A DNA stretch of 64,000 bases from Nitrosopumilaceae archaeon. Lineage in GTDB: Archaea > Thermoproteota > Nitrososphaeria > Nitrososphaerales > Nitrosopumilaceae. Below, in pieces: positions 1-64,000 of the stretch. The stretch spans positions 1,696,001 to 1,760,000 of the forward strand of contig OZ242274.1 in assembly GCA_965207375.1 (NCBI GenBank), given 5' to 3'. A model generated the notes under the pieces. It was not told the origin of the DNA and did no database searches. It saw nothing but the letters and a program-made list of their open reading frames with translations. The stretch's first letter is position 1; every line of letters starts with the position of its first letter. The position numbers and the translations under genes were made by a program.

Positions 1-516
1 CTTGGCATACAACACTATCATCCAAGTTACAAAAAACAGTGTAAAGCCGTTTAAGACAAGTGTTGTAACAGAGCCTCCAGCAAAATCTATGGCATAGCTT
101 GGCCCAGGATCAGAATCTGCATCAGATAAGGCAAGTCCTGCCTCAGGGTACAATGCAGATTCAATTAGATAAATTCCTACATAAAATGTAGCTGATATGG
201 CAGTAATGATAAAGAGGCAGTAAGATAAAACCAAAAACATTTTTTTAAAATCAGAGCTGCTGCCAAGCCTTTTACATGTCCAAAAAATTACTATAATCGT
301 AAACAGATTAACCAAGACGGTTTGTGCCATCATCAATATTGCTGACATGTCAAGTTTCTGTATTGAATTTGTGTTAATGGCAAGTGAGACAAATATGCCC
401 AGTATGCAAGAAACTACAAACAGAATTACAGATGACACAAAGTAGCGATTCACATTTTCAGATAAGGTTCTAAAAGAATTGGTGGGACGTATTATTACCC
501 ACAATATAACATGCAA
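1..516 (-). CDS. Yip1-like multi-pass membrane protein, 3' end outside window
   Basis: Manual translation of minus strand: LHVILWVIIRPTNSFRTLSENVNRYFVSSVILFVVS...WTCKRLGSSSDFKKMFLVLSYC; open to window edge; TTG start at 516 is a guess. Confidence 0.55.
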   Translation of the reverse strand, partial: MHVILWVIIRPTNSFRTLSENVNRYFVSSVILFVVSCILGIFVSLAINTNSIQKLDMSAILMMAQTVLVNLFTIIVIFWTCKRLGSSSDFKKMFLVLSYCLFIITAISATFYVGIYLIESALYPEAGLALSDADSDPGPSYAIDFAGGSVTTLVLNGFTLFFVTWMIVLYAK

Positions 517-602
517 TGTACAGATGAGAAATTTTAATGTTTAATATGATTTTTTGTCAAAGAGATATCAGATTCCTCAGGATTGATTTATAACATGTTT
601 TA

Positions 603-806
603 ATGTACTTGTATTTGTTGAATGTATCTACAATACTGCCCGTACTAGTGGCCCTAGGTGCAATAGGAGTTGCACTTGTAAGTATAGGACTCATGCTAAA
701 TGACGATATTATTTGGCTGATTGCAGATACGTACAGTATTGTAGCATTTGCATGCATAGCAATACTAGCCATAATTATCAGACAGACCCTCACCAAACAA
801 AACTAG
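603..806 (+). CDS. Small hypothetical protein with two predicted TM helices
   Basis: 67-aa ORF with two hydrophobic stretches. Confidence 0.45.
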   Translation: MYLYLLNVSTILPVLVALGAIGVALVSIGLMLNDDIIWLIADTYSIVAFACIAILAIIIRQTLTKQN

Positions 807-1007
807 ATCATTTGCACACAAGGTTCTGTTGGATTATAGAGATGTTTTTTTGACATGTATCTATTTTTTTGTATTTTCACGCCTCAAATAGTCGATCTGT
901 ATCTGCAGTTAAGTAAAACACGACTCAAATTATTAACTTGCTCTTTTCTCGTTGCATTTTAGGGTAGATTTTGACCTATTTTGCACACATTTCGTTTAGC
1001 TGTAATT

Positions 1008-1247
1008 TTATGTTATGACCCCATTTTTGTAATCTTCAATAAATTCTTCCCTAATTATGTTGACATCTGCCAGTATGGAATGTTGAATGCCTATGCCCAG
1101 TCTCTTATTTCCTGTAGGTACAGTTGTAAAGATAGATTCATTTCTGAGTGTTAGATGACTTCCTTTTCGTCGAGTTATGACAAATTCTTTTCTTTGTAGA
1201 TATCGTATCATTTGATTGCCTGATATTCTTGGAAACTTTTGCATCAC
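1008..1247 (-). CDS. hicA: HicA-family toxin (mRNA interferase)
   Basis: MQKFPRISGNQMIRYLQRKEFVITRRKGSHLTL...VPTGNKRLGIGIQHSIL: typical R-GSH HicA motif; overlaps upstream hicB by 4 nt. Confidence 0.85.
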   Translation of the reverse strand: MMQKFPRISGNQMIRYLQRKEFVITRRKGSHLTLRNESIFTTVPTGNKRLGIGIQHSILADVNIIREEFIEDYKNGVIT

Positions 1248-1456
1248 TGTTCGATTATAAGCAAATTGAAGTCTGTTGTATTTCCGCTCTCTTCTGCTGC
1301 AAGCTCTACTGCCTCTTTCATATTCTCTACAATTTCTCCAAACGTGTCTCCCTGTGAGTTTGCATGTAGTTCATCACATCTGCCAGTAAATCCACCATCT
1401 TCAAGATCCTTGGTTATTACAATTGCATAAGCTTTTTTCTGTATGGTTGTACTCAT
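1244..1456 (-). CDS. hicB: HicB-family antitoxin, short form without DNA-binding domain
   Basis: From ATG 1456: MSTTIQKKAYAIVITKDLEDGGFTGRCDELHANSQGDTFGEIVENMKEAVEL; HicB SQGDT/EA motif. The longer ORF-track start lies in an IS relic. Confidence 0.85.
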   Translation of the reverse strand: MSTTIQKKAYAIVITKDLEDGGFTGRCDELHANSQGDTFGEIVENMKEAVELAAEESGNTTDFNLLIIEQ

Positions 1457-1519
1457 AGTATCAATAGCCTCAAAAGTGTTAAAAATCTTGCTAATAGCAT
1501 TCGTACTTTTATGGCTAAA

Positions 1520-1637
1520 AATACAACCATCAAAATGTTCAGAGTATGGCTCGAAAGATCTTAAAATTAACAAAACACAGATACGTGACATTACAGAGGT
1601 ACCACAACAAGTACAACCTGAAACAACACATCATCAT
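1520..1637 (+). pseudogene. Internal fragment of IS66 transposase
   Basis: Encodes PSKCSEYGSKDLKINKTQIRDITEVPQQVQPETTHHH, nearly identical to PAKCPECGSKDLKIIKTQIRDITEVPPQVQPETTRHH of the transposase at 7563-8951. Confidence 0.85.
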
Positions 1638-1714
1638 GAGAGGCGATCTGTAATTATTTTTTTATGCGTGCCTACTGCCATCTAGATGTCCTATTTCAGT
1701 CAGGCCATCTGATC
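1637..1714. repeat. Orphan IS-end-like repeat, inverted copy at 56129-56205
   Basis: tgagagg(c/t)gatc(t/c)gtaattattttt...cagtcagg(c/a)catctgatc is present at both loci. Confidence 0.75.
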
Positions 1715-1826
1715 CAATTGGTTCCATGCGTTTGATTGGTTTCATGTTTTGCTGTATGCAGGACTGATCTCTTAATGTATGGAACAAATTTTTTTGATCT
1801 TGTGCATAAAAATAATGCTTTAGTTA

Positions 1827-1951
1827 TACTATTTGGATCTGAAAGATCAAACTTTGTCTGTTGTGTGATCAAATTGATTTCTCCCAGATGGAATCTGGCC
1901 TGAAAATTGCAAATTTTGAAAATTTCTAGGCAGGATTATAACACAAACTAA
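1827..1951 (-). mobile_element. Relic left end of IS5-family element
   Basis: Reverse complement aligns with 53095-53219, including the terminal tagtttgtgttataa. Confidence 0.8.
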
Positions 1952-2021
1952 ATTGTACAGAATTCTTAAAACCGAGAGACGAGATATCAAAATGCAACAG
2001 AAACTTTTCTAAATGAAAACA

Positions 2022-2777
2022 TTACACACTGTGGGGTTTATCATATTGACGTATTGCCTCTTGCAATGTATCCTTTGAGACAAGACCGTTTGAGTAAATA
2101 TTTTTGTAAAGTTGAGGATAGATAAACTCGCGCTCAGAGTATTGTAATATTTTTTCATAAGCGCCTTCAAAATAATGAGGTATCTCACCTGACCCTTGCG
2201 TATTTTTTGTTGAAAAACCATATGCAAGAGCTAACACATCATGTTTTAGTCCCTTTGTTTGAAAGTCGTTTAGCGGCAGGTGTAGCTGCAAAAAATCAAT
2301 TACCTCTGGTTTGTTTATGATGCGCTGATACAACCATTTTTCTTGGGCTATTTCATGGTGTACCATGCGCTGATACAAAAAGAACAGATCAAAGCCTAAG
2401 ATGTTGTGTCCCACTATCCTAAGGTGGTCAGGTCCATGACTGCGATGTAATCGAGATATGGTATCATAAAACGATTCAAGTATTGCACGCTCTCCTGAAT
2501 CCCATTCCTTTAGGCGAAATGTGTGTCCGTTGGCAATCTTGTATGTAATTAAAATCACCTTGCCTTCAAACGGTGTGAGACCGCCCTGCTGAAAGCGCCA
2601 AAATAGATGCCGGTCCTCAGAGTCTCGGTCAAGATCTCCTGAATCAATTCTGCTTTTTATCTCAAAGTATTGTTTAGAATCAAGGTCAGGTGCAGTCTCT
2701 ATATCAAGAAATAACTCTGTCACAGATTCACATGATGTATTAAAGTAGAAAATCTTTGCTACGATATAATGATACAT
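2022..2777 (-). CDS. DnaQ/PolB-type 3'-5' exonuclease (RNase H-like) domain protein
   Basis: FLDIET (ExoI) and VGHNILGFD (ExoII) motifs; true start probably at the GTG giving VTELFLDIET. Confidence 0.75.
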   Translation of the reverse strand: MYHYIVAKIFYFNTSCESVTELFLDIETAPDLDSKQYFEIKSRIDSGDLDRDSEDRHLFWRFQQGGLTPFEGKVILITYKIANGHTFRLKEWDSGERAILESFYDTISRLHRSHGPDHLRIVGHNILGFDLFFLYQRMVHHEIAQEKWLYQRIINKPEVIDFLQLHLPLNDFQTKGLKHDVLALAYGFSTKNTQGSGEIPHYFEGAYEKILQYSEREFIYPQLYKNIYSNGLVSKDTLQEAIRQYDKPHSV

Positions 2778-2836
2778 TTATGCCAATACATATCCAAAAA
2801 CAAAACAAAGATTAGACCAAATATAGGATGGTCGAT

Positions 2837-2910
2837 GGGATCGTGGTCTAGCTTGGTATGATTCTACATTCGGGGTGTAGAGGTCGCGCATTCAAATTGC
2901 GCCGATCCCA
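2837..2910 (+). tRNA. tRNA-Pro(CGG)
   Basis: Acceptor gggatcg/cgatccc, anticodon arm ctaca-ttCGGgg-tgtag, T-loop ttcaaat. Confidence 0.95.
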
Positions 2911-3032
2911 TCAAAATTTACAGGCACATAGCCCAAAAAAAGATCTAATATACAACAGTAATTGGTGTAGATAATTAGACAGAATCGATCTAATAACTGA
3001 TCGCATATACAATATAATGCAGGAGGTCTACA

Positions 3033-3293
3033 TTGGCTAGAACCAGAAGAGCCAACCGCTATTGTGTTGATTGCGGTGCCAGGCTAGTATACTATCCAAG
3101 ACTCTCAAATCCAAAGGCTCCAAACGAGCACAGGGTGCTCGTATATGCGTGTCCTGACTGTACAGATGACTTTGAAAAGCCAAAGATGTTTTCAATAAAG
3201 CGAAACCAGGTAAGTGAGCCCCTAGAAACAGTAGAGATTGAAATTACCCAGATGCGCAACAATATTGCCAAAAAAAATTCCAGTCTACAATGA
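3033..3293 (+). CDS. Small zinc-ribbon protein
   Basis: CVDC and CPDC motifs; aggagg SD upstream of TTG. Confidence 0.7.
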   Translation: MARTRRANRYCVDCGARLVYYPRLSNPKAPNEHRVLVYACPDCTDDFEKPKMFSIKRNQVSEPLETVEIEITQMRNNIAKKNSSLQ

Positions 3294-3805
3294 CATATAG
3301 CAAAAGCAGTAAATAATCTCACAAGATGTAAAATGAAATCTTGTCAACACGTGCCAATTAGTAAGATTTGTGTTTTTGCTATACGCTAGTTTCATGATAC
3401 ATTGCACCGTGTAAATTTATGCACATTACAAAATGTAACCTAGAGTATACCAATCAAGAAAATTAGAGAACACAAGACATCTATTCTGCAGAATATAGTT
3501 TTGCAGACAAACACAAAATTGAAAATCTCATTCTTTGCTAGTTTAGACGTTTGCAAAAAGATCATTCAAATTTACAAGAGCGGTAAATTGTTTCAAATTC
3601 CACAAACACTAGGTTTAATCATTGAAGCAATCATGGGTAGATATCATAACTTGTAGGTTACATGACCAAATCAAATGTAAATTTTGACACCTATCAAAGA
3701 GATAACTTTTGCCTAAAATTAAAAAACATCAACATAAAACAAGAAAAACCCAACAAACCTTTGTGCAAAAATGCACATCATCATAAAACCGTCGAAAACA
3801 AAACA

Positions 3806-4177
3806 CTAGGAAATCTGCTTTTCTATTTCGGTGATCTTTTCCATAAGCTTGTCAACATCTATGGGTTTTGGAAGAAAAGAGTGTATTGCCTCATCTGGTA
3901 TACCTTCAATTGAATTTCCAGCATTAGCAGATGCAGAAAAGATGACTATAATCTGCTTTTTTAAGAGATTCTTTGAGATGAGCTCCTGTATCACATCTAT
4001 TCCAGAAAAGTCCGGCATTGACAGATCCAAAATCACCAAATCGTACTTGTTTTTGCTTATCATCTCCACGCCCTTTCTACCCCCATCTACAGAGTCAAAT
4101 TCGTGACCCATGGAGGTAATAATTACCTCTACAAACTTTCTAATGTCTTCAGTGTCATCAATCTGTAAAATCTTCAT
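3806..4177 (-). CDS. Single-domain response regulator (receiver)
   Basis: ILQIDD, DLVILDLSMPDFSG and FLPKP motifs. Confidence 0.92.
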   Translation of the reverse strand: MKILQIDDTEDIRKFVEVIITSMGHEFDSVDGGRKGVEMISKNKYDLVILDLSMPDFSGIDVIQELISKNLLKKQIIVIFSASANAGNSIEGIPDEAIHSFLPKPIDVDKLMEKITEIEKQIS

Positions 4178-5678
4178 TGTGACTATTGTCCATAGGTAGT
4201 ATAAAATAAAATTTGCTTCCCTTGCCTTCTGTACTTTCTACACCTATCTCCCCTCCGAGATTGTCAAGTATTCCCTTACATATGGCCAATCCTAGCCCCG
4301 TCCCTCCATGCTGCCTAACATGCGAGGTATCTGCCTGATAGAATTTTGTAAACAGTTTCTGCTGCTTTTGTGGAGAAATTCCTATACCATTATCTATCAC
4401 AGAAAAGGTCACTTTTTGGCCCGTATTCTCAGCAGATACAATAATCTTGCCTGAATCCTTTGGTACAAAGTCTATTGCATTGTATATCAGATTGGTGATT
4501 ACCTGTACAAGCCGGTCCTTGTCGCTGACTATATTGATCTCCTTGTTGTCTTTTGTCCCACACTGTATCGTAATGCCTTTTTCTTTTGATGTAATTTGAA
4601 ATGATTTGTCAATGTTTTCTAATAGATCGTTTACAGATATCTCCCCTAGTTCAAATCTCATCTTTTCTAATTCTAGTTTGTGCGCATCAAGCATGTCAAC
4701 TATTAATTTTCTTAACCTGTGGGCGTTTGAGAGAATTGTGTTTACCGCATCACTTTGTTTGTCATTTAAATCACCTAAAAGATTTGGTCTTACTAGGGCC
4801 TGTGCAAATCCAATAATTGGTGTAAGGGGAGACTTTAACTCGTGTGTCACTACGGAAAGAAACTCTTCTTTCATCCTGTCAATCTTTTCGTATTCGTCAA
4901 GCATGTCTTTTGTATCGTGTAGTTCAGTAGAGTCATGTATTACCACGTTTCTTCCAATCAGATTACCATAATCATCATAGATGTTTGTAGGTGAAAATAT
5001 CACAGGAAAATCAGTTCCGTCCTTGCGCCTCATCCAGATCTCAGATGTTTTGTTTTTGCCGGTACTTCTCCACTCTGCCATGTGCCTACTCAATGTTTCT
5101 TTGCTCTTATCAGATGTGTGGTCCAACAGGTTTCTTCCCAGTACCTCATCTTTGCTGTCGTATCCTAGTGTTTTCAAATATGTTTTGTTGCAGTCTATGA
5201 TTGTGCCGTTATAGTTTACTGTCCGGTATAGATCAGGCGAGTTTTCGTACAGACTCTCATACTTTCTGATTTTGACCAAATCCTGAAGCTTTTTCATCTC
5301 TTGTGTACTCATCAAGATTGTAGCCATTGCAGTTATGTTGCCTGCATCATCGGTATGGTTTGAAACAGACATTATCATGTCTGTGACCCTGCCATTTTTG
5401 GAGAGGATTTGAGTTGTAGTCATTGTTGGTTTCTTTGTCTGTCTCCACTCTTCGAATTCCTTGCGCATCTTTGCCCTAGCAGCAGGCGAGGTATGCTCAT
5501 CAAAGTGAACTCCAGTTGCCTGCTCAATTGTGCAGTTTATTTTTTTGGCATATGCCTTGTTGCATTTTATGATTATTCCCTGTGTATCCACTAGTCGAAA
5601 AAATTTGGGAAGCGTTTTTTTGATTTTTGGATGGTGTAGATGATCCTCTGCTTCATGCATGTCTTTTGCTTCGTTCAA
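4158..5678 (-). CDS. Cytoplasmic PAS-PAS sensor histidine kinase
   Basis: Two PAS domains, H-box THELKSPL, N-box NLIYNA, G-boxes DNGIG and GGTGLGL. Confidence 0.93.
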   Translation of the reverse strand: MNEAKDMHEAEDHLHHPKIKKTLPKFFRLVDTQGIIIKCNKAYAKKINCTIEQATGVHFDEHTSPAARAKMRKEFEEWRQTKKPTMTTTQILSKNGRVTDMIMSVSNHTDDAGNITAMATILMSTQEMKKLQDLVKIRKYESLYENSPDLYRTVNYNGTIIDCNKTYLKTLGYDSKDEVLGRNLLDHTSDKSKETLSRHMAEWRSTGKNKTSEIWMRRKDGTDFPVIFSPTNIYDDYGNLIGRNVVIHDSTELHDTKDMLDEYEKIDRMKEEFLSVVTHELKSPLTPIIGFAQALVRPNLLGDLNDKQSDAVNTILSNAHRLRKLIVDMLDAHKLELEKMRFELGEISVNDLLENIDKSFQITSKEKGITIQCGTKDNKEINIVSDKDRLVQVITNLIYNAIDFVPKDSGKIIVSAENTGQKVTFSVIDNGIGISPQKQQKLFTKFYQADTSHVRQHGGTGLGLAICKGILDNLGGEIGVESTEGKGSKFYFILPMDNSHNEDFTD

Positions 5679-6009
5679 CTATACACTCACCTGTCCTGCA
5701 CAAGGTGCTGCCAATATAGATCTTATTTTAAGGCGGGATACAAACATCAATCGATATTTTTTATTTGCATATTTAGACTTTGATTGTTTACAACAGTACA
5801 AGTTTAGATTCTCCAATTGCAACAGGCATAAAAGGAATAATCGATTTATTGAATTAGGCAGGAATTTGAGCGGGATCTAAAGTTGTACTTGACACGCACA
5901 CAAAATAAAATATTTGTCTGGATCTGGCAGTTTTGATTGTGCTCGAGTCACCCATATCTAGGATCGGGAGGCACCCATACTATACTTGCGACATGATGTA
6001 TCATGTACA

Positions 6010-6034
6010 ATCACTTGTAAATTTCTGGACCGCA
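6010..6034 (+). mobile_element. Degenerate left-end relic of the IS1111-type element
   Basis: atcacttgtaaatttctggaccgca resembles gatcacttgtaaattctccggggccgta at 57568. Confidence 0.45.
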
Positions 6035-6289
6035 CCGATATTCTGTCATGATTTTGCGTTTTACCTGTGACTGAAATCTAATAGTCAGGCCTATAATCAA
6101 AAAGCGTTCCATTCTTTTTTACGATTACTAGGCGTAAAACCATACAAAAATGGTGTTTGTTCACAGGTATAATCTTTCAATCAAATGTCATCATTTAGAA
6201 TGAAAATTGTTTTCAATGTTTGGATTTTGCAAATATTTTCTGTAACTAGTATCAGAAAACACAAGAAATTGTTTTGAACATGATTTTAT

Positions 6290-6625
6290 CTAGACATGGA
6301 TCATTTTTGTGTTTCTGTTTTCTGCAATGTCCCATGCCAACCTTTCAATGGATTTGCCCCGTGAGGATTTTGAGTTGAATCTATACATTTTGGAACGGCC
6401 TACCGTACGGGTCAATATAAACACATTTTGCTCTTTTAGTTGGTGAATTGATTCCAAAGTTGTCTTGAATCCCATCTTAGATATTCTTGAAATATCTGAA
6501 ATAGAATAATCAAAATCCTTCATGACTAACATATGATCAAGTATCTTTGACTGTGAACATGGAAAGACACTCTGAAGTGCCCCGATATTCTTTTCTTTCA
6601 TATCTTTTATTGTGTATAATATCAT
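6290..6625 (-). CDS. Winged-helix DNA-binding protein
   Basis: DYSISDISRISKMGFKTT HTH and TRTVGRSKMYRFN wing. Confidence 0.75.
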   Translation of the reverse strand: MILYTIKDMKEKNIGALQSVFPCSQSKILDHMLVMKDFDYSISDISRISKMGFKTTLESIHQLKEQNVFILTRTVGRSKMYRFNSKSSRGKSIERLAWDIAENRNTKMIHV

Positions 6626-6780
6626 ATAATATTTTAAATTCTACAGGACCACATATGTAAAACAACAAAATCACAAATTTTACCAGATGGTTTAGGTATA
6701 TTTTGTAGTGTTACTCAGAGTGGCTGTCTCTATAAATTGGTGCAGTCAATCTAAAATCAAACATAGGATCGATGTTTTGT

Positions 6781-7416
6781 TTAGCTGATAATGTCAGCAG
6801 AGTGTTCGTATTTGTCAAGTTTGTCAGTGATTTGTTTGATCAAAAGTTTTACTTCATCAAGATTGGAATCCTGTGATGTATCTGATTTAAAGTCTCTCTC
6901 GACGATGTCAAAGGTCTTTTCTATCATCTCAACTAGCATTGGATCCAAAAGGTTGATTGCCATTCCCAATACGGAACGCCCCTTTTGTACTATGTGTTTC
7001 AGATCGTCTTGTTTGGCCTGTGCAAGTATTTTCTTTGACTCATCCTTACTATTTGAAAACGTACTGATTATGCCCATGCATAGCAATATGGAGCCAAAAT
7101 TGTTTTTTAGAAACTGGATGACGTATGTTTCTTGTTTATGGCGGATCTCTGCTTGCTCCAAAATTATCTTAAACACATTTTTCCTGACGCCTTCTATTTT
7201 TTCATCATTTTTGGATGATAGATAATAAAACAAAACAGCAAGTCCTATTCCCATTAACATGTCTCCAAGCAACAGGCCTAGCCATCCAGAAAGATCGCAA
7301 TCAATGGTCAGATGAAATGGATCACAAGGCTCTATGATGCCCTGTACCAGAAATAGACCTATCCCAAATATTACCACTAGACCAATAAATAAAAATAATA
7401 ATGTATTTTTCATCAA
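6781..7416 (-). CDS. Hypothetical membrane protein
   Basis: 211 aa, two N-terminal TM segments, helical C-terminus. Confidence 0.65.
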   Translation of the reverse strand: MMKNTLLFLFIGLVVIFGIGLFLVQGIIEPCDPFHLTIDCDLSGWLGLLLGDMLMGIGLAVLFYYLSSKNDEKIEGVRKNVFKIILEQAEIRHKQETYVIQFLKNNFGSILLCMGIISTFSNSKDESKKILAQAKQDDLKHIVQKGRSVLGMAINLLDPMLVEMIEKTFDIVERDFKSDTSQDSNLDEVKLLIKQITDKLDKYEHSADIIS

Positions 7417-7535
7417 AATCCTACATCTCGTACCTCTTTATAATTTTGAATATTCTTCAGGCACACACTCAGGTCGCCTCTGATTCTATGTCTATCTTTT
7501 GAACATACCTAAAATTTTCATACTTGAAAAATCTA

Positions 7536-9042
7536 GTAAGTGTTAACGTGGTTTTTACGTCTCTAGAGGTATTTTACCATCTCTTCTAGATAATTTAATC
7601 CAGCATTTCTCCACGTCATCACACATGAAAACAGATTGCCCAATGTCTCCATGCTTTTCTCAGATCTGATTCCACCTCGTATTTTTCTGTGTACGACAAT
7701 CTCACGCAGTGCACGTTCTGCTGCATTGTTGGTAGGAGGTATGGTAGGATCCAGCACAAACCTGAACAGGTTTGGGAGGGCTCGTCCCAGCTTTCCCATG
7801 AATCTTTTGAGATTGTGCAATGGAGTGTATGTATCAATAATCCTCTTTACACGACGATACAGATTGCGCCGTATTTTTTTGCGCCGTTTATACGAGATAC
7901 GTGCAGTTATGGTATCTTTTGCATCTTCATAGATTTTTTTGAGAGCCTCTAGTGCACCCAGACATTTTTTACATCCGCATTTTTGTGTCTCGTGATGCAT
8001 CTCACGCATGATGTGAGCCCAGCATCTTTGGATATCGTATACGATGTACGGTTTGTGTCCGTCACAGATGATTGTTCCCTTCCAGTCAGATCCCAATATC
8101 TCTTCTAGCACGTCTCTTCCCCTGCTAGGTCGTAGCACATACAGTGCAGTATTTGTACCTGGAATGTAAAATACCCACGCCCATACGTTTTTGCCGTTTA
8201 GGTGTATTGATGTCTCATCTATGTGTAACAGGACTGCAGCCCTGATTGCCTTTAGGAGTTGTTTTGTGGGTGCCGTTAGGCACGCACCAACCATTGTTAT
8301 TATGTTGTGTGCAGAAGCTGGAGATATTTTGATTCCCCTCAAGGTCAATGCTTCTGCGTTTCTGCGGTGGGGCAGTCTGTCGATATAATTTGCTACTGCC
8401 TGTGTCACTATATTGTTGCCATAATTGCCTTTTGTAGGAAAATCAGTCTCTGGGATTATGTCTTTTTTGCCACAGTTTTTGCATGAGCACAAATCTACAT
8501 GATGACGTGTTGTTTCAGGTTGTACCTGTGGCGGTACTTCTGTAATGTCACGTATCTGTGTTTTGATAATTTTAAGATCTTTTGAGCCACACTCTGGACA
8601 TTTTGCTGGCGTGTGTTGTTTGAATTTTGTAGGTTTTGGCTTGTTTGTTGCACCTGCGTGTCCCTTTGGTGCTCCTCGCTCACCTGCTGTTTTCTTGTTT
8701 TTATCCTTGTTTTTATTCTCAGTTTTTTTCTTTTCTGGCATCTTGCGTGATGGTGGAGTATGTGCGTTATCATAAAATTGGAGTCTCTTATTAAGATCAG
8801 TTGTAATAATTTTCAAATTGTGTATGTCATTTTGTTGTTCTTTTACTGTATCTTTTAGTTTTTTTTCGTTGTCATGTTTTATCTCTATTATCTGTTCGAG
8901 TTTTAGATTCTTAATTCGTTCGGCTTTGTAGAGTTTTTTGTAATCTGGCAATGTATGGTTTGACTATTTGACCTCATTTAGATCATGTTGCCAAAAATTT
9001 GATCGTAAATGGTCAAAATCTAGGCACAACGTAAACACTTAC
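7536..9042 (-). mobile_element. IS66-family element, intact, single-ORF type
   Basis: TIRs gtaagtgttaacgt / acgtaaacacttac; 8-bp TSD aaaatcta at 7528-7535 and 9043-9050. Confidence 0.93.
7563..8951 (-). CDS. IS66 transposase
   Basis: Coiled coil, Zn ribbon CPECGS, HIDET, IICDG, QRCWAH and TNNAAERALR motifs. Confidence 0.95.
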   Translation of the reverse strand: MPDYKKLYKAERIKNLKLEQIIEIKHDNEKKLKDTVKEQQNDIHNLKIITTDLNKRLQFYDNAHTPPSRKMPEKKKTENKNKDKNKKTAGERGAPKGHAGATNKPKPTKFKQHTPAKCPECGSKDLKIIKTQIRDITEVPPQVQPETTRHHVDLCSCKNCGKKDIIPETDFPTKGNYGNNIVTQAVANYIDRLPHRRNAEALTLRGIKISPASAHNIITMVGACLTAPTKQLLKAIRAAVLLHIDETSIHLNGKNVWAWVFYIPGTNTALYVLRPSRGRDVLEEILGSDWKGTIICDGHKPYIVYDIQRCWAHIMREMHHETQKCGCKKCLGALEALKKIYEDAKDTITARISYKRRKKIRRNLYRRVKRIIDTYTPLHNLKRFMGKLGRALPNLFRFVLDPTIPPTNNAAERALREIVVHRKIRGGIRSEKSMETLGNLFSCVMTWRNAGLNYLEEMVKYL

Positions 9043-9281
9043 AAAATCTACGACCTGAAGGTGCACGGAGTTTGAACCAAAAGACTGGACTAGACCAGTA
9101 TGTAAAAGGCACAAAGTCTCAGTCAAGGCTTTGATGCTGGAAAAATACTATAACTGTTAGTTTCATGACCTCACCAAAATTTGTAATTTCCTCTTTATAG
9201 GTTATATAAGAATATATTTTGATTTACGGCATGCTTGCCAAAATAATAATACTTATATTCATTTTTTCCAACAGATCGTCC

Positions 9282-11356
9282 ATGAAGACGTTACACTTTA
9301 CAGTTACCCCCCCCCCGTTAACTATATCATATTCTTGACAGTTGTTGCAAGTGCATCTTTACTATTATTAGGTAACATACAAGCAGTAGAAGCTGCACCT
9401 CATGGGCTAGAGTTTATGGCACCTCATACGCCTGATGCTAACAACAACATTGACATATATCTTACAGAAGGTGAGCAGGGAGTCCGCATTTACTTTAATT
9501 TGGATAGGGCCCCAGACAAGCAAAACCCTGACGGCATATACACACCCCGTATTACTTTTCCACATATAGAAAATGGTGATCTAAACAGAATATCCTGTTA
9601 TGAAGGAATAGGTGAAGGGAATCGTCCATCTGAATATACAGATCCTAGCACAGGCAATCCATACGGCTCACTTCATGAAAACGATCATATTGCTGGATGT
9701 GAGGGAACCAACAAATACCATTATGAGTTTCATGGAGGCAATTGGAACGTACCACAATACCTATACCTAAAAGCAGGTCATGATAATGACGCTGATGATC
9801 ATACGTTAACAGTGACTTTTGAGTCACATCATCCTTTTAACAAAATTGGTCACAGCCAAAAAACAATAACACTCAAAAACGGAATACAGTATGTTATTCC
9901 AGAAGTAAGGGGCGGCCCAGGTAATTACCACTGGTTAACCAATGACTATACAATTACGGTCCACATAACAGATGATGATGCAGCAGATTATGTACAGCCA
10001 ACGCATTCAGCACATTTTCGATTGCTAGATTCTTATACTCCTGCAGTTGAGGGGTTCCCAACTGCTAATAACATACTTGCAGGCGTTGACCCGAATCCGA
10101 CTCCACAGCAGGTAGCAATAAATTATCATGTCAGTCAAATTGGAAATTATGTCGCAGATAATTTTATAGGTACTTTTACGACAAACGTAGGAGAAACCAG
10201 CGTTTTACACCAGATATTGACCAACAAAATCACACCAGGGGATCAGGGCGGCGGTGCTGTCATAATTCGTTTGCTTCCCAGTGATGCATATAGACTAACA
10301 GGAATAACTAGTCTTGTAATACCAATAATCGATAGTGAGCCTGGTGTTCCCATCCATGATGGTCTTAACGACTTTGATGGTATTATCGGCGGCGGTCTCA
10401 ACAGCGAACTACCACCAACACCACCGGAAATATACGTACCACCGATTAACCATACATCAAATATTGCCCAAGATATACCATACATTGTACCAGAATCTAT
10501 ACCAATACCTACAGCTGACCCAGAACTAATTGAAGATGTAAAGGCTTTAGCAAGTCAAGTACATCACGGTTTTAATCACGTTGATAGATGGAATAGAGTT
10601 TTGGCAGCATTTGGAGTGATACAACATGACAATCCTATGACTGCAGCAGAGGCTCAAGCAAATACAAAGAAATATTCTAGTCCACTATGGGTAAAAATTG
10701 CAAATATCTTACAAGAGCGTGAGGCTGCAATTGAACAGCAACAGCAACAGCAGCAAAATGCAACACAGAATATACCACAGGTGGAACCAATACCAGTACC
10801 TATACCAACACCCACAGTAGATCCGGACCTGATTGAAGATGTAAAGTATCTTGCAAGTCAAACCCATCACGGTCACCAACACGTTGACAGATGGAATAGG
10901 GTGCTAGCAACATTTGGAGTGATACAACATGACAATCCTATGACTGCAGCAGAGGCTCAAGCAAATACAAAGAAATATTCTAGTCCACTTTGGCCACAAA
11001 TTGCCAAAGTTTTGAAGCAATTAGAGGCAATACCAGTACCACAACAGCAGGTACAGCCAATCAATCAAACATCAGCTGTTGCTCAAGATACACCACAGGT
11101 TGATCCAGAACCTGAACCAGTACCAACACCTGCAATAGACCCAGAACTAATTGAAGATGTAAAGTACATGGCATCTATGACACATCACGGTCACCAACAC
11201 GTTGACAGATGGAATAAGGTCTTGGCAGGATTTGGATTGATGAATCATGACAATCCTATGACAGCTGCAGAGGCTGAGGCAAATAGCAAGAAATACTCTA
11301 GTCCATTATGGCCTAAAATTGCAGAAGTATTGAAACAATTAGAGAATGCAAATTAA
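9282..11356 (+). CDS. Secreted surface protein with Calx-beta/Ig-like region and three C-terminal ~65-aa repeats; frameshifted at a C10 tract in the signal peptide
   Basis: ATG 9282 frame stops at 9336-9338; main ORF 9335-11356 is one base out of frame; C10 at 9307-9316; repeat DPELIEDVK..HHG..HVDRWNRVLAAFG..DNPMTAAEAQAN.KKYSSPLW x3. Confidence 0.75.
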
Positions 11357-11375
11357 ACATCACACATATAATTGC

Positions 11376-11468
11376 GGTACAAACTCAGGTCGTAAATTTT
11401 TCAGGTATGAAAATTTCAGATATGTTCAAAAACTAGGTATAGAATCAGAGGCGACCTGAGTGGGTACT
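11376..11468. repeat. ~92-bp MITE-like repeat copy 2 (uninterrupted)
   Basis: Imperfect TIRs gtacaaactcaggtcg / cgacctgagtgggtac; no TSD visible. Confidence 0.85.
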
Positions 11469-11512
11469 TCAGTATCGACAGGTTTTTGTATGCGATAGTG
11501 AAAAAATATCTT

Positions 11513-11692
11513 ATGAAGGTAACTTGGGATGAAAAGACATGTATTCATTCAGGAAAATGTGTACAGAGCCTCCCCTCAGTATTTACAAAGCAGAATGAAA
11601 AGTTTGTAATAATACAAGACGGAGCTCCAGAGGAACAGATAAGAGAGACGGTAAAAGCGTGTCCATCAAAGGCATTAAAAATAGAAGAATGA
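11513..11692 (+). CDS. Small divergent 4Fe-4S binding protein (YjdI/Fer4_19-like)
   Basis: MKVTWDEKTCIHSGKCVQSLPSVF...ACPSKAL. Confidence 0.85.
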   Translation: MKVTWDEKTCIHSGKCVQSLPSVFTKQNEKFVIIQDGAPEEQIRETVKACPSKALKIEE

Positions 11693-11970
11693 AAACAATC
11701 TATTCATTTGCCACAACGTAAAGACAATCCTGTATATGTTGATTAGGACAAAGTATCAAAAGAGTAGGACGTCCATACACGACAGTTCACATAAAACACA
11801 TTACGCCAAATAACAAAGTCCTCAATACAGTAAATCCTGCAACATACAAAACACCTTACTGGAATTACACGTGTAAAAATATGACAATGTGCAACAGATT
11901 GAAAAAATCAACAAACTAGATAAAACTATGATACAATGTCTTTTAATCTGCCTACACATATTGTAAGATG

Positions 11971-12045
11971 GCAGTTGTGGTATAGTTGGTAGCATTCTGG
12001 CTTCCCAAGCCTGCGACCCGGGTTCAAATCCCGGCAACTGCACCA
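11971..12045 (+). tRNA. tRNA-Gly(CCC), CCA encoded
   Basis: Acceptor gcagttg/caactgc, anticodon loop ttCCCaa, T-arm ccggg-ttcaaat-cccgg. Confidence 0.95.
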
Positions 12046-12107
12046 TCAGTGTAGAGAACCCGGAACCTTACAAGCAATGTTAATATACTTACGATCAAAA
12101 ATAATAT

Positions 12108-14150
12108 TTGCATTTGAACAACACAACATTGATGTTTACTATTTTACTGACTTTATCTATTGGCATAATTACACCTGCATTTGCAGATACTGCCATGTCT
12201 TCATCTGACTCTTCACCTGCAAAACAGATTGCCATGGGAGTAGAACCTGAAAATGTCGTGTGTTATGATGAACGCGTACTGTTGATCAAAAGCAATGATA
12301 CACCAATATGTGTAAAGCCCACATCCGTTGATAGATTTGTCTCCATGGGTTCAATGATAGTAGAGATGACAGATACAGTAGATGAAATGATGGAGGATAA
12401 TATGATGAAAGAAGAAGAAATGATGGAGGATGAAATGATGAAAGAAGAAGAAATGATGGAGGATGAAATGAATAAAGAGAAAATGACAGATGAGGTAAAG
12501 GCAGAAGAAAGTACGAGAGATGAAGAAACGATGGAGGATAATGAAAACATGAAGGATATGACAGAATCTGGGCCCCCAGTGTCAATGACTGTATTTACCG
12601 ACCGCTTTGCAGCAATGAAAGAGGAGGTAAAGGCAGCCACCGCCTTTGCAATTGACGCATATGATGAGAATGGAGAAGACGCATTAAAGGCAATAACAGA
12701 AGGTGCAAAAACATATGATTCTGAAATGCCATATGTGTTTGTAGTAGACTTTAAAACAATGAATATAGAGGCACATGGAGCCATGCAGGATCAAGTAGGC
12801 GCTATGGCCACCCCACTTGAAAGTGGAGGAAAAACATTTGAGGATATAAAATCAGAACTGGAAGAAAATAAAAGCACTTGGGTAAAATACATGTGGATAA
12901 ATCCAGACACAGGATACAACCAGACCAAAAAATCATATCTTGCATTACATGAAGGTCACATCTTTGGCAGCGGATTTTATCTAAGTGATTTAGAAGCAAA
13001 TATGATGCATGCAATGTGGATTGCTAGCAAGGCAGTGGAGATGTACGAAAATAACGGTACTGATGCATTTACCATGATAAACGAGTCAGCACAACAATAC
13101 ATGGCAGAGGATTTGTATCAATTTGTCGGAGAAATTGAGACCCACAAGATAGTGGCACATGGATCAGATAAAGCCAAAGTTGGCGGCGAATCAATAATAT
13201 TATCAAGCAAGGCCAACAAACCACTTGAACAGATATTAGCAGAATCTAAGATGAACAATGGCACATGGATATCATATGTATTTGTCAACCCTGAAACAGA
13301 ACAGGAGGAAATAAAACTCTCATGGGTTACGGTTCGTGAAAATTACCTATTTGGCGCAGGATTCTATCCTGACCAATATCTTACCAGCAAAATAAACGCA
13401 ATGATGTCCACAGACATGGCACTTGCAATGTATGCAGCAAATGGTACAGATGCCTTTGCAGATATAACTGCACTAGATATCGATGATGAATGGTACCCAT
13501 TTGTATTTGATGCAAAAACTGCACTAGAGTTAGCAGATGGCTCTATACTGAACAGGACAGGACAGACAATATGGAACCAATATGAGCTTAATGCTGCAAT
13601 AGGTGGCGTAAAAGACACACTTGATGCAGGACAGGGAGCATTTATCACATATGTATTTTTGAATCCAGAAACCGGAGAGCAGCAGGCCAAAAAATCATGG
13701 ATAGTCAAACATGACGGATACATATTTGGTGCAGGATTATACCTGACAGGCGAATGGGCATCCAAGGCTGAGGCAAAATGGTCAGTAAACACAACAATTG
13801 AAATGTACAAGGACGTAGGAGACGACATAATAAAGACAATAAACGCAATGAATAGCAATTATACCTCATATCCATTTATGCTAGATTCTGACCTTGTAGT
13901 GGTGGCAAATGGCGCAGATCAAAAGTTTGTAGGCCAAGATTTGTTTGAGCTAATTACACCAGACAAGAGTAAAGAGCAGATAAAAAATGAGCTTGCCAGT
14001 AAAAAGGCAAAGTCATGGATAAGCTACACCTTTGAGCACCCAGAGACAGGTGAGGATGCACAAAAAAGATCACTGCTCAAAATGCATGAAAAGTACGTAT
14101 TTGGAGCAGGGTACTATTCCCAAGATGACGATTCAATGAAGACAAAGTAA
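12108..14150 (+). CDS. Secreted protein with thaumarchaeal SP..Q/CVKP domain, Met/Glu-rich linker and four tandem Cache-like domains
   Basis: Signal peptide; four repeats with Y(P/V/Q)F, (W/F)..Y.(F/W)..P.TG...K.S and FG(A/S)G(F/L/Y)Y motifs. Confidence 0.75.
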   Translation: MHLNNTTLMFTILLTLSIGIITPAFADTAMSSSDSSPAKQIAMGVEPENVVCYDERVLLIKSNDTPICVKPTSVDRFVSMGSMIVEMTDTVDEMMEDNMMKEEEMMEDEMMKEEEMMEDEMNKEKMTDEVKAEESTRDEETMEDNENMKDMTESGPPVSMTVFTDRFAAMKEEVKAATAFAIDAYDENGEDALKAITEGAKTYDSEMPYVFVVDFKTMNIEAHGAMQDQVGAMATPLESGGKTFEDIKSELEENKSTWVKYMWINPDTGYNQTKKSYLALHEGHIFGSGFYLSDLEANMMHAMWIASKAVEMYENNGTDAFTMINESAQQYMAEDLYQFVGEIETHKIVAHGSDKAKVGGESIILSSKANKPLEQILAESKMNNGTWISYVFVNPETEQEEIKLSWVTVRENYLFGAGFYPDQYLTSKINAMMSTDMALAMYAANGTDAFADITALDIDDEWYPFVFDAKTALELADGSILNRTGQTIWNQYELNAAIGGVKDTLDAGQGAFITYVFLNPETGEQQAKKSWIVKHDGYIFGAGLYLTGEWASKAEAKWSVNTTIEMYKDVGDDIIKTINAMNSNYTSYPFMLDSDLVVVANGADQKFVGQDLFELITPDKSKEQIKNELASKKAKSWISYTFEHPETGEDAQKRSLLKMHEKYVFGAGYYSQDDDSMKTK

Positions 14151-14217
14151 TTCAAGACTTACATTTTCCACACATCATACAGGCAATAGTCATAAGGGAA
14201 GGATTTCACATAACACC

Positions 14218-14667
14218 ATGGAGATTTCAAGACTGCAAAACAATGTAGAGCGATGGCTGGTTCATGAAAGCTACAAATTTTCTAATCTCAAAAACGATGC
14301 AAATCATTTTACAATTGCAATAAAACAGACAGGTTCTACCATGGACGGAGTAGAAATTTTCTGCCCAAGACAGCAAAATACAGTACTAGTAATTGGTGCC
14401 AGCATATTTTTGAAAAACAATCAGAATTCAAGATACCTAAAACTAAACGATACACAAAAGAAAAACTTTGAAAAAAGAATAGAGGATTACTGTTATTCTA
14501 TAAAGGCAATTGGCAATATACAACACACAGATGGAAAGCTAGCAGTTGGCGCATACATTGTACTAGATGATGAGAGCTCATTTAATCAACACGACTTTGC
14601 AGATGCACTAGACCAGGTCTCAGAGATGGGCGACAAGATAGACCGATTTTTGTTAAAGACGTTTTAA
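14218..14667 (+). CDS. DUF2299-like conserved thaumarchaeal protein
   Basis: SRLQNNVERWLVHE N-terminus recalled from this family. Confidence 0.6.
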   Translation: MEISRLQNNVERWLVHESYKFSNLKNDANHFTIAIKQTGSTMDGVEIFCPRQQNTVLVIGASIFLKNNQNSRYLKLNDTQKKNFEKRIEDYCYSIKAIGNIQHTDGKLAVGAYIVLDDESSFNQHDFADALDQVSEMGDKIDRFLLKTF

Positions 14668-14713
14668 GGTCATTTTTTGCAAGTCTCCCTTTTTGAAGGG
14701 TATCGTTTGAAAA

Positions 14714-15406
14714 CTAGCTAGTAACATATGGCTTTAATTTGGCAACAATTTTTTGCACATCCTTGTCATTTAACACATCAGCTCGGCCCCTGAGAAATTC
14801 GTTTATGTTGTGCAGATTAGCTGCAAAAACTAGGCGATACCTTGGATCATACTTTATGTTTCCCCTAATTGACAATACGACACTTGTAACTCTTGGAGTC
14901 TTTTGCCATGATTTTAGGACGTGCCAAAGTAGTCTACCTGCCCTACCTGCCTGCTCGTGTGGGCTGAAATAATTTTGCTGACGCACATAGCTGTCACTCC
15001 AGTTTTTTATCTCAATTGCATATACTCCTTTTTTACAAACCACTACAACGTCTATCTGTGCCGATTTTAGATTCTTTTTTCCACCATAGGAGATAAAGTA
15101 TGGCAGCATGATTCTTACCCCACACAATACATGATACTCGTCACTAAGATTGGATAATTTCTCAATTACGCTGTTTTCACCTTGGGCTCCTGCATGAAAT
15201 GGGGAATTTCTGTTTTTTTCAAACTTTTTGTATTGTCTTTTTAGTCTCCATTTTTGAAATTTTGCAACAAATCCTTTGGTTTCTGTCTTTAGTTTTTCTT
15301 GTATATCTATTTCGAGGCCATCAATATCTTGTATTTCTTTTACCGCCTTTGGATACAGATCAACTAGTTGCTTTTCGCTGTCGGCTCTGCCATAAATGAT
15401 TGCCAC
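14714..15406 (-). CDS. NERD domain nuclease
   Basis: GAQGE...QIDVVVVCKKGVYAIEIKNWS...SPHEQA. Confidence 0.85.
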   Translation of the reverse strand: MAIIYGRADSEKQLVDLYPKAVKEIQDIDGLEIDIQEKLKTETKGFVAKFQKWRLKRQYKKFEKNRNSPFHAGAQGENSVIEKLSNLSDEYHVLCGVRIMLPYFISYGGKKNLKSAQIDVVVVCKKGVYAIEIKNWSDSYVRQQNYFSPHEQAGRAGRLLWHVLKSWQKTPRVTSVVLSIRGNIKYDPRYRLVFAANLHNINEFLRGRADVLNDKDVQKIVAKLKPYVTS

Positions 15407-15490
15407 AAATCAGATACAGTTCTGCTACAAATTAAGAATTTGTTGCACCTCATCACAGCAAACCTCTTTAACAATACGGCAGTATGTTAG

Positions 15491-17149
15491 TTGCTGAGTC
15501 TATTAGATAACTTTCCATCCAATATTCAAGTAAGAGACACTCAAAAAGAAATTCTAAATCAAATACAGGAAAAATTAAAGTCAGGATATCAGAAAATTTT
15601 ACTCTCAGCACCTACCGGTATCGGCAAGTCTGCTGTTGCCATGACCTTGGCAAAAAGCTTTGAAAAATCTTTTGTAATTACAGCATCAAAGCATCTTCAG
15701 GACCAATACTCTGAGGATTTTGAGGGACTTGTTCCAGTCAAGGGCAAACCCAATTTTCCGTGTTTTAAATCCATGGAGCAAAAAGGAATCGATCTGCAAG
15801 AATATGAAACAGCCTTTTGGCAAGGGTTGACATGTGAAAAAGGAGAATGCGAGGAGCATACAAGGGAGGGAAAGAAAAGATGTAAGTTCAAGCCGCACAT
15901 ACAAGACTATGAGGAAAAAATATTTGACGATATTATTTGTCCGTATTACGAACAAAAGTATTCTGCACTGCTTGCAAATCATTCAGTATGGAATTATTAC
16001 TCTTATTTTCAGATAATAAAGTATAACCGCAGAGCATATGGAAATTATCTAAATAGAAACATCTCTATTTTTGACGAGGCTCATGCAATTGAGGATAACA
16101 TCACACAGTTTATTGAAATTAAGATTCTAAAAAAGCACGTCAATGAATGCGGTATCAAAATCAAATACTATGATCTCTCAGATGTAGATGTCATAATCGG
16201 GTTGCTAGATGACATGGCAAAGTTTTATGCACACAAAATCAAAGAAATACAAGAGACAACCCATCCAGATTATAACATAATCAGACAATTAGACAGCAGT
16301 TATGAAAAATTTTCTAGGTCAAAGGCTGAGCTTTGCTCCAATCCGGAAAACTTTGTCATAAATGAGCCTGATTTTGAGAATGGCAAGTTCAAATCAGTCA
16401 CATTAAAGCCGCTTGACATTGCACCGTATGCAGATGCGTTTTTTGTTACACCGTTTCAAATTTTCATGTCTGCAACAATAGACCAAGATTCTTTTTGTCA
16501 GAACATGGGATTTTTGCCAGAGGAGACATCCATGATTGATACGCAGTGTTCCCCGTTTCCGTTGAAAAATCGCAAGGTAGAGTTTGTAAATACTGCAAGG
16601 CTGACATACAAAAGTCTGCCATCTGTTGAAAACAGAATATGGCTAAAAATTGACGAGATTTTATCCCTGCACAAAAACCAGAAAGGATTGATTCTTACCT
16701 CATCTATCTTACGATGTCAAAATATTGCAAAAAATCTCTCTTCAAAAAATCGCAACCGCATCAGAATATGTCACGCCAAAAATCCAAATGGAAAGACGCA
16801 AGATGACATCATAAAGGAGCATGCAGATTCTAAAGATGGTGTTTTGCTTTCCTCATCACTTTGGCAGGGCGTGGACCTAAAGGATGATTTGTCAAGATTT
16901 CAGATCATAGCAAAGGCTCCGTATCCAAACTATACTGAAAAGCATGTAGAGGCCAAAATGGAGAGATATCCGTTATGGTACACATCAAAAACAATAGCAA
17001 AGATACTACAGGGGTTTGGCCGTTCTGTAAGGAACAGTCAGGATTGGGCAGTAACCTATGTTTTGGATTCGGCAATAGAGCCTCTGATTTATAATTCAAA
17101 AAATTTGGTTCCCAAATCGTATCATGATATGTTTGGGTGGGATAATTAG
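15491..17149 (+). CDS. DinG/XPD-like SF2 helicase
   Basis: APTGIGKS, Fe-S cysteines, DEAH, MSAT, QGVD and QGFGRSVR motifs. Confidence 0.9.
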   Translation: MLSLLDNFPSNIQVRDTQKEILNQIQEKLKSGYQKILLSAPTGIGKSAVAMTLAKSFEKSFVITASKHLQDQYSEDFEGLVPVKGKPNFPCFKSMEQKGIDLQEYETAFWQGLTCEKGECEEHTREGKKRCKFKPHIQDYEEKIFDDIICPYYEQKYSALLANHSVWNYYSYFQIIKYNRRAYGNYLNRNISIFDEAHAIEDNITQFIEIKILKKHVNECGIKIKYYDLSDVDVIIGLLDDMAKFYAHKIKEIQETTHPDYNIIRQLDSSYEKFSRSKAELCSNPENFVINEPDFENGKFKSVTLKPLDIAPYADAFFVTPFQIFMSATIDQDSFCQNMGFLPEETSMIDTQCSPFPLKNRKVEFVNTARLTYKSLPSVENRIWLKIDEILSLHKNQKGLILTSSILRCQNIAKNLSSKNRNRIRICHAKNPNGKTQDDIIKEHADSKDGVLLSSSLWQGVDLKDDLSRFQIIAKAPYPNYTEKHVEAKMERYPLWYTSKTIAKILQGFGRSVRNSQDWAVTYVLDSAIEPLIYNSKNLVPKSYHDMFGWDN

Positions 17150-17271
17150 TATTTCTGACATTTTGATACTTGTAGGATTTTTGAGACGAGATAAAATGCA
17201 TGTGTGTTTTTGATAAATGTGTCAAAATCATTAGACATGCAGGATAAAACGGTGCCTTGTAATGGAATCGT

Positions 17272-17668
17272 AATGAGAACATGGATAATAATACTCATAG
17301 CAGTAGTTGTTGTAGCCATAGCTGCACCTGCAGTTGCCATGTCTATTGCTGTAATGCCGTTTTTGGGCATCGCAGAAGATATTGACAAGGTCAACTCTAT
17401 AGATGTGCAAGATACAACAGATGATCTTATGGAACATCCTGCTGCAATAGCATACATGCAAAAACATCCAGAATATGACCAAGAGTTTAACAATTTTGGA
17501 GTTGGAGGCACTGAGCTATTACTGATGTCAGAAGGCGGACAGCTTACCTTGTCACAAGATACAGAAGGTAACAATGTCGAGGCAGTGTACATATGCTTTG
17601 GTTCTGACGGATCTTCGGATTCTGTAGAGGGTCCAAATGTGGCACAGAGCATAAACACAATGTGTTAA
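17272..17668 (+). CDS. Hypothetical membrane-anchored protein
   Basis: MRTWIIILIAVVVVAIAAP hydrophobic N-terminus, acidic body; start chosen at the internal ATG. Confidence 0.6.
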
Positions 17669-17726
17669 TTCTCAGTGTACTACATTCTTTTTTTTTGAAT
17701 CAATATCTGAAACTCGTACATTTACG

Positions 17727-17808
17727 GTACTTGTTCACCTTATACCTAATTTTTCAATCCTTACATCACCATCTGGACACAAATTAACTCTATTCCGTGA
17801 ACAAGTAC
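17727..17808. mobile_element. 82-bp IS66-derived MITE
   Basis: TIRs gtacttgttcac/gtgaacaagtac identical to those of IS66 at 53589-55084; 8-bp TSD catttacg at 17719-17726 and 17809-17816. Confidence 0.93.
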
Positions 17809-17844
17809 CATTTACGATTTGATAAAATTATTAAATCAATGAAA

Positions 17845-18300
17845 TTATTGTGCAAGCCAACGTGCAAGTGCCTTGTTTTGGTCTGCAATATCTCCAATGT
17901 CCGTATAGTACCAGTTTTGCCAGTCTTTTTCTGGCAGACCCGTAAAGAGCATCAGATTAAGCGGATATTTTTCGCTGTCTGTGCACCGTCTAAAATCGTC
18001 ACGAAATAAAAATGTCGGCTTGCCCAATGCTATTGCTATTCCAAGCTCTATCATGACACCTTCATCAGGAGGTGTGCCGTTGACTACAGCAAATATACCG
18101 TCTGCATCTTTGACATCTTGCATGTCGGCACGGCCTATCTTGTATGGATTACCCAAAGAATCTGCCTGGTTGTTGCGCTCAAAAGGCTCCCAGACATCTG
18201 CACCCATGTCATCTAGTGCTTTTACCAAATCCTGTAGGGGTCCTGCCTTTTGCTGTGCAGAAAATCCGTAAGGGCTTGCAAGGTATAGTGTTTTTTTCAT
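17845..18300 (-). CDS. Nucleoside 2-deoxyribosyltransferase family protein
   Basis: LYLASPYGFS, ADGIFAVVNG.PPDEGVMIELG and YPLNLML motifs. Confidence 0.9.
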   Translation of the reverse strand: MKKTLYLASPYGFSAQQKAGPLQDLVKALDDMGADVWEPFERNNQADSLGNPYKIGRADMQDVKDADGIFAVVNGTPPDEGVMIELGIAIALGKPTFLFRDDFRRCTDSEKYPLNLMLFTGLPEKDWQNWYYTDIGDIADQNKALARWLAQ

Positions 18301-18536
18301 GTTGTATATCGTATGTTGGGGTATAATATCATTTAATCAAGAGTTCAGTAGCGCAACGCCAATAAAATCAAGCAGGTATCTGATTGATTTGTAAAGTAAA
18401 GATGTAAATTCTAGGTTTTTGCTTACACCTGATTTGCTCATTATGGATAATTTCCAAGATATAATTAAAAAATGGAAAAGAAGCTAGGCATGGCGTTACT
18501 ATAAAATTTATCTTGACATCAAGGTACTAGAAATTC

Positions 18537-20195
18537 ATGAGTGGAACAAACTCAGATCTCATACCAGTAAGAATGTTGACGCAATTTGCATATTGTAGCC
18601 GACTAGCATACATGGAATGGGTTCAGGGAGAATTTGAATATAATGCTAGTGTAGTGGAAGGGAAATATCAACATAGAAATGTAGACACATCGTCAGGAAA
18701 CAAAAAAATAGAATCACGAAAAGAGGATGAAATAATTCATGCAAGATCTGTTACGATTTCAGATAATAAATTAGGAATGATAGCAAAGACAGATCTGTTA
18801 GAAATACAAGGAAAAAGTGTAACTCCGATAGAGTACAAACATGGCAACGTACCAGATACTCCAGAAAAAACATACAAGGATCATAGAGTGCAGTTGTGCG
18901 CCCAGGCATTACTGCTTCGTGCAAATGGATACCTGTGTACACAGGGAATAGTATACTACATATCGTCCAAACAACGCATCAAAATTGAATTTGATGATCG
19001 TTTAGTAGCAGAGACATTACAAATGATTTATGACATGAAGAAGATGGCACTAGAATCTAAAATACCACCTCCCCTTGTAGATAGTCCAAAATGTCCAGGA
19101 TGTTCGTTGGTAGGAATATGTCTTCCAGATGAGACAAATGTTCTAACAGACGTGATTCAGATCAAAAACGATAACATACGAAGAATGTATCCAATACGAA
19201 ATGATTCTTGGCCCGTACATGTACAAGAACAAGGTGCGTATGTATCATTATTAGGGGATTCAATCAACATAAAATCAAGAAATTCAGAATCAGTAAAGGT
19301 CAGACTTCTTGATGTCTCAGAGCTAAGTGTTTATGGAAATGTCCAGATATCAACACAGGCAATACGAAAGATGTGTGAAAGAGATATTCCGATATCCTAT
19401 CACACGTATGGGGGATGGTTTGTAGGAATGATATCAGGAGCAGTTCATAAAAACATTGAATTACGAATAAACCAGCATAAAAAACACGTCAAAAAGACAG
19501 CATCACTTGCAATAGCTAGGCAATTTGTACACGGTAAAATAAAAAATAGTATTACCATGTTACGTCGAAATCACACAAATCCAGATGAGGTCATAATAAA
19601 TCTTGAACAACTAGCAGAACAAACAAAAACTGTTAAAAAATATGACGTACTTTTAGGAATAGAGGGCCTTGCAGCAAGACATTATTTTTCAGAATTCAAT
19701 GGCATGATAAAGGAAAATCGCGAAACATTTCACTTTACAGACAGAAATAGAAGGCCACCAAAAGATCCAATAAACGCAATGTTGTCTTTTTTGTATGCCA
19801 TGCTAGTTAGACAGGCAGTAGTTACGGTAAGCCAAGTTGGTTTTGATCCATATTTGGGCTTTCTTCACATGCCAAAATATGGAAAACCATCCTTAGCACT
19901 TGACATAATAGAGGAGTTTAGGCCAGTGGTTGCAGATTCAGTTTGTATAACACTCATCAACAACGGCATGATCACACCAAAAGATATGATACAGACAGAG
20001 TTTGGAGTAAATCTAACATCTGATGGACGCCGTAAGGTCATCAAATCATACGAGCATCGCATGGATTCTACCATAAAACATGCTATTTTAGGATACACGG
20101 TAAGCTATAGAAGAGTCATGGAAACACAGGCAAGACTATTAGCAAGACACATATCTGATGAAATTCCAATATATCCAATATTTAGGACGCGATAA
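18537..20195 (+). CDS. cas1: CRISPR-associated Cas4-Cas1 fusion
   Basis: N-terminal Cas4 (YCSRL, IEYKHG, QLCAQ, CPGCSLVGIC) fused to Cas1 (LGIEGLAARHYF, RRPPKDPINAMLSFLY, LALDIIEEFR). Confidence 0.97.
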   Translation: MSGTNSDLIPVRMLTQFAYCSRLAYMEWVQGEFEYNASVVEGKYQHRNVDTSSGNKKIESRKEDEIIHARSVTISDNKLGMIAKTDLLEIQGKSVTPIEYKHGNVPDTPEKTYKDHRVQLCAQALLLRANGYLCTQGIVYYISSKQRIKIEFDDRLVAETLQMIYDMKKMALESKIPPPLVDSPKCPGCSLVGICLPDETNVLTDVIQIKNDNIRRMYPIRNDSWPVHVQEQGAYVSLLGDSINIKSRNSESVKVRLLDVSELSVYGNVQISTQAIRKMCERDIPISYHTYGGWFVGMISGAVHKNIELRINQHKKHVKKTASLAIARQFVHGKIKNSITMLRRNHTNPDEVIINLEQLAEQTKTVKKYDVLLGIEGLAARHYFSEFNGMIKENRETFHFTDRNRRPPKDPINAMLSFLYAMLVRQAVVTVSQVGFDPYLGFLHMPKYGKPSLALDIIEEFRPVVADSVCITLINNGMITPKDMIQTEFGVNLTSDGRRKVIKSYEHRMDSTIKHAILGYTVSYRRVMETQARLLARHISDEIPIYPIFRTR

Positions 20196-20198
20196 ATT

Positions 20199-20483
20199 AT
20201 GAGAGATTTGTACTTTGTATGTTATGATGTAAGTGATCCACAAAGACTTGTTAAAACATACAAAAAAATGTGTGGATATGGAGATCCTGTACAATACTCT
20301 GTATTTGCTTGTGATTTAAACGACAAAGAGATCATATATCTAAAAGATGATCTTGGAAAAATTTTGAATTTTAGTGAGGATCGTGTGCTTTTTATCAATA
20401 CAGGACAAATATCAAAGAAAAATAAACAAATCACTACAATGGGTGTGCCACTTAAAAAGAGGGAGAACGTCGTTGTAGTTTAA
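20199..20483 (+). CDS. cas2: CRISPR-associated Cas2
   Basis: YFVCYDVSD...YGDPVQYSVF. Confidence 0.96.
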   Translation: MRDLYFVCYDVSDPQRLVKTYKKMCGYGDPVQYSVFACDLNDKEIIYLKDDLGKILNFSEDRVLFINTGQISKKNKQITTMGVPLKKRENVVVV

Positions 20484-20652
20484 TGCAAGAGGCCATGTGG
20501 CAAAACAGATATGCACAAACACTCGCAAAATCAATATATGGAAAAATAACAACGACATTTACGTATTCATATGAAAGGATGAATAGTGCTAGAAACAGAC
20601 AAGAGGTGTCGGATAACATAATAACCAACAATGATCTCGGCATCAAGTCAGG
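20484..20652 (+). promoter_or_regulatory. CRISPR leader
   Basis: Non-coding segment between cas2 and first repeat; degenerate repeat is at the opposite end of the array. Confidence 0.7.
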
Positions 20653-23369
20653 ATTTCCGTAACGAAAAAGTTACGGCCCCATTGAAGCATTTTTAGAAAG
20701 TAATTTTTTAATTTCCGTAACGAAAAAGTTACGGCCCCATTGAAGCAGAGGATACAAAATATTTTCTAGTGGCTTAACTGGTATTTCCGTAACGAAAAAG
20801 TTACGGCCCCATTGAAGCTTTTTAATGTCGGTATATAGTAATAATGCTAAATCTTCATTTCCGTAACGAAAAAGTTACGGCCCCATTGAAGCAGTGCCAT
20901 TGGTACTAACCACTATATCGGTAGATTCATTTCCGTAACGAAAAAGTTACGGCCCCATTGAAGCATCGGTGACTTAGCCGAAATTTATAACGCCAATAAT
21001 CAAATTTCCGTAACGAAAAAGTTACGGCCCCATTGAAGCATTGGAGCAATCCAGGACGCCGTAAAGGACGGTAAAATTTCCGTAACGAAAAAGTTACGGC
21101 CCCATTGAAGCGGGTATAGTTTCCCCTGTCTTGGGGTGAATAAAGCCATTTCCGTAACGAAAAAGTTACGGCCCCATTGAAGCTATGTTATGCATTAGGT
21201 TATTGAGCTGGCAATCGGTGATTTCCGTAACGAAAAAGTTACGGCCCCATTGAAGCGTGTATTTGCCATGTTGAAATACGGCTCGAAAAAAACCTAATTT
21301 CCGTAACGAAAAAGTTACGGCCCCATTGAAGCAATATCAAAAACACACATGGGGATTTTTGGTGGTGCAATTTCCGTAACGAAAAAGTTACGGCCCCATT
21401 GAAGCAGATCAATATTCTCTTGTTTTACCTCGGAATATAGCTATTTCCGTAACGAAAAAGTTACGGCCCCATTGAAGCCAAAATTATCTGTAAAACCAGA
21501 AACTGAATCAAAGCCATTTCCGTAACGAAAAAGTTACGGCCCCATTGAAGCTAAGCCCTTAATGATATTTCTACCGTGATTGATTGCAATTTCCGTAACG
21601 AAAAAGTTACGGCCCCATTGAAGCGAGAATCGTGCGTATCTGATGCGAGGTTCTGGTATCATATTTCCGTAACGAAAAAGTTACGGCCCCATTGAAGCAG
21701 CTCTTTGTTCTCTTCTTTGACTTCACTATATAGCGATTTCCGTAACGAAAAAGTTACGGCCCCATTGAAGCGAAGTCGATTCTCAAAACCTGCTAAGGAT
21801 TGTTCATATTTCCGTAACGAAAAAGTTACGGCCCCATTGAAGCGAGTTTGTTGATATTACATAGCAGTCCACTATGGCTAATTTCCGTAACGAAAAAGTT
21901 ACGGCCCCATTGAAGCTCTAAACCTCGATTAAATCCCTCTGCATCTAATGCCCATTTCCGTAACGAAAAAGTTACGGCCCCATTGAAGCCATGTATCATC
22001 TAGTATGTCTTGATACTCATACTCTATTTCCGTAACGAAAAAGTTACGGCCCCATTGAAGCGTTGGTTAAAAAATCTTGAACCATTGAGTTATTTGGAAT
22101 TTCCGTAACGAAAAAGTTACGGCCCCATTGAAGCGAGAAGATTTGGAAGTTTTGTTAAAAGTTACAAAAATTATTTCCGTAACGAAAAAGTTACGGCCCC
22201 ATTGAAGCTTAGAATCATGCGAGAAAGTCAAAGAGGTCTTAAAAATTTCCGTAACGAAAAAGTTACGGCCCCATTGAAGCTCATCCAAGCGTAAAAAGAA
22301 TATCACCATACAGTATATTTCCGTAACGAAAAAGTTACGGCCCCATTGAAGCTTTAACTGAGGGACACAAATATTTTGCTCAAATTAGATATTTCCGTAA
22401 CGAAAAAGTTACGGCCCCATTGAAGCTTGCGTTGTTTTCCAGCCCATATCAGCCACAAAAGCTATTTCCGTAACGAAAAAGTTACGGCCCCATTGAAGCA
22501 GTATGGAGTGATAAAAAAGATATGGCTCTATGTGGGATTTCCGTAACGAAAAAGTTACGGCCCCATTGAAGCGCTAATAGGTTTAATTCACCTACTACGC
22601 AAGTTTGCCATTTCCGTAACGAAAAAGTTACGGCCCCATTGAAGCTGATGACCCGTGTGTTGATGGCGTTACCAAATTACTAATTTCCGTAACGAAAAAG
22701 TTACGGCCCCATTGAAGCAGCTAAGGGGTTTAGCAGAAATAGAACCAAAAAAAAATTTCCGTAACGAAAAAGTTACGGCCCCATTGAAGCTTGTAGGCGT
22801 TATCTAGGTCTGGGTTTTCATGGACGGATTTCCGTAACGAAAAAGTTACGGCCCCATTGAAGCGAGCCACAATAGACGCATTGATAATTCAATAATTCTA
22901 ATTTCCGTAACGAAAAAGTTACGGCCCCATTGAAGCAAACACTAACGTTACAGCCACACCAGCGCAAATCACTATTTCCGTAACGAAAAAGTTACGGCCC
23001 CATTGAAGCAAGGGTCTTATTTAGGTTCAAAAATCTACCCTTCAAATTTCCGTAACGAAAAAGTTACGGCCCCATTGAAGCAATCAAATTGTTTCCGGCC
23101 TTGTATTCATCCATAAATTTCCGTAACGAAAAAGTTACGGCCCCATTGAAGCGGAATGAGGAGGAGGCTTATATCAATGTCCACGTCTATATTTCCGTAA
23201 CGAAAAAGTTACGGCCCCATTGAAGCCTTTAGACAGACCATCTGGTTCTACTCCGACCCCCCCATATTTCCGTAACGAAAAAGTTACGGCCCCATTGAAG
23301 GTTTCTGAATCTCTGTGCAGTACCCTCTCTAATATTATTTCCGTAACGAAAAAGTTATGATCTTGAAGC
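20653..23369 (+). CRISPR. CRISPR array, 38 repeats / 37 spacers, type I-G repeat
   Basis: 36-bp repeat ATTTCCGTAACGAAAAAGTTACGGCCCCATTGAAGC with hairpin ccgtaac/gttacgg; spacers 35-40 nt except the first (22 nt); last repeat degenerate. Confidence 0.99.
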
Positions 23370-23396
23370 ACATATGTTTTAATACTCATTAATCAT

Positions 23397-24614
23397 GTGA
23401 ACAATGTGCAAATTGAAGAGTTTTCAAGTATTGTAGATAATGCTAGCGCAATACGTCGTATCAGGAAACTGCAACCAGTTGGTGGTCAAGGAGATTACAT
23501 TTCACCACCAACATATTTAGACAATGAGAAACCAACACATGTTTTTGAAACACGTCGAATAAATAATAATAACATTACATGTGTCCTGTTAGATAGTGTA
23601 CAATCACAAGCTAACCGATTTGAGGAAGCTCTTCTTGCTGGAATAAGCTCGGATGAATTTCAAATTCCTAATGTAATGGTAGACTTTCAAAAAACATCAG
23701 TTCCTGATATTGGCGTTATTTCTACATTAAGTGCACCTCATCGCATATTTGATGCAATACTACGCGATTCAGAATTGAACGGAGAGTCTTTTTTGGACAG
23801 CGAGATTGGTAAAGCAGTAGAAAACTCAAATTCAACCAATGCTACAGATTTGTTTCGATATTCTCCCACAACCCTTATCTTTGGAGGTTGGAACTCCACG
23901 GGTAAAAGAGGGGGTAATGGTAATAAATTCCAACGATGTATTGTGTCGGAAATAATAGGGGTGAATGTGCCAGTACAACGTTTTAATGACACGAGCGGTA
24001 TTGAACAAATTATTCCTAGTGGTAAAAAGTCATCTAGTAGATTAGATCCGTTAGAAATAGAAAAAATGGATATTTTTAGACCAAAAACCATAAAAAGTGA
24101 TTGGTCACTTTCAAAAGATGAATATTATAACACAAAAACTAAACCGTCAGAGGTAAATCACGGTAATATTCCTCCAATGATTGTGGAACAGGGAGTTACA
24201 ATGGATTATGCAAAACAAGTGACAACGATCACACTTGCAGGGCTACGCCGTCTGCATTTTCCGAATTGTGATAATAATGAGGAAAAAGAGCGCAACGTGT
24301 CCGCATGGATGACTTTAACATCTATTGCTTTATGTGCTATAACACAACAAGACAAGATGGGTTATTCGCTACGATCTAGATGTGATTTATGTCAAGAAAA
24401 AAATAATATTGGATTTGAGGTGATTTACAGTGATGGTGATATCAAAGAGATAGAGATAACTCATAGCGATGCCAAAAGTTTATTGAAAGGTTCTGTAAGT
24501 CTTGCAAAAGAAAAAGGATTGGAATGGGAATCGCAACCTGTTAAACTTACACCGAAAGAAAAGATTGTTGATTTGATAGTAAAGTCACGAAATATAGAAC
24601 CTGACGATGAATAA
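23397..24614 (+). CDS. csb1: Type I-G Cas7 (Csb1/Cas7g)
   Basis: LQPVGGQGD..SPPTY, LLDSVQSQANRFE, APHRIFDA.LRDS, PSEVNHGNIPP and LRSRCDL motifs. Confidence 0.95.
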   Translation: MNNVQIEEFSSIVDNASAIRRIRKLQPVGGQGDYISPPTYLDNEKPTHVFETRRINNNNITCVLLDSVQSQANRFEEALLAGISSDEFQIPNVMVDFQKTSVPDIGVISTLSAPHRIFDAILRDSELNGESFLDSEIGKAVENSNSTNATDLFRYSPTTLIFGGWNSTGKRGGNGNKFQRCIVSEIIGVNVPVQRFNDTSGIEQIIPSGKKSSSRLDPLEIEKMDIFRPKTIKSDWSLSKDEYYNTKTKPSEVNHGNIPPMIVEQGVTMDYAKQVTTITLAGLRRLHFPNCDNNEEKERNVSAWMTLTSIALCAITQQDKMGYSLRSRCDLCQEKNNIGFEVIYSDGDIKEIEITHSDAKSLLKGSVSLAKEKGLEWESQPVKLTPKEKIVDLIVKSRNIEPDDE

Positions 24615-24653
24615 AATGACAGCCACATTTAATAAATTTAGGTAAAACTGCTA

Positions 24654-26195
24654 ATGTTTGCTCTAGAGATAGAATACTTGAATGGCGTTTCTTACGCAGC
24701 TAAAAATGAAAAAAATCATATTCCGGAGTGGCCGCCACATCCAGATAGAATATTCATGGCCCTTATTGATGCATGGGGTGAAACAAAGGAGGTTAAAGAA
24801 GCAGATGCGTTACGGTGGCTCGAAAAACAAGAACCACCAGATATTCTGTTTCCTTCAGCAAACCCTCGTCAAATCTTCCAAAATTTTGTGCCCACTTCCA
24901 GCAATGCGACAAAGGGACAGAAATATTTTCAGTCAAAATCAATCTATCAAATAACTTCCAGCATAAAAAGAAAACCCAGATATTTCCCAGCTTCAATATT
25001 GCCAGACAATGAACACACCGTATATGCAGTATGGGAAGATGTTCAACTGTCAAAAGAGAGTTATGATGTATTACTATCAGTCGTTAAACGAGTATATCGT
25101 ATTGGACATTCTGCATCACTAGTAAGGATGAATATAAAGATAAACAAGTTTGCTAGACCTAGCAACATATACACATATGATGAAAAAAATGGTAGTGTTT
25201 TTTTACGCTGTCCATATTCTGGACGGTTTGACGAATTAACAGATAGTTTTGAAAATAATACTATGAAAGAGGATAGTCAATGGAGACCAAATATAGCCAT
25301 AACGAGAGGATATCGTAATCCGCACAGTAGGATAATTCAGAGTAAAATGAGCAGTGACTGGGTTATACTTTCATGTAAGGGTTTTTTTACGAATTCACCA
25401 AATAGTAATGATTTACATGATAAAGTACAACACGTACCAAGTTTCACACCAGACATACGAGTATTTCCACATATAGCAAAAAAAATGAGAGATATGTTGA
25501 TGTCATACATAAGACCTGAATCAATACATGAGGTCATTTCTGGACACAGCACTAACGGCACTGTATTACAAAAACCTCACCTTGCCATATTGCCATTAGC
25601 TAATGTTGGATGGCAGAAATTTTCAGATGGCAGGCTTTTAGGTGTTGCTTTGGTACTTCCTAGAGATTCCACATATGGTACAGTAGAAAGGAGACAGCTA
25701 AAACAAGCCATCTCCAAGTTTTTGGAGAATAACTCGGATGTAAAAAAGCAGAGTCAAAGTACTGAAAATGGAATACTTAATGTGTCTGACATAGGGAAAC
25801 TAAAATTTTCAAACACCAATCAGGATAGAAGTTCATTGTCACCTGACAGATACGTGAGTAAAAGTAAGTCTTGGAACACCGTAACGCCATTAATACTAGA
25901 TCATTATCCAAAAAAAAATAAGAAACCAGAAGATATAGTGAGGACAAGTTGTGAAAACGTAGGACTTCCAAAACCCATATCAGTACATATTTCGCGACAT
26001 TCGAATGTTATTGGAGTGCCTCCGGCGTTTATTTCAGAGAAGGGTTGGAGATCACCAAAAAAAGGCCTGTTTGATAACAGGTTTGTATGTCATGCCTCGC
26101 TATCCTTTTCAGAGGATGTAGAGGGGCCCATAATCCTTGGTGCTGGAAGATATTATGGTTTAGGACTCTTCATTAAAGATAGAGGTGACGGATAA
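24654..26195 (+). CDS. csb2: Type I-G Csb2 (Cas5/Cas6 fusion)
   Basis: PEWPPHPDRIFMAL, W.TVTP.ILDHYP and GPIILGAGRYYGLG motifs. Confidence 0.95.
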   Translation: MFALEIEYLNGVSYAAKNEKNHIPEWPPHPDRIFMALIDAWGETKEVKEADALRWLEKQEPPDILFPSANPRQIFQNFVPTSSNATKGQKYFQSKSIYQITSSIKRKPRYFPASILPDNEHTVYAVWEDVQLSKESYDVLLSVVKRVYRIGHSASLVRMNIKINKFARPSNIYTYDEKNGSVFLRCPYSGRFDELTDSFENNTMKEDSQWRPNIAITRGYRNPHSRIIQSKMSSDWVILSCKGFFTNSPNSNDLHDKVQHVPSFTPDIRVFPHIAKKMRDMLMSYIRPESIHEVISGHSTNGTVLQKPHLAILPLANVGWQKFSDGRLLGVALVLPRDSTYGTVERRQLKQAISKFLENNSDVKKQSQSTENGILNVSDIGKLKFSNTNQDRSSLSPDRYVSKSKSWNTVTPLILDHYPKKNKKPEDIVRTSCENVGLPKPISVHISRHSNVIGVPPAFISEKGWRSPKKGLFDNRFVCHASLSFSEDVEGPIILGAGRYYGLGLFIKDRGDG

Positions 26196-29122
26196 TAACA
26201 TTAAGTATTAATGACTTTTCGAATTTTTTTAAGGAAGTTAATGGGGATCTGCCGTTTGAGTGGCAAAAAGAACTGGCAGAATATGTATTCAAGAATGGAT
26301 GTTGGCCACAAGTGCTAAACATGCCAACAGGCACAGGCAAAACCTCGGTGATTGACATAGCATTGTTTCACTTGGCTCTAGATGCATCACAAGAATCTGA
26401 ACGGACTGCACCTATGCGTATTGCATATGTAGTAGATCGACGATTGGTCGTTGATGATGCATTTGATCATGCATATGACATATACAATAAGCTACGAAAC
26501 CCAGAAAGTTCTAAAATGCAAGAAATTGCTGATAGTCTTAAAAAAATTTCATTCTCAGATAATCCTATTTTAGTAACAAAACTACGTGGCGGTATGGTTC
26601 AAGAAAGTGATTGGTATAAGACACCATCACAACCATTAGTTCTAGTATCTACGATTGACCAAGTTGGTTCAAGATTGCTATTTAGAGGATATGGCGTATC
26701 TGATTCTATGAAACCAATACACGCCGGGCTTCTTGGAACCGACATACTTTATATCATTGATGAGGCACACATGTCAAAGCCTTTCTTGGACACATTAAAA
26801 TCAATACAAAACATAAAACAGGAAAACAAATGGGTGGGAAGACTACCGTTTCAGTCCATATACATGAGTGCAACATTTGAAGAACAAAACAATGTGTTTC
26901 CTCCAGATGATCGTCGGAATCAACTATTAGCAAATGATGAGAGGTTAAAAGAACGTCTATCTGCACACAAGTATGTCGAATTAAAAAAAACAAAAGATGA
27001 ATATGGGCAAATTTCGGAGATTGTCAAGTCTGCATACAATCTTGCAAAACATGATAGTGTTAAGAGCATCGGGATTGTAGTGAATAGAGTAGATATCGCA
27101 CGTAAGGTATTTGATATCATAAAAGGGGAGTTGGGAAACAGATTGGAAACGGAAGTACATCTTTTGACTGGACGTTCGAGACCATTTGAGCGGGACACAT
27201 TCGTAAAACAAAAAATCACTCAGATCAAAAAAAATGATTACAAGAATGTAAAACAAATGTTTTTTGTAGCCACACAATGCATAGAAGTTGGAGTTGATCT
27301 GAGCTTTGATGCACTTGTAACTCAAATAGCTCCAGTTGATTCATTACGGCAACGATTTGGAAGGTTGAACAGATATGGTAAACTGAAAAGTGGTAGTGAT
27401 GCAGTGATAGTTGCTAGAGAAGAAGAGATTAAAAAGAACGCCGATGACATTGTCTACAAAAATGCCTTGGCACAAACATGGACATATCTGAAGCAAATGT
27501 CCAAAAGTAACAATGACAAAAAGATTGATTTTGGCATAAATTACTTTCCCAGCAATATGGAAAAACAAAATAACATGTTGGCTCCTCGTGCAAAATCTAT
27601 AACTTTGTTAAAACCATATCTGCATTTTTGGATGCAGACAAACCCACATCCAGATCCAGATCCAGATCCAGCACTATTCTTGCATGGATTGGAATCCAAA
27701 TCTGCAGATGTGCAGGTAATATGGCGCGCAGATATAACAGAAGACATGCTAATGTCAGATAAAAGCGAATTGCATACTAGCATGTTTATTATCGCACCAT
27801 CCCAGATCGAGGCAATATCATTACCAATATGGACTGTGAAGAAATGGCTTTCAGAACAATCTGAAAGTAGTCTAATTGCAGACATTGAAGGAATTCAAGA
27901 ATCAAACTATGTGACAGAAAGTGAGAACAACAGAAGACAACGAAAGGTCATACGATGGAGAGGTAAAAAATCAAATGAGACATGTAAGATAAGCGTAAAA
28001 GAAATAATTCCAGGCGATACAATAATAGTTCCTTCGACTTATGGTGGTTGTGATAAATATGGTTGGAATGCCAACAGTAAAAATCCAGTTCATGATATAG
28101 GCATGGAAGCCAATCTTGTCCATAGAAGATATCTTACCATGCGTTTTGACAAAAATGTGGTAATCCAAGCAAGTAATCAAAATACTTGGCAGACAGTTGA
28201 AAGATTGACAAAAAAATATGCAGATCTGAGTGATACAGTAGGATTCATAGATGAAATGAAGAAAATAGATGAATTCCCACCATTGTGGAAGAATATGTTA
28301 GATGAGATTAAGAAAAATCACAATAAAGTCAATTTAATCTCTGAAGAAGTTCAAGGCGAAGTTAGAATAATTGGATTGAGCTATAAAAAGAAGATCGAGG
28401 ATAAAACATTGCAAAAAATTTTTGAAGGACATATAATAGTGAAAAATTTTGAGGTTGCAAATTATCAACCTGTGACAGATGAAGAAAACGTACAACATAC
28501 CTATGGAAAAATATCTCTGAAGAGTCATTGCGAGGGGGTAAAAGAACACGTAAAAAAATTTGGTAGCGGAGTAGGGCTTGATGCCAGCATACTTGAAGAT
28601 ATAGAGTCTGCGGCATTTTTGCATGATGCTGGCAAGGCAGAAAAAAGAATACAGGCGTTTCTTCGCAGAAAAGATCCTGACGAGATGATCAAGTATGAGG
28701 ATGAACTTATTGCAAAAAGTGCCTATGATATAAAAAGTAAGAAAGAGTATGACAAATATCTCAAGTTAGCACATCTTCCAAAAGGCTACAGACATGAATG
28801 TTGGTCGGTGAACTTGGCAATAAATAGATTAGATAACATGAAGGTACATGACAGTGATCTAGTCCTGTATTTGATAGGAACACATCACGGATATGGCCGC
28901 CCATTTTTTCCTCAAGTAAATGATGATAGTGTAGAGCCTACACTGTTTACTTTTGATGATACTAGTGCAAAATCAGATTTTAATATAACACGTATTGATT
29001 CCGGATGGATCGAGAGATATGAACAATTGTATCACAGGTATGGTCCATGGAATCTTGCATATATGGAATCATTGTTACGCCTTGCAGATCATCGACAATC
29101 TGAAAAAGAGGCAAATGTATGA
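26195..29122 (+). CDS. cas3: Type I-G Cas3 (helicase with C-terminal HD nuclease); start codon uncertain
   Basis: PFEWQ, PTGTGKT, DEAH, QRFGRLNR; C-terminal LHDAGK, YRHE, THHG, LRLADH; frame open from 26189. Confidence 0.95.
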   Translation: MTLSINDFSNFFKEVNGDLPFEWQKELAEYVFKNGCWPQVLNMPTGTGKTSVIDIALFHLALDASQESERTAPMRIAYVVDRRLVVDDAFDHAYDIYNKLRNPESSKMQEIADSLKKISFSDNPILVTKLRGGMVQESDWYKTPSQPLVLVSTIDQVGSRLLFRGYGVSDSMKPIHAGLLGTDILYIIDEAHMSKPFLDTLKSIQNIKQENKWVGRLPFQSIYMSATFEEQNNVFPPDDRRNQLLANDERLKERLSAHKYVELKKTKDEYGQISEIVKSAYNLAKHDSVKSIGIVVNRVDIARKVFDIIKGELGNRLETEVHLLTGRSRPFERDTFVKQKITQIKKNDYKNVKQMFFVATQCIEVGVDLSFDALVTQIAPVDSLRQRFGRLNRYGKLKSGSDAVIVAREEEIKKNADDIVYKNALAQTWTYLKQMSKSNNDKKIDFGINYFPSNMEKQNNMLAPRAKSITLLKPYLHFWMQTNPHPDPDPDPALFLHGLESKSADVQVIWRADITEDMLMSDKSELHTSMFIIAPSQIEAISLPIWTVKKWLSEQSESSLIADIEGIQESNYVTESENNRRQRKVIRWRGKKSNETCKISVKEIIPGDTIIVPSTYGGCDKYGWNANSKNPVHDIGMEANLVHRRYLTMRFDKNVVIQASNQNTWQTVERLTKKYADLSDTVGFIDEMKKIDEFPPLWKNMLDEIKKNHNKVNLISEEVQGEVRIIGLSYKKKIEDKTLQKIFEGHIIVKNFEVANYQPVTDEENVQHTYGKISLKSHCEGVKEHVKKFGSGVGLDASILEDIESAAFLHDAGKAEKRIQAFLRRKDPDEMIKYEDELIAKSAYDIKSKKEYDKYLKLAHLPKGYRHECWSVNLAINRLDNMKVHDSDLVLYLIGTHHGYGRPFFPQVNDDSVEPTLFTFDDTSAKSDFNITRIDSGWIERYEQLYHRYGPWNLAYMESLLRLADHRQSEKEANV

Positions 29123-30039
29123 AAATCAAACTTGTAGGATTTGATCCACATAATCTTTTAGCGTTTTTAGCACTGTTGGGAATATTAAAAACACTAGAGG
29201 CATCAAGACCAGAATGGAATCCGCATATATCTTGGATAGATAACTCACCATATCTGCATTTAACATATGATGTAGACCGACATGAAATAGCAAAAGAGGT
29301 AACTGCAGGAATCATGAAAATAGGAAAAAATATGAAATTTGCACCTCATAAAAATTTGAAGATAAAGCCAGAAGAATTTGATGAATTACAAAAAAACATT
29401 TCAGAAGACATCATAATAGCACTAGGTTCTGATGGCATTTTACGCAAAGACAAAAAACATGTGGCATATCCACCCCTATGTATGATGTTGGGTTCAGGGC
29501 ATCAAAATTTTTTAGAAAGATTAGAGGATGCCACATCAATCAATGAAAATGAGTATGAAGAAAGAACAAAAAGGGTATACAATACCCTCTTTAATGAATG
29601 GAAATATAATGATGATACCAAGATAGGATTCAGATGGGATCCCAATGAATATCGCTCACATGCATATAGAGCATCTGATCCTTCTGACGATAATGTCACC
29701 ATAGAAGATGGAGCAAATAGATTGGCAGCAATAGGTTTTACAGTATTCTGGTCTGTTCCCACATTAAAAGGCCTCGAAGTGATTGGGTGTGTAGATTTGA
29801 TTGGTAGAGACAAAAAAATAATTTGGCCAATTTGGAAGAGAAAAATGTCTTTATCGGGAGTATTGTTCATAATGCGACACCCCCATATGAAAAAACTTCT
29901 TCGTAATAAAGAAAATACAGCAGATACCCGTAGGATTAGAATGAATATGTACGAGTATGGTATAGAATGTGTTATGGCGGCGGATATATTTTGGGCTGGA
30001 AAATTTCGCAATGTCCGATTTGGATCTAGAATAATGTGA
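29119..30039 (+). CDS. Type I-G large subunit, short Cas8g/Csb3-like
   Basis: LVGFDPHNLLAFLALLG, MLGSGHQNFL, FRWDP, ANRLAAIG; last gene of the operon. Confidence 0.75.
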   Translation: MKIKLVGFDPHNLLAFLALLGILKTLEASRPEWNPHISWIDNSPYLHLTYDVDRHEIAKEVTAGIMKIGKNMKFAPHKNLKIKPEEFDELQKNISEDIIIALGSDGILRKDKKHVAYPPLCMMLGSGHQNFLERLEDATSINENEYEERTKRVYNTLFNEWKYNDDTKIGFRWDPNEYRSHAYRASDPSDDNVTIEDGANRLAAIGFTVFWSVPTLKGLEVIGCVDLIGRDKKIIWPIWKRKMSLSGVLFIMRHPHMKKLLRNKENTADTRRIRMNMYEYGIECVMAADIFWAGKFRNVRFGSRIM

Positions 30040-30405
30040 GCAGTATGAAATGCTATTAGACTATTTGGACAGTAATGTTTCCATCCACAAGATACTAACC
30101 ACAAGATCAAATTAGAGGGTTTGGTTCTACTAGAGTCTTCACTATATCAAAGTGGGTTTTTCACAATCAACATATCTACTAGAGATTTCAAGCAGTGTAT
30201 GAGCTTGATTTTCGAACAAAATTCCCAGAATTCATTCAGCCATAAGATATTTTACACCTGCGGAATTTGCATCACAATGGGGGGAGACAAACAAATGAGC
30301 TCAACTGTATGGATGATCGTGTAAAAAATGGTATCATTTTATGTGGTCCACTCCAATTTTATGGGGTCTACTCCACTCGTCACATATAAAAAAGTAAAAG
30401 ATGAT

Positions 30406-30888
30406 CTAATCTAGATCATATGGTATTTTTTCTATCTTTGCCTTTATAGTTACAACGCCTGCAAGTTTGGCAAAGGCACGCTGCCTTGTGTCTCCAAATG
30501 CAATCATTCCTATAATTGCATCAATTGGCATCACAAATGACTTGCCAAAGTTACTAATCAGAATTTGCTGTATCGTAAGCTTGTCATCACCAGACGCATT
30601 TGCTATACAAAGTCCAAACAGCCTTTTTCCAACAGTATATCCTGTCAGCCATTCCAGTATCGTAAAGTATGCAAAAAACACAGAACTTGTCACAACCCAC
30701 CAGGCAAACATTTCTGAATTTGTCTCATCTGAGACCACAGTAGCATCTGAACCACCTACAAAGGCACCCATCAAAATTCCCACTATTAACATGTCTATCA
30801 GGTACGCAAAAAAGCGCCTTGACCATTTGCCAATGCGTGCATTTTCAAATGTCTCGTTTTCCATGAATATAGATATCAGTAATTGCAT
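30406..30888 (-). CDS. RDD family membrane protein
   Basis: RRFFAYLIDM and GYTVGKRLFGL motifs. Confidence 0.9.
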   Translation of the reverse strand: MQLLISIFMENETFENARIGKWSRRFFAYLIDMLIVGILMGAFVGGSDATVVSDETNSEMFAWWVVTSSVFFAYFTILEWLTGYTVGKRLFGLCIANASGDDKLTIQQILISNFGKSFVMPIDAIIGMIAFGDTRQRAFAKLAGVVTIKAKIEKIPYDLD

Positions 30889-31032
30889 TTATTTGTGCTA
30901 GCTAAACAAATAGTGACCTTTGATTTAAAAAACAAGATACGAAAGATTCTTCTGCTTTATCTGTTGGTCAAAGTCAATATGCAAATTTTCTCCGAATTGC
31001 CCGTGCCTAGATTACTGCCTGTACCAGCAGAT

Positions 31033-31102
31033 CAATCACACATTATCAAAGCAATCACACATTATCAAAGCAATCACACATTATCAAAGCAATCACACAT
31101 TA
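31033..31102. repeat. 19-bp tandem repeat, 3 full units plus a partial
   Basis: caatcacacattatcaaag x3 plus caatcacacatta. Confidence 0.95.
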
Positions 31103-31165
31103 GCAGAACATAATCTTCTCCGAGTTGTCACTGTTTCATCACACATGTAACTTTGACATTAGAGT

Positions 31166-32533
31166 TTATTGCACGTACAGTGCAGCGTTTGATATTACTG
31201 TCCTCCATTTTTGTCCGTGTATAGTTATACCTGCAGCCTCTGCAGGCGTCTTGCCTCCAAGACTCGAGTGAGGTCGCATGAAATTGTAATAAATATCACA
31301 TCCTGCAAATATTGGCGAGTTTTTACTTTTAATGCCGCGTCTGGGTCGTTGTATAGCACGTAATGTCCCGTTGAATCTTTCCTGGACATTGTTGTTGTTC
31401 TTTTTGGAAATTCCTGCATTTGATATGTGTGTGCAATGTTGATGTAGTGCATTTGGTGCAGCATACACTGATTCAAATGCTTGTGCATATGAGGGCAGGG
31501 CATCGCTTACAAATTCTGTAGGTTTCTTTCCGGCACGGGCTGCTGCAGCTTTGAGTAGGTTTTCTGCATTGTGTCCGTCCTTGCAGTTTGCAACCTCCCA
31601 TGCTAGTAAAAATCTGGTATCATAATCAGTCTCTGCAAAAAGATAATTTTGTTTACCTCTTATTGAAATGTATTCCTCGTCTGCACAGAATCGATTGCCT
31701 GTATTAATTGAAAGTGACATCAGGTATACATACACCATTGTTACAAATTTGATTATCCATCTGTATATCGTAGATACACACACATACACTCCCTTTTGTG
31801 CTAGCGTGTCTTGTATTGCACTAGGTGTATGTCCCTTATAGTAGGCATCAAGTGCATCTAGAATCGCCCATGATTCTATTCGTGTGTGTTCCATGCCGCC
31901 CCTGTACCCAAAGACACGATTGCAATTTTTGCATTGGTATCGTTGCGTAGTGCCATGTCTACGCTGTATATGACCATATTTTATGATGTGTTCGTCACCG
32001 CAATGCATACAGTGTGATGGAATCTCTATTAGAACTATTTCTGTGGTTTTTTTCTCAGTATTGTCATCTGCATCTTTGGGCTGTTTGTCCTGGCAAGGCA
32101 GCTTAGCTGCATCTTTGGATTGTTCATCAATTATTGTCTCTGCATCCCTGTCTACAGTATCTGCAATTACTGCTAGGATATGCTTGCATTGAGCCTGTCT
32201 GTATTTGTGATCTGGACAGTCACATGACCAGGAATTTTTTTTCTGTATCACGGTATATCTGATGTTGTCCTTAGATTGGGACTGTACTGTGTAATGGTTA
32301 TGCCTGACTTTTTTTATTGCATTTTGTGTTTCTAGTATTTTCAAGGCACGATTTCCGCGTCCTTGTGCACCCTTGCTCCAAGATACACGTGTACTCATCC
32401 ATCTAGTAACTCTTGTCATTTTGTCAGTACTGCGCGTAAGCAGTACCGATGTCTTGTTTCGTATAGCCTCAAATTTTTCGTGTAGTTTAAATTTTGATCT
32501 TGTATATGATTTTTGATATGTTAGTCCCATCAT
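31166..32533 (-). CDS. IS6/IS240-like DDE transposase with N-terminal SWIM zinc finger
   Basis: CDCPDH...CKH SWIM, Zn ribbon, ADEEY, FVSD, NNVQERFNG and YNFMRPH..L.GKTPAE motifs. Confidence 0.9.
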   Translation of the reverse strand: MMGLTYQKSYTRSKFKLHEKFEAIRNKTSVLLTRSTDKMTRVTRWMSTRVSWSKGAQGRGNRALKILETQNAIKKVRHNHYTVQSQSKDNIRYTVIQKKNSWSCDCPDHKYRQAQCKHILAVIADTVDRDAETIIDEQSKDAAKLPCQDKQPKDADDNTEKKTTEIVLIEIPSHCMHCGDEHIIKYGHIQRRHGTTQRYQCKNCNRVFGYRGGMEHTRIESWAILDALDAYYKGHTPSAIQDTLAQKGVYVCVSTIYRWIIKFVTMVYVYLMSLSINTGNRFCADEEYISIRGKQNYLFAETDYDTRFLLAWEVANCKDGHNAENLLKAAAARAGKKPTEFVSDALPSYAQAFESVYAAPNALHQHCTHISNAGISKKNNNNVQERFNGTLRAIQRPRRGIKSKNSPIFAGCDIYYNFMRPHSSLGGKTPAEAAGITIHGQKWRTVISNAALYVQ

Positions 32534-32774
32534 TGCGAAATACGATGGGACTACATGTCGTGTGTATTTGGATCATGTGGGTTAACAAATTTTGAAAAAA
32601 TGGTTAAATTTTTGATCTCTTTTACCGGTACAAAAGCAAATTATGCTGCAATTGAAGAAATTTTAGGCACGCGCAATCCGGAGAAAATTTGCATAGTGAC
32701 TTTGACCAACAATTAACGCTGGAGAATCATACGAAAAAATAACTTATAAACATCTTTGTTGGCACTAGAAACAA

Positions 32775-35700
32775 TTGAGAAGAATAATTTACGGTATAAT
32801 GTTTTTACTGGTAGCACCAGTCTTGTTTAATGTAGATATATCAGCACAGACCCCAGAATATGTAGATATAGGAGCTCTAATCCCAAAGAGCGGCAACTTG
32901 GCAGACTTGGGCCTCAGATGGGAGGCAGCAACCCAGTTTGGAGTTGAGAGATTCAACCAGTATCTGGAGGATAAAAACGCAGACTGGCGCCTGCGTCTTG
33001 CAGATGCAAACATTTTGGATACAAAATCAGACACAGATGCTGCAAACGATGCTGCTAGAACCCTCACACAGACAAATCAAATAGAATACATTATAGGTCC
33101 TGCAAGATCTAGCGCAGTTGAACAAATAAGACAGACAATGGAAAATGAGGACTGGTCTGCCCTGTTGATTTCGTGCTGTTCTACGGCATCTGAAATTGCA
33201 ATACAGGACACCATATTCAGATTGACTCCGGCAGACGACAAGCAAGGTCCGCACATTGCAAAGTTTTTGCACAACGAGGGAAAACAGGTCATGATTCCAA
33301 TGTGGATAAATGATCCATATGGAAACGGACTAGTCAAAAGTACTGTAGAACGGTTCAAAGAACTTGGCAATACTGCGATATATAGTCCACAGACTGACCA
33401 AAGCGCATCCTTTGATGCAACATCTGAAATCATGGCATACAAAGAATGCAGCGACAAAAATGGCTCAGAGGACGGCAAGGCAAACCCAACATGTGATGAT
33501 CAATTCACAGAAATGATACAAAAGCTAAACGACATTGTAACGATACAGATACTCTCACACGGTGCAGACAAGGTATCCATACTATATGTAGGATTTAACA
33601 CAGATGATATAGCACGTCAGGCAATGCAGTATCCTGCCCTGAAACTAGTACAATGGGTAGGCGCAGATGCATCAGTTTCGCCGTCACTAGTAAGCGATGA
33701 AAACTTGGGAGTGCGTGACTTTTTACACAATGTAAACTTTCGTGCAACCACATTCTCACTTGAAGCAACAACACAGGCACACAGTGATGTAACAAAACAT
33801 TTAGAGGAAAAATTTCCCGGAACACAAATTCTCTCATATGCATATTCCTCATATGATGCAGCATGGGCAATCGGCCTTGCAATAGAACAGACTCGGGCAG
33901 ATTCGGTAAAGGTCACAGTTCAAAATGTAACAGACCGCCTAGCAATGGCAGTTGAAAACCATCCAAATCCCGCACTTGGCACCATAAAGCTTGACAAATA
34001 CGGGGACATTGCAAGTGCAAGCTACGACGTGTACGGCATAGAATCAGATACAATAGGTGTGATACCTGCATGGCACAAGATAGGAACATTTAATCCAGAC
34101 GGTTTGTTTGCACCTTCATTTCGCAACCCCCTACAAACCATAAACATTGGAATACTGCTAAACACAGAAAATTACGGTTCAAACTTTAATGACGGCGTAT
34201 TTGGCGTGACAATGCAGCAGAGCATAAGAGACTGGAATGAGGCAAACACACAACACGAAATCAGACCATACACAATAAGCATATCTGATGGCCCACTAGC
34301 TGCTCTTAACACCTTACACAGCGGAATATATGACGACTTTTACCATCCAAAGCTAAACAAAACAATACACGAGGCCACAAGTACATATGATGGAAGTTTT
34401 GATATCAGTGGAAAATATATCGGCATGTCATACTATCCATTTGTTATAGATTCGCAAGGTATGATTGTACAAGACGGAATCAACATAGGCTCAGAGGACG
34501 GCCACACACAAAACGCAGACATTGATGAAATACCTGGCAGCGATAGAACAGCAGAACAGATGTTTGATCTGTTCAGAGAGACAAATGGACCAAAAGAGCT
34601 GTGGTGGCAATACGAGTACGGGTCACCTGCCATAATCAAGCGTTCATTGTTGATATACCATGAGGAATCAAACTCCATAGTAGGTGCAGGATATCATCCC
34701 ATACTAGGAGGAGATACACAACACAATGACACGCTACGCAAAGTAATACAAGATGCCGAACAGTACGTCAAAGATAACGGAAATGATGTAACTAGTCTCA
34801 ACGGCATATACGATATAAAAACAGCAGATTTGCCATTTTATTCATTTGTCATAGCACCAGACAGAACAGTTGTTGCAAGTTCACTACCCACAGAATCAGT
34901 AGGTAGAAGTGCAGACTTGATACCAATTATCGGCAAAACAATAGATCAAATTGAAGCAGAACTAGATGACACCGGCAAATCATGGGCAAGTTACTTTTTT
35001 TACAATCATCTGACAGGGATAGCAGAGGTAAAACGTGGTCTATTTGAGAGAGCTGAAATAAACGGTACAGAATATACGTTTGGTACAGGATATCACCCAT
35101 ACCAAAAAATATCATATTTCGTAGGTCCCTCATCTAGCGGCAATCTAGAGCCAATAATTGATTATATCAACGAAAATGACTATATACTGATATCGCCAAC
35201 ATCAACTGCACCCTCACTTGGCAAACCAGATAACGTGTTTAGACTATCGCCTCCAGATACGGTCGATGCCATACAGACCATACACCAAATGCGTGATGAT
35301 AACAAAAAGCACATCATACTAGTCCAAAGAGATGATGTCTGGGCCAATGGATTTGCAGACATCATACTGTCACATGAAGATATGGTGTTTTATGACATAA
35401 ATGATGGTACAAATGACATATTGTGGCCTGTAAGCAATATTGATTCTTTTGACTTTGATACATATGCAAAACACCTAGATGCACAGATTCAAGAAACAGT
35501 AACAAAAGCAGGATCAGAGGATCGCGTAGGGATTTTATACATTACATTTTCAGACAATTTTGTAAGATTCCTCAATGCAGTAGATAATCATACAGATATA
35601 GCTGACGACTCTGGCATATTTTCTGTAAAATATTACGGTACAAACTCTATGATAGATTCAATATTGCCAAGTAATGCAAATGCAAGTAAAATAGCCAAGG

Positions 35701-36404
35701 GGGCAGACATCACTGCAACCTCATATAATATACCAGACAACGAAATAAGCCTAGCGCTCAAAGATACGCTCCAGAAATTAGGAATACAGTACACCTCGTA
35801 TTATTTTGCCTCAGCATATGACGCAGTCATGCTCCTAGGAGATGCGGTATCATCTACTGATTCTGTAACAGAGACTGTTCAAAAGATTGCATCAACTAAC
35901 CAATACCTAGGCGCACTAGACAACAACATTGGAATATCACTAGATGCATCAGGTGACCTTGTTGCACACCCAGAGTATAATTCAATATACGAGTTGGCTC
36001 AAACAGGCAACCAATACACATGGCAGCAAAGAGACGATGCATGTTCTGTTGTATTATCAGAGTCCAGTGTAGATTTTGGATCAGTCAATATGCAAAAACC
36101 TCAAAGCAGTATACAAAATATGACATTTACAAATGACGGGACTACAACAATACGCATGATAGATGCAATTGCAGACGACTATGCAGATGCAACAGTAATG
36201 TCATCACTTGTAGAGTTTGGTAAAGACGGTCAAGGGTTTGAACGCCTGCTTGGCAAAAAGACACTTGTCACAGGACTCGAGCCTGGAGAAGCTGTAACCA
36301 TACAGTACAGAATGAACATACAGTATATACAGACAGATACCATACCAGAGGAAATAATACAAAACATATCATACAGAATAACGTGTGATTCGGAGGCATC
36401 CTAA
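32775..36404 (+). CDS. Giant secreted protein with two type-I periplasmic-binding (branched-chain amino acid-like) domains and two inserted Cache-like domains
   Basis: IGALIPKSG, GPARS, ISCCSTA, FRLTPAD and YDA motifs, repeated in a second domain; Cache-like motifs YYPFVID..GAGY and FYSFVI..FGTGY. Confidence 0.8.
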   Translation: MRRIIYGIMFLLVAPVLFNVDISAQTPEYVDIGALIPKSGNLADLGLRWEAATQFGVERFNQYLEDKNADWRLRLADANILDTKSDTDAANDAARTLTQTNQIEYIIGPARSSAVEQIRQTMENEDWSALLISCCSTASEIAIQDTIFRLTPADDKQGPHIAKFLHNEGKQVMIPMWINDPYGNGLVKSTVERFKELGNTAIYSPQTDQSASFDATSEIMAYKECSDKNGSEDGKANPTCDDQFTEMIQKLNDIVTIQILSHGADKVSILYVGFNTDDIARQAMQYPALKLVQWVGADASVSPSLVSDENLGVRDFLHNVNFRATTFSLEATTQAHSDVTKHLEEKFPGTQILSYAYSSYDAAWAIGLAIEQTRADSVKVTVQNVTDRLAMAVENHPNPALGTIKLDKYGDIASASYDVYGIESDTIGVIPAWHKIGTFNPDGLFAPSFRNPLQTINIGILLNTENYGSNFNDGVFGVTMQQSIRDWNEANTQHEIRPYTISISDGPLAALNTLHSGIYDDFYHPKLNKTIHEATSTYDGSFDISGKYIGMSYYPFVIDSQGMIVQDGINIGSEDGHTQNADIDEIPGSDRTAEQMFDLFRETNGPKELWWQYEYGSPAIIKRSLLIYHEESNSIVGAGYHPILGGDTQHNDTLRKVIQDAEQYVKDNGNDVTSLNGIYDIKTADLPFYSFVIAPDRTVVASSLPTESVGRSADLIPIIGKTIDQIEAELDDTGKSWASYFFYNHLTGIAEVKRGLFERAEINGTEYTFGTGYHPYQKISYFVGPSSSGNLEPIIDYINENDYILISPTSTAPSLGKPDNVFRLSPPDTVDAIQTIHQMRDDNKKHIILVQRDDVWANGFADIILSHEDMVFYDINDGTNDILWPVSNIDSFDFDTYAKHLDAQIQETVTKAGSEDRVGILYITFSDNFVRFLNAVDNHTDIADDSGIFSVKYYGTNSMIDSILPSNANASKIAKGADITATSYNIPDNEISLALKDTLQKLGIQYTSYYFASAYDAVMLLGDAVSSTDSVTETVQKIASTNQYLGALDNNIGISLDASGDLVAHPEYNSIYELAQTGNQYTWQQRDDACSVVLSESSVDFGSVNMQKPQSSIQNMTFTNDGTTTIRMIDAIADDYADATVMSSLVEFGKDGQGFERLLGKKTLVTGLEPGEAVTIQYRMNIQYIQTDTIPEEIIQNISYRITCDSEAS

Positions 36405-36405
36405 A

Positions 36406-39400
36406 ATGTCAATTATAGGTAAAATTTCACTTTTAGTTATAGTCATGGCGTTTGGAGCCATTACAATAATGTATACAGATGCAGCATATGCACAAGGAGC
36501 AAATGTAGATTCAATAACCTTTGTAAAAGAAACAAATGTCACAGACGCAATACGCGACATGCAAAATGGCGAGCTAGACGTCTATTACAGAAACGTTCCG
36601 CCAAGTACCATAGACGCCTTAGAGTCAACTAAGGGACTGCATCTTTACGAATCAACAGGAGGAATAAGATACAGCATATTTGTAAATCCTGCAGATACAG
36701 AATTTAATCCATTTTCAGACAGAGAGATTCGCTTTGCATTAAACTATATCATTGACAGAGACTATATTCTCAATGACCTTCTTGGGGGCCATGGCAGCAT
36801 ACAGTACTCAAATCTAGGTCCAACACATAGGGATTATAATTCAGTCTCAGATGCACAAAATGCTCTAGGCATAGTGTACAACCAAGACAAGGCAGATCAA
36901 ATCATAACAAAGGTACTAGAGGCAAAGGGTGCATCAAAAAATAATGATGGCATCTGGCAGTACGAGGGAGCAGATGTCGTAATCAAGATGTTCATACGTC
37001 AAGACGATCCTATACGTAAATCCCTAGGAGAGAGAATAGCAACTGAACTAGAAAGCATAGGATTTGTGGTAGAAAAAAGATACGGCAATTTGGCTGATGT
37101 ATATTCTGCCGTATACGGGACAGACCCCAAAGACTATACATGGCATATATACACAGAAGCATGGGCAGGCCAACAGATACGCAAATATGACACCTCAAGT
37201 CAGGCAGGATTCTATGCACCATGGCAAGCCAATATGCCAGGATCCGGAATTGCAAGCTATTGGAACTATCAAAATGACACCATAGACAATACAACACAGA
37301 CAATCTATAACGAATCATTTACAGACGAAGCACAGCGGATAAAACTAGTACAAAGGGCAGACCAAATAGCAATATCTGAAGCTGTGAGAATATTTCTTGC
37401 AAGTCAAAATGAGCTGCACATAGCATCAGAGAATGTATCAGGAATAGTGACAACGCAGGGGGAGGGAATATTATCGCGATTTTCAACCATTAATGCACAT
37501 GTTGAGGGTAAACCCACACTGAACATAGGTGTCAGACATATCAGTCAGGGCGCATGGAATCCAATAGGTGGATTCTCAGACACATACAGCAATACCATAT
37601 GGGACGTACTACATGATCCTTCAATAGACACACATCCAGTTACAGGGGATATAATACCTGTCAGGATAAACTGGATGGTGGACACACATGGTCCAGATGC
37701 AAATGCACAGGTACCAGATGATACCATACACTGGAATCACACAAGCCAAGCATGGGAGACAGTAGAGGCTCAAACCACATACGTAAGCAAGGTCACAGTA
37801 GACATGACATTTAGCAACTGGCACAACGGCCAGCCAATGAATATAAACGACATCATGTACGGCGTATACTTTAGCACGCAATGGGGACAGTCAGAACAGG
37901 GTGATGACACATATGATCAAATATACTCACCTGCAGCAAAGAGATCACTTGAAGAGGTCTCAGGCATACAAGGCATACGCGTATTAAATGATAATACCAT
38001 CGAGGTATATCTGAACTATTGGCATCAAGATGATTCAGAAATAGCAGCAAACGGCATATATTGGAGCGTCATGCCATGGGAGATTTATGCTGCAATAGAA
38101 AAAACAATCATCAATGATCAAGCCACATTTTCAACGCAGGATGATGCACAGATTCCATGGCTTTCACTTGTCAATTCAACACATGCAGGATTTATCAAAG
38201 AGCACCTAGAGAAATTCAAATCAGGCCAGTACGACACACCAGAGGGATTATACAATCAAGAGTTAGATGTTCAACCAAGATACGATGCATCAATAGGGTG
38301 GATAAATACACACAATCATGCAATAATAAGCAACGGACCATTTTATCTAAGTGAGAGTTATGCAAAAGATCAGCAAAGTCTAACAATAAAGGCATTTGAT
38401 GATGACACATATCCGTTTGGTCCAGACAAGTGGGAATATATCATAGCAGAGTCAAGTCCGCTAGGGCAAACCATACAGATAGGCTCCATAGTGCCATTGA
38501 CAGGAGGCGCATCAGGATACGGAATGGATATGGCACATGCAATAGATCTTGCAATACGTGATTTTAACGAAAAAAATACAATACAGTTAGAGCTGACAAG
38601 ACATTCAGACTCTGCAACAAATCCGGTCACCACACAAAAGGCATTTAATGACACGTATAGTTCCGGAATAAGACTGTACATTGGCCCCTCAATTAGTGCA
38701 GATGCAGTGATAAATGACCTGCGAGCAACAAACTCTATATTCATGATATGCTGTCTTGCCACGACACCGGAGGCAATAGATGACAACATATTCAGACTGA
38801 TTGCAAACCATACGGGTCACGGCAATGCATTAGCACACCTTATGAAATCAGAATATACAGATACCGTAATTATAGTTGGGCGCAACAATCCGTGGATTAC
38901 AGATCTGATGGATCAAACAGCTGCAAAGTTTGAGGGGTTGGGCGGTACGGTACACGAGCAAAGAATTCTGTATGATGACACATATGACTCTGCCATAACT
39001 GAGCTTCAGACTGAGCTAAATACGATAGCTGCAGACTGTACTGCATGCAATATTGCTATTTTGTATATCGGCTTTGAGGAGACAGTAGGATTCATGGAAT
39101 CATTACATGATGGCCTGAGAATACCTGAAAACATTCCGCTCTCAATGTACGGGGCAGAGACTAATACGGTAATACCTAAAATAGTTGAGAATCAAAAGGC
39201 TCACGACTTTGGCAAGCGCCTTGCAATGAAAGCAGTACAGCCTATAACATATGAAAATGACATAAACATACATGTAAAATCATACGTAAAACAAAAACTT
39301 GACAGGGATCCTAGCATATACGCATATTCTGCATATGATGCAGTAATGTTGCTTGGAGACTCTTTAATTAATGCAAACAGTACCAATGTGTCAGTACTAA

Positions 39401-40761
39401 AAGAGTCCATAAAGACCACAGGTGTAAACTATAACGGCGCACTAGGCAACATAACACTTGATGCAGCAGGAGATGTAGAAAACATGACCTATGGAGTATG
39501 GGAGCTACAGGATTCATGGATAAACACATTATACTTTGATTATAATACTGCAAGATTTGTAATTACACCAGATACCATACAGCAGGCAAATAAAATAAGC
39601 ACAACACTTGCAGAACCGGTCACGCCACCCGTACAGCCCCAACCACCTGTTGAACCTGAACCACCTGTACAACCAGAGCCCCCTGTAGAACCAATACAGT
39701 CCCAACCACCGGTAGAACCTGAATCTGCACCAAATAGATCAGGATCAGGCGGAGGAGGATTTACACTAGGCCCAGTTGCCGCAGCCTACAACAGATGTGG
39801 GACAAATGATGGTTTTATCATAATAGGTGCAACGTATGGTGATAACATGCTTGCATCAATATCATATGGCGATACCACAATTCCAGGAAAAGACATCAGC
39901 TCAGAGGTTGATTTCTCAAAGTATATCTCAAAGAGAATACCGGTAAATGTGTATGCGTTTAGCTTTGAGAATGTATCAATGGATGCATACCTCAAGGTCA
40001 ACATATATGACAAAAGTGGCAAATTAGCCACAGTGCCATTATCAACAGAGTCGTGTCAGGATGTACATCAATTCGGCATGATTAAAGGAATCACAGCAGG
40101 AGAATCTTTGGCAGATATTGTATCAGTTGGCAAGACAGATGTCTCTGCACCAGAAGAGACAGTAGAATCTGAAGCTAAAGAACCAAAAGATACCATAGAA
40201 TCTGTAGAGACTAAACCCGTAGAGCCTACAGAGACGGATAAAGATGAAAAACAGTCAGAGACTGCACAGCCTGTAGAACCAACAGAGATGGCTGAACCGG
40301 TGGAACCAACAGAGATGGCTGAACCTGTAGAGCCTACAGAGACTGCACAGATAACAGAGCCGGTAGAACCAGTAGCGGTTGCAAATGATTCGGACAACGG
40401 CTGCCTGATTGCAACTGCAGCATATGGAACAGAGCTTGCACCACAGGTACAACAGTTAAGGGAGATAAGGGACAGTATCGTGTTGCCCACACAGGCAGGT
40501 ACCTCATTTATGAGCGCATTTAACAACGCATACTATACATTCTCACCACAGATTGCAGACCTTCAAAGAGAACATGCAGTGTTTAGAGAATCAGTAAAGA
40601 TCTTTATCACTCCAGGAATCACAATACTAGGAGTCATGCACAGCTCAGACGGGTCAGAAGAATCAATACTGTTTTACGGCTCGATTGCAATAGCAATGCT
40701 TGCAGGAATCTACATAGTAGCTCCAACATTTGCAATCAGGACAATATGTAAAAAATTCTAG
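36406..40761 (+). CDS. Peptide ABC SBP (family 5) plus PBP1 fusion with Pro-rich linker and CFI-box-CTERM anchor
   Basis: NPFSDREIRFALNYIIDR, ISNGPFYL, IGSIVPLTG, GCLIATAAYGTELAPQVQQLREIRD and C-terminal TM; ggagg SD before ATG 36406. Confidence 0.88.
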   Translation: MSIIGKISLLVIVMAFGAITIMYTDAAYAQGANVDSITFVKETNVTDAIRDMQNGELDVYYRNVPPSTIDALESTKGLHLYESTGGIRYSIFVNPADTEFNPFSDREIRFALNYIIDRDYILNDLLGGHGSIQYSNLGPTHRDYNSVSDAQNALGIVYNQDKADQIITKVLEAKGASKNNDGIWQYEGADVVIKMFIRQDDPIRKSLGERIATELESIGFVVEKRYGNLADVYSAVYGTDPKDYTWHIYTEAWAGQQIRKYDTSSQAGFYAPWQANMPGSGIASYWNYQNDTIDNTTQTIYNESFTDEAQRIKLVQRADQIAISEAVRIFLASQNELHIASENVSGIVTTQGEGILSRFSTINAHVEGKPTLNIGVRHISQGAWNPIGGFSDTYSNTIWDVLHDPSIDTHPVTGDIIPVRINWMVDTHGPDANAQVPDDTIHWNHTSQAWETVEAQTTYVSKVTVDMTFSNWHNGQPMNINDIMYGVYFSTQWGQSEQGDDTYDQIYSPAAKRSLEEVSGIQGIRVLNDNTIEVYLNYWHQDDSEIAANGIYWSVMPWEIYAAIEKTIINDQATFSTQDDAQIPWLSLVNSTHAGFIKEHLEKFKSGQYDTPEGLYNQELDVQPRYDASIGWINTHNHAIISNGPFYLSESYAKDQQSLTIKAFDDDTYPFGPDKWEYIIAESSPLGQTIQIGSIVPLTGGASGYGMDMAHAIDLAIRDFNEKNTIQLELTRHSDSATNPVTTQKAFNDTYSSGIRLYIGPSISADAVINDLRATNSIFMICCLATTPEAIDDNIFRLIANHTGHGNALAHLMKSEYTDTVIIVGRNNPWITDLMDQTAAKFEGLGGTVHEQRILYDDTYDSAITELQTELNTIAADCTACNIAILYIGFEETVGFMESLHDGLRIPENIPLSMYGAETNTVIPKIVENQKAHDFGKRLAMKAVQPITYENDINIHVKSYVKQKLDRDPSIYAYSAYDAVMLLGDSLINANSTNVSVLKESIKTTGVNYNGALGNITLDAAGDVENMTYGVWELQDSWINTLYFDYNTARFVITPDTIQQANKISTTLAEPVTPPVQPQPPVEPEPPVQPEPPVEPIQSQPPVEPESAPNRSGSGGGGFTLGPVAAAYNRCGTNDGFIIIGATYGDNMLASISYGDTTIPGKDISSEVDFSKYISKRIPVNVYAFSFENVSMDAYLKVNIYDKSGKLATVPLSTESCQDVHQFGMIKGITAGESLADIVSVGKTDVSAPEETVESEAKEPKDTIESVETKPVEPTETDKDEKQSETAQPVEPTEMAEPVEPTEMAEPVEPTETAQITEPVEPVAVANDSDNGCLIATAAYGTELAPQVQQLREIRDSIVLPTQAGTSFMSAFNNAYYTFSPQIADLQREHAVFRESVKIFITPGITILGVMHSSDGSEESILFYGSIAIAMLAGIYIVAPTFAIRTICKKF

Positions 40762-40891
40762 TAAAACTGACACAACAGAAACTATACACAAAGACACATC
40801 TTAATTCAATTTTTGTGTTTTGCATTAAATGATTATAGTTGCATTTATGATACTGTCTAAGTTTATAGATTAGACAAATACAAAATCTACA

Positions 40892-43800
40892 ATGCAACAC
40901 CAAGTAAACGAGCAACAAAGAAATGCCATACAGAACATCGATGGACCATCTAGAATTGTTGCAGGTCCCGGCAGCGGCAAGACGTTTGTGATTGTAGAAA
41001 AGGTGCGCAAAATGGTAGAGAAAGGTACGCCAGAATCATCGATTCTGTGCATGACATTTACAAACAAGGCAGCCGAAGAGATGAGGCAAAGACTAGAAGG
41101 ATATGGCATACAAGACGCAAAGGTAAACACGTTTCATGCATTTGCAAAGGAGTTAATCGAGGATAACTTTACAGAGTCAGGAGTTACAAAATCAGCAAAA
41201 ATATTTAAAAAAATATCACAGATAATATGGTTCATAAAAAATACAGACAAGTTTGAAATTGATTCTGACCATCTAGACATGGGAGGAAGAAAACATCAGA
41301 TAGACATTTACGAACAGATGCTAGAGGCAATAGGTTCCTTTAAGGAATTAATAATACCATCACAGGATCTGCAAAGACACATCGATTCAAAGCTAAAACA
41401 CCTACAGGATGCAGACAATTCAGAGCAGCTAAAGCAATATCGGCTGCTAAATGAGTTCAACAAGGTGTATGCAGCATATGAAAAACACTGCAAGGAAAAG
41501 AATTTGATTGATTTTGATGACATGGTTGTAATTGCAGTCAAGATACTCAAAGACGAGGTCATCCTCAAAGACTACCTAAAACAGCTCCAGTACATTCTCG
41601 TAGACGAGTTTCAGGATAATAACTATTCACAGATGCAAATAGTCAAAGCGCTTGGTAGCAAGGCAAACGTCACAGTTGTAGGAGACGAGGATCAGAGCAT
41701 AATGAGATTTCAGGGTGCATATTCTGGAATATTTGAGGATTTTGAGGAGACTTGGCCTGATTTTAAAAAATTTGAGTTAAACCGTAACTATCGCAGTACA
41801 AAAAATATCGTAAATCTAGCAAATCAACTACTAAAGGACGTCAACTACAGAAAGGAAAAGAACCTACACTCAGACGAAGAAGACGGAGAGCAGGTACATG
41901 TGATTGAGAGTCCCACAGACAAAGGCGAGGTAGAGTTTGTAGTAAAAAAAATCCGCAGTTTGATTGGCTCGCATGTCAAAAGACGCAAAGATGATGACAG
42001 TCCTATATCATACAAAGATATTGCAATTCTGACTAGACGCAAGGCAGAGGGTCAAAAGTTTGCAAAATCGCTTCGCTCCTTTGGAATTCCTGCCACATTT
42101 TTAGGTGAATTTAACATGTTTACAAGCCCTGCAATACTAGACCTGCTTGCATACCTAAAGATAGCAGAATCACCAGAAACTGCAGGAATCGAGACATGTA
42201 GAATACTCAAAAATCACGGAATATCAGAGCAAAACATTTTGGTTCTTGCAAATGCAGCATATGAAAAAGCATCAAAATCCCACAGTAGCAGTGACTGTGT
42301 CCTAGAGACTGTCAGGAATTATCAAAAATATCCAATAACACAGCAGACTGAAATTGCAGAGATTGTATCACAGGTAGACAAAACAATGGAGCTTGTAGGT
42401 GCCACAGTAAGCGAGCTAGTCTACAAAACAATGTTTGACATATCTGGCCTGTACAAAAGACACATAGACTCAGAAAAACCACACGACAAGAGGAGCATAA
42501 TATTACTAAACAAGTTTTACGATCTTGCACAAGAGTTTCAAGATACGTATCCAGAAAAATCACTTTCAGAGTTTTTATCAGACATGGAAATCATAGGAGA
42601 CCTAGAAGTAGAGATGGACGATGTTGCAGTAGAAGAGTCAGTCAGCGTCCTGACAATGCATAAAAGCAAGGGAAAAGAGTTTCCAATAGTTTTTGTGGCA
42701 GACATGGTAGATGGAAAGTTTCCAACAAAGCTGAAAAAAACCCCATTTTCAGTACCGCCAGAAATGTCAAGGGAGCATGACAAGACAGAATACACCGAAG
42801 AGTCGCACATAGACGAGGAAAGACGTCTGCTGTATGTGGCGATAACTAGGGCGATGAACATGCTGTTTTTAATGTATCCAAAAAAACATACAGAAAATGT
42901 AAATGGAAAAAAACCATCAAGATTTCTAGATGAGTTAAACTATGAACAAAATCCTCTAATAACTACAATTGAGTTTGAAGAATCAGAAAACTTTGATTTA
43001 GAGTCAGAAGATGAAATCCAAAGAGAAAAGGACAGAATTCAAAAGGAGGCCATCAGGGCAATAAGTCAATCGCAGATGAAAAGTGCCATACACAGGATGG
43101 TGGAGCTTGGCAGGGTAGAACATTACGAAAAATACGGGAATTTTGAAGGTTTTGTACCAGAGAATGTGTTAAAGGTGGACACCTCAGATATAGACACGTC
43201 AATAAAATTTACAGGTAAAAAACAGACACTTGTTAACAAAGAAACTCTCACACTGTCACCTAGCAGCGTAAAGGCATATGAGGATTGTCCGCTAAAGTTC
43301 AAGTATCAAAAGATTATGCGCGTGCCTCAGCCTCCAAATACCGCATTTGAATTGGGATCTGTAATTCACAAGGTTGTAGAGGATATGGCACAAAAAAAGA
43401 CGAAACATGAAAAGGTGACAAAGGAGGAATGCATGAAAAAGCTGCAAGAATCATGGGAGACAAAAACATATCTGAACAGAACAGATGAGGGAAATGCAAA
43501 GTCGCGTGCAGAAAAGATGATAGATACATATCTAGAATGGGAAAACGGCACAAAGAATGTGCTTGTTGGAACCGAGATTGCATTTGAGGTAGAGATAGAA
43601 GGTGTCACGTTTAAGGGAAGAATTGACAGATTAGAGAAAAATCCAGATGGCAAGCTAGAGATAATTGATTTTAAATCCGGCAAAACTGTAAAAACCAAAA
43701 AAGAGGTAAAGACAGATCCCCAGCTAAACATATATGCAAAGGCAATAGAAAAGCTCAAAAATGAAACACCTGCAAAGGCAACATTGTTTTATGTAGAACA

Positions 43801-43975
43801 GGATACAAAACGAGAATATGACATAACCCAAGAATCATTAAAAGATGCCATGGCATTAATTAAAACAACAATAAATGAAATTCTTGATGAAAACTTTGAG
43901 CCTACTCCAAGCTTTCAGGCATGCATGTTTTGTCCGTACGGCGCAATATGCGATGTAAAGTTTCCAGGCACATGA
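40892..43975 (+). CDS. UvrD/REP SF1 helicase with C-terminal PD-(D/E)XK (RecB-like) nuclease, AdnA/B-like architecture
   Basis: AGPGSGKT, LVDEFQD, NYRS, HKSKGKEF, EERRLLYVAITRA; GRIDR..IIDFKSG and C..CPY..IC motifs. Confidence 0.93.
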   Translation: MQHQVNEQQRNAIQNIDGPSRIVAGPGSGKTFVIVEKVRKMVEKGTPESSILCMTFTNKAAEEMRQRLEGYGIQDAKVNTFHAFAKELIEDNFTESGVTKSAKIFKKISQIIWFIKNTDKFEIDSDHLDMGGRKHQIDIYEQMLEAIGSFKELIIPSQDLQRHIDSKLKHLQDADNSEQLKQYRLLNEFNKVYAAYEKHCKEKNLIDFDDMVVIAVKILKDEVILKDYLKQLQYILVDEFQDNNYSQMQIVKALGSKANVTVVGDEDQSIMRFQGAYSGIFEDFEETWPDFKKFELNRNYRSTKNIVNLANQLLKDVNYRKEKNLHSDEEDGEQVHVIESPTDKGEVEFVVKKIRSLIGSHVKRRKDDDSPISYKDIAILTRRKAEGQKFAKSLRSFGIPATFLGEFNMFTSPAILDLLAYLKIAESPETAGIETCRILKNHGISEQNILVLANAAYEKASKSHSSSDCVLETVRNYQKYPITQQTEIAEIVSQVDKTMELVGATVSELVYKTMFDISGLYKRHIDSEKPHDKRSIILLNKFYDLAQEFQDTYPEKSLSEFLSDMEIIGDLEVEMDDVAVEESVSVLTMHKSKGKEFPIVFVADMVDGKFPTKLKKTPFSVPPEMSREHDKTEYTEESHIDEERRLLYVAITRAMNMLFLMYPKKHTENVNGKKPSRFLDELNYEQNPLITTIEFEESENFDLESEDEIQREKDRIQKEAIRAISQSQMKSAIHRMVELGRVEHYEKYGNFEGFVPENVLKVDTSDIDTSIKFTGKKQTLVNKETLTLSPSSVKAYEDCPLKFKYQKIMRVPQPPNTAFELGSVIHKVVEDMAQKKTKHEKVTKEECMKKLQESWETKTYLNRTDEGNAKSRAEKMIDTYLEWENGTKNVLVGTEIAFEVEIEGVTFKGRIDRLEKNPDGKLEIIDFKSGKTVKTKKEVKTDPQLNIYAKAIEKLKNETPAKATLFYVEQDTKREYDITQESLKDAMALIKTTINEILDENFEPTPSFQACMFCPYGAICDVKFPGT

Positions 43976-44057
43976 GGCAGATAAAATCTACGTACACAAA
44001 ACAGTATTGCTAGGTAACAGATCGACTTAAGTTGTCTAGAAAATCGATCTATTGTTC

Positions 44058-44202
44058 TGAACACATGGTAACCACCCCGGCGCAGTACTAGTGGTGGATC
44101 GACCACTGATAATGTGTGGGCTATGCGCCCTGATAGATGTGTGCAGCTTCCGATCCGTCAACAAATCAGTAAGGAGGTGAAAAAAGGATGAAAACATACA
44201 TT
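44058..44202 (+). mobile_element. Relic 5' non-coding region and first codons of a second IS110/IS1111-type element
   Basis: ctgatagatg..tgcagctt.cg...aggaggtgaaaaaag matches 57713-57766; ATG 44188 MKTYI is cut by the MITE at 44203. Confidence 0.65.
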
Positions 44203-44284
44203 GTACTTGTTCACCACCTCATACCTAATTTTTCAATCATTATACCATCTGGACACAAATTGGTTCTATTATGTAAACAAGTAT
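44203..44284. mobile_element. IS66-derived MITE, second diverged copy
   Basis: Aligns to 17727-17808; right TIR gtaaacaagtat; no TSD. Confidence 0.85.
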
Positions 44285-44484
44285 CAAAAAAATAAAGATC
44301 TGCAAGATCAGGATATTTGTTATTCCCATGATTCTCAGCATTTGAATTATTTACTGCCGTTTTGATCCCACCGTTGTTTTTGTACAGTAAAAGATGTACA
44401 AAATATGACAAATACAAATAAAATATTATTTTCAATACTGATTATAATCATGACACTTTATGATCGGGATTTTGTGATGGGCCA

Positions 44485-45288
44485 ATGCGTATGAAACCTC
44501 GTAACAACAAACCAAACAAGACAGTACAGAATAATCCCAATCCGTTTTCAGTAAACGGTAAGCATTATGACAGAAACACAGACGAAGATGAACTTGAAAG
44601 GGTATTTGGCAAGATATTGCCGCTTGACAGCGTCAAAAGACGCAAGAAATTAAATGAAATACGAGAGATAATAAGAAACCTCAATTTTGAGGAGGGCGAG
44701 GATTCGATAATTGGATTTGAGCCAGGTGATCCGGAACTCAAAGTTCATAGGACATCCAGTATCAGCATAGATCATCTCAATGGAGTAAAATTTGCAGAGA
44801 AAGGAGATAACAAAAGAGCAGCATTATCATTTGAAAAAGAGATAACAAAAAATCCCAAAAATGCACAAGCACATTACAGTCTAGGTACGGTCATGCGAAG
44901 AATGGGAAAACGAGACAGGGCCCTAGAATGTTTCAAAATGTCCGTAATTGTAGATCCATATTTTGCTTTGGGACACCACGATATAGGATTAGAATTTACA
45001 AATCTTGGTAACCTAGATCAAGCCATGTGGCACATGGACCAGGCTTTGAAATTAAATCCAGATTTGAGCCTAGCAATATTTGGCAAGGGCGTTATTTTAT
45101 CACAATACAAAAAATACAAAGAAGCAATTATTTACTTTGATCGTGCCCTACAATATGATCCAAATGAGCCAATAATCTATGAACACAAGTCAACTGCATT
45201 AATGATGCTAGGCAAGATAGACGAATCAATGAAGTGTCTAGATCAATTAGAAAAGATTGATCCCAATAACGAGTTACTGCACTGGTAA
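44485..45288 (+). CDS. TPR repeat protein
   Basis: Several 34-aa TPR units, e.g. AHYSLGTV...ALECFKMSVIVDP. Confidence 0.9.
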   Translation: MRMKPRNNKPNKTVQNNPNPFSVNGKHYDRNTDEDELERVFGKILPLDSVKRRKKLNEIREIIRNLNFEEGEDSIIGFEPGDPELKVHRTSSISIDHLNGVKFAEKGDNKRAALSFEKEITKNPKNAQAHYSLGTVMRRMGKRDRALECFKMSVIVDPYFALGHHDIGLEFTNLGNLDQAMWHMDQALKLNPDLSLAIFGKGVILSQYKKYKEAIIYFDRALQYDPNEPIIYEHKSTALMMLGKIDESMKCLDQLEKIDPNNELLHW

Positions 45289-45351
45289 AACAACAGGTCA
45301 CCTCTAGACATGCATCGCCAATCTTAAAACTAGGTCTGAAAAAAACCATAT

Positions 45352-45849
45352 ATGGAAGACACAACAGACTCACAAGTTCTAAACTATTTTGAAACAGTAA
45401 TGAAAAACTTTGTCATGTACAAGTTATCACATACAGATGACTGGATTAAAAGATGTATTCCTCCAGAAATAAGAGACGAGATGAATAAACGTCATGACAG
45501 AGCAAAAAAAATAAACAATGTACTAAACAAGCCAAGCTATGGCATTATAGAGTACATCAACTTTGATGGATATGAACGCATAATATCACGAAAGGACAAC
45601 TGGGGTCAATATTTTGAAAAAGTATTTTTGGACAAAACAGTATTTACATACAAGATGAATGTATTGTTGTCACTTAGAAATGACATAAGACATGGAAGGC
45701 AGCTAAACAACATCAATAGGATTCGCCTCAGGCTGCACTGTTACGACATACTAGCACAGATTCATGAATCAGGAATGCCAGATTCTGAGGATAATGACAC
45801 AATTATGAACAAACTCGGACTAGCAAATATAGCTACAGATGACAGATAA
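45352..45849 (+). CDS. Stand-alone Swt1-like HEPN domain protein
   Basis: FET.MKNFV..KL....DW, EYINFDGYERII..KDNW..YFEKVF, and LRNDIRH (RX4H) motif. Confidence 0.8.
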   Translation: MEDTTDSQVLNYFETVMKNFVMYKLSHTDDWIKRCIPPEIRDEMNKRHDRAKKINNVLNKPSYGIIEYINFDGYERIISRKDNWGQYFEKVFLDKTVFTYKMNVLLSLRNDIRHGRQLNNINRIRLRLHCYDILAQIHESGMPDSEDNDTIMNKLGLANIATDDR

Positions 45850-45943
45850 CTGTCTTAACAGACCCACACAGTATTTACAATTATATCAATGCAATTATAG
45901 TAAAATAAAATCAATCATTCTATGTTAGACGAAATGTAATAGT

Positions 45944-46759
45944 TTAAAGTTTTGATTTTGAATTGACAATATCTAGCATCTTCGAAGCTGCCTGACGTAC
46001 CTCGTCCTTGGGACGGTTAAGAGATATCAGGCATTCTACAAAAAAGCCCCAAGTCACCAAGCTTTGATTATTGCATTTTAATGATTGTTCAAATGCTTCT
46101 AGTGCCTCGTTGTGTCTAGCATAATACTTTAAAACAATTCCCTTAAACAGCGGAATTAAAGAATCATATGGATCTAGTTTTATCGCACAGTCTGCACACT
46201 CTAAGGATTTTTCAGGTCTTTCCAACACCACATAATATGGACATAGGTATAAGAGAGCATAAACGTCATCTAACCCATACTGCATGAGACTATCACATAG
46301 ATCTAGTGCATTGCTGTGTTGCCCCACTACCAAATATGCATATGCGAGTTTGAACATAAAGTACGGATTGTGCCGATAGTCAAGCAATAACGATTCATAA
46401 ATCTTGACTGCCTGATCAAAGTTATCTAATTCAAGGAGACAAAAGCCAACATAATCCCATGTGTCATCAATTAAAAAACGAGATACAGATCTATCAGAAT
46501 TTAGGATTTTATCAAATTCCTTGATGGCATCAGTAAATCGCCCTTTATTGATTAGAGATATTCCATGATCATGAATATTCCACAAGTTTGAATCAGAATC
46601 ATCATAGTTACGATCAATAACATCGTGTCGCTCATTTAGAATCATATCGCGCATAAAACCGAACATGTCATCACGAGTTAATCTCCTAGTGAAGAGATCA
46701 TCAATATTTGCATCTAGTGATTTAAACACGTACACAATATACACATACAACATATACAA
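45944..46759 (-). CDS. TPR repeat protein
   Basis: TPR-like helical repeats; start uncertain. Confidence 0.8.
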   Translation of the reverse strand: MYMLYVYIVYVFKSLDANIDDLFTRRLTRDDMFGFMRDMILNERHDVIDRNYDDSDSNLWNIHDHGISLINKGRFTDAIKEFDKILNSDRSVSRFLIDDTWDYVGFCLLELDNFDQAVKIYESLLLDYRHNPYFMFKLAYAYLVVGQHSNALDLCDSLMQYGLDDVYALLYLCPYYVVLERPEKSLECADCAIKLDPYDSLIPLFKGIVLKYYARHNEALEAFEQSLKCNNQSLVTWGFFVECLISLNRPKDEVRQAASKMLDIVNSKSKL

Positions 46760-46908
46760 GAATCACTCTAAAAAAAGATACAATGTTATGAATTTTTTTC
46801 AACCACTCTCAAAAATTTCCCACATCCTGATTCAGATTAACATATAGATTTGGCACATCAAATTTGGGTGTAAAATTTCATGATTTTGATATTTTTGCAC
46901 ATGACCTG

Positions 46909-47115
46909 TTACAAATTCATCGTATAGAAAGCCGTCTCAGGAAATATCATCTGGATTACAACTGCAATTACACTAAGTGCCAGTCCTAAAAACAAACAGT
47001 TTCTTGCCTTTTGTGGATCATCATGTCGCAAAACAAAGTACGCAATGATACCACCTATGACATTTAAAAATATGGGCAACAAAAACCACCAGTTACTACG
47101 CTGAGCTGACTGCAT
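46909..47115 (-). CDS. Small conserved membrane protein
   Basis: RSNWWFLLPIFLNVIGGIIAYFVLRHDDPQKARNCL. Confidence 0.8.
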   Translation of the reverse strand: MQSAQRSNWWFLLPIFLNVIGGIIAYFVLRHDDPQKARNCLFLGLALSVIAVVIQMIFPETAFYTMNL

Positions 47116-47310
47116 ATTGAACTAGGTACAGAAAGTGCTTATTCCTTTTTTTGTGTATTATTTTTGACTCTTAATTTGATTCAAATCACATGAATTTGCC
47201 AATAGATTTTCAGATATGACAGTTACACGCCTAGCACATGTCAAAAATAACCTAGTTTACATCTAATTCAGGCACAAAACATTTAAAAAAATCTAGATCA
47301 TTATTTACAT

Positions 47311-47336
47311 TGTTTCTAAACTCGAATTTAGAAACA
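47311..47336. promoter_or_regulatory. Palindromic operator-like site
   Basis: tgtttctaaactcgaatttagaaaca, one mismatch from a perfect palindrome. Confidence 0.6.
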
Positions 47337-47452
47337 TCAAAACAGCACAACATGAATCAGATCCCCATTTGCACACGAAGATGTTTTTAATTTATCGTAC
47401 AGGCATCAAATAGAACCTGAGATTAATAAATAAGATAAACATGGTATAAAAA

Positions 47453-48094
47453 ATGAAATATGGAACATGCGTTAAATGCAAGGCTAGAATAACAAAACCT
47501 ACAGCATTAGAGCATCTGCAAAATTGTATACCATTGAATCCCCCAGATACACCACAGAAAAGTTTTGTTTTGCGAATAAATGACAGAGACGTATACAGGT
47601 ATTGGATGTATGTAAAAATATCAGGATCATCTACTCTGTTTGATTTAGATTCCTTTTTGAGAGACCAATGGTTAGAATGTTGCGAACACTTGAGCATGTT
47701 TGATATAAATGAGATCAAATACGAGGATATTGCAAAGTTGGAATGCAATGACTTGGGCAGTGAAGATGTCAAAATAGCAGTAGAAAAGATCCTATACAAA
47801 GGACTAAATTTCAAACATGTCTATGATTTTGGAAACAGTACCACATTAGGATTACAAGTAGTTGGCGAGTATCAGGATGATGCATCTGCCAAAAAACAAA
47901 TCAAACTCTTGGTTAAAAACAACCCGACACGTCACAGATGCAAAATATGTAAAAAAGATGCAGAACTCATATGCAGGGATTGTTATGAAGGAGGATCATC
48001 ATACTTTTGCGAACCCTGTGGTGAAAAACACGAATATCACGAATTACTTTCGGTGGCCAACTCACCTAGGGCAGGCGTGTGCGGATATGGATAA
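47453..48094 (+). CDS. Plasmid pRiA4b ORF3-like (IS1096 passenger TnpR-like) protein with Zn fingers
   Basis: STLFDLDSFLRDQWLECCEHLSMF, HVYDFG and NSPRAGVCGY motifs. Confidence 0.85.
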   Translation: MKYGTCVKCKARITKPTALEHLQNCIPLNPPDTPQKSFVLRINDRDVYRYWMYVKISGSSTLFDLDSFLRDQWLECCEHLSMFDINEIKYEDIAKLECNDLGSEDVKIAVEKILYKGLNFKHVYDFGNSTTLGLQVVGEYQDDASAKKQIKLLVKNNPTRHRCKICKKDAELICRDCYEGGSSYFCEPCGEKHEYHELLSVANSPRAGVCGYG

Positions 48095-48124
48095 AATTTA
48101 CAATGTCACAGAGGATAACAAAAT

Positions 48125-48154
48125 AATATTTCTAAATTCGAATTTAGAAATATT
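48125..48154. promoter_or_regulatory. Perfect 30-bp palindrome, operator-like
   Basis: aatatttctaaattcgaatttagaaatatt. Confidence 0.65.
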
Positions 48155-48318
48155 CTTATAGCATACAAGTGTTTTTTAAACAATGCAATATTTCAAATAA
48201 TATAGGTTCAAACAGGCACTCAATAAAAAAAAGTTAATCAAAATTATCATATAAAAAATCAAACACAAATGATCGCAAAAGAACATATCAAAATAAAAAC
48301 AACTAGTGAATAGTATTA

Positions 48319-49389
48319 TTGTTGAGACATCCAGTAATAACTGAGGATAATTTTTTGCAGCTTCTTTGGGAGTATACCGATCAGATGTACGGTCATCAGA
48401 TAGAAGAATCATACGACATATGTCCATATGATCTAGATTTTGCTGATGAAGAGTTTGTGTACAAGCAAGTATGTACATGGTTTATGTTTGAAAGAAAAGA
48501 CAGATACGGACAGACAGTAGTGGATGAATTTGTAGATAAATTTGTAAGTAATCAGTACCTACGGGCAAAGATCCTACAAACAAAGAACCTCACCTATGAC
48601 ACATTTTACATAGAAAAATCAATAGATGCAGATGGCATAATTCAAGCAAGATCCGAATCGAACGGAAAAGTATTTCGAATCAAGATCATGTCAGGAGGTA
48701 GCATTTATGTAAAAGGCAAAATACTTTCAGGCAGAATATACCCATGGGATGAAGATGGTACATATCGTGCCAATGGAATACTCAAGATTACAAATCCACA
48801 TGACGAAATTCTTGACAAGTTGGATTTTGATCCAAGAGAATGGGAAAAAATATATCAAGAAGAAATAGAATCTGTTGCTGTTACCGTTAAATCAATGTCA
48901 CATACATTGTTGAATAAATTGCCAGCAGTCTGGATATATGACATCTGTGATGCTTTGGGCATACATAATGTACACCTCAAAAAAGACAAGATATTTGCCA
49001 TTTCTAAAAAGCTCACATCCAAAGACGAACTCAACAGAGTCATAGATGGCCTCCCAAAGAAGGAAAAAAGTGCACTTGAGTTTATTCTCAAAAAAAGTGG
49101 CGTTGTAAAACATGCTGAACTTTGTAGACAGATTGGGCCAGATGATACAAAACTATACTGGGATGGAAAATCCTTATCGACAATAGCAAATCTCCGACGA
49201 CGTGGGCTACTAATAGTGGGCAAAATGTTAATCAATAATACAAGATACAAGGTGGCAATCATACCTGTAGACATATTCTATACCATCCACACCACAAAAG
49301 AGATACAAAATATATTAAAATCAGGCAATGCAGAAAAAGTTCCCCCCAATAAATTCAAAATAATTCAAAACAGTAACAGAGTGATGTGA
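48319..49389 (+). CDS. Hypothetical protein, paralog A
   Basis: 356 aa; shares CPYDLDF, W.MFERKD, IYPW and YKVAIIP.DI with 49609-50673. Confidence 0.8.
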   Translation: MLRHPVITEDNFLQLLWEYTDQMYGHQIEESYDICPYDLDFADEEFVYKQVCTWFMFERKDRYGQTVVDEFVDKFVSNQYLRAKILQTKNLTYDTFYIEKSIDADGIIQARSESNGKVFRIKIMSGGSIYVKGKILSGRIYPWDEDGTYRANGILKITNPHDEILDKLDFDPREWEKIYQEEIESVAVTVKSMSHTLLNKLPAVWIYDICDALGIHNVHLKKDKIFAISKKLTSKDELNRVIDGLPKKEKSALEFILKKSGVVKHAELCRQIGPDDTKLYWDGKSLSTIANLRRRGLLIVGKMLINNTRYKVAIIPVDIFYTIHTTKEIQNILKSGNAEKVPPNKFKIIQNSNRVM

Positions 49390-49608
49390 CAGTCTCAAGG
49401 TCAGTAATTTAGAGATAAACGATATTTAAATAAATTCATAAATTTTGAATTGTTCGTATCACAAAAACAGCTAAACCAAATGTGTGCAAAATAGGCCAAA
49501 ATCTAACCCAAAAAAGCAAAGAGAACAACAGGGACAGGCTAAGAATTTGGATCACATTTCACTTAGCTGAAAAAAGCATTAAAAATAAAAGTTAGTCTGT
49601 AGACATGT

Positions 49609-50673
49609 TTGTTGAAGATGTCTCAAGTTACAGAAGATAATTTTCATAGTCTGTTTTGGAGATATGTTACTACAACGTATAATCAACAAATATACAACTA
49701 TCATAATGCGTGTCCATATGATCTAGATTTTGATGATGAGAAATTAATACACATACAGGTAATGACGTGGTACATGTTTGAAAGAAAAGACGAGTACGGA
49801 AAGACAATAGTTGACGAATTTGTAGATATGTTTGTAGACGATCAGCGTCTACGGGCAAAGATACTTCAGGCAAAGAATCTTTTCTACGATGACTTTATCA
49901 TACAAAGATCAGCAGATGAACACGGTATAATCCAGGCAAGATCTAAAACTAGTAATAAAGTATTTCAAATCGAGGCAAGAGACAATTACGAAAATTTTGC
50001 AAAATGGGTAGAGTTTTCAGGGTTCATATATCCATGGCATGATGACGGGACACATCAGATGACTGGAATTATCACCATGGATTATCAACTGCACAATAAA
50101 CTAGCAGCACTAAGTCCTGCAACAATTGAAAAAAAATTGCAAGACGAGATGGAATCTGAAGTTGTCACCATCAAATCAAGATTACCCACACTGCTCAAGA
50201 GGATGCCAGCAAACTGGATAAACGGAATCAGCGTTACCTTAGATATAGTCAATGCAGATGTAAAAAAAGCAAAGATAAAAGCCATCATCAACAAACTCAC
50301 ATCAGAGGGCAGTCTAACAGACATAATATCAGGTCTGCCAGAGGATGAAAAAGTTGCATTCCAGTTTGTCCTCAAAAAAGGAGGTTTTGTAAAGTATGCA
50401 GATTTTTGCAGACGAACAGAATCTGATGATACAGTGAGGCTTTGGGACAAAAAACACTCCTCAATAGTAACAAATCTAAGGCGACTAGGACTGATAATAG
50501 TAGGTAAAATGATGATGAATAATAGAAGATACAAGGTGGCAATCATACCTGCAGATATAGTCCATACCGTCCACACCACAAAAGCAATACAAAATATACT
50601 AAAAACAATCAATGTAGAAAAGTATACACCTAACACCTTCAGAATAGTCCCAAATCATGACGGAGTAATGTAA
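49609..50673 (+). CDS. Hypothetical protein, paralog B
   Basis: 354 aa, full-length paralog of 48319-49389. Confidence 0.8.
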   Translation: MLKMSQVTEDNFHSLFWRYVTTTYNQQIYNYHNACPYDLDFDDEKLIHIQVMTWYMFERKDEYGKTIVDEFVDMFVDDQRLRAKILQAKNLFYDDFIIQRSADEHGIIQARSKTSNKVFQIEARDNYENFAKWVEFSGFIYPWHDDGTHQMTGIITMDYQLHNKLAALSPATIEKKLQDEMESEVVTIKSRLPTLLKRMPANWINGISVTLDIVNADVKKAKIKAIINKLTSEGSLTDIISGLPEDEKVAFQFVLKKGGFVKYADFCRRTESDDTVRLWDKKHSSIVTNLRRLGLIIVGKMMMNNRRYKVAIIPADIVHTVHTTKAIQNILKTINVEKYTPNTFRIVPNHDGVM

Positions 50674-50736
50674 TTATCCTAGACCAATAATTTCAGACAC
50701 AGACAATACGTAAGAAAGATAAAATCGAGTTTAAAA

Positions 50737-50820
50737 TATATAAAGAAACTCTCAGTGAGATAAAAATACTATATAAAGAAACTCTCAGTGAGATGAAAAT
50801 ACTATATAAAGAAACTCTCA
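50737..50820 (+). repeat. 33-bp tandem repeat (about 2.5 units) containing a TATA box
   Basis: tatataaagaaactctcagtgagat(a/g)aaaatac units start at 50737, 50770, 50803. Confidence 0.9.
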
Positions 50821-50831
50821 CAATCATAAAC

Positions 50832-52345
50832 ATGTTTGATGCACAATTAAGAAAAACAAATCCATGGTGGGCAAAAAGAGACGCAATCAAAAAAGACAAA
50901 CAAATCCAAGAATGGCAAAAATCTCAGATAAGGTACGATCCTCCGTTACGCCACAGTATCAGATATGACTTTGAATATGACAATACGGTAGTGTATACAT
51001 TAAGAGGTCCACGGCAGGTTGGAAAGACTACCCTAATCAAACTTCAAATTCAAGAGTTTTTATCTAACAGATTCATATCTCCCTGGAATATCTTCTATCA
51101 TTCCTTTGATTTAATTCAAACTAGAACTGAGATGGTAGAGGTAATTGAAACATATCTACGACTGTCTAAAAAATATCGCAACACATCTAAGAGAACATAC
51201 CTCTTTTTAGATGAAATATCGGCCATAAAAGAATGGCAAAAGGGAATCAAATGGATAATAGACCAAGATTTGCTTGAAAACTGTACCGTACTAGCAACAG
51301 GATCCCATGCAGCAAATATCATCAATGCAGCAGAACGACTTCCAGGAAGAAAGGGACGAATTAAGGATCCACATCACAGACTTTTACGACCCATGACATT
51401 TTCAGAATTTGTACACATTCAAGACAAAGATATCAAAGAATTTATGCAAGAATCACCCTGTATGAGCCATCAAACAAAGACAAATTCCTTCAACAACTTT
51501 ATTCAAAAGAGGTTCCAGAGCAAGCAGATCAATTATACAACAACTTTAACACCGAACTAGGCGATTATTTTTACGAATACATGCTGACAGGAGGAATACC
51601 AAAGATTGTAAATGAAAAGAGCAAAAACGGCATTATTGCCTCAGAACTATATGCTGATTATTTAGACGGGTTAAAAGGAGGCTGGGGCCTACAGCGAAAT
51701 GAGGCACTACTCAAGCAGTTTGCCGCTGCAATAATTAACAGTGCAGGATATACAACTTCATGGGACAGTCTGCGACTACAGGCACAGCTAGGAAGCTGGT
51801 CCACATCGCAAGAATACGCATCATCATTGAAGGAATTGGCAATTATATCCATAATACACAGGTACAATACAAAGAAAAAGACTGCCATGACTGCCAAAGA
51901 AAAAAAGATCTATTTTCATGATCCGTTTTACATGCACATATTTCATAGTTGGATAAATCCAAGTGAGCCATTTGAGGTATCTGAAGAATTCATGGCAGAT
52001 TCGATTAACCAGGGACGCGTAGCAGAAGGAGTGGTGGCAGATCATCTCATAAGACTTGCCTTTGACCTGACAAAAAACAAGCAGGTATTTGACTATACTA
52101 ACCACGTATTTTATTGGAAGGATCACAATAATAGAGAAATCGACTTTATATTTGCAGATAGCGAAAAACAGGTTCCAATAGAGGTCAAATATAGAAACAA
52201 GATTGACAGTAGAGAGCTAGGTGGCCTAGTCAATTTTTTGGATGAAACAGACACTAAAAGTGGCATAGTATTATCCAAAAACGAATCAAGTGAGAGAAAA
52301 GATTACGTCACCATCCCCACAGCCGTGTTTTTAATGATGATATAG
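50832..52345 (+). pseudogene. AAA_14 ATPase plus DUF4143 protein, single frameshift near 51480
   Basis: GPRQVGKTT, FLDEI, TGS in the first ORF; YMLTGGIP, KIYFHDP, EIDF, PIEVK in the second; linker QQLYSKEVPEQ is in the second frame. Confidence 0.8.
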
Positions 52346-53588
52346 GTATAGTACCAAAAAGTAGTCCGCCTAAAAAATCCCACAAAAACAATAATTGCTA
52401 GAAAAACTGCATTTTGAAATATTACGCCTAAAAGCTAAACCCCCCTCTACAAATGCATCATTTAGGCACAGTATCGTTTTTTCAAAAATAGGTAATTTTT
52501 GGGGGGGTTTAACACCTGTTCTTGTATACGATATGCAACCATCAAAACATGGGGATAGCTCAGCAAGATGTTATCCAAAAAATTATCCTAGGCGTAAAAG
52601 CTAAACCCCCCTAAATGCAGCACACATCTTGCATTTCAGATAGGTCTTTGACAATTATAGGCGTAACAGAAACTCATTTTTGATACAATATGATCAAAAA
52701 CCCCCTAGGGTTTTACCACACATTTAGGAATAAGAGACAAGTCTCAAGCATGTATTTCTGTTAAAAATGCCCTATACTTTTACAAAAAAATGCTTAGACG
52801 AACATGAGGATGAAGATGAGAGGCATTAATGATGTTCATAGTAAACTCTCCCAGAATGGGCGTGTGTGGATACGGCGTATAACTAGTCAAGGTATCAAAC
52901 GTATGCAAATTTAGATTTGTAGTAAGCTTGCAAAATTCGTAACTGTTTCGCTTTTTGAAGCTCTCTCAGATAGTCATGCGCAACATCCCCTATCATTGCA
53001 ATTGGGTCTTCCTCAGGATATGATATACAGAAAGGATAATGCTATCCGGGGCTGTAGGAATTTCTTAGAAGGTCATAAAAAACAGTATCTTGAATTAGTT
53101 TGTGTTATAACCCTGCCTAGAATTTTTCAAAATTTGCAATTTTCAGGCCAGATTCGGTCTGGGAGAAATCAATTTGATGATACAATAGACAAAGTTTGAC
53201 CTTTCAGATCCAAATAGTAGGATTGCCTACTCATCTCAGATTGCACATAAGAGATGAGCAAACAATCCTGATACAATACAAACCAAGGAGGTATAAAATC
53301 TTCGGCAACGCCTGGTACATGATTTACAGGAGGTCACAATATTGACAGAGCAAAAAGTTTCGAGTAAACCAAAGCAAAAATCACGTCTAAAGATGACCAA
53401 TGCACAAAACGATGCAAGATATCTAGCAGTTGGACGCATGATATATCCCAAAAAAAATCCAGATCATGACGATGAACTCAAAAGAGCCAACAAAAAGAAA
53501 AACGGTCACCCTTACAGATACGCAGAATCTACAATACTAGCTCTTGCAACAATGAGGGCATTTTGTGGATTATCCTATCGCATACTAG

Positions 53589-55084
53589 GTACTTGTTCAC
53601 GTGGTGTCTACAATTTCACCATTTGTTCAAATTTTGATCACCATCAGATCTAAATCATTCTGACTCACAAGTTGTATAATGAGTACCATCAACTGGAAAA
53701 GTGCATACAAAAAGGAACACCGAAAAGTCCTTCTTCTTGAATCTCTAGTATCAAGTTTACAAAAAATCATATTACAAAAAGATGACCTCCTACTACAAAA
53801 AGATAAAAAAATTCAAGAGCTTACCAAACGTGACAACTATCATGACAATTCCAATACTCCTCCATCTAAGGATTCCATTACACGCAAGCAGGACCGCAAA
53901 ATACGTGCAGAGAACAAAAAATCTACTGGAAAAAAAACAGGGAGGACAACCTGGTCGCACAGGTGTAGCCCGCAAGGTCAAAGTAGATGAAGAAAAAGAG
54001 CACAAATTAGACACGTGTACCAAGTGTGGTTCTCAAGACATACACCATACAGACACCAAAATCAGGATAATAACTGATATTGTGAAAACTCCTCCTCCAC
54101 ATACTTGCAAGCACAAGATTCATGGGTATCATTGCAACTGCTGTGGAGCTACTGACATTACACCCGAGGTTGACATTCCAAAAAAGGGTCAGTTTGGAAA
54201 TGAAGTGATAAAGGAGATAATGGATAATCACATACATCGCATGCCGGTACGTATGAACAAGGAGGCCATGAAAAGACGTGGAATCGAAATATCTGAAGGA
54301 GGTATTCAAAACATCATAGATACAGTCTCTGATGCGTTATTTGTGCCTGCAAATGAGATAAAAGAAAAGATACAGGAAGCCGAGATTCTGATAGCAGATG
54401 AGACATCAGAGCGACTGCATGGAAAGACGATATGGTTGTGGACGTTTCATAATCCAATTACAAGTGAGAATTTCTATATAATTAATCCCAGCAGGGGAGC
54501 AAACGTACTCAAGGAAATAATAGGTGACTCACAAGATATAATCATAACCTGTGACGGATGGCCTCCATACCGCAGATATATCATCCAGAGATGTAACGCG
54601 CACCTAATACGTGAAATCAAAACAATATCACAAAAGAATCCAGATTCTAAAATTGCAAAAAATACACTGCAATGCCTACAAAAGATATACCATGACGGCA
54701 AACATGTCCTAGACAAACCACCTGATTACCGAAAATCATATGCTGGACAATTGGAAAAAAGAACACGTAACCTTGTCAAAAGGTATGCCAATGATGAAAT
54801 TGTGGGTAAATTTGTAGCAAAACTGTCACGGGCCATACCTGACATGTTCCGGTTTGTCATAGACCCTCGTATACCATCTACAAGCAATCTTGCAGAGCAG
54901 AGCCTGCGTGAGTATGTTGTGTGCAGGAGAATATGTAGATGTCTCAGATCTGAAAAAAGTATGGAGCGTAGAGGCAATCTGTATACGTGTGTTACTACCT
55001 GGAAGAATCTGGGACAGGATTATCTAGCAGAGCTGGTTCGGTACATTTAGGGCCAAAAATGCTCAAAAATAGGTGAACAAGTAC
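53589..55084 (+). mobile_element. IS66-family element, second lineage
   Basis: TIRs gtacttgttcac / gtgaacaagtac; 8-bp TSD catactag at 53581-53588 and 55085-55092. Confidence 0.95.
53679..55050 (+). pseudogene. IS66 transposase, +1 frameshift at an A8 tract
   Basis: ORF1 (NSNTPPSKD..KKSTGKK) continues as KQGGQPGRTG in the +1 frame at A8 53930-53937; ADET, TCDG, QRCNAH motifs. Confidence 0.85.
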
Positions 55085-56284
55085 CATACTAGAAGGCTTT
55101 GCAACAGAGGCACTAGGTCAAGAGTATGTTCCAAGCTTTAGTCAGATCCAAAAAAGAATGAAAACCGTCAAGGTGTCAATCAAAGATGACCTCATTACGG
55201 CACAAGGCAAAAAGAGTGCACTTCATCTTGCACCTGATGGTACTGGTCTTAGTCCTAGTAAGAGAAGTGAATACATCAGGTACAGGCACAAAGTACAGCA
55301 CGGATTCATCAGGTTTGTCATTGTTGTAGATACTGACACGCGTGAGATACTCTCCTTTAGCGTAACAGATGAAAGGATAGGTGAGGTCCCACAGTTTGAG
55401 GAACTTACGTGTACTGCACTAGAAAACTGCGGTATAGATGTTGCAGACAGAATTAACCAAGCAGATAAATCAAATGAGGATCAATCAGCATGTCAAAAAG
55501 CAGATGACCCAGAACATCCAATTGCAGATTCACAGAAAGATGAAGACGACATGCAAGAATATCAATCTCTGAATAATGAATTATTGGATGAATTAAAAAT
55601 AGTCGTGCGGGCAGACGGTGGATTTGACTCGCGTAAAATATTTGCATTATGTAAAAAGATACACATTAAACCATGCATCAGAATAAAACACAATGCAAAT
55701 ACGCGTTCAGATGGTGTCAGTAGGGATCGTACTCTTGCAGCCATTGATCAACTAGGTGGTGGTGTATCAGATCCTAAAAAATTTGCACAGCTGACAAAAG
55801 AAGAACGCGAGGCAAACAGGAAGGTCTGGAAAAAAAGGGTGCAATATGGCAAAAGATGGATAGTTGAGATAGTAATATCATCAATTAAGCGATTGTTTGG
55901 TGATTCGGTATCTGCTGTAACGTGGGAAAACATCATACAAGAGATTAATCTCAAGGTACACATCTACAACAAGATGTTACAGGTACAAAGGAGGGCAATA
56001 GCATAAACATACGACTTGAACATTGGTGTACTATGTACCTCACTTGGAAATATGGAGGGGTTATAACACTAACTAGGATCAACGATATTGTGTGCGGTTT
56101 GATAAACCGCAGCATATGGTGGCTGTTAGATCAGATGTCCTGACTGAGGCAGTGCATCTGGATGGTAGCAGACACGCATGAAAAATAATTACGGATCACC
56201 TCTCAGTGCCTCCACAGGAAAAATCAACGCCCTTGCTCATCATGGTGGTGATGTGGAAAGAGGAGGCGAATAATTGCTCAGGTT

Positions 56285-56764
56285 CTAGGGCTTCAGACGG
56301 CAGTCCACGTTTATGCTTACCGTCAGGCCGCCTTCGCGCGTGGAATTCGCGTCCGCGTGCATCGCATTCATGACGCACTTGTCAAAGCCACCTAGTGCGA
56401 GATCGAACGCGCCTGGCTCCGTCACGAACGTGTGCTTTTCACCCGATCGGGACGCGTCTGTCACGCCGTAGTGTTCCGCGTTGCAGTCCAGATGCATCAT
56501 GATTGTGCCATTGCCGCGATTGTCCAAGTTTACGGTGCATGAGTCGTACGACGCGTCGTATCGCGTCTCGACAAGTCCGTCATTCCAGATGTGGGATTTC
56601 CAATTATTCGTAAAGACATGGTATCCGTATTGGGTGTTCTCTATATTTGACCCCATGAATGCAAAGACATGCCAGAAACCACAATACACTACAAGTATGG
56701 CAAGCGCGGTTACCAGAACTATGGTGGTGTACTTGAAAAATTTAGATATCATAAGAACCATCAC
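56285..56764 (-). CDS. Hypothetical membrane-anchored protein in GC-rich islet
   Basis: 159 aa with N-terminal TM. Confidence 0.6.
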   Translation of the reverse strand: MMVLMISKFFKYTTIVLVTALAILVVYCGFWHVFAFMGSNIENTQYGYHVFTNNWKSHIWNDGLVETRYDASYDSCTVNLDNRGNGTIMMHLDCNAEHYGVTDASRSGEKHTFVTEPGAFDLALGGFDKCVMNAMHADANSTREGGLTVSINVDCRLKP

Positions 56765-56797
56765 TTCTGGGAATAAAAAAGGTGTAGATCATAGAGA

Positions 56798-57466
56798 TCA
56801 GCTTGCACTGCTGTATTGCCACCAGCCGGACAGTATGTACGGGGACGTACCTATATCAAAGTTGTCCGAGCCAGATACTGTCTCTCTTTGTTGCCCTTCG
56901 TAGTTAATCGATACGGAGTGGATGTCGTACGGGAACAAGCAGTAGTAGTTGAATGCGGACTCTCCCTCCCATTCAACAAACACCTTACCGATGTAGTCGC
57001 TAGTGTCGGATTCCACTATCCATTCGTCAGTCCATAACCCGCACCACTGCGTCTCCCTGTCGTACAGGTCAGTTGCCGTGGTGCCTTGATCCGATGCGTA
57101 TTTGCTGATGAAGTTTGGTGGATCCTGTAGGTGACTCATGGTACCTGCTTCATTAAGAGTGGATGCGAACCTGTTGTTTATGCCCTTGCCGTCAGACACC
57201 AGCGTGTAGGTGCCGTCACCGTTGAGGTAGAAATTTAACTCCGCCATAGATGACTCGCCGTCTACAGTACTGGTGATTGTAGAGTGATACCAGCCAGAAG
57301 TCGACTGGATAGTGTTGAACGCATACGTGCCTCCGTTACCTTTGACCGTGTATGTGCCCTTGTCGGCTAGGTTGTTGAGGTTATACACGATATGGTCGTC
57401 GTATATTACCTTTGGGTTGTCGTCAGTAGCGGATACCACGCTTATGATTGCATTTCTTAATGTCAT
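56798..57466 (-). CDS. Hypothetical beta-rich protein in GC-rich islet, possibly 5' truncated
   Basis: 222 aa Thr/Ser/Gly/Tyr-rich; frame stays open upstream to the MITE at 57516. Confidence 0.6.
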   Translation of the reverse strand: MTLRNAIISVVSATDDNPKVIYDDHIVYNLNNLADKGTYTVKGNGGTYAFNTIQSTSGWYHSTITSTVDGESSMAELNFYLNGDGTYTLVSDGKGINNRFASTLNEAGTMSHLQDPPNFISKYASDQGTTATDLYDRETQWCGLWTDEWIVESDTSDYIGKVFVEWEGESAFNYYCLFPYDIHSVSINYEGQQRETVSGSDNFDIGTSPYILSGWWQYSSAS

Positions 57467-57593
57467 TATTGAATGGATCGTTGTGGGATTAATAAAGTAT
57501 GGGGGTTTTTGGGTAGGTACATACTCAGGTCGCCTCTGATTCTATGATATAGTTTTTGAACATACATGATCACTTGTAAATTCTCCGGGGCCG

Positions 57594-57745
57594 TATGGAT
57601 AGTATGGACCGATCCCTTGATTTTCATGACACGCAGAGCCACGTGTTCCGACGAAGTCTTCTACATGAATGGGGCAATCCGAGCTGCGGTGAAAGTGACA
57701 CAGAAATGATGTCTGATAGATGAATGCAGCTTACGGTCTGAACAA
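57594..57745 (+). ncRNA. Putative bridge/seek RNA of the IS1111-type element
   Basis: Stem-internal loop-stem agctgc/gcagct plus gaca/tgtc; loop segments match donor junction and target; homolog at 44100-44160 with compensatory inner stem. Confidence 0.5.
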
Positions 57746-57769
57746 TAAAACAGGAGGTGAAAAAAGAAA

Positions 57770-58823
57770 ACGAGAAAACCAAAGTATATTGGAATAGACA
57801 TTGGCAAGAAGAAATGCTTTGTATGCATAAAGGATTATAGCGGTAAGATACTACGTGAAACATCATATTACAATACGGTATCAGGTGCAACAGAGTTTGT
57901 AAAATCTCTAAAGACAAAACATGTTGCAGTATGTGAATCCACAGGAAACATGTGGACAAAAACATTTGATGTGTTTGAAAAGTACGGCATCAAGATAATT
58001 CTGGCAAACCCGGTTCAAACCAAGGCAATTGCATCTGCACGATACCAAGACAGACAAAATGGATGCTCGAACCCTTGCAGACCTGCCGCGTGCAGATCTG
58101 GTAGCTCAGTGTCACGTACCCGACATGACGATACGTCAACAAAAGGAGGTACTGCGTCGCAGAATAGCACTGGTTCGAGAGCGAGTCGAGGTTTCAAATC
58201 GACTAACATCGTTGCTTGACAGGTATGATTTAGTGTTACCAGCAATAAAACTTTGCGCAAAAAAGAATCTAAAGAAACTAGAGTCTCAGACACTAGAGTC
58301 AGATTACGACCAAAAAATGATGGAACAATCCGTGCGACACATAAGATACCTGACAGATGAAATATCAGATATAGAAAATACCGTCGGAGACATTGCACGA
58401 CACAATCAATACGCAAGACTGATCATGAGTCTGACAGGCTTTGATGCGTTTGGTGCATTACTTGTAGCACTTGAGATAGATGACATTTCACGATTCCGTC
58501 ATCCATCAAAGATTGTATCATGGATGGGACTGTGTCCTACGGTATACCAGTCAGGCAACACAACACGACATGGTAAGATGCGCAGGGATGTAAACTCAAA
58601 TGTAAAGTGAATAATGACTCAGGCAGCAAAGACTGCATCACTTCATGATTCCAGGATGGAACAGATCTATGAAAACAGTCGCAAGTCACATCCGTACGGA
58701 ATAGTAGTATCCAAGGTTGCAAACAAACTTGGCAAGATAATCTGGTTCATGTTACGAGATGATCTGCCGTACAAGCAACGCAAGAATAAACTGTATACGA
58801 CAAAGCTTCTCAAGCTACATTAG
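57770..58823 (+). pseudogene. IS110 DEDD recombinase/transposase, inactivated
   Basis: YIGID, CESTG, KTDKMD, GLCPTVYQSG motifs; ACG in place of ATG after aggaggtga SD, frameshift near 58040, TGA at 58608-58610. Confidence 0.9.
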
Positions 58824-59141
58824 GATGGTATCTGCAGGTGGTGACTCACCTCCTGCCCCGCCACCCACCCAATGATTGCATTAGGATTAGGATGAAACAC
58901 ACTAGCGGATACTAAGCTTGTACAAGGTGATACCATCAGAGTAGTCAGGCACGAACTCTTCCCTAATCTTTATCAATGCACAAATCAAGTCAAGATAGAC
59001 CGAAAGTATTAGGATAGTCCATCCTGCGGCCCCGGAAATTTATATAGATAAAAATTTCATATCTGAAAAATTTACGACCGAAGTTTGTACCATAGAACCT
59101 ACAAAAGAAATAATTTTATGTTAGTATGATAAATTAAAATC

Positions 59142-59273
59142 ATGGAAGAAAGCATGAATAAATCACACACATTCATCTCAAAAGAGAGTTATACTGAGGA
59201 GGAGATAAGCAAACTCATTGACAATCTGTTAAATAGACACTTCAAAGTATATGATCGTCTTGCGGAAATCTAA
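59142..59273 (+). CDS. Small putative antitoxin of a Doc/Fic toxin
   Basis: MEESMNKSHTFISKESYTEEEISKLIDNLLNRHFKVYDRLAEI; stop abuts the next ATG. Confidence 0.45.
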   Translation: MEESMNKSHTFISKESYTEEEISKLIDNLLNRHFKVYDRLAEI

Positions 59274-59370
59274 ATGTTTTATCCAGATCTTCTACATGTT
59301 AAACAAATCATAGCGAAGATAAATAGACGCTATTGTATGGATATTGTGATAGTCAACAAAGGTCAATACC
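59274..59370 (+). pseudogene. Truncated Doc/Fic-like toxin N-terminus
   Basis: MFYPDLLHVKQIIAKIN...IVNKGQ then runs into an IS110 relic. Confidence 0.35.
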
Positions 59371-59378
59371 CAGACAGG

Positions 59379-59425
59379 GGTCGATCCATCACTAGTACAG
59401 CGCCGGGGTGGTTATCATGTGTTCA
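59379..59425 (-). repeat. 47-bp inverted copy of 44058-44104
   Basis: 44 of 47 positions identical by manual alignment. Confidence 0.85.
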
Positions 59426-59490
59426 CAAATTAACTCCATTATGTGAACAAGTACGATTCAACTATATACTGTAAAATTAGAAATTTTAGC

Positions 59491-59955
59491 ATGATTCGGG
59501 TGGGCATGATCCTAATAATTGGCGCAATAATAGCATCAATGGCAGTAGCGATGATGTTTTTCTTAGAATATCAACCAAATATTTTGGAGACAGGACTAGG
59601 AGAGCAAATTACAGTAGGACCTACAACATACACCTTGTCATATGAAGGAATAGAAAAAGGTAGTAAAGAAATAGAATCAGATAAAACATTTATCAAAATT
59701 GGAATTCTAGCAAAAGACTCAGATGGAGACACAGTAACTGCAGAAAAAAAGCAATTCATATTACTAGATAAAAACAATGTGCAAACCGAGCCAACACACG
59801 GAATATTTGTGGAAGGATCCCCACAGATTATAGCATATTTCCCATTAGAGGACAAAGCCCTAGACGAGGAATTTCAGTACAAGATAATGATTAGGCCCAC
59901 CAAAGAACAGGGCTCAACAGACTTGGCCTTTGTATGTATTACAAATTGCCAATAA
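59491..59955 (+). CDS. Membrane-anchored DUF4352-like protein
   Basis: N-terminal TM, GEQITVGP, IRPTKEQGSTDLAFVCITNC. Confidence 0.65.
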   Translation: MIRVGMILIIGAIIASMAVAMMFFLEYQPNILETGLGEQITVGPTTYTLSYEGIEKGSKEIESDKTFIKIGILAKDSDGDTVTAEKKQFILLDKNNVQTEPTHGIFVEGSPQIIAYFPLEDKALDEEFQYKIMIRPTKEQGSTDLAFVCITNCQ

Positions 59956-59973
59956 ACGAGATAAAACTAGAGT

Positions 59974-62214
59974 CTAATCTCGTATCCACATCATGTTATT
60001 TTCTATTAGAAATGCGGTACGAGAGTCTCCATCAGTATCATATATCGTCACAGGCTCTGCCAGATCATTAAACTCTTCATAGGCATACAAACCTGTAAAT
60101 GCACTATCACGCACTTGTTCCATTCTTTCAGTGTGCCACTCGTATTTTTTGGCAAATGCAGGACATATGCGGTCATCAACATTATTGCAAACAGGAGTAG
60201 CAGTTATCTCTGGGCCATCCACATAGTACCAAGTACCTGCAGCATTTTTGGTCCATGTGTGGCCAAACTGATCCTGCCAAATGTCAGCAAGTTTGTCAAT
60301 TCGAACAAGATGTATATGCACTGCATTATGTTGACTAGATGTTTTTAACACTCCTGCACTATCAGAGGGTGCAGTATTCATGCTAGGTCCATTAACCTGT
60401 AGGCCATCATTCATGTAATGAACTGCATTGTATCTGCTTGTATCAACTGCCTCTATCAAAAATGGCTCGTGATACATTTGTTCCCGAAATAGCAGCTCAG
60501 AGATTGTCAATACAACACACTGATTGGGGCTATTTAACATGCATTCTTCCATATCTACACTAAATGTTGCATCTGTACCAAGTATGTTGTTGGGGTCAAC
60601 ATACACTATATCATCTATCACATACGTAGAATCACTATAATTCATTGAAACATGTACAGTTATCATAGCTTCAGCACTACTAGAGGGTGAACCTACACCC
60701 TCAACACCAAACCCTATCTGAAAGTAATCGATTCCACGTTGTGAGTATGCCTTTAATGTAATATCGTGTGTTGTTCCAGTCATAATAGTATCACGCTTAT
60801 AATCAACATGATAATCAAGTACATCCCTACAAGTCCCATCCATCGAGTATCCGCATGAGACCTGTTGTAGTCCGGTCAGATATGAAACACCAAAGGTAGG
60901 CCTGCTCAAATGTTCCTTGTCAGAACCGTTACCCGTATCAGAGGTCATCAGAGGCACAAATCCCTTACCTGGCACATATGTTCCAAGATGCTGCCACAAA
61001 GAGTCCTCCATTCCCCACACAGAATAGCTTGACCCTTCAAGATCTCCAAACTCATTAAGGGCGATATCTCCTAGAGACCCCACATAGTCTGCGGCTGTAG
61101 GTCGTATCTGCGCCTTTACATCAGCAAATGTAGCACCGGACCCACCTGCATTCTCTATTGCAAGTCCAAGAACCCATATGGAATCATAGGAGGAATATGC
61201 ATACACACTTACCGGCTCTACCGGAAATTGTGCGTCAAGTCTTGACTTTAATCCATGGTATCTATCAGAGGTCGTATCTGCTGCAAATATACATGAACGA
61301 AAATTTGAATCGGTGAGAAACTCTAACAAATCAGGATCAGATACGTTATTTATGACAGAAACATTTGCATCAGATCCTACAAGCTGTATGTTGACGCTTC
61401 TGAGAACAGGATCTTGAGACGCCCTTTGTACAAAGTCTACAGTTTCACCAAATCCAATAAACAATATCACCAGATCATCAGCTGAGGTGCCAGATTGTAT
61501 TAGATCACTTACATGATCTGATAGTATCTTTACCTTATCATCAAATATTGGACCATAGCATCCAGGTAAGGAGCATTTTTCATATCCTCCTACAGTTGAG
61601 ACATCTGTTGTTCCTCCCAATTCCTCAAATGCTGCTATTGTGGTTTCTTGCAAACCCCTACCAAAGCTATCATTAAGATATATTGCTATCATGTGTTTCT
61701 TGCCTGCATCATACATCAGGTTTGCAATTACCGGACCATGATATGTGTCGTCAGGTGCCAGTCTAAACGCATTGTCATTAGATATTGCAAGTGATGGTGC
61801 AGTCGAACAGCAACTTATTGTCAACATGTCATTTGTATTAAGAAATGGAAGTATCGTACTAACACCTGCGCTTCTAGAAGGTCCAGAAAGATACTGTACA
61901 CCTTCATCGTAAAGTTCCTGTACTGCTGCAAGTGTTCCACTATTGCTTGCACTAGTATCTTTGGCAACAAGGTTCAGTCGCCACTGTGCACCTTTATCTT
62001 CTAAATACGCATTAAAGTCAGATATGGCAAGCTCGGTAGCAAAGGTTCTATGCTCACCTGCATTGTCTGCTCTTCCGGTTTGTGGAAGTAAAGCTCCAAT
62101 ATCAACAGATGTAGGATCGCTTTGTGCATAAACTGTCTGAAAAGACCCAAGGCCTAACAGAACAGATGAAAATAAGATCAAAAATACAACGTAACTAGAA
62201 TTATTTTTCAACAC
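59974..62214 (-). CDS. Secreted PBP1 (branched-chain amino acid-like) binding protein with uncharacterised C-terminal domain
   Basis: Signal peptide, IGALLPQTG, ISCCSTAPSL, FRLAPDD; C-terminal RPTFG domain. Confidence 0.85.
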   Translation of the reverse strand: MLKNNSSYVVFLILFSSVLLGLGSFQTVYAQSDPTSVDIGALLPQTGRADNAGEHRTFATELAISDFNAYLEDKGAQWRLNLVAKDTSASNSGTLAAVQELYDEGVQYLSGPSRSAGVSTILPFLNTNDMLTISCCSTAPSLAISNDNAFRLAPDDTYHGPVIANLMYDAGKKHMIAIYLNDSFGRGLQETTIAAFEELGGTTDVSTVGGYEKCSLPGCYGPIFDDKVKILSDHVSDLIQSGTSADDLVILFIGFGETVDFVQRASQDPVLRSVNIQLVGSDANVSVINNVSDPDLLEFLTDSNFRSCIFAADTTSDRYHGLKSRLDAQFPVEPVSVYAYSSYDSIWVLGLAIENAGGSGATFADVKAQIRPTAADYVGSLGDIALNEFGDLEGSSYSVWGMEDSLWQHLGTYVPGKGFVPLMTSDTGNGSDKEHLSRPTFGVSYLTGLQQVSCGYSMDGTCRDVLDYHVDYKRDTIMTGTTHDITLKAYSQRGIDYFQIGFGVEGVGSPSSSAEAMITVHVSMNYSDSTYVIDDIVYVDPNNILGTDATFSVDMEECMLNSPNQCVVLTISELLFREQMYHEPFLIEAVDTSRYNAVHYMNDGLQVNGPSMNTAPSDSAGVLKTSSQHNAVHIHLVRIDKLADIWQDQFGHTWTKNAAGTWYYVDGPEITATPVCNNVDDRICPAFAKKYEWHTERMEQVRDSAFTGLYAYEEFNDLAEPVTIYDTDGDSRTAFLIENNMMWIRD

Positions 62215-62268
62215 TAGAAAACATAATGAACTGATAAATAAATCTCATGTTTTTTGCAAATGCAATAA

Positions 62269-62297
62269 AATATTTCTAAATTCGAATTTTGAAACAT
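62269..62297. promoter_or_regulatory. Third copy of palindromic operator-like site
   Basis: aatatttctaaattcgaattttgaaacat, upstream of the gene starting at 62214. Confidence 0.55.
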
Positions 62298-62586
62298 ACA
62301 AAATAATTCATTTGCAACAAATAAAAAACACTGTAGACATATCACAAGTTTTAGAGAATAGCGATATTTTGAAAATGACAAAACGCCTTGTCCTGAACTA
62401 AGAGGTGGCCCCGAACTTTTGTTAATTTGGTTTACACTGTGCAATAAATTTTTGAATTTAATTGTAAGATTTCTAACCAAATTTGAAACAAAACAACTGC
62501 AAGTTTAATAAAGTCATGAAAATTAATCTGTTTGATTTTGTTTCGTGTTTTTTTGACAAATAAAATAACTGATTATCTATGGTGTG

Positions 62587-62991
62587 TTAACTAGTTGGTT
62601 TTAGCTCGGGCAAAACAAAGATTTTATCTGGTCTAATTTTTAGAATAATTCTTTTTTCTCCTACTTGTCTGAAAGGATAAGTGTCGCAGTTGAGATATTT
62701 CTTTGTTAGTAGGTCTGCGTGTTTGTATGTATAGTCTGGAATAATCTTAACTACTATTCCACGAATGGTAGTCATGTCTAATGGACAGTCATTATCCACG
62801 GCACAAACTGCAACTCTAGGATCACGCATGACGTTTTTGTGTTTGACTCTGCCCTCAGCGGTGTTTACTAGGATGTGACCGTCTTCATAGTTTGCCCATA
62901 CAGGAGATAGTTGCGGGGCACCGTCTTTCATCAACGTTGCAATGTAGACTAGGTTTTTTCCCTCAAAGAGATTAATTGCCTTTTGCTCCAT
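62587..62991 (-). CDS. PPOX-class putative F420-dependent oxidoreductase
   Basis: ATLMKDGAPQLSPVW, NTAEGRVKHKNVMRDPRVA motifs. Confidence 0.9.
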   Translation of the reverse strand: MEQKAINLFEGKNLVYIATLMKDGAPQLSPVWANYEDGHILVNTAEGRVKHKNVMRDPRVAVCAVDNDCPLDMTTIRGIVVKIIPDYTYKHADLLTKKYLNCDTYPFRQVGEKRIILKIRPDKIFVLPELKPTS

Positions 62992-63041
62992 ATCCTTTTC
63001 TCCAAATTATTCAAGTAGGTTTGAGCAATCTTTTGTGGACA

Positions 63042-63545
63042 TCATTCTTTGACCTGTTTGGGTTTTGGGTTTTCTAATATGTTGGTAACTGCCCTGTTCA
63101 TAATTTCCAACATCAGATATTGGGAATATCCATCATCGGATTTTTTGCTTTTTGGGGCAAGAGATTTTAGAATTTTTTCCATTTTTGTTGTAGTGCTTTG
63201 AATTTGTTTAGAGTATTTGAAATCAAAGTCTTTTGGAACATTATAGTCTAGTAATTTTATTGAGGTTCCGTAAAATTTTGTGACAGCTCCTCGCGTTTCT
63301 TCAATCTTTACAATCTCAATTAATCCAGTTACTTTTAAAATATCTAGATGATGCCGAATTGTGGTCAGTGCTTTTTTGTATCCGGTTTTTTTGAGTTCTT
63401 TAGATATCTGCTCTGCATTTAGTTGCCGGTGGTACAATAGCTCCAACATTTTTGCACGTGCCGGGTCTTCAATGGCACGGGCATGATCCACGCTAGTCGT
63501 GATTATTCTGTTTACCTTGATTGGTTTTTGTAACAGTGTTGACAT
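63042..63545 (-). CDS. ArsR-family winged-helix regulator
   Basis: RAIEDPARAKMLELL, TTIRHHLDILK motifs. Confidence 0.9.
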   Translation of the reverse strand: MSTLLQKPIKVNRIITTSVDHARAIEDPARAKMLELLYHRQLNAEQISKELKKTGYKKALTTIRHHLDILKVTGLIEIVKIEETRGAVTKFYGTSIKLLDYNVPKDFDFKYSKQIQSTTTKMEKILKSLAPKSKKSDDGYSQYLMLEIMNRAVTNILENPKPKQVKE

Positions 63546-63878
63546 GATGAATCTTTACAGACCAAGCTAAAAGATCATTGTATCATATTTTTTTGTCTAA
63601 TCGCATTAATTTTTTTCTGTTATGATAATTATGGTAAAGATACAATATGTTTAGTACCATTACGATATTTTTTGTAACTACTATGAAAAATATAATAGTA
63701 CAACTAACTATTTGATAATAGTCTAATTATTATACCACCAATATGATTAAAATAGTAATAAAACTAGAAAAATAAAAAATTACAAAAAAATGCCAACATC
63801 TGAGGATATCATTCAAAACAAGGACAAAGTGTGCCAAAACAGCAAAACAGGCCCTAGGCCTCAAAAGTAAAATTCGAG

Positions 63879-64000
63879 TTATAGTGACTGGCCTGTTATA
63901 TTTTCAAAGGCCTCAGCATATCTACGAGTCATTTTCTCAACAATAGAAGGTGGGATTTGGGGCGGGGTTGGTTTTTTGCCTGCATTACGGTCAATATCAA
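63879..64000 (-). CDS. purC: 3' end of probable SAICAR synthetase
   Basis: Manual translation DIDRNAGKKPTPPQIPPSIVEKMTRRYAEAFENITGQSL* resembles the PurC C-terminus. Confidence 0.65.
   Translation of the reverse strand, partial: DIDRNAGKKPTPPQIPPSIVEKMTRRYAEAFENITGQSL

Follow-up and report, generated by a model that had tools for sequence, protein, structure and literature searches.

A fossil IS110/IS1111-family element with a predicted upstream two-loop bridge RNA in a Nitrosopumilaceae archaeon

Recombination guided by bridge or seek RNAs has, to our knowledge, been characterized in bacterial elements only. Two groups of those elements are defined by traits that occur together: RNA position, repeat length, and guide order. 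A 64,000-nucleotide stretch of DNA from a Nitrosopumilaceae archaeon (the window) raises the question of whether archaeal elements combine these traits differently. An earlier note on this DNA proposed an archaeal variant with IS1111 ends and an upstream guide RNA. Our analysis indicates that positions 57569-59048 of the window are very probably an inactivated copy of an insertion sequence with an RNA-guided DEDD recombinase, one that belongs to an archaeal lineage with a predicted upstream two-loop bridge RNA.

The locus carries one IS110/IS1111-family insertion, which lies inside a palindromic MITE present in 23 copies in the same genome. The earlier note had placed the element at 57568-59049, with an AT core at both junctions. 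Such a core, with boundaries shifted by one or two bases, is ruled out by empty sites, and the limits are corrected to 57569-59048. At the insertion point, 18 of the 23 host MITE copies have xTG, followed by AAAATT (9 copies) or AAAAAT (6 copies), and uninterrupted copies read ...ACATACATG^AAAA(A)TTT. Two partial copies of the family A element terminate in ...ACATAGATG. The right-core G is retained in the partial copies, whose right end is ...AAATTTACATAGA plus TG. The partial copy at G000:C1:727741 has an identical left end after a different ...CTG flank. The sister family B is flanked by ...GTCGTG and CCTAG..., and its uninterrupted MITE copies read GTCGTG^CCTAG, which rules out AACACATG, first taken as its target.

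Because of the MITE empty sites, the ends of the partial copies, and the uninterrupted copies for family B, we read the shared core as TG. The left core is at 57567-57568, and the right core consists of T59049 and a G-to-A change at 59050. The true empty site, cataca-TG-aaaattt, differs by one base from the string reconstructed previously, whereas the proposed circle-junction string is unchanged by the new core. No target duplication extends beyond the core in this copy, as had been observed. Contig "joints" from four sequencing runs proved to be paralogous MITE copies rather than an empty allele of the locus; the circle junction is not to be expected in the contigs of the four runs compared.

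All features are described on the plus strand. The left target half ATACA and the core TG (57562-57568) are defined by uninterrupted MITE copies. The left end (57569-57593) begins with the extension ATCAC, which becomes 7 nt once the core TG is counted, and continues with the subterminal inverted repeat TTGTAAATTCTCCGGGGCCG (57574-57593); it was read directly and agrees with the partial copy at G000:C1:727741. The right end (59027-59048), read directly and supported by partial copies, comprises the repeat CGGCCCCGGAAATTTATAT (59027-59045) and a 3-nt extension, AGA (59046-59048). Both repeats had already been recognized as subterminal. The right core and the right target half AAAATT (59051-59056) together occupy 59049-59056, an assignment based on the MITE consensus TG+AAAATT and the partial copies.

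The recombinase pseudogene (57770-58823) has a DEDD/RuvC-like N-terminal domain and a C-terminal Transposase_20 domain with a G..P....SG motif, the domain combination of the IS110 family in the broad sense. Pieces of it match Pfam PF01548 and PF02371, as do intact relatives. ACG replaces ATG at the start (57770-57772, by comparison with family B), the frame is shifted by one extra base near 58043, and relatives have Trp at the position of an in-frame TGA (58608-58610). Related contigs have G instead of A at 58610 and one base fewer at 58043. Thus, the gene is inactivated, as first suspected. The motifs GIDIG, CEST, TDKMD, and QSG are kept in the broken frames of this copy, and D8, E61, D100, D103, S266, and G267 are invariant in recombinase alignment A1. 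Profile NF033542 ("IS110 family RNA-guided transposase," cut-off 140 bits) scores 129 bits on the middle piece of the pseudogene and 223.8 bits on the intact family B protein. Judged from its sequence, the window copy is a fossil with an intact RNA gene, a mutated recombinase gene, and one mutated core base, and it would not be capable of self-mobility.

A bridge/seek RNA gene is predicted at 57601-57742 by covariance model R1 (75.6 bits, E 1.4e-18, full model). The seed of this model consists of 19 homologues and leaves out the window copy, so the guide RNA claimed in the earlier note is more than a chance resemblance. The predicted RNA has a closing stem, P1 (57605-57611 with 57734-57740), and two internal loops, and the window copy can form 24 of the 26 pairs of the model. 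P2 (57613-57616 with 57671-57674) leads to the target loop. The 5' strand of this loop, TTGATTTTCAT (57617-57627), would base-pair to the core and right flank on their top strand, and the segment attttcatg singled out previously (57620-57628) overlaps it. The target-arm inner hairpin (57628-57658) is followed by the 3' strand of the loop (57659-57670). This strand contains CTACA+TG, corresponding to left flank plus core, at 57661-57667, within the ctacatga reported earlier at 57661-57668. A linker, CAATCCG (57675-57681), precedes P4, AGCTGC/GCAGCT (57682-57687 with 57726-57731). The donor loop has a 5' strand at 57688-57696, with GGTGA at 57688-57692, and a 3' strand at 57714-57725, with ATAGA+TG (right end plus core) at 57716-57722; the latter had been given as atagatga (57716-57723). 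Between them is the donor-arm inner hairpin (57697-57713), with GACA/TGTC at 57697-57700 and 57710-57713. The nested stems of this arm and both donor-loop strands thus coincide with those drawn before.

The structure is conserved across homologues, as the proposal of a guide RNA demands. In the 19-sequence seed, 97.4% of structure cells pair, compared with 86.8% after shuffling and 27-49% in slid controls, and double-sided changes are seen in 13 of 26 pairs. Among 68 distinct matches, 95.6% of cells pair, and 22 of 26 pairs have double-sided changes. Of 70 loci retrieved through protein homology, 63 have the RNA, always upstream and on the gene strand; the seven others are 5'-truncated copies or contig ends. 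An Rfam 15 scan of 57000-59600 (E up to 10) returned a chance SNORD49 match alone (16 bits). Model R1 (E up to 1) has no match on five loci of other IS110-family lineages in the same genome, and it gives no meaningful match on seven relatives from bacteria (L119-L123, L125, and L126).

On present matches the lineage is archaeal and mainly from Nitrosopumilaceae, with relatives in Nitrososphaerales, Bathyarchaeia, Methanosarcinales, and a Haloarcula plasmid. The relatives used for RNA covariation come from metagenome-assembled genomes of Nitrosopumilus, Cenarchaeum, Nitrososphaerales, and Bathyarchaeia. Family B is an intact sister element with four near-identical copies in the same genome. The Haloarcula plasmid element has 34% protein identity and a layout that is alike by eye; model R1 scores 11.6 bits (E 0.26) on it, at the expected place. 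We found no paper on bridge RNAs of Nitrosopumilaceae or of other archaeal IS110/IS1111 elements. A 2026 preprint that mines bridge-RNA clusters at scale (10.64898/2026.10.21.760802) may include the family.

If the loops are guides, they should follow the DNA into which each copy is inserted. Guides were compared with flanks in 44 distinct pairs per side that passed filters, out of 80 matches among relatives that are not independent; element boundaries were set by the donor guides. The left guide agrees with its own flank at 4.77 of 7 positions, compared with 2.14 +/- 0.18 after permutation, and the right guide forms 4.82 of 8 Watson-Crick pairs, compared with 2.52 +/- 0.19. Neither value was reached in 10,000 shuffles. 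This covariation, which the earlier proposal implied, is limited to positions -7 to -3 and +1 to +6. In the window copy, with guide positions fixed by the model, the matches are short and imperfect: the left target matches at 4 of 5 positions and the right target at 5 of 6 plus one G.U, the guide predicting AAAATC where the MITE consensus is AAAATT. Within family B, the sister copies have the guide GTCGTG and the flank GTCGTG, whereas copy B13 has TTTGTG in both, which appears to be natural reprogramming within one genome. Cenarchaeum copy L031 is an exception, in that its right flank mismatches the guide; three other Cenarchaeum copies lack 8 nt of the left end.

The donor loop corresponds in the same way to the ends of the element. 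In the window copy it matches the right end at 5 of 5 bases and the left end at 4 of 5 plus one G.U, with TCACT (57570-57574) pairing with GGTGA at 57688-57692. Donor 3' guides follow right ends across relatives (ATAGATG in families A and B, ATAGGTG in Cenarchaeum), and donor 5' guides follow left ends (GGTGA with ATCACT in family A, TGTGT with AACACA in family B). A structured RNA with loops that complement both the target and the element's own ends is likewise a trait of the IS110 family in the broad sense. The direct observations are the anatomy, the structural covariation, the covariation of guides with flanks and ends, the empty sites, and the lesions.

These features suggest how active members may work. 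A bridge RNA of ~120 nt would be transcribed from the region between the left end and the recombinase gene and would be bound by the recombinase. Its closing stem P1 would hold two arms, each with an internal loop and a small hairpin cap. The 3' strand of the target loop, equivalent to five left-flank bases plus the core TG, would pair with the bottom strand, and the 5' strand would base-pair to the core and right flank on their top strand. Together, the two strands would specify a target of ~13 bp. The donor loop would read the right end (ATAG[A/G]+TG) and left-end bases +2 to +6 in the same manner. By analogy with IS621 and ISEc11, a recombinase holding both loops would synapse the junction of a circular intermediate with the target, and strand exchange at TG would give insertion without duplication.

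The downstream non-coding region (58824-59026) suggests a possible extension of this model, one that is not exclusive of it. The region contains a degenerate TATA-like sequence, TTTATC (58969-58974), and ATAGACCGAAA (58995-59005), which is complementary to the RNA 3' end (57731-57741). A homologous block is conserved in relatives, with a presumptive role: AGCG.TAGCT(A/T)TAAA lies ~27 nt upstream of the segment complementary to model positions 109-119. Together, the TATA-like box and the complementary segment hint at a transcript that spans the circle junction. In this extension, an outward archaeal promoter would start the transcript at the segment that pairs with the bridge RNA 3' end, forming an alternative, longer P1. 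The subterminal repeats would become an RNA hairpin whose loop holds the core, and the complete RNA would arise from the excised circle only. We consider this possible, if doubtful.

Several observations are consistent with a junction-spanning RNA. In 19 of 33 elements the TATA-like motif is placed 78-95 nt from the right end, and these are 19 of the 33 motif matches in whole elements, all in one 10-nt bin. Complementarity to the RNA 3' end is 8.92 of 11 for true partners, compared with 7.81 +/- 0.15 after permutation (reached in 0 of 5,000), and both sides change at positions 109, 112, 115, and 117. All seven circle-permuted sequences fold with this helix and a long end-to-end hairpin. Non-Watson-Crick positions in the 38-nt end arms are G.U-type in 75 cases and A.C-type in 27. 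Such an asymmetry would be expected of plus-strand RNA but not of a DNA repeat. However, this excess is borne by related copies; by lineage, ~11 favour G.U, 2 favour A.C, and 4 tie. The permuted baseline of the complementarity test is high because the segment is conserved. The TATA-like motif, a putative archaeal TATA box, is absent from Nitrososphaerales lineages under the regular expression used to score it. Moreover, the local P1 5' strand covaries equally well, which makes an RNA from the integrated copy equally plausible, and a full-length read-through transcript would form the same pairing.

It is rather unlikely, although conceivable, that the lineage represents a third bridge-recombinase architecture, with an RNA gene that extends across both ends. 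The right end would hold the promoter and one closing-helix strand and the left end the guide loops, with the subterminal repeats forming a junction-presenting RNA hairpin and the full RNA made only after excision. If true, such a gene would couple guide RNA production to the circular donor. The lineage would then be a living intermediate of the movement of the RNA between ends that Durrant et al. proposed to have separated IS110 from IS1111 (PMC11208160).

Whichever transcript is made, the upstream two-loop RNA must be placed relative to the two groups known from bacteria. NCBIfam and Pfam name just the broad IS110 family for the recombinase. Plasmid matches to it carry the generic name "IS110 family transposase," and a Klebsiella locus has no identifiable IS1111 name. 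The nearest solved structures to the family B protein are ISCro4 and IS621 chains (E 1e-15 and 5e-14), with no IS1111-type structure among the matches for comparison. The element could accordingly be an ordinary IS110-group element of the IS621/ISEc21 type with long inverted repeats. Like IS621 and ISEc21, it carries its RNA upstream of the recombinase, within the left end, and this RNA has a target loop followed by a donor loop, both of them simple internal loops that each read the two strands around a shared 2-nt core. We nevertheless judge this assignment unlikely. The subterminal repeats measure 7-22 bp in 29 distinct elements and 19-20 bp in the window copy (one indel and one mismatch), whereas Durrant et al. 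(2024, PMC11208160) give 2-3 bp for the IS110 group and 7-17 bp for the IS1111 group. The IS110 group has a long left end and a short right one, whereas the non-coding regions here have medians of 179 nt upstream and 128 nt downstream, which does not make for a short right end. The bottom strand is paired by the 5' side of the loop in IS621 (Durrant et al. 2024, PMC11208160); the guide order here is opposite to that of IS621 and ISEc21. In addition, the core is TG rather than CT, and both arms lie inside a covarying closing stem.

Siddiquee et al. (2024, PMC11187229) describe the IS1111 group as having subterminal repeats of ~11-13 bp, extensions of 7 bp on the left and 3 bp on the right, and seekRNAs in which the top-strand complement comes 5' of the bottom-strand complement. 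The archaeal RNAs have this same guide order, the 3' strand being equivalent to the left flank. When the core is assigned to the left extension, a crude score without gaps gives extensions of 7 and 3 for 17 of 29 elements. The remaining elements are mostly 7/3 by eye with more mismatches allowed, and the window copy fits if its first repeat position is a mismatch. The lineage further resembles described IS1111 elements (ISEc11, ISKpn4, ISPst6, ISPa11, and IS4321/IS5075) in its DEDD recombinase, subterminal repeats, insertion into repeated sequences, and lack of target duplication. It differs in being archaeal, in its shorter downstream region without target guides, and in its upstream RNA, the position in all 79 loci with a model match. 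The donor guides lie in a simple internal loop, whereas those of many IS1111 orthologues lie in a multi-loop (Durrant et al., PMC11208160).

The earlier statement that IS1111 RNAs lie downstream holds for those characterized so far (PMC11208160, PMC11187229), but a long non-coding region upstream (ISMtsp17) or on both sides (ISHvo10, ISAcp5) has already been noted in the group (PMC11187229). The likeness to these three is in the upstream or double non-coding region, from descriptions alone, and the portion of text concerned gives no RNA, structure, or guides. ISHvo10 is, to judge by its name, presumably haloarchaeal. By sequence comparison, then, the ends and guide order are IS1111-like, and the predicted RNA position and two simple loops are IS110-like. 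With 7/3 ends, this guide order, and an upstream RNA at 79 of 79 loci, the archaeal variant first proposed is supported.

It is highly improbable that the upstream structure only serves the recombinase mRNA as a 5' leader or regulatory element, its flank matches being due to chance or hitch-hiking. The region does directly precede the ribosome-binding site, and the matches in the window copy are short. However, 38 distinct left and 35 distinct right guides agree with their own flanks rather than with the flanks of other copies, the signal sits in the loop strands alone, beside the invariant TG, and the flanks are host MITE DNA that is also present uninterrupted. Guides in the downstream region, as in characterized IS1111 elements, are scarcely credible despite the 225-nt downstream non-coding region of the window copy: flank 7-mers occur downstream in only 1 of 32 elements for each side, compared with 18 of 32 for the left and 9 of 32 for the right upstream, which argues against such guides, and several lineages have just 57-72 nt downstream.

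With its predicted upstream bridge RNA, this archaeal lineage thus joins IS1111 ends and guide order to an IS110-like RNA position and loop form. Because the lineage mixes them, the traits of the two groups are separable, and how the RNA moved from one end to the other can be studied here in a natural system. At least 35 target loops of the family have been naturally reprogrammed and come with matched insertion sites. Its RNA is compact, at ~120 nt, and the intact family B is directly testable. For annotation, the proposed mechanism would explain such elements placed precisely in the MITEs of these archaeal genomes.

The element at 57569-59048, a decayed IS110/IS1111-type copy whose own family is termed A, lies in the centre of the family-A target, a palindromic MITE of ~90 bp with CATACTCAGGTCGCC...GGCGACCTGAGTTTGTAC-like ends, which is found at 23 places on contig C1 of the host genome, G000 (for example, window 7494 (+) and 11434 (-)). 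Uninterrupted MITE copies read ...AGTTTTTGAACATACATG^AAAA(A)TTT...., and xTG is present at the insertion point in 18 of the 23, followed by AAAATT (9 copies) or AAAAAT (6 copies). The left junction of the window element is ATG|ATCACTTG... and its right junction is ...TATAGAT|AAAAATTTC. Two partial family-A copies elsewhere in the genome have the terminus ...ACATAGATG, and a third has the same left end next to a different flank, which ends in CTG. Because of the empty MITE sites, the junctions of this element and the ends of the partial copies, the core common to element ends and target is assigned as TG, and this dinucleotide replaces the AT core that the earlier note proposed. The right-hand core G of the window copy is now A, at 59050. 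In two MITE copies, one of them at C1:1598403, all that is present of the element is 26 nt of its right end, inversely oriented, and a remnant of the same kind occurs in a related contig of sequencing run X4.

Pieces of the recombinase reading frame match PF01548 (DEDD_Tnp_IS110), PF02371 (Transposase_20) and NF033542, "IS110 family RNA-guided transposase." The gene is inactivated, as had been noted from the sequence, and it carries three lesions on the + strand: ACG at 57770-57772, where the sister family has ATG; a frameshift near 58043, where one base is absent in a related contig; and an in-frame TGA at 58608-58610 that is a Trp codon in relatives, with G at 58610 in related contigs. The window copy is the only full-length family-A copy in the genome.

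A sister family in the same genome, family B, has an intact 363-aa gene whose protein is about 41-48% identical to that of the window copy. Protein identity among its four copies is 98-100%, and the non-coding DNA upstream of its gene has 72% identity to window 57666-57816. Family B resides at the end of a second MITE. Many copies of this MITE are uninterrupted, GTAAGTGTTTACGTCGTG^CCTAGATTTTGACC, and therefore define family B as TG|AACAC-ATGATAACCACCCC ... GGGGTGGTTAACAT-AGA|TG, with a subterminal inverted repeat of 13-14 bp and extensions of 7 nt on the left (core included) and 3 nt on the right. These ends match exactly the IS1111 signature as described by Siddiquee et al. (PMC11187229), namely a subterminal repeat of 11-13 bp and extensions of 7 and 3. 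In one family B copy the guide is changed, and its insertion site is changed correspondingly. The targeted repeat end, GTAAGTGTT(T/A)ACGTCGTG, is found on C1 at, for example, window 7536 (+), 9042 (-) and 53589 (+); 20 of 35 similar ends (≤3 mismatches) terminate in TG.

The upstream regions of 19 homologues (family B, Cenarchaeum and other MAG elements, with the window copy excluded) align gap-free across 120 columns. In the RNA structure predicted from this alignment, a closing stem, P1, encloses two arms that are separated by a 7-nt linker. The P2 arm (CCCC/GGGG) surrounds internal loop 1, the target loop, and a 4-bp hairpin, and the P4 arm (AGCUGC/GCAGCU) surrounds internal loop 2, the donor loop, and a second hairpin. 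Paired positions are compatible in 97.4% of cells, versus 86.8% after shuffling and 27-49% with partners slid. Two-sided changes occur at 13 of 26 pairs, and none of 500 shuffles reached the score of the alignment. Conservation of the structure across homologues is borne out.

The covariance model built from the alignment, termed R1, matches the window at 57601-57742 over its full length with 75.6 bits and an E-value of 1.4e-18 (R1 E-values are rough), and the window copy forms 24 of the 26 model pairs. Of 70 loci gathered by protein homology (L049-L118), 63 also have an R1 match, which in every case lies on the strand of the gene and upstream of it; the other seven are 5'-truncated copies or lie at contig ends. 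Across all 68 distinct matches, the share of cells that pair is 95.6%, and both sides are changed in 22 of the 26 pairs; this alignment is fitted to R1 and leans towards the model. The closest homologous loci are from Nitrosopumilus, Cenarchaeum and Nitrosopumilaceae MAGs, and the host genome is archaeal (1445 bits with the archaeal SSU rRNA model). Copies of Nitrososphaerales type, 43-44% identical to family B, are also found on contigs labelled Gemmatimonadales (L088, with an RNA of 48.5 bits) and Kaiserbacteria (L075). Both contigs are short and binned as bacteria, and mis-binning seems likelier than transfer.

At window 44058-44205 (+), and also at G000:C1:555786-555887, the RNA of a truncated family-B-like left end has just one loop left, with an R1 score of 37 bits across 44091-44159. 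Loops 1 and 2 have inner hairpins that are nearly identical (GGGCTAYGCGCCC), and these seem to have recombined, deleting the part between them. The gene stops after 16 nt, at a MITE end.

The proposal that the upstream loops match target and donor ends was examined by setting element boundaries from the donor loop and TG core alone, and then comparing loop 1 with adjacent host DNA. From 80 R1 matches, 44 distinct pairs per side passed filters, with 38 distinct left and 35 distinct right guides. Left flanks share 4.77 of 7 bases with their own guide, versus 2.14 ± 0.18 when permuted, and right flanks form 4.82 of 8 Watson-Crick pairs, versus 2.52 ± 0.19; neither value was reached in 10,000 permutations, although boundaries partly rest on donor guides and copies within one genome are not independent. 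Guides and flanks thus covary on both sides. The left flank reads the same as the 3' strand of loop 1, with 73-95% agreement at -7 to -3 and chance agreement at -9 and -8. The right flank pairs with the 5' strand in 57-77% of cases at +1 to +6 (64-89% with G.U) and at chance for +7 and +8. Because the signal is confined to these positions, the target is taken as ~5 + TG + 6 bp.

Loop 2 tracks the ends of the element itself, with ATAGATG (A, B) or ATAGGTG (Cenarchaeum) for the right end, and GGTGA (A) corresponding to ATCACT and TGTGT (B) to AACACA for the left end. In the window copy, the left target guide CTACA+TG faces the flank ATACA+TG, and the right target guide predicts AAAATC where the flank is AAAATT. 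The donor guides are ATAGA+TG for a right end of ATAGA+T(G), and GGTGA, which pairs with TCACT of the left end. If the downstream region instead carried the guides, flank words would be expected there; exact flank 7-mers occur downstream in just 1 of 32 elements for either side, whereas upstream 18 of the 32 have the left 7-mer and 9 the right, and a coding control gives 2 and 0 of 32.

At three loci of a Cenarchaeum MAG (L021, L037 and L043; OZ242221.1), the left end is missing its first 8 nt (AACACATG), and the flanks, common to all three, bear inverted repeats (GTCCTACA/TGTAGGAC). Passive spread of a crippled copy within another repeat seems to be the origin of these loci, whose loop 1 still matches the flanks (8 and 7 nt). 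L031, another Cenarchaeum copy, has a canonical left end and a right flank that does not fit its guide.

The downstream non-coding region of Nitrosopumilaceae lineages has features of its own (window 58824-59026, homologous in L020, L031, L036, L049, L050, L053, L057, L064, L074 and L103), including a conserved block, AGCG.TAGCT(A/T)TAAA. In 19 of 33 elements, the start of a TATA-like word falls within 78-95 nt of the right end, at 80 nt in one element and at 84-87 nt in the other 18. The last 200 nt contain no other such match, and these 19 are among 33 matches across whole elements. About 27 nt past this word, an 11-nt segment (58995-59005 in the window copy) is complementary to the 3' end of the RNA, covering three bases outside the local P1. 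Segments pair with their own partner at 8.92 of 11 positions, versus 7.81 ± 0.15 when permuted (reached in 0 of 5,000), with two-sided changes at several positions. Folded as a circle junction, with the right end running into the left, all seven lineages examined form this long-range helix, together with a long hairpin from both ends that holds the core in its loop. The two ends are complementary across ~38 nt, and G.U-type mismatches outnumber A.C-type by 75 to 27, a count from related copies and not a probability. This excess suggests that selection acts on an RNA of the plus strand and not on a DNA repeat. An RNA spanning the circle junction is possible, though less likely than not.

G000 also has three or more other IS110-family lineages (C1:1769300-1771300, 2084300-2086300, 1528300-1530100, 355500-357500 and 47000-48900), with 25-31% identity to family B. 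Their upstream regions are long, and each has long inverted repeats of its own. Because R1 matches none of them, they should carry different RNAs. All IS110-family matches of G000 are on C1, and the genome, at 4.3 Mb, is far larger than those of family relatives (mostly 1-2 Mb). According to the available portion of a 2026 survey, the archaeal genome with the highest IS load is a Nitrosopumilus MAG.

The family is divided into IS110 and IS1111 groups, as described in the available text of Durrant et al. (PMC11208160) and Siddiquee et al. (PMC11187229). The RNA is upstream in IS110 and downstream in IS1111, and it is upstream in the archaeal lineage, where median non-coding lengths in 26 intact elements are 179 nt upstream (159-229) and 128 nt downstream (14-300). 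Subterminal repeats are 2-3 bp in IS110, 7-17 bp in IS1111 and 7-22 bp in the archaeal lineage. Terminal extensions are 7 left and 3 right in IS1111 (that text gives none for IS110), and 7/3 in 17 of 29 archaeal elements by crude ungapped scoring. The bottom-strand guide comes first in IS110, whereas the top-strand guide comes first in IS1111 and the archaeal lineage. Donor guides occupy a simple internal loop in IS110 and the archaeal lineage, but a multi-loop in many IS1111 orthologues. Siddiquee et al. also list IS1111 relatives with the non-coding region upstream (ISMtsp17) or on both sides (ISHvo10, ISAcp5), mentioned in the available text solely by the location of that region. The best plasmid match, a Haloarcula plasmid element (34% identity), has the same layout and a TG core by eye, but scores just 11.6 bits with R1. 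Literature searches turned up no paper that deals with bridge RNAs of these archaea; a 2026 large-scale mining preprint (10.64898/2026.10.21.760802), available in part, may include them.

Judged from sequence comparison, the archaeal lineage thus combines the ends and guide order of IS1111 with the RNA position and two simple loops of IS110. The archaeal element with a predicted upstream guide RNA described in the earlier note is real, and the description was essentially right except for the core dinucleotide. The window copy is a fossil of an archaeal variant, hitherto uncharacterised, of the insertion sequences guided by bridge RNAs.
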